Notes under the pieces: model-generated | Seen by the model: only the letters and a program-made list of their open reading frames with translations | The model's database searches: none | Told to the model about the DNA's origin: nothing | Assembly (NCBI GenBank): GCA_003023725.1 | Contig: PXYT01000079.1 | Location: forward strand, 1-12,869 | Length of the DNA: 12,869 bases | Reading direction: 5' to 3' | Origin: Sulfobacillus benefaciens | GTDB taxonomy: Bacteria; Bacillota; Sulfobacillia; Sulfobacillales; Sulfobacillaceae | Program-made: the position numbers and the translations under genes | Shown: positions 1-12,869 of the stretch, one piece after another | How the letters are laid out: the number at the start of each line of letters is the position of its first letter | Position numbering within the stretch: the stretch's first letter is position 1

Positions 1-1
1 G

Positions 2-784
2 AATCAGCTATATCAAGATTCACGAATCCTTCAACAGAAAAAACTGGTGCGTTATGGATATGTTTGGGAAGGAAATTCCTACGAAGGTCTCACCTGCGAC
101 TGGATGGAATTTATGACCGATGCCGGTGGCAAAATTTTCAGCAACGCGTCGTTAACCCATTCCGTCATTGACTCTGCGGCATCACTCAAAGCCCTGACCT
201 TTATGCGCAAGTTAATTACCAGCGGAGTTAGCCCTTCATCCGTAACAACCTTTGAAGAACCACAAGCGATGGCTGTTTTTGACGCTGGTCAAAGTGCATT
301 TTTGCGCAACTGGGATTATGCATGGTCTAACTCTAATGACCCGAAAGTCTCCAAGGTCGTGGGCCATGTGGGTGTTGCCCCTCTCCCGACATTCTCTCAA
401 TCGCAATACCCGGGGTACTCAAACATCGGTGGATGGGATATTTACGTCAATCCCCACAGCCAGCACGTCTCACAAGACTTAAGCTTTATTCGTTGGATGA
501 CTGGCACTCAAGCGCAAACGGTATTGGCCACGAAATATTCGGAAATCCCTACCAACTATTCGGTGCAGAAGAACCCCACCGTCAAACGAGTGAATCCGGT
601 ACTGAACATCGTCAGTAAAGTAAGGCTGGTTCCGCGGCCTTCGGGAACTCCATCCTATCCTAAGATTAGTCAGGCCATCTATACGAACATCAACAGCGCA
701 CTAACAGGATCGCTTTCACCGAGCGCAGCCCTCAAAAAAGCCCAGGCACAGATAGATCGGGCGGTCAGCAAGAATTCACTGTAA
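2..784 (+). CDS. ABC transporter extracellular solute-binding protein (family 1, sugar type), 5' end outside window
   Basis: The frame is open from nt 2 with no stop before the GTG at 47 used by the ORF track, so the gene starts upstream of the window. It lies directly upstream of two MalF/MalG-type permease genes. The sequence has carbohydrate-SBP character (WDYAWSNSNDPK, GGWDIYVNPHS, LATKYSEIPT). Confidence 0.85.
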   Translation, partial: NQLYQDSRILQQKKLVRYGYVWEGNSYEGLTCDWMEFMTDAGGKIFSNASLTHSVIDSAASLKALTFMRKLITSGVSPSSVTTFEEPQAMAVFDAGQSAFLRNWDYAWSNSNDPKVSKVVGHVGVAPLPTFSQSQYPGYSNIGGWDIYVNPHSQHVSQDLSFIRWMTGTQAQTVLATKYSEIPTNYSVQKNPTVKRVNPVLNIVSKVRLVPRPSGTPSYPKISQAIYTNINSALTGSLSPSAALKKAQAQIDRAVSKNSL

Positions 785-845
785 GAGACCGATAAAAGGC
801 TTTATGCCTATCCTATCCTACCTAGTGTCCTAAAAGGAGTTATTT

Positions 846-1811
846 ATGGGTACACCTAAGCTCTTAGAACCTCAATTGACAAACCCATCCCCTCGTCCTG
901 AAAAGAGATCACCAGGGTTAAGCCGTCGTCTAGCTCGACAAGGTTGGGCGTTCGCCTTGCCTGCCTTGGTAATGATTGCAGCAATTACCATTTTCCCGAT
1001 CTTGTACTCTGTCATAGTCAGCTTGAATCATATTACCTTTACATCGCAAGGTTACCATTTTCAATGGGTAGGCCTACATAATTATTCGGTGATTTTTTCA
1101 AATCCGCTATATCGATACTCATTGATTTTTACAGTGATTTATACGATCGTCACCGTGTTTGTTGAATTAGTCGTAGGCCTGCTCATTGCGCTGGTTCTGG
1201 ATAAATTGATTGCGGGACGGGGACTGATGCTGGCTGTGCTGCTTCTGCCCTGGTCCTTGATTACCGTTATTTCGGCTGAAATGTGGAATTACATCTATAA
1301 CGGCGTATATGGTGTGCTCAATGCGCTGTTGATAGGAATCGGTATCTTGCACACGCCGGTAGTGTGGCTAGGGAAACCATTCATTGCAATCGTTTCTATG
1401 ATGTTCGCGGATATCTGGAAAACGACACCCTTCGTTGCCATTATCTTATTGGCCGGACTGCAGATGATTCCTCATGAACTGTATGAAGCCGCTGAGATGG
1501 ACGGCGCCAGTGGATCGGCGCGTTTTTGGCGCATTACGTTTCCGTTATTGCGGCCGACTATTGCGCTATCCGTCCTTTTTCGAGTGTTGCAAGCCTTTGG
1601 TATTTTTGACTTGCCGTTTGTACTCACTCAAGGAGGACCCGGTCACGCTACCGAATCGTTGGCTTTGCTGGGATGGCAAGTTATGTTTCAAGATTTGAAC
1701 ATGGGTCGGGGCGCGGCTATCGCCGCCAGTACAACGCTTATTGTCTTGGGCGCTTCACTATTAGTCTTACGAGCATTTCGCGCTCAAGTCGGAGAGGAGG
1801 ACCTGGGATGA
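846..1811 (+). CDS. ABC sugar transporter permease (MalF/UgpA-like)
   Basis: 321 aa and multi-TM. It carries the EAA-loop signature of binding-protein-dependent permeases (EAAEMDGASGSARFWRITFPLLRP). AAGGAG at 834-839 lies 6 nt before the ATG at 846. Confidence 0.9.
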   Translation: MGTPKLLEPQLTNPSPRPEKRSPGLSRRLARQGWAFALPALVMIAAITIFPILYSVIVSLNHITFTSQGYHFQWVGLHNYSVIFSNPLYRYSLIFTVIYTIVTVFVELVVGLLIALVLDKLIAGRGLMLAVLLLPWSLITVISAEMWNYIYNGVYGVLNALLIGIGILHTPVVWLGKPFIAIVSMMFADIWKTTPFVAIILLAGLQMIPHELYEAAEMDGASGSARFWRITFPLLRPTIALSVLFRVLQAFGIFDLPFVLTQGGPGHATESLALLGWQVMFQDLNMGRGAAIAASTTLIVLGASLLVLRAFRAQVGEEDLG

Positions 1812-2647
1812 AGATGCGACGCCGTGCCAGACGCACGCAAATGATAGCCACTTTATGGTCTATTGTCATTGCACTGTTTATGCTGGCTCCTCTATATTGG
1901 CTCGTTACTACGTCATTCAAAACACCGTCCGAGATCGGCGCTTCACCTCCTACTGTGGTACCAAACCCCGTTAGTCTGCACAATTACGCTCGGGCATTTA
2001 CCTATTACCATTTTCAAGTTTACATGCGTAACAGTGTGATTGTGTCAGTGGGAGCGACGATCTTGGTTTTGGCTCTTGGTTCCATGGCGGGATACAGTCT
2101 AGGGCGTCTTCCGGTGCGCGGGAAACACAGCATCTTGGTGGCACTCTTAATGATTTCAGTGTTCCCGGAAATCGCCGTAATTTCCCCATTGTTTATGCTG
2201 ATGCGAACACTGGGCTGGCTTAATTCATATCAAGCGCTGATTATCCCGTATACCGCCTTCAATTTACCGTTTGCCATTTGGATCCTCCGGAATTACTTTT
2301 TAGTCATTCCGCGAGAAATGGAGGAAGTCGCAAGGATCGACGGAGCCTCAGCTCTTAGAACGTTGGTTCAGATAATTTTGCCGCAAGCTACTCCCGGACT
2401 TTTTACCGCGGGAGTGTTTACGTTTACCGCGGCATGGACGGAATTTCTCATGGCCCTAACATTTAATTCCAGCCCTGAATTTCGAACCATCCCAGTAGGG
2501 ATTGCTCTCTTTGGCGCTCAATTCGTCATCCCCTATGGCACCATTTTTGCCGCATCCACTGCGGCTGTTGTGCCAATTGGCATTTTAGTGCTGGTTTTCC
2601 GGCGATCGGTAGTGTCCGGACTCACTCAAGGAGCTGTCAAAGGTTAA
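1808..2647 (+). CDS. ABC sugar transporter permease (MalG/UgpE-like)
   Basis: I prefer the ATG at 1808. It overlaps the stop of the previous gene as ATGA (1808-1811) and is preceded by GGAGAGGAGG. The EAA loop is EVARIDGASALRTLVQIILPQATP. The product is 279 aa and multi-TM. Confidence 0.9.
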   Translation: MKMRRRARRTQMIATLWSIVIALFMLAPLYWLVTTSFKTPSEIGASPPTVVPNPVSLHNYARAFTYYHFQVYMRNSVIVSVGATILVLALGSMAGYSLGRLPVRGKHSILVALLMISVFPEIAVISPLFMLMRTLGWLNSYQALIIPYTAFNLPFAIWILRNYFLVIPREMEEVARIDGASALRTLVQIILPQATPGLFTAGVFTFTAAWTEFLMALTFNSSPEFRTIPVGIALFGAQFVIPYGTIFAASTAAVVPIGILVLVFRRSVVSGLTQGAVKG

Positions 2648-2672
2648 CATGATTATCTAAAGGAGTTCAATT

Positions 2673-5105
2673 ATGGCTGATAGAGTTGATGCCTCACTTT
2701 CCAAGAATTTTGATGTCCAAGAGATTAGGACTGCACGCCTGTCGGCGAATCGGCGCTCCGTCACATTGGAAAGCCCTACGGAGACTTGGTCCATTGCCAT
2801 TATGAGCGGAATTGTTCATGTGCATCTCCGAAATGGAGTGGATACCTTTCACGACCAGATCTTGCCGCTCTTGGGGGGAGGGCCACAGCCCTCGCCGTTG
2901 ACGTTGATGACCTTGGGTTCAAACGCATGGAACATCAAAGGTGACAGTCTCACTATCCGAATTGAAAGAAGCGGTCAATTTCGGGTTCAATGTGCGGGGG
3001 AAACGGTATTTGTCCTGGAAAAATGGCGACGTGAAGGAACAAAACTCTCTTGTGAATGCCGCCTAAACTCTGAAGAGCACGTGTATGGAATGGGCGAAAA
3101 AACAGGCTCGCTGAATAAGCGCGGTCAGTGTTCGACCCAATGGACCACCGACGTTCATCCGCATACCGCCGACGTGGACGCCATGTATCAAGCTTTACCG
3201 ATGACCTTATTGGGAAGCCCAAATGGTTCTCGCGGAATTTTCTTGGCGAACACTTTCAGAACATTTTTTGATAGCCGTGCGAGCGACAGTCTGACTATTG
3301 CGGCTGACGATGGCCCCCTCTCGTTATATCTGTTTACGGGACCTACTCCCCAGGCTGTTCTGGAACAATATACTGCCGTTACCGGACACCCTCTTCTACC
3401 CCCACGCTGGGCTCTAGGATATCAGCAGAGTCGTTACAGCTACTTGAGTGCAAACGAAGTATTAGATATTGCCCGAGAATTTCGAGCCCGTGATATTCCT
3501 TTGGACGTGCTCTATTTAGACATCGATTACATGGATGGATTTCGCGTGTTTACATGGAATCCCACCACCTTTCCGAATCCGGGGAAAATGATTAAAGAAC
3601 TCAACAGCATGGGAATTCACATCGTGGCCATCATCGACCCCGGAGTAAAGGCGGAAACCGGATACCGCGTCTATGATGAAGGATTATCTCAAGACGCGTT
3701 TGTACGCTACACCGACGACACTTTGTTTAGAAGCCACGTGTGGCCAGGATTATGCGTGTTCCCAGATTTTTTGCAAACGCATGTACGCACATGGTGGGCA
3801 GAGAAAAATCGTCAATTGATGGAGATGGGACTTTCAGGCATCTGGAACGACATGAACGAACCTGCCTTGTGGGGAAACGAGTTGGGGGACCCCACAAGAA
3901 CGGGACAGAGTAATGATGAAGGATTGGTCCATCGAACGGATGCGGGCACCTTGCTTCCTCATGCCGGAGTTCACAACGTGTACGCCCTTTTGGAAGCGAT
4001 AGCTACCTACCAGGGATTGGGGGGGATGGAAACCGATCCTTCACGGTCTCGGCCGTTTATTCTTAGTCGGTCAGGTTTTAGCGGTATCCAACAATTTTCA
4101 GCGGTCTGGACGGGCGACAATAATAGTTCATGGGAGCATTTGTCTATGGCTATCCCGATGTGCTTGAACATGGGAATGTCTGGCATACCGTTCGTAGGAC
4201 CAGACCTGGGTGGATTTTTTGGCAATCCCCAACCAGAACTCTTTATTCGCTGGATGGAAGCAGGAGTTTTTTTCCCGTTTCTCCGTGCTCACACGGATAA
4301 AGATGCTTCTCCCAATGAACCTTGGTGCTTTGGTTCGGAAGCCGAGTCGATTGCTCGCCAGTTCATTGGGTATCGCTACCGTCTTCTGCCCTACCTCGAA
4401 AGTTTGTTTGCAGAGTCTAATCAAACAGGTGCACCAATCATGCGACCATTGTTTTGGGCCAATCCTGATGATCCCCTGGCGTATGCCGTAGATGATCAAT
4501 TTCTTGTCGGGGATATGCTTCTTATTGCGCCAGTTACACGTCCGAATGCTCGTCAGCGCCCCGTCTATCTGCCGAACGGAGTGTGGTATGATTTCTGGAC
4601 CGGCCACCGTCACGGTGGACCGACTCACATCATGGCAGACGCTCCATTAAACCGCATTCCTGTCTTCGTGCGATCAGGAGCTATTATCCCACTGGGACCT
4701 CCCGTGACGTCAACCAAACACCTGGAAGAACTTGGCCGGGAAGGAACCGGTAATATCGAGAGCTTATTTATTGTATCAGGCACCGGACATTTTACTGCGT
4801 ACACCGACGATGGCACGACATTCTTGTATCAACGTGGACATTGGCGCAGAATATATGTACGCGTACAATCCATTGAGAAATCCACGGTCGTACATCTTAG
4901 CATGGTGAACGGATCCTTAGATGCACCCTTGCCGCTTGGCCGCTTTAGAGTACTCATAGGATATTTCACTACTGCTCCCCAAGCAGCACGTGTAGACGGT
5001 CGGCTTACTGCTTGGAAGTGGGATCCGAACACGGGCATAGTGACAATCATACTGCCTCGAGTGTTAACGTTGAACGAACCGATGATCATAGCTGTTGAAG
5101 GTTAA
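2673..5105 (+). CDS. GH31 family alpha-glucosidase
   Basis: 810 aa. The GH31 nucleophile motif GIWNDMNEP is present (Asp393, codon 3849-3851). The acid/base region AVWTGDN is present (Asp482, codon 4116-4118). AAGGAG at 2660-2665 lies 7 nt before the ATG. It is the last gene of the sugar operon. Confidence 0.9.
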   Translation: MADRVDASLSKNFDVQEIRTARLSANRRSVTLESPTETWSIAIMSGIVHVHLRNGVDTFHDQILPLLGGGPQPSPLTLMTLGSNAWNIKGDSLTIRIERSGQFRVQCAGETVFVLEKWRREGTKLSCECRLNSEEHVYGMGEKTGSLNKRGQCSTQWTTDVHPHTADVDAMYQALPMTLLGSPNGSRGIFLANTFRTFFDSRASDSLTIAADDGPLSLYLFTGPTPQAVLEQYTAVTGHPLLPPRWALGYQQSRYSYLSANEVLDIAREFRARDIPLDVLYLDIDYMDGFRVFTWNPTTFPNPGKMIKELNSMGIHIVAIIDPGVKAETGYRVYDEGLSQDAFVRYTDDTLFRSHVWPGLCVFPDFLQTHVRTWWAEKNRQLMEMGLSGIWNDMNEPALWGNELGDPTRTGQSNDEGLVHRTDAGTLLPHAGVHNVYALLEAIATYQGLGGMETDPSRSRPFILSRSGFSGIQQFSAVWTGDNNSSWEHLSMAIPMCLNMGMSGIPFVGPDLGGFFGNPQPELFIRWMEAGVFFPFLRAHTDKDASPNEPWCFGSEAESIARQFIGYRYRLLPYLESLFAESNQTGAPIMRPLFWANPDDPLAYAVDDQFLVGDMLLIAPVTRPNARQRPVYLPNGVWYDFWTGHRHGGPTHIMADAPLNRIPVFVRSGAIIPLGPPVTSTKHLEELGREGTGNIESLFIVSGTGHFTAYTDDGTTFLYQRGHWRRIYVRVQSIEKSTVVHLSMVNGSLDAPLPLGRFRVLIGYFTTAPQAARVDGRLTAWKWDPNTGIVTIILPRVLTLNEPMIIAVEG

Positions 5106-5143
5106 TAGAGAAGATCGACGATTACACTCTCTAGCAATGGCCG

Positions 5144-5692
5144 TCAAATGATGCTCGGCTCTGTCACGTTGTTTATCATCGTTCTAAATCGGCATGCGTT
5201 GCGCAAGAGGCTTATACCCTTAACGTGTTTTGGCGAATTCCCTTTTGTTGTCTGAATATCCGCGGAGGCTTTTTTCTCACCCCCACGATTGTCACGAAAA
5301 CAGAAAACATCTGCAGGCGAGGCGGTGACGGCTAGGCGAAAGCGATCAATGTGTACGCCTGTGTCGACGAGTGCAGGCTCTCGTGAAAAGGTTGCCCATC
5401 ATTCATGAGCATTCTGCCACCCACTATGAGGCCCGGATCCATTACCGGATCCGTTGCGGCGAAAGAACAGCAAGGACGTCGAACGCGACACGGGATCGAT
5501 TCCGAATCCGGATGTCCCTAAATAAAGGACATTATCGTCATCTTCCAGTCCCAATATCGCGAACCCGCCCCTGAGAGAAATTTGGGGAACAACCGCAGGG
5601 GCGATCAAGATCCGGTTCCCCGAAAGTGCTGCGGCATCCCGGGTTTTCACGTCGCACCCGGTTTTGAACCTCTGGAGGCCGCGCCGTCTCAC
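5144..5692 (-). pseudogene. Unassigned 183-codon reading frame broken by one in-frame TGA (5399-5401)
   Basis: The 97-aa track ORF 5399-5692 continues in the same frame for 84 more sense codons (WATFSREPALVDTGVHIDRFRLAV...) to a TGA at 5144-5146. There is no convincing RBS and I recognise no family. Confidence 0.25.
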
Positions 5693-5735
5693 AATATCGT
5701 TTTCAAAACTCTATAACCTGTCTGGCGCTTCACAC

Positions 5736-6548
5736 TCAACCCATGACGATTAACGCAGCGCCAATAGCAATTGCAATGGATATCCACAGAGCGTCACGCC
5801 GCATGCGCTCCCGCAAAAAGAGCCATCCCATCCAAGGAGACAGAGCGATGCCAATCTGTCGCAGTGCCAAAACGGGAGCCGCTGCAGTTCGCTGGTACGC
5901 GTAGAGAATAAGGAGATATGAGATCATACTCATCAGCCCTGCTCCAGCAGCCACATGAACTCGTACCACTGTACGATCTTTGAGTGCCCATGGAGTCAAC
6001 ACCACTGCCGTTCCCAAGAACTGGCATGCTATATAGGGAATTGGCGACAGGAGGTGAACACCGTGGCTGTCGGTCGTTGAATACACCGCAATGCTGGCCA
6101 TCACTAAAAGCGTCCACGACATCCGGGAAAGCGTCCAACGAGCACGAAAAGCCGGCACCATCACCGCCAAGGCAACCACAAGTATCCCGCACAGTGTCAC
6201 AAGAGGAATCGGCTGCTGCAAAAGCAGTCCAGCCAAAAGCACCGTGCCCAGAATGCCTCCGCCCCGCGTAGCTGGATAGATGTCACCCAGATCGCCCTCC
6301 TTATAGGCGTGAGCCAACCCCGAAAAATAGAAAGCATGTGCGATGATTGTTCCTGACAGCCACGGCCACACACGATGAAAGTCCGGTGAAAAACCCAGCG
6401 CCAAAGCGGCAACGGTGGCGAGCAGCCCCCCAGCCAGAGTAAGATACCACACAAACTTGAGACTTCCCGGCTCATGGCGCACCAAAAGGTTCCAAGTCAG
6501 ATGCAGGAGCGCCGAGGCCAAGACCAAGCCCGCCACCAGTTCAGACAT
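5736..6548 (-). CDS. EamA/DMT-superfamily-like integral membrane transporter
   Basis: 270 aa and hydrophobic almost throughout (about 9-10 TM segments), with two similar halves typical of EamA-type carriers. GGAAGGTGA lies 6 nt upstream of the ATG at 6548. Confidence 0.75.
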   Translation of the reverse strand: MSELVAGLVLASALLHLTWNLLVRHEPGSLKFVWYLTLAGGLLATVAALALGFSPDFHRVWPWLSGTIIAHAFYFSGLAHAYKEGDLGDIYPATRGGGILGTVLLAGLLLQQPIPLVTLCGILVVALAVMVPAFRARWTLSRMSWTLLVMASIAVYSTTDSHGVHLLSPIPYIACQFLGTAVVLTPWALKDRTVVRVHVAAGAGLMSMISYLLILYAYQRTAAAPVLALRQIGIALSPWMGWLFLRERMRRDALWISIAIAIGAALIVMG

Positions 6549-6905
6549 TACGCATCACCTTCCACACAGCGCCATAGTGGGCAAAGGCAGAGCTTCTTGA
6601 AAACATCCTCAAAGAATTTCTGAAACTGTGCCGGTCGTTGGAATCCGTCTTGAGCACACTCTGCAGGCATGGATCACAACCCCCAGCCTTATGTTTGACA
6701 GACTTCCACAAAATGCCAGAACAGAGCCTGTTTAGTGCTATTTCCTGGGTTTTGCTTTTTCATCCATCAATCCAGACACGACGAAATAGCGTCCCCTTTA
6801 CAGTGCCGACATCCAAACCCGAAGATGTGATCCTGTGAGTACAGCCATCAAATCCGGCGGTGAGCCAGCGTCTTGGGCCTATTTGTGTTCACTTTTTGCC
6901 CATTC
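6548..6905 (-). pseudogene. Remnant of an AraC-family HTH regulator (C-terminal DNA-binding domain only, frame-broken)
   Basis: The minus strand reads ...AECAQDGFQRPAQFQKFFEDVFKK.. (6646 downward). This resembles the second AraC HTH (IA.ecGF.s.s.F.r.Fkk). Its TAA (6550-6548) overlaps the eamA-like ATG by 1 nt. Upstream, HTH1-like text (AQDAGSPPDLMAV...EKAKPRK) appears only across stops and frame changes. No N-terminal domain is present. Confidence 0.35.
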
Positions 6906-7034
6906 GTGATCTTACTCCTACCTTACTAAAGGATGCCGAATATAGGATCGTCCCGTCTGCATCAAATCAGCGGTGGTACGGGGACTACTCCGTCCTTCAG
7001 GAAGAGGGAGAGGAGCGCCGTGTCTCTCCTTTTC

Positions 7035-8159
7035 TCATGATGCGATCGGTTGTTGGATATACTGCCGGCCGTCACTCAGTTGCAGAACGTGTCCGGGTTT
7101 CCCGAATGTTTTGGGACGCTGATCGGAGTCAGCGGCGATGACGAGGCGCCCGCCCCTTTCACACCCCGGCATACTTTCCGCGAATAATGCCGGCGTAGAC
7201 CAGATCCCCGGCCTGAAAGCCCAACCGCTGTTTCTTTTACGGCGCGACGCATAGCGAATAGAAAACCCGTATTGATCGCTTCGGCATATTTGTCGTAGCC
7301 CTCGGCCCTTCACGGTTCCCACCTGGACAATAGGCGAAGAGGCGCATACAGTCATGGGCAGTGCTCGCTGCCACGCAAAGAGCATCGTAATTATGTTCTT
7401 TAGGCCGGTTATGCTGAACCCGTTGCATTTTGGTAGAAAGCCCTCCGGCCCCGCCTCCCACGGGGAGTCCCGTGGCTTGCCGTTGGGTCTACAGCTTCTA
7501 CCAGGCCGCATTCATGAACCCTGCTCCTCGCAGCGATTTTTTTGGTTCGTGTTTGGATATCCGGATGTCCAAATTCCGCGCCGGTTTTGCGATCTTCATC
7601 CTGATTACAATCGTGGCACGCTTTGCTGATATTCCGCCCCTGAAGTTTCGGGGGTTTCGAGCTTGTGCGTATCACATTTAACGTGTTCGGCGCTGAGGGC
7701 CGCAATGGGCAGGAATTTTCGGAGTTTCACTGCCGCATTAACCGTTTTATTTACGCGCGTTTGTAAACTTGGTGGTAGCCAACCTGTTCGACGCTTGCGA
7801 TGGAGAAACCTTGATTGACGATAACGAGTTTTCCGATTGCGTCGCGCTCGCCGCAGGCCACTCCGACTGTCGAGTTTGTCTTTAATATGGGCCTTGGCAA
7901 ACCTGTCGCTCAGAAAAACCGCCTTTGTACTGGGCGTCCCTTGCAGGGTCACGGCTACACCGGTTATTTTGGTCCCCGGATCGAACTTGAGTGGTATATC
8001 TTGCAATACCGACCCTTGTTGCACGCGATCCACCAGTCGCATAGGGAATGAGTACCGCTTATGGATTCCGGCTCGACCGCGTTCCAAGAGCAATCGCACG
8101 GGTTTTTCCGAGCACGGCATCCACGGTCTTTGATGTTTATCCAACACGAATACGGCCAT
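7035..8159 (-). pseudogene. iscB: IscB (OMEGA RNA-guided nuclease, IS200/IS605 superfamily) pseudogene
   Basis: ORF 7605-8159 carries the PLMP-type N-terminus (MAVFVLDKHQRPWMPCSEKP), RuvC-I (LKFDPGTKITGVAV), an Arg-rich bridge helix (RRARRNRKTRYRQSRFLHRKRRTGWLPPSL) and RuvC-II (LSAEHVKCD..AEYQQ). Homology then continues only in shifted frames. These hold the HNH C-terminal half ACHDCNQDEDRKTGAEFGHPDIQ (7621-7553) and RuvC-III GLPVGGGAGGLSTKMQRV..PKEHNYDALCV. The C-terminal pieces are VKGRGLRQICRSDQYGF, GFQAGDLVYAGIIRGKYAGV and LQLSDGRQY. Internal stops lie at 7498-7500, 7489-7491, 7237-7239 and 7159-7161. Confidence 0.85.
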
Positions 8160-8400
8160 GTTAAAAACTCCTTTGCCCTTACGGGCCCGGTGACACGTTC
8201 TGACGACCCTCTCTCCTCGCCAAAGTTATCCCAGCTGGTTTGGCCCGTCATACCCTCGCACCTCTAGCCGGCTGTTTAATGACGGGCGGCAGAGTGGGAA
8301 ACCGGAGAAGCATTCCCCGCTGCCCTAACCGAAATAACTAAAGTACCCTAGGCACGAAAGCTGGTCAACCCAGGAGCTTTCACAAGTCCTGTCCTTTAGG
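8160..8400 (-). ncRNA. Candidate IscB omegaRNA (HEARO-type guide RNA scaffold)
   Basis: ORF-free region immediately 5' of iscB on the same strand. Nested helices read on the minus strand are GGCAG 8324-8320 / CUGCC 8292-8288 and GGGAA 8317-8313 / UUCCC 8300-8296. There is also a perfect 9-bp helix GCCCGUCAU 8287-8279 / AUGACGGGC 8251-8243. A GCCC-GUAA-GGGC GNRA hairpin (8186-8175) abuts the AAAGGAG RBS. The 5' boundary is only estimated. Confidence 0.6.
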
Positions 8401-8418
8401 ACGGCGTGGCTGAGTTGT

Positions 8419-9408
8419 CTATCCCCACCGGATCGCCGCCATAGCCATGAGACCCGTAACCATCCCCAAAGGCAGGGCTATGCCCCACACCATGAACATA
8501 GTGCGCACCACCACCCATTTCACCTTCAGTGGATTTAATGCGGTGCCCGTCCCCAATAATGCTCCATCCGTTGTTTGCGTTGTACTCACCGGCATCCCCA
8601 ACAGGGCCGCCAGACTGACTGTTAGGGCTGCCGCGCTTTGAGTGCTCAGCGCATTCATGGGGTCCAAGCGAATGATATGCCCTCCCACGGTTTTGGCGAT
8701 ACGCACTCCGCCTCCCCAAAATCCTAGAGCCCAAAAACCCAAGGGGACAACCACGGAAATCCAGGACACGTGATAATGGACATGATGACCCCATAGCATC
8801 AGGGTCAGCGCCATCAGTCCAATGGCCTTTTCTTGATCGTTGGCCCCGTAGGCTAAGCCCTGCCACACTGCACTCCCGTATTGCAAACGTTTCAGAGAGC
8901 GGTATCCGGACAAAGACGTCAAGCTCAAAACATCCCATAGCAGCCGCGTCAACAAAAATGCTGCGACAAACCCTAACACAACCGACAGGCCCATCCCCAC
9001 AAGCACTGTGAGAAGCCCTGCCCAGTGAATAAACCGGGTATCCCCAGACGCTATCGCAGCCCCGACCATTCCTCCGCCCAAGGCCATGGTCATACTGGTA
9101 GGCATCCGCATGCGCCAAGTGACAAATACGCTTAACACCGCAGATCCCACGGCGACAGCCAGTACATCGGGATTGGCTTGGTGAAAATTGATGATGGCTA
9201 CGGTAATGGTCCGGGACACCGCGGTGCCAAACAAGACAGGACCTAAGGCGACGCTGCCCACAAGCACAGGAAAAATGAGGGCCGGTGCGATCACTCCCCC
9301 GCGCAGGAATGTGGCCATCAGATTACCGCCATCGTTAAAACCGGCCAACACACTGAACAGGGCAATTAATACAAAAATGCCGATATAAATAGAATCCACA
9401 GGGGCCAC
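8419..9408 (-). CDS. PiT-family inorganic phosphate (or sulfate) transporter
   Basis: 329 aa and multi-TM. Both halves carry the PiT signature (AGFNDGGN near the N-terminus and AYGANDQEKAIG in the second half). The start is GTG at 9408, with AAGGAAAG 3 nt upstream. Confidence 0.85.
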   Translation of the reverse strand: MAPVDSIYIGIFVLIALFSVLAGFNDGGNLMATFLRGGVIAPALIFPVLVGSVALGPVLFGTAVSRTITVAIINFHQANPDVLAVAVGSAVLSVFVTWRMRMPTSMTMALGGGMVGAAIASGDTRFIHWAGLLTVLVGMGLSVVLGFVAAFLLTRLLWDVLSLTSLSGYRSLKRLQYGSAVWQGLAYGANDQEKAIGLMALTLMLWGHHVHYHVSWISVVVPLGFWALGFWGGGVRIAKTVGGHIIRLDPMNALSTQSAAALTVSLAALLGMPVSTTQTTDGALLGTGTALNPLKVKWVVVRTMFMVWGIALPLGMVTGLMAMAAIRWG

Positions 9409-9461
9409 CGACTTTCCTTATCTCACCCGGTCATAGTTGTTCCAAGAGATCATGAACCGGG

Positions 9462-9503
9462 ATCTTAACGTGGGCATAACGTAATCTTAACACAATCTTA
9501 ACA
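9462..9503. promoter_or_regulatory. Four phased direct hexamers (Pho-box-like response-regulator site) upstream of the PiT gene
   Basis: TTAACG 9465-9470, ATAACG 9476-9481, TTAACA 9487-9492 and TTAACA 9498-9503 have starts exactly 11 bp apart. Three copies share the longer unit ATCTTAAC. The array lies 57-95 nt upstream of the pit start codon. Confidence 0.45.
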
Positions 9504-9843
9504 TTTTCCAAGCCCTTGTACTGAGTCCTTAAGACGTAACACAAAATGCGTTAAGCTTTGGAAGTTCCAGGGAATTGATCTCAACTCGTAATCCCTTGAG
9601 GGTCAGTGGCTCCCGGAATCCCTGGTTCAGTGTTTTCCCCAGTGCCTTCATCTCTGCTCTCAGGGCCCAACGCTCTTTTCTAGGACGAAGACGTGCCAGT
9701 CGGACACATCCCACAGAGCCAAAGGGTCATCCCCAATATATTCACCATGCCACAAATCGGGGATAAAACCGATGGGCAAGAGGTCTTTAAATTTCCCATG
9801 CAATACTGGCCGACTGCCGCCATCACGCGGATCTTCCCATCAA

Positions 9844-9899
9844 GGAATACAGGCGTAAAGCTCTCCGACTGTCAGGCCGGGGTTTTACGCCTGTATTCC
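9844..9899. repeat. Perfect 16-bp inverted repeat (hairpin, 24-nt spacer)
   Basis: GGAATACAGGCGTAAA (9844-9859) is the exact reverse complement of TTTACGCCTGTATTCC (9884-9899). The stem can extend inward by G-U and G-C pairs. No U-tract sits on the correct side for a terminator on either strand. Confidence 0.7.
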
Positions 9900-9974
9900 G
9901 ACGAAAAAATATTTGAATTAAAGCCGGCCCTTCCATGCTCATTTGACGTGAACCGCAGCGGAACGCCGACTATC

Positions 9975-10006
9975 CAGAAAACAGCCGTTCGCTGGGTTCC
10001 GCTGTC
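9975..10006 (-). terminator. Weak candidate intrinsic terminator after the cupredoxin-like gene
   Basis: On the minus strand, ACAGC (10005-10001) pairs with GCUGU (9985-9981). A G-C pair sits above a G.G mismatch and the loop is 11 nt. The hairpin is followed by UUUUCU. It lies about 65 nt past the stop at 10068. Confidence 0.3.
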
Positions 10007-10067
10007 TGCATCGTCATCATCGGCCGGCATTGCCTCGTAGCGATATCCATGAAACAGATGACGACCT

Positions 10068-10589
10068 TTATGATGATGGAGATACAGAAGGATTTCCCCC
10101 GGATACCACTTTGACTGTGTCCCAGATGTCACTGGTGGGTGTGGTTTTACCACCATTTAACCAGTCCGCCAACATATAAGTGCCCACTTTCGTAGCCGTA
10201 AACTTATAAAGTCGGTGCTGGCCGGGCAATATTCCCGCTGTTGGCTTTACGGCAATTTGACGATAGGACTCACCGGCTCCCGGAAAGGCGAGATGGTGAC
10301 GCCGATAAACACCTATAGATTCCGGTATCGGCCCGTGATTGATAAAGTCCATCTTCACGTGATAACCTTCGGGGATGGTGACAACCATCCCCCCGCGCGT
10401 GAATCCGTCCAATACGGAACTTTGCTGAGAGCTGGAATAGGTGCTCTCCACCTTCAAATCAATCGTTTTCGAGGACGGATGAATCGTCATCCACTTCGCC
10501 GCCGTGAGGTTCGGAGAACCGCATCCCGCCAACACAAGCGATAATGCCCCAATCACAGCCACTCCCGTCCACTTGGCCCCTACTCGCAT
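10068..10589 (-). CDS. Lipoprotein with sulfocyanin/cupredoxin-like domain lacking type-1 copper ligands
   Basis: I prefer the ATG at 10589, with AGAGGAGTG 6 nt upstream. The signal peptide and lipobox read MRVGAKWTGVAVIGALSLVLAGC. The mature part follows the cupredoxin layout (GGMVVTIPEGYHVKMDFINHGPIPES ... KFTATKVGTYMLADW). The only Cys in the protein is the lipobox Cys. Confidence 0.7.
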   Translation of the reverse strand: MRVGAKWTGVAVIGALSLVLAGCGSPNLTAAKWMTIHPSSKTIDLKVESTYSSSQQSSVLDGFTRGGMVVTIPEGYHVKMDFINHGPIPESIGVYRRHHLAFPGAGESYRQIAVKPTAGILPGQHRLYKFTATKVGTYMLADWLNGGKTTPTSDIWDTVKVVSGGNPSVSPSS

Positions 10590-10758
10590 GGTTCTCACTC
10601 CTCTTGATAAGTTTTGCGGCAAAGCACCACTCTTGTCTGGTCACCGGAAGCTCTCGGGACATGCCCTAACAATTCCACACGCAACACATTTGTGCTCGCC
10701 CCGCACTATCTGCCGTAGGGCCGCCTCCTACTCCGTCTGCCTCGCAGCGTGCGGATTC

Positions 10759-11181
10759 TTAACGCGACCGAGGCCGCCAACTGCCTAAGATAGCAAGCGC
10801 CAAGTTCACTTGAGTACGCGGCACACAAATCTTAATCGAGCGCGTGTGATCCGCCAGGCTCCACACCCCGTAATAGATGAATTGGCGACCGTTTTGAACT
10901 TGCCATTCCCGCAAATTCCGTCCGACATTCGGCAGCATTCGGGCTTTGGCCGGCACATTTTTCGCGGTAAATGAAGGCAAGAACCATAGCCCCCACCTAG
11001 ATGAGGTTTCCACATAGGCCCCTGCTCCACCGTCGCGATGCCAGCTCGGTGGTATGGTAATGCTCTCACCCTGATGATGGACCACCTGCCAGCGGCCGGA
11101 CTGTATCCCTGTCCACACCGCCGTGAAAACCACAGCGCCCAAAACCACCGTACCGATCACCATGGCTCTGCGTAATCTCAT
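10759..11181 (-). CDS. Hypothetical membrane-anchored protein (N-terminal TM helix)
   Basis: 140 aa. The N-terminus MRLRRAMVIGTVVLGAVVFTAVWTGI is a signal-anchor type segment. A GAAGGA-like RBS is present. It shares its strand with, and lies upstream of, the cupredoxin-like gene. I recognise no family. Confidence 0.55.
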   Translation of the reverse strand: MRLRRAMVIGTVVLGAVVFTAVWTGIQSGRWQVVHHQGESITIPPSWHRDGGAGAYVETSSRWGLWFLPSFTAKNVPAKARMLPNVGRNLREWQVQNGRQFIYYGVWSLADHTRSIKICVPRTQVNLALAILGSWRPRSR

Positions 11182-11596
11182 GATCCTTCACATCTTTCTC
11201 TGATTCGCCTTCAGACTCGTCCCTCCGCACGGATTTAAACAGGAGTAACCCAGGCACAAACCTTCGGTCTACGTTCGATCAGTCTGAAACGTGCACGGTT
11301 TAAGACAGCGGGATGAGAGGTCATCAGGACATCACCGTGTGATCCCGGACATTGAGTGGTATCGTGTCACATATCTCGCGAGAGGACAGCATGTCGGCAG
11401 CAATACCCCACGACTGACCGGATCAAAAATTTCCTTGCCAGTCCTGATTACAGCGGATGATCGAAGAGTTTTCGTGTGCTTTACATCTTCTAGAATTTTC
11501 ACAGCATTGTCAAGACGGAGTGGAGAAAACGGAAACATACGACGAAAATATGACGAGCGAGGGGACAGATTGTCACCGGAATGAACGATTGTCAAA

Positions 11597-12303
11597 GTGC
11601 GGAAGACGAGTAAGGTAGGACCTAAGCCGGAAGACTTCGCTCAGAGGAACTAGCCGTATCATGGCGGGACAGGAGGCGATGAATGGCACTTTTGCCAAGT
11701 GATAAATGCGGAGTGGGCCGACTTAAATCAGAACATTCTGGATTGCTGTCACGCAAGAAAATGGCACAGAGCGAGGTGAGGAGAACCCGGAAATCTCAGG
11801 CAAGGCAGCGAAAGCGTGTAAACCGGCTCGAATTCCGCAACACCGCACGGATGATTCCCTGGGTGTCCAGACGACGTCGCCGTCGGCCAATCGTTTCCCC
11901 GGAAATGTCATGGAGCCGGTCCCGCGGATCGGCTCTCCCCGGGGAAAATGGACGGGCGGGGGCACATGATGGGAGTCTTCATTCACAGCTCAACACGCGG
12001 CTCTAACCCGGCCATCTCCCAGAGTGTAACATGGCGGCATCATCGTGATTTTCCCCCAGGGGCAAGATACGCACCGAATGATCAGGAGTATTTCGTGTGG
12101 GGAAAGTCATCCCCTGGCTGATTCACGATTCGGTGACAAGAGAATGGAAAGTGGACAACGACTCCAGCGAAAAGCCGGAGGATTCTCAGTGCTGTGGCCG
12201 GCTTCAAGGGGAGCCGTTGTCAGTTCTTTGACGGCACGGTGGCTCTGGGGGTGGTAAGTCTGGCAGCGCTGTTGAGGTGTTTCACCGTGAGGGATCTTGT
12301 GCG
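11597..12303 (+). ncRNA. ORF-poor, hairpin-dense region; candidate degenerate or ORF-less group II intron-like RNA
   Basis: It starts with GUGCG (11597-11601). It is purine-rich with many GAAA/GGAAA elements. A composite hairpin joins CCCCGG 11897-11902 / CCGGGG 11939-11944 with GGAGCCG 11912-11918 / CGGCUCU 11930-11936. A 35-nt hairpin GAGCCGU...ACGGUGGCUC (12211-12245) resembles domain V at its base. Only Arg-rich junk ORFs are present and there is no RT/maturase ORF. Confidence 0.3.
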
Positions 12304-12397
12304 TACGAGTTTTGGTGTTCTCAGGCCCTCCAAATTCCCTTCTGCGCCTACGCTTATTACTGTGTACCCAATAATATGACGTGGCGAGTGGATAGAC

Positions 12398-12538
12398 ATC
12401 ATTTTTCAAAATCAAAGTCACACCCCTTGACATGAGCGCATCATGGGTCACCACAGGCACAAGCAGGATTTTCGAGTCTGCGCGGATCTCCCCATCCACG
12501 GACTCACCAAAGTCAAAATCTTTCCCAACACACCGCAT
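12398..12538 (-). pseudogene. Possible D-aminoacyl-tRNA deacylase (dtd)-like remnant with internal deletion
   Basis: MRCVGKDFDFGESVDGEIRADSKILLVPVVTHD loosely follows the Dtd N-terminus pattern (M..V.QRV..A.V.VDGE..G.I..GLLVL.GV..D). It runs directly into GVTLILKND, which is like the Dtd C-terminus DGPVTLIL. This is recalled from memory only, and the rest of track ORF 12107-12538 overlaps the structured region and looks spurious. Confidence 0.15.
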
Positions 12539-12629
12539 ATAGCGGTGAAATTGAGACTGGACCTGCTGCTTGAGGGGGCTTGGTTAATGACATAAGGGGC
12601 GGAGGCAAGTTCACCAACTTTTGCCATTA

Positions 12630-12869
12630 TTAAAGAAAAGAACGACTGAAATTGATAACATTTGCCCACCTATTTTCTTTTATGTCACATCCATCTCGCA
12701 GAGAAATCTCGTACAGCTCCGGCCCGGTAATGACAGCCTGTCGTTCGAGGCCTCCCCCTAAAATACCGTACATCCCGGTACTCGCTCGAATCCGGTCCCT
12801 TACCAAAACAGGGCGTAAAGCCCCCGGCTTCAGCCGTGGGGATAGAAGCCCATGGCCCGACAGGGCCAA
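12630..12869 (-). CDS. Partial unassigned ORF open to the window edge
   Basis: The frame is open from the last base of the window to a TAA at 12630-12632. I recognise no family. It may be part of a frame-broken gene together with ORFs 12448-12669 and 12107-12538. Confidence 0.2.
   Translation of the reverse strand: MALSGHGLLSPRLKPGALRPVLVRDRIRASTGMYGILGGGLERQAVITGPELYEISLRDGCDIKENRWANVINFSRSFL

Follow-up and report, generated by a model that had tools for sequence, protein, structure and literature searches.

A broken gene for IscB, an RNA-guided nuclease that is carried by transposons and related to Cas9, lies on the minus strand of contig PXYT01000079.1 of Sulfobacillus benefaciens (the window, that is, the whole stretch analysed, comprises positions 1-12,869, 12,869 nucleotides), where it runs from an ATG at 8157-8159 to a terminal TGA at 7035-7037; together with the RNA at its upstream side, it very probably represents a dead and drifting IscB/omega RNA element, an OMEGA element of the IS200/IS605 type inserted downstream of a gene for a PiT phosphate transporter. 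An element carrying iscB and omega RNA would have landed directly behind the PiT gene, oriented as this gene is, and would later have lost function and drifted neutrally; its nuclease gene is dead, with the HNH catalytic core deleted, the remainder scattered over six frame segments, and three stops in the reading path. Judged by its sequence, the remnant is unable to encode the nuclease, and RNA-guided cleavage is predicted to be absent. The earlier note had already seen here a former RNA-guided mobile element, and this is borne out: IscB profiles match, the domains follow each other in order, a HEARO RNA (the RNA now termed omega RNA of IscB) lies directly upstream, and the lesions recur in 11 other assemblies. 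The remnant is thus an ordinary pseudogene of a known and abundant mobile-element family, one of many in this genome.

The descent from IscB is evident from the N-terminal part. The frame that begins at the ATG stays open for 184 residues (7608-8159, ending in a TGA at 7605-7607) and covers PLMP, RuvC-I, bridge helix and RuvC-II, with the motifs PWMP (PLMP domain), KFDPGTK (RuvC-I), an Arg-rich bridge helix, and SAEHV (RuvC-II). It is matched by Pfam RRXRR over residues 3-179 (1.9e-55), so that the PLMP-domain feature is present, and by NCBIfam guided_IscB (1e-56), whose 192 bits exceed the cut-off of 175; these matches cover the first 176-180 model positions. Downstream of this frame, all three minus-strand frames are interrupted, and positions 253-313 of guided_IscB match 7372-7557 with two TAG codons inside the match. 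The genome's own long-ORF IscB copies, at about 36% identity, are too far removed for the broken C-terminal part to be followed well; we therefore took as references 12 intact IscB proteins from genomes of the same family (420-473 aa), which share 53-60% identity with the window copy in its N-terminal part and match the solved IscB structures 7xht and 7utn.

These relatives can be aligned to the window only across frames. In tblastn, reference residues 1-179 fall into frame -1 (8159-7623), residues from about 216/227 to 258 into frame -2 (7651/7633-7538), residues 255-385 into frame -3 (7548-7147), and residues 327-437 again into frame -1 (7328-7011); the shifted segments have E-values of 4.5e-27 and 2.3e-11. 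A dynamic programme that aligns protein to DNA and models frameshifts as states of their own, run with six references at frameshift penalties of -8, -14 and -20, scores the broken C-terminal part at 377, whereas 12 shuffled versions of this DNA reach 30-51. Across frames, the order is PLMP, RuvC-I, bridge helix, RuvC-II, a deletion junction, distal HNH, RuvC-III, and the C-terminal WED/TAM-interacting region. The claim that every module of IscB is readable in its expected place is thus confirmed, from 8159 to about 7038, and both the profile and the intact proteins align across the shifted frames. The split-RuvC motifs FDPG, AEHV and EHNYDAL are kept, but in different frames, as seen by alignment to the intact relatives; in OgeuIscB, the RuvC positions are D61, E193, H340 and D343 (PMC9640706). 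The remnant thus resembles IscB (OgeuIscB, PDB 7xht/7utn; PMC9640706) in the order of PLMP, RuvC-I, bridge helix, RuvC-II, HNH, RuvC-III and C-terminal WED/TI, in an omega RNA upstream on the same strand, and in having no transposase gene, as is the case for most iscB elements (no tnpA was found within the window); it differs in the deleted HNH core, in its five frame changes and three stops, and in PWMP taking the place of PLMP.

One lesion is the loss of the HNH core: reference residues 178-228, 51 residues or 153 nt, are without counterpart. The loss includes the CxxC motif and the region of the catalytic His, and takes with it 23 of the 25 columns of this stretch in which the 12 intact relatives do not vary, among them the motifs CxxC and EH. 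Only part of HNH had been recognized in the first reading of this DNA, and indeed the distal ACHDCNQ segment alone remains. The junction (7615-7625, minus strand, as are all further parts) coincides with a +1 frame change, after which the distal HNH (ACHDCNQ...AEFGHPDIQ) continues in the second frame at 7538-7621, as found both by tblastn and by the frameshift-aware alignment. The second frame change, at about 7536, coincides with an exact A7 run (T7 on the plus strand, 7537-7543), just as the earlier note had proposed, and leads into a third-frame segment with the linker and RuvC-III (EHNYDALCV, 7360-7536); this contains the TAG codons 7498-7500 and 7489-7491, both of which had been named as interruptions and do lie on the best alignment path. 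There follow a first-frame segment of the C-terminal (WED/TAM-interacting) region at 7222-7358, whose entry is ambiguous between 7322 and 7358; a third-frame segment (GFQAGDLV...) at 7141-7221, which contains the TGA 7159-7161, likewise on the best path as claimed, and ends at a 20-nt deletion near 7146-7153; and a last first-frame segment at 7035-7139, with the C-terminal domain and the terminal TGA, again found by tblastn and by the frameshift-aware alignment.

Five frame changes are robust, obtained at penalties of -14 and -20 with six references (near 7621, 7536, 7358 with a range of 7322-7358, 7221-7227, and 7139-7160); they divide the gene into six segments and run in both directions. 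The earlier note had counted at least six: that the reading hops between frames is correct, but the sixth shift, near 7042, appears only at a penalty of -8 and touches just the last few residues. Similarly, the TAA at 7237-7239 exists but does not interrupt the aligned reading, as the best path uses another frame there, so that the in-path stops are the two TAG codons and the TGA. A single frame of about 400-500 codons is absent, the longest open piece being the one of 184 aa. An alternative genetic code or programmed frameshifting was considered as an explanation and rejected, given stops of two kinds, five shifts in both directions, and a missing catalytic HNH core.

The part that is still open is decaying as well. 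Of the 79 columns within it at which the 12 intact relatives all agree, 58 are kept (74%), a rate similar to the 50 of 73 (68%) in the broken part after the deletion, compared to 92-99% for each intact relative in leave-one-out controls, a test which assumes that the ancestor resembled those 12. Among the 21 positions lost are the Leu of PLMP and, in the KRARLLL motif next to it, the RA. A maximum-likelihood tree built from the N-terminal parts places the window copy inside the clade of family-level relatives, with a terminal branch of 0.87 compared to a median of 0.2 (about fourfold), the intact relatives having 0.07-0.21. The open 184-aa frame is thus under relaxed constraint. If the ancestor had the residues in question, the 26% loss of invariant residues would correspond, as a rough estimate, to 0.1-0.15 substitutions per site since constraint ended.

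The match to HEARO (Rfam RF02033) extends over 8205-8414 on the minus strand, directly upstream of the iscB remnant on the same strand and with its 5' end 4 nt past the PiT stop codon; it spans the full model (1-211) and, with 86.6 bits, passes the gathering score of 83 (E = 8.4e-17), being in this respect, and in its position and orientation, what is expected of a HEARO RNA. The guide would correspond to the flank at about 8415-8434. The remnant's RNA differs, however, in that its score lies at the low end of the range of 85.8-147.2 bits seen beside 12 long-ORF iscB genes of the same sub-lineage, in that several of its predicted pairs are non-canonical, and in that it carries two indel polymorphisms, at 8255 in 6 of 12 assemblies and at 8234 in 2 of 12. 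The loss of invariant residues, the long branch, and the low score and indels of the omega RNA fit a neutral drift of the whole element.

They also bear on the possibility that the remnant has been exapted, its omega RNA being produced by read-through from the PiT gene and serving, with or without the 184-aa fragment, in a new role that is independent of the nuclease, whether by working in trans for a different IscB of the genome or by acting as a regulatory RNA. It would then be a domesticated leftover, comparable in spirit to the nuclease-dead regulators derived from TnpB. That the omega RNA still scores above the Rfam gathering threshold, that the N-terminal frame is open for 184 codons, that the locus is kept in all assemblies seen, and that the remnant shares the orientation of the upstream PiT gene, as iscB elements tend to do with their upstream genes (preprint 10.1101/2023.03.14.532601), all speak for such a role; however, we consider it very improbable, as the supposedly retained frame has lost the 21 invariant positions, the RNA sits at the bottom of its relatives' range and varies by indels between strains' assemblies, and the potential partners in trans, three long-ORF IscB copies of another subfamily elsewhere in the genome, are just about 36-38% identical to the remnant and come with an omega RNA of their own.

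The lesions are reproducible across assemblies. A contig from a metagenome-assembled genome (MAG), JAJZAN010000119.1, is 99.2% identical to the window over 3979 nt, and a public collection records precisely this 184-aa product in 56 blocks, from which ten further contigs were retrieved; the comparison set thus consists of 11 other assemblies, NCBI MAGs and ENA metagenomes, aligned over 8440-6900, and their contig names (NODE_ and k141_) indicate that at least two assemblers are among them. All 11 carry, base for base, the identical HNH deletion, the A7 run, the three stops, and all but one of the five frame changes. As these assemblies were retrieved by identity of the 184-aa product, the conservation of their N-terminal part is there by construction; the downstream lesions they have in common, in contrast, are informative, since retrieval chose on the N-terminal protein only. 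The exception is the 20-nt deletion near 7146-7153, which is private to the window: the 20 nt are present in all 11 others and, as seen in the sister contig L013, keep the reading in frame there, so that the population consensus has four frame changes where the window has five. The deletion is flanked by two imperfect direct repeats, and thus reflects either slippage in this one strain or a local collapse of the assembly.

Points in favour of sequencing or assembly errors in an otherwise intact gene are this private deletion, which is seen only here and lies between repeats that an assembler could collapse, the frame change inside the A7 run, and the low coverage of the sister contig L013, about 3.5x according to its name. 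Yet 11 assemblies from at least two assemblers share four frameshifts, three stops and a deletion of 153 nt, and conserved residues are heavily substituted, which errors would not bring about. Errors as the general cause are very unlikely and, with the exception of the 20-nt deletion, largely refuted; this deletion aside, the lesions appear, from the agreement of the assembled sequences, not to be assembly errors, and the remnant is fixed in the species-level population. As the lesions are reproducible across a dozen assemblies, the locus makes a clean annotation case: the 184-aa 'RRXRR protein' that gene finders call here is a pseudogene fragment.

A genome that carries the label of a different genus of the same family (G028, 'Bacillota bacterium HSP1.bin10') has a contig (L013 / L015, G028:C140) that is 99.2% identical to the window over 4 kb (positions 4628-8585); genomes of the same genus reach only 80-84% against the window, in single genes. 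This suggests that the contig is mis-binned in genome G028 or that the MAG is misplaced.

Descent from an IsrB-type nickase, which lacks HNH by nature, is extremely improbable: the remnant shares with IsrB (OMEGA nickase, PDB 8dmb; PMC9581776) the absence of a working HNH core and the PLMP and split-RuvC core, and 8dmb is found among the structural relatives of its N-terminal part, but IsrB is intact and never shows the distal HNH motif, whereas the remnant, broken otherwise, keeps this motif in a shifted frame where it aligns to the HNH of intact IscB, pointing to an IscB ancestor, and a frame change falls at the junction, just what a secondary deletion would be expected to leave.

The limits of the dead element can be approximated from its relatives. 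On the omega RNA side, which by the convention of the preprint 10.1101/2023.03.14.532601 is the right end of the transposon, the element ends at about 8414/8415. At the opposite end, the aligned 3' flanks of 10 intact relatives show a common palindrome and end motif no more than about 80 nt from the stop, of which the window has a degenerate version at about 7034-6960; in the relative L026, the palindrome is perfect and of the same sequence type, and window positions 6988-7032 have a 45-nt match in genome G006. This iscB-distal end, with its degenerate subterminal palindrome and end motif (6960-7034, minus strand), would have its boundary at about 6960, where the similarity to the relatives ends, giving a remnant of probably about 1.45 kb. 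An AraC-type regulator remnant at 6548-7034 was considered as well, but is without support: the stop-to-stop frames there are without a Pfam match at E <= 1, and a six-frame search of the genome with HTH_18 gave no matches on this contig.

Upstream of the remnant lies the PHO4/PiT phosphate transporter gene (8419-9408, minus strand, TAG stop at 8419-8421), and on the other side an EamA-type transporter gene (5736-6548, minus strand), a GH31 glycosidase gene, and ABC sugar-transport genes. The neighbourhood had been called a housekeeping one, a description that does not hold, as these genes (PiT, EamA, ABC permeases, GH31) serve transport and sugar use and are not core housekeeping genes. In two metagenome contigs (L042 and L043), a GDPD-family gene lies beyond the EamA gene (window below about 5700), where the window and the remaining assemblies have the GH31 glycosidase; this is a strain-level rearrangement adjoining the locus. 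A strong hairpin is present upstream of the PiT gene, at 9835-9906; its weak match to the microRNA family mir-1993 (23.6 bits, where 82 is the gathering score) is spurious.

As to its age, the remnant had been proposed as useful for dating IscB activity in this lineage, which is so only to a limited degree: the lesions are older than the spread of the sampled strains, which are 99% identical. Neither an empty site nor an orthologous filled one was found in other species of the genus; these share the PiT gene (80% at the nucleotide level) or the ABC genes (84%), not the junctions, and in the PiT orthologue of genome G003 the similarity ends exactly at the stop codon, with unrelated flanks. With neither an empty nor an older filled site, and with the nearest intact relative at only 55-60% identity, dating stays coarse.

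A search of the genome for intact paralogues, such as the earlier note had in mind, does yield long ORFs, namely the three of the other subfamily, but not a close intact copy. A scan of genome contigs returned one near-identical locus only and no close intact relatives, the 60 relatives contain no close intact copy of this sub-lineage, and among 1.84 billion representative proteins none that is intact exceeds 55% identity to the N-terminal part. The three long ORFs lie on contigs C65, C72 and C144; one of the three is cut by a contig end, and one has a divergent C-terminus. The C-terminus of the C72 copy is unrelated to those of C65 and C144, and its HNH zinc-finger region carries substitutions, so that this copy may be damaged too. 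Beyond these, the genome has at least four full-length Y1_Tnp matches elsewhere, eight HEARO-like matches, two of them above threshold, and at least ten further IscB remnants (including those on C1, C101, C134, C90, C77, C68, C117 and C75). These, for example at C1:129765-130289, C101:67004-67648 and C134:52361-52846, are decay products of the same kind, and in the one on C134 the bridge helix is likewise joined directly to a distal HNH-like segment; they differ in belonging to other copies and subfamilies, at most 45% identical over the N-terminal part. The remnant described here matters little by itself: it adds a decayed OMEGA element to the record of a Bacillota lineage in which genomes with many IscB copies, in all states of decay, are the rule, and a data point on how such elements die, by loss of HNH, slippage at a homopolymer, and deletion between short direct repeats.

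A further mobile element appears to border the window. Its last positions (12797-12869) form a repeat of about 70 nt that starts with TTAC and could fold into a hairpin. Copies with 95-99% identity lie on two more contigs of the genome (C92 and C122), the one on C122 about 1.3 kb before a Y1 transposase match, and copies with 80-93% identity are found at many ends of contigs from related genomes. The repeat probably marks where a further IS200/IS605-type element ends, and is probably the cause of the contig break at this end of the window.

Follow-up and report, generated by a model that had tools for sequence, protein, structure and literature searches.

The window analysed here is a stretch of 12,869 nt from Sulfobacillus benefaciens, and the features considered below, from pit to the far transposon end, lie on its minus strand. 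The upstream host gene is pit (8419-9408), which encodes a PHO4-family phosphate transporter (Pfam PHO4, E-value: 1.4e-47) and ends with a TAG stop codon at 8421-8419. It is followed in the same orientation by the scaffold core of an omega RNA (8205-8414), a 45 nt omega RNA 3' tail (8160-8204), an N-terminal iscB remnant with 184 open codons (7605-8159), a C-terminal iscB remnant (7041-7633) and the remnant of a far transposon end (6970-7045, with a boundary placed to within approximately ±10 nt). Downstream of the iscB relic are an EamA gene and then a GH31 glycosidase operon. The 259 nt between iscB and pit (8160-8418) had been described as free of ORFs, and this is essentially right: the only ORFs contained within them are 21 aa and 33 aa in length, and all others overlap the edges of the interval.

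The scaffold begins at 8414, 4 nt past the pit stop codon, and the 16-nt guide position (cggtggggatagacaa, 8430-8415) therefore overlaps the end of pit, covering its last three codons, the stop codon and ACAA. This agrees with the expectation, made from the sequence alone, that the RNA 5' end would fall next to or inside the 3' end of pit. Among approximately 60 relatives, scaffold position 1 is exactly where sequence conservation sets in, the stretch before it being variable; the DNA at 8415-8430 is assigned to the flank, outside the element. At the other end, alignment and folding identified sequence, approximately 75 nt past the iscB remnant, that is homologous to a compound subterminal hairpin located after iscB in three related loci (L012, L014 and L015). 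Based on this homology, the element spans roughly 8414-6970 (approximately 1.45 kb). The outer stem of the far-end hairpin no longer forms in the window.

A promoter and terminator scan of the locus gave nothing above background. No promoter-like or terminator-like signal was found between pit and the RNA, which is consistent with read-through from pit. Included in the list of terminator-like sites is the variable hairpin of the RNA (8343-8355, minus strand), which is followed by UUUAGUUAUUU, a U-rich run; together these could be a weak pit terminator. Some differences in gene content are evident around other copies of the locus. In L007 and L010, synteny past EamA changes and a GDPD gene and ABC transporter replace the GH31 glycosidase operon, which puts a strain-level rearrangement breakpoint near window position ~5638. 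L001, L007 and L010 have short Y1_Tnp ORFs (94-104 aa) within a few kb of the locus. In L001, a TnpB gene (540 aa) and a Y1 transposase ORF (94 aa) lie approximately 4 kb upstream of pit (L001:3267-5237), representing a second IS200/IS605-type element close to the locus.

When the minus strand was searched with the Rfam HEARO covariance model (RF02033), which represents the omega RNA of IscB nucleases (PMC13565253; bioRxiv 10.1101/2023.03.14.532601), a full-length match was obtained at 8414-8205 (86.6 bits, E-value: 8.4e-17, model positions 1-211). This score is above the RF02033 gathering score of 83 bits, and the placement of the match, upstream of iscB (start at 8159) and on the same strand, is the canonical one, as the sequence-only reading had proposed. 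The region 8414-8160 can thus be classified as a genuine IscB omega RNA (HEARO) gene. The scaffold comprises stem P1 (8414-8407 paired with 8371-8364), two small hairpins, a pseudoknot strand, the variable hairpin, a long closing helix (8338-8327 paired with 8240-8225), a GGGAA/UUCCC hairpin and a 9-bp stem. P1 and the closing helix are both taken from the covariance model and both show strong covariation in relatives. Of the helices that had been recognized by eye, the perfect 9-bp stem (8287-8279/8251-8243) is present within the RF02033 helix set, and the GNRA hairpin at 8186-8175 (GCCC-GUAA-GGGC) does abut the iscB RBS (AAAGGAG, 8174-8168). The double helix of GGCAG/CUGCC and GGGAA/UUCCC is present as well; GGGAA/UUCCC is a model helix, while for GGCAG/CUGCC the model contains just two of the pairs. 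A possible long-range pairing of CUGG(G)UU (8372-8366) with AACCAG (8240-8235) was dropped, as these bases sit in P1 and the closing helix and covariation favours their partners in those two stems (8414-8407 and 8338-8327, respectively).

Two covariance models were constructed, R1 covering the 3' domain and R2 the 5' domain, and all loci were realigned to both. Double-change cells numbered 755 for R1 and 137 for R2, with 0/500 shuffles reaching either value. The family secondary structure is supported by this covariation among homologous loci and is predicted to form in the window copy, which scores 99.6 bits with R1 and 52.1 bits with R2; these scores are mid-range, with the window itself among the training sequences of both models. 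Minimum free energy folding of the RNA region was unexceptional (z = -1.29), and the apical hairpin (8272-8255) is degenerate in the window. The 3' tail contains, in order, a weakened penultimate hairpin, the motif GUCACC, the GUAA-capped hairpin (8186-8175), the RBS and the iscB ATG. The GUAA-capped hairpin, with GUCACC ahead of it, is also found in related loci (L012, L015, L082, L026, L013, L055, L092, L098 and L100), where compensatory changes maintain it, and it is therefore part of the omega RNA.

The iscB start codon (ATG, 8159) and RBS are intact. The 184-codon ORF (8159-7605) is a full-length match to Pfam RRXRR (E-value: 1.9e-55), corresponding to the N-terminal half of IscB, and spans the PLMP, RuvC-I, bridge helix and RuvC-II segments. 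Lesions were mapped by tblastn with intact relatives, using the 427-aa protein of L012 as a reference. IscB residues 1-179 are encoded in one open frame (8159-7623), the HNH core (residues 180-226) is deleted with a change of frame, and beyond this deletion there are four further frameshifts and three in-frame stops, extending to approximately 7041. The frame-breaking lesions thus total eight (five frame changes and three stops), and the RuvC-III and TAM-interacting domains are lost from the open ORF. The protein gene had been described as riddled with lesions, and this mapping bears that out: iscB is dead, with no ORF remaining for a functional IscB nuclease (for which approximately 400-500 aa would be expected). 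The part that is still open has also changed. In two panels, the N-terminal ORF differs at 14/70 and 15/63 conserved columns, making it the most substituted sequence in either panel; the loss of 15/63 conserved residues is the highest of 31 sequences (p = 1.6e-5). These substitutions fall in the PFTI, RAR and NPEISG motifs.

All eight lesions are located in the 3' half of iscB (7041-7633) and none in the first 537 nt (7623-8159), a distribution with P ~0.006 under a uniform rate in a post hoc test. This clustering is probably due to chance, and it would be compatible with some constraint on the element's 5' portion. Comparison of strains indicates that decay of the iscB remnant is still under way: the window strain carries a private 21-nt deletion at 7153 that is absent from 11 other copies of the locus, as well as two private substitutions (at 7408 and 7145) with no counterpart in those copies. 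Dead iscB copies are also common elsewhere, as many database entries are fragmentary. Among database "IscB" proteins of ≤320 aa, many are frameshifted or internally deleted (P0002, P0004, P0008, P0011 and P0022), with P0022 missing the whole HNH/RuvC-III region.

In total, 80 related loci were collected from metagenomes, nearly all of which contain an intact iscB (415-500 aa). Rfam scores were compared in a panel of 33 RNAs made up of the window and 32 RNAs located next to mostly intact iscB genes. The 32 relatives score 47-171 bits (median 119), with the closest relatives (L012-L015) at 121-146 bits. The window score of 86.6 bits is the third lowest of the 33, with 2/32 relatives scoring less. 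At near-invariant columns (those that are at least 90% conserved), 8/43 are changed in the window and 35 kept; this number is the highest among 32 loci and compares with a panel mean of 2.1 (binomial p = 9.5e-4). The near-invariant family motifs scored were the 5' GUCA, the CCCC/GGGG hairpin, ACGUU, CACC, CCAG, GUG and CAAGC. Scaffold position 1, a G in all relatives listed, is C in the window, and the first P1 pair, adjacent to the guide, is broken in the window alone among 63 distinct sequences. Further changes affect the base of the CCCC/GGGG hairpin and convert ACGUU to UAGUU, CACC to CAGC, CCAG to CCGG, GUG to GUA and CAAGC to CCAGC.

The sequence-only reading had noted no obvious disruption of the RNA helices. 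When the window was scored against the Rfam model, however, 13/67 pairs were non-canonical or gapped, including 3/26 of the near-universal pairs (those canonical in ≥95% of relatives), a class in which most loci have none broken. With our own models, 9/55 pairs are broken (46/55 canonical), compared with a panel median of 7 (range 4-17). The window keeps 3/5 pseudoknot pairs (panel range 3-5), and the tail hairpin and RBS are intact. Judged by these pair counts, the overall helix integrity of the window RNA appears ordinary for the panel. The closest relative of the window's lineage shows only 58% protein identity; as the lineage has no close relative, some of the RNA deviations could be lineage-specific changes that predate the death of the element.

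The decay of the RNA can be set against that of the gene beside it. In the N-terminal ORF, the excess over the panel baseline is 17% of conserved residues, which corresponds to approximately 0.076 substitutions per site; in the RNA, the excess is 0.14 per conserved site (95% CI 0.04-0.29). As the RNA value is at least as large as the estimate for the dead gene, the RNA is no better preserved than iscB, and the contrast that had been drawn between a lesion-riddled gene and an undamaged RNA is not upheld. At this divergence, approximately five extra broken pairs would be expected and approximately two are seen (P = 0.11). Expressed as totals, 9/55 pairs are broken versus approximately 12 expected under neutral drift, which is slightly better but not significant (P = 0.11); helix preservation is thus not significantly above neutral. 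A likely explanation for the folded appearance of the RNA is that it has no reading frame and that substitution at approximately 8-14% of sites breaks few helices. Damage to the RNA is not flagged by stop codons or frameshifts, and so the same decay that is conspicuous in the ORF is hidden in the RNA.

In the assembly collection, 56 blocks contain a product identical to the 184-aa sequence. Eleven other copies of the locus were compared with the window (12 copies in total), ten of which were retrieved by exact identity to the 184-aa product, the eleventh being L011. These copies are 99.2-99.7% identical to the window, which is too close for a rate test, so that only polymorphism counts are usable. 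The dead element is therefore fixed among the sampled strains. In the 210-nt RNA there are four variants among the 12 copies: two substitutions (8270 C/G and 8248 A/G) and two 1-nt insertions (C at 8255 in five copies and T at 8234 in two). The window haplotype has lost a C; where other strains carry it, three pairs at the foot of the apical hairpin are restored. The RNA haplotypes score 91.2, 90.4, 86.6 and 80.2 bits with the Rfam model, and the lowest of these (L001/L008) is under the RF02033 gathering score of 83. Polymorphism per kb is 19 in the RNA, 20 in the non-coding spacer and 6 in pit; compared with neighbouring neutral DNA, the RNA thus shows no sign of purifying selection. The segregation of indels in a structured RNA likewise argues against current purifying selection. 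Low polymorphism in the N-terminal ORF was rejected as evidence of constraint because the copies were fetched by exact identity to the protein that it encodes, making the low value an artefact of retrieval.

If the RNA were used in trans, an intact IscB should be encoded elsewhere, as had been suggested. When the N-terminal fragment was compared with 5.8 billion protein clusters, nothing more than 63% identical was found apart from the fragment itself. That search gave only matches of ≤320 aa, many of them frameshifted, and was repeated with a stitched 367-aa IscB reconstruction, for which nothing in the 5.8 billion clusters was more than 51% identical. The clusters include at least six metagenome-assembled genomes (MAGs) of the organism, all of them incomplete. 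A search of genome contigs with the 184-aa fragment returned the same locus only (L011). No close partner was therefore found, the best full-length match being 51% identical in a collection whose MAGs are incomplete. The best match, P0121, is an intact IscB, called at 481 aa, whose locus carries an omega RNA of its own. It is 49% identical to the reconstruction, and its scaffold sequence is clearly different from that of the window. P0121 comes from the same metagenome series, including a sample (ERZ27237525) that also holds the window locus, and is binned in another MAG (GCA_021820345.1). The P0121 locus (L092:2340-2550, also L101) lies on a plasmid-like contig with ParM-like, EAL, sigma-70-like and rve transposase genes. 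The P0121 ORF start (L092:2501) falls inside its own omega RNA, suggesting that the annotated start is probably too far upstream.

Based on these results, we predict, with a probability of roughly 80%, that the locus is a fixed, immobile and dead copy of a non-autonomous IS200/IS605-type IscB element whose RNA is drifting neutrally. The element would have inserted 4 nt past the pit stop codon, co-oriented with pit. While it was alive, read-through from pit would have produced the omega RNA, its 5' guide (16 nt, 8430-8415) would have been copied from the 3' end of pit, and its scaffold would have bound the IscB encoded downstream. By analogy with published IscB and omega RNA work, this complex would have cut the emptied donor site, leading to restoration of the element. 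Both co-orientation with an upstream gene and a guide derived from the flank are part of published IscB biology (bioRxiv 10.1101/2023.03.14.532601). Deletion of the HNH core, together with frameshifts, would then have killed the nuclease gene, after which the whole element, including the RNA, would drift without selection. Because the RNA is eroding along with the gene, the locus is better described as an ordinary transposon relic than as a specially preserved orphan guide RNA. The proposal that an orphan omega RNA has been retained fits poorly with an RNA that has the most changed conserved positions of 32 loci, a low Rfam score, indel polymorphism and no close partner.

Three other explanations would each assign a present function to some part of the relic. 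It is quite unlikely that selection keeps the omega RNA as an orphan, made as a 3' extension of pit and serving, in trans, an intact IscB from another locus in the cell. In favour of this, most of the helices persist, the score lies above the Rfam threshold, neither the tail hairpin nor the pseudoknot has been lost, and P0121 with its own omega RNA is found in the same metagenome series (including ERZ27237525); trans use of omega RNAs has also been discussed in the literature (bioRxiv 10.1101/2023.03.14.532601) and proposed for protein-less PATE elements. This RNA, however, has the most changes at conserved nucleotides, its invariant G1 is mutated and its guide-adjacent P1 pair is broken (unique among 63 sequences), its indels segregate at a density like that of the spacer and one of its haplotypes falls under the Rfam threshold. 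P0121 itself, at 49% identity, has a clearly different scaffold, is found in a different MAG and has a plasmid-like context. Furthermore, the guide targets the 3' end of pit only, which has no obvious use unless the element excises, and the far end is degenerate. The relic might instead have been exapted as a cis element of pit, a 3' UTR that stabilizes the pit mRNA or aids termination, and we regard this as highly improbable. The RNA does start 4 nt past the stop codon of pit, and neither a promoter nor a terminator separates the two. In addition, two departures from the family consensus (ACGUU to UUAGUU) place a U-rich run behind the 8355-8343 hairpin, a site that is in the terminator scan list. 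That hairpin has only five pairs, however, and the number of terminator-like sites (three) does not exceed the 3.7 expected in shuffled sequence. Fixation of the locus in all sampled strains would suit a pit 3' UTR but is equally expected of an immobile neutral relic, and the RNA carries three times as much polymorphism per kb as pit.

It has also to be considered whether the truncated 184-aa IscB is still made and acts with the RNA as a nuclease-dead RNA- or DNA-binding factor. Its RBS and ATG are intact, its Pfam RRXRR match is full length and the first 537 nt are free of all eight lesions (P ~0.006), but the test of lesion distribution was post hoc, and retrieval by exact identity accounts for the low polymorphism seen in this segment. 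The protein has had 15/63 conserved residues replaced, the most of 31 sequences, with the PFTI, RAR and NPEISG motifs hit, and it lacks the RuvC-III and TAM-interacting domains, on which nuclease-lobe folding and DNA recognition depend. We therefore consider activity of this product to be extremely unlikely. Retention of the 5' part of the element as a whole (the RNA and the open ORF), whether through loading of the structured read-through RNA in trans by a distantly related, P0121-type IscB from a plasmid-like element in the same cell or as a functional pit 3' UTR, would similarly be a surprising outcome. A dead element with a neutrally drifting RNA is the explanation that we favour.

The locus is an object of a known kind that a standard Rfam model detects, and its degree of decay is ordinary. 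It resembles other HEARO/omega RNAs (RF02033) in its full-length model match, its position and strand upstream of iscB, and its helices, pseudoknot and tail hairpin. Its scaffold also starts where conservation between elements starts, with variable flank at the guide position. It is different in that 8/43 near-invariant nucleotides are changed (including the first G), its score is near the bottom of the family, its apical hairpin (8272-8255) is degenerate and its partner gene is dead. Like IS200/IS605 IscB elements of the ISC family (Meers et al., bioRxiv 10.1101/2023.03.14.532601), the window element has a single iscB, an omega RNA at one end, no tnpA, a co-oriented position behind a host gene and a homologous compound hairpin at its far end. 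In contrast to those elements, its nuclease is inactivated, its far-end hairpin is unpaired, and every strain sampled has it at one fixed site, no second copy being seen. With PATE-like protein-less elements it shares an omega RNA that lacks a functional nuclease in cis. Here, however, the protein gene persists as a decaying remnant instead of having disappeared cleanly, the element has degenerate ends and a single copy, and no cognate nuclease was found among the protein clusters searched.

These results matter little past annotation, but they do offer a caution: a structured RNA beside a pseudogene can look intact by eye, while comparison with relatives and strain variants reveals that it is eroding at about the pace of the gene. 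A truly retained RNA would represent a natural case of an omega RNA outliving its nuclease; the evidence here argues against retention.

Several other arrangements were observed among the related loci. A groundwater contig (L041) carries tandem HEARO RNAs (L041:54-266 and L041:588-824; 110.5 and 103.6 bits) upstream of a single intact iscB, so that one of the two is a standalone omega RNA copy beside a complete element. IscB elements adjoin a tmRNA match in L013 (2239-2317) and a tRNA gene in L065 (17-90), and in L036 (156-298 and 2274-2350) an IscB element is located among pieces of a group II intron. Weak matches to the omega RNA domain models were also identified away from the main iscB in L017 (471-653) and L067 (4579-4663), and these may be relic or partial copies.
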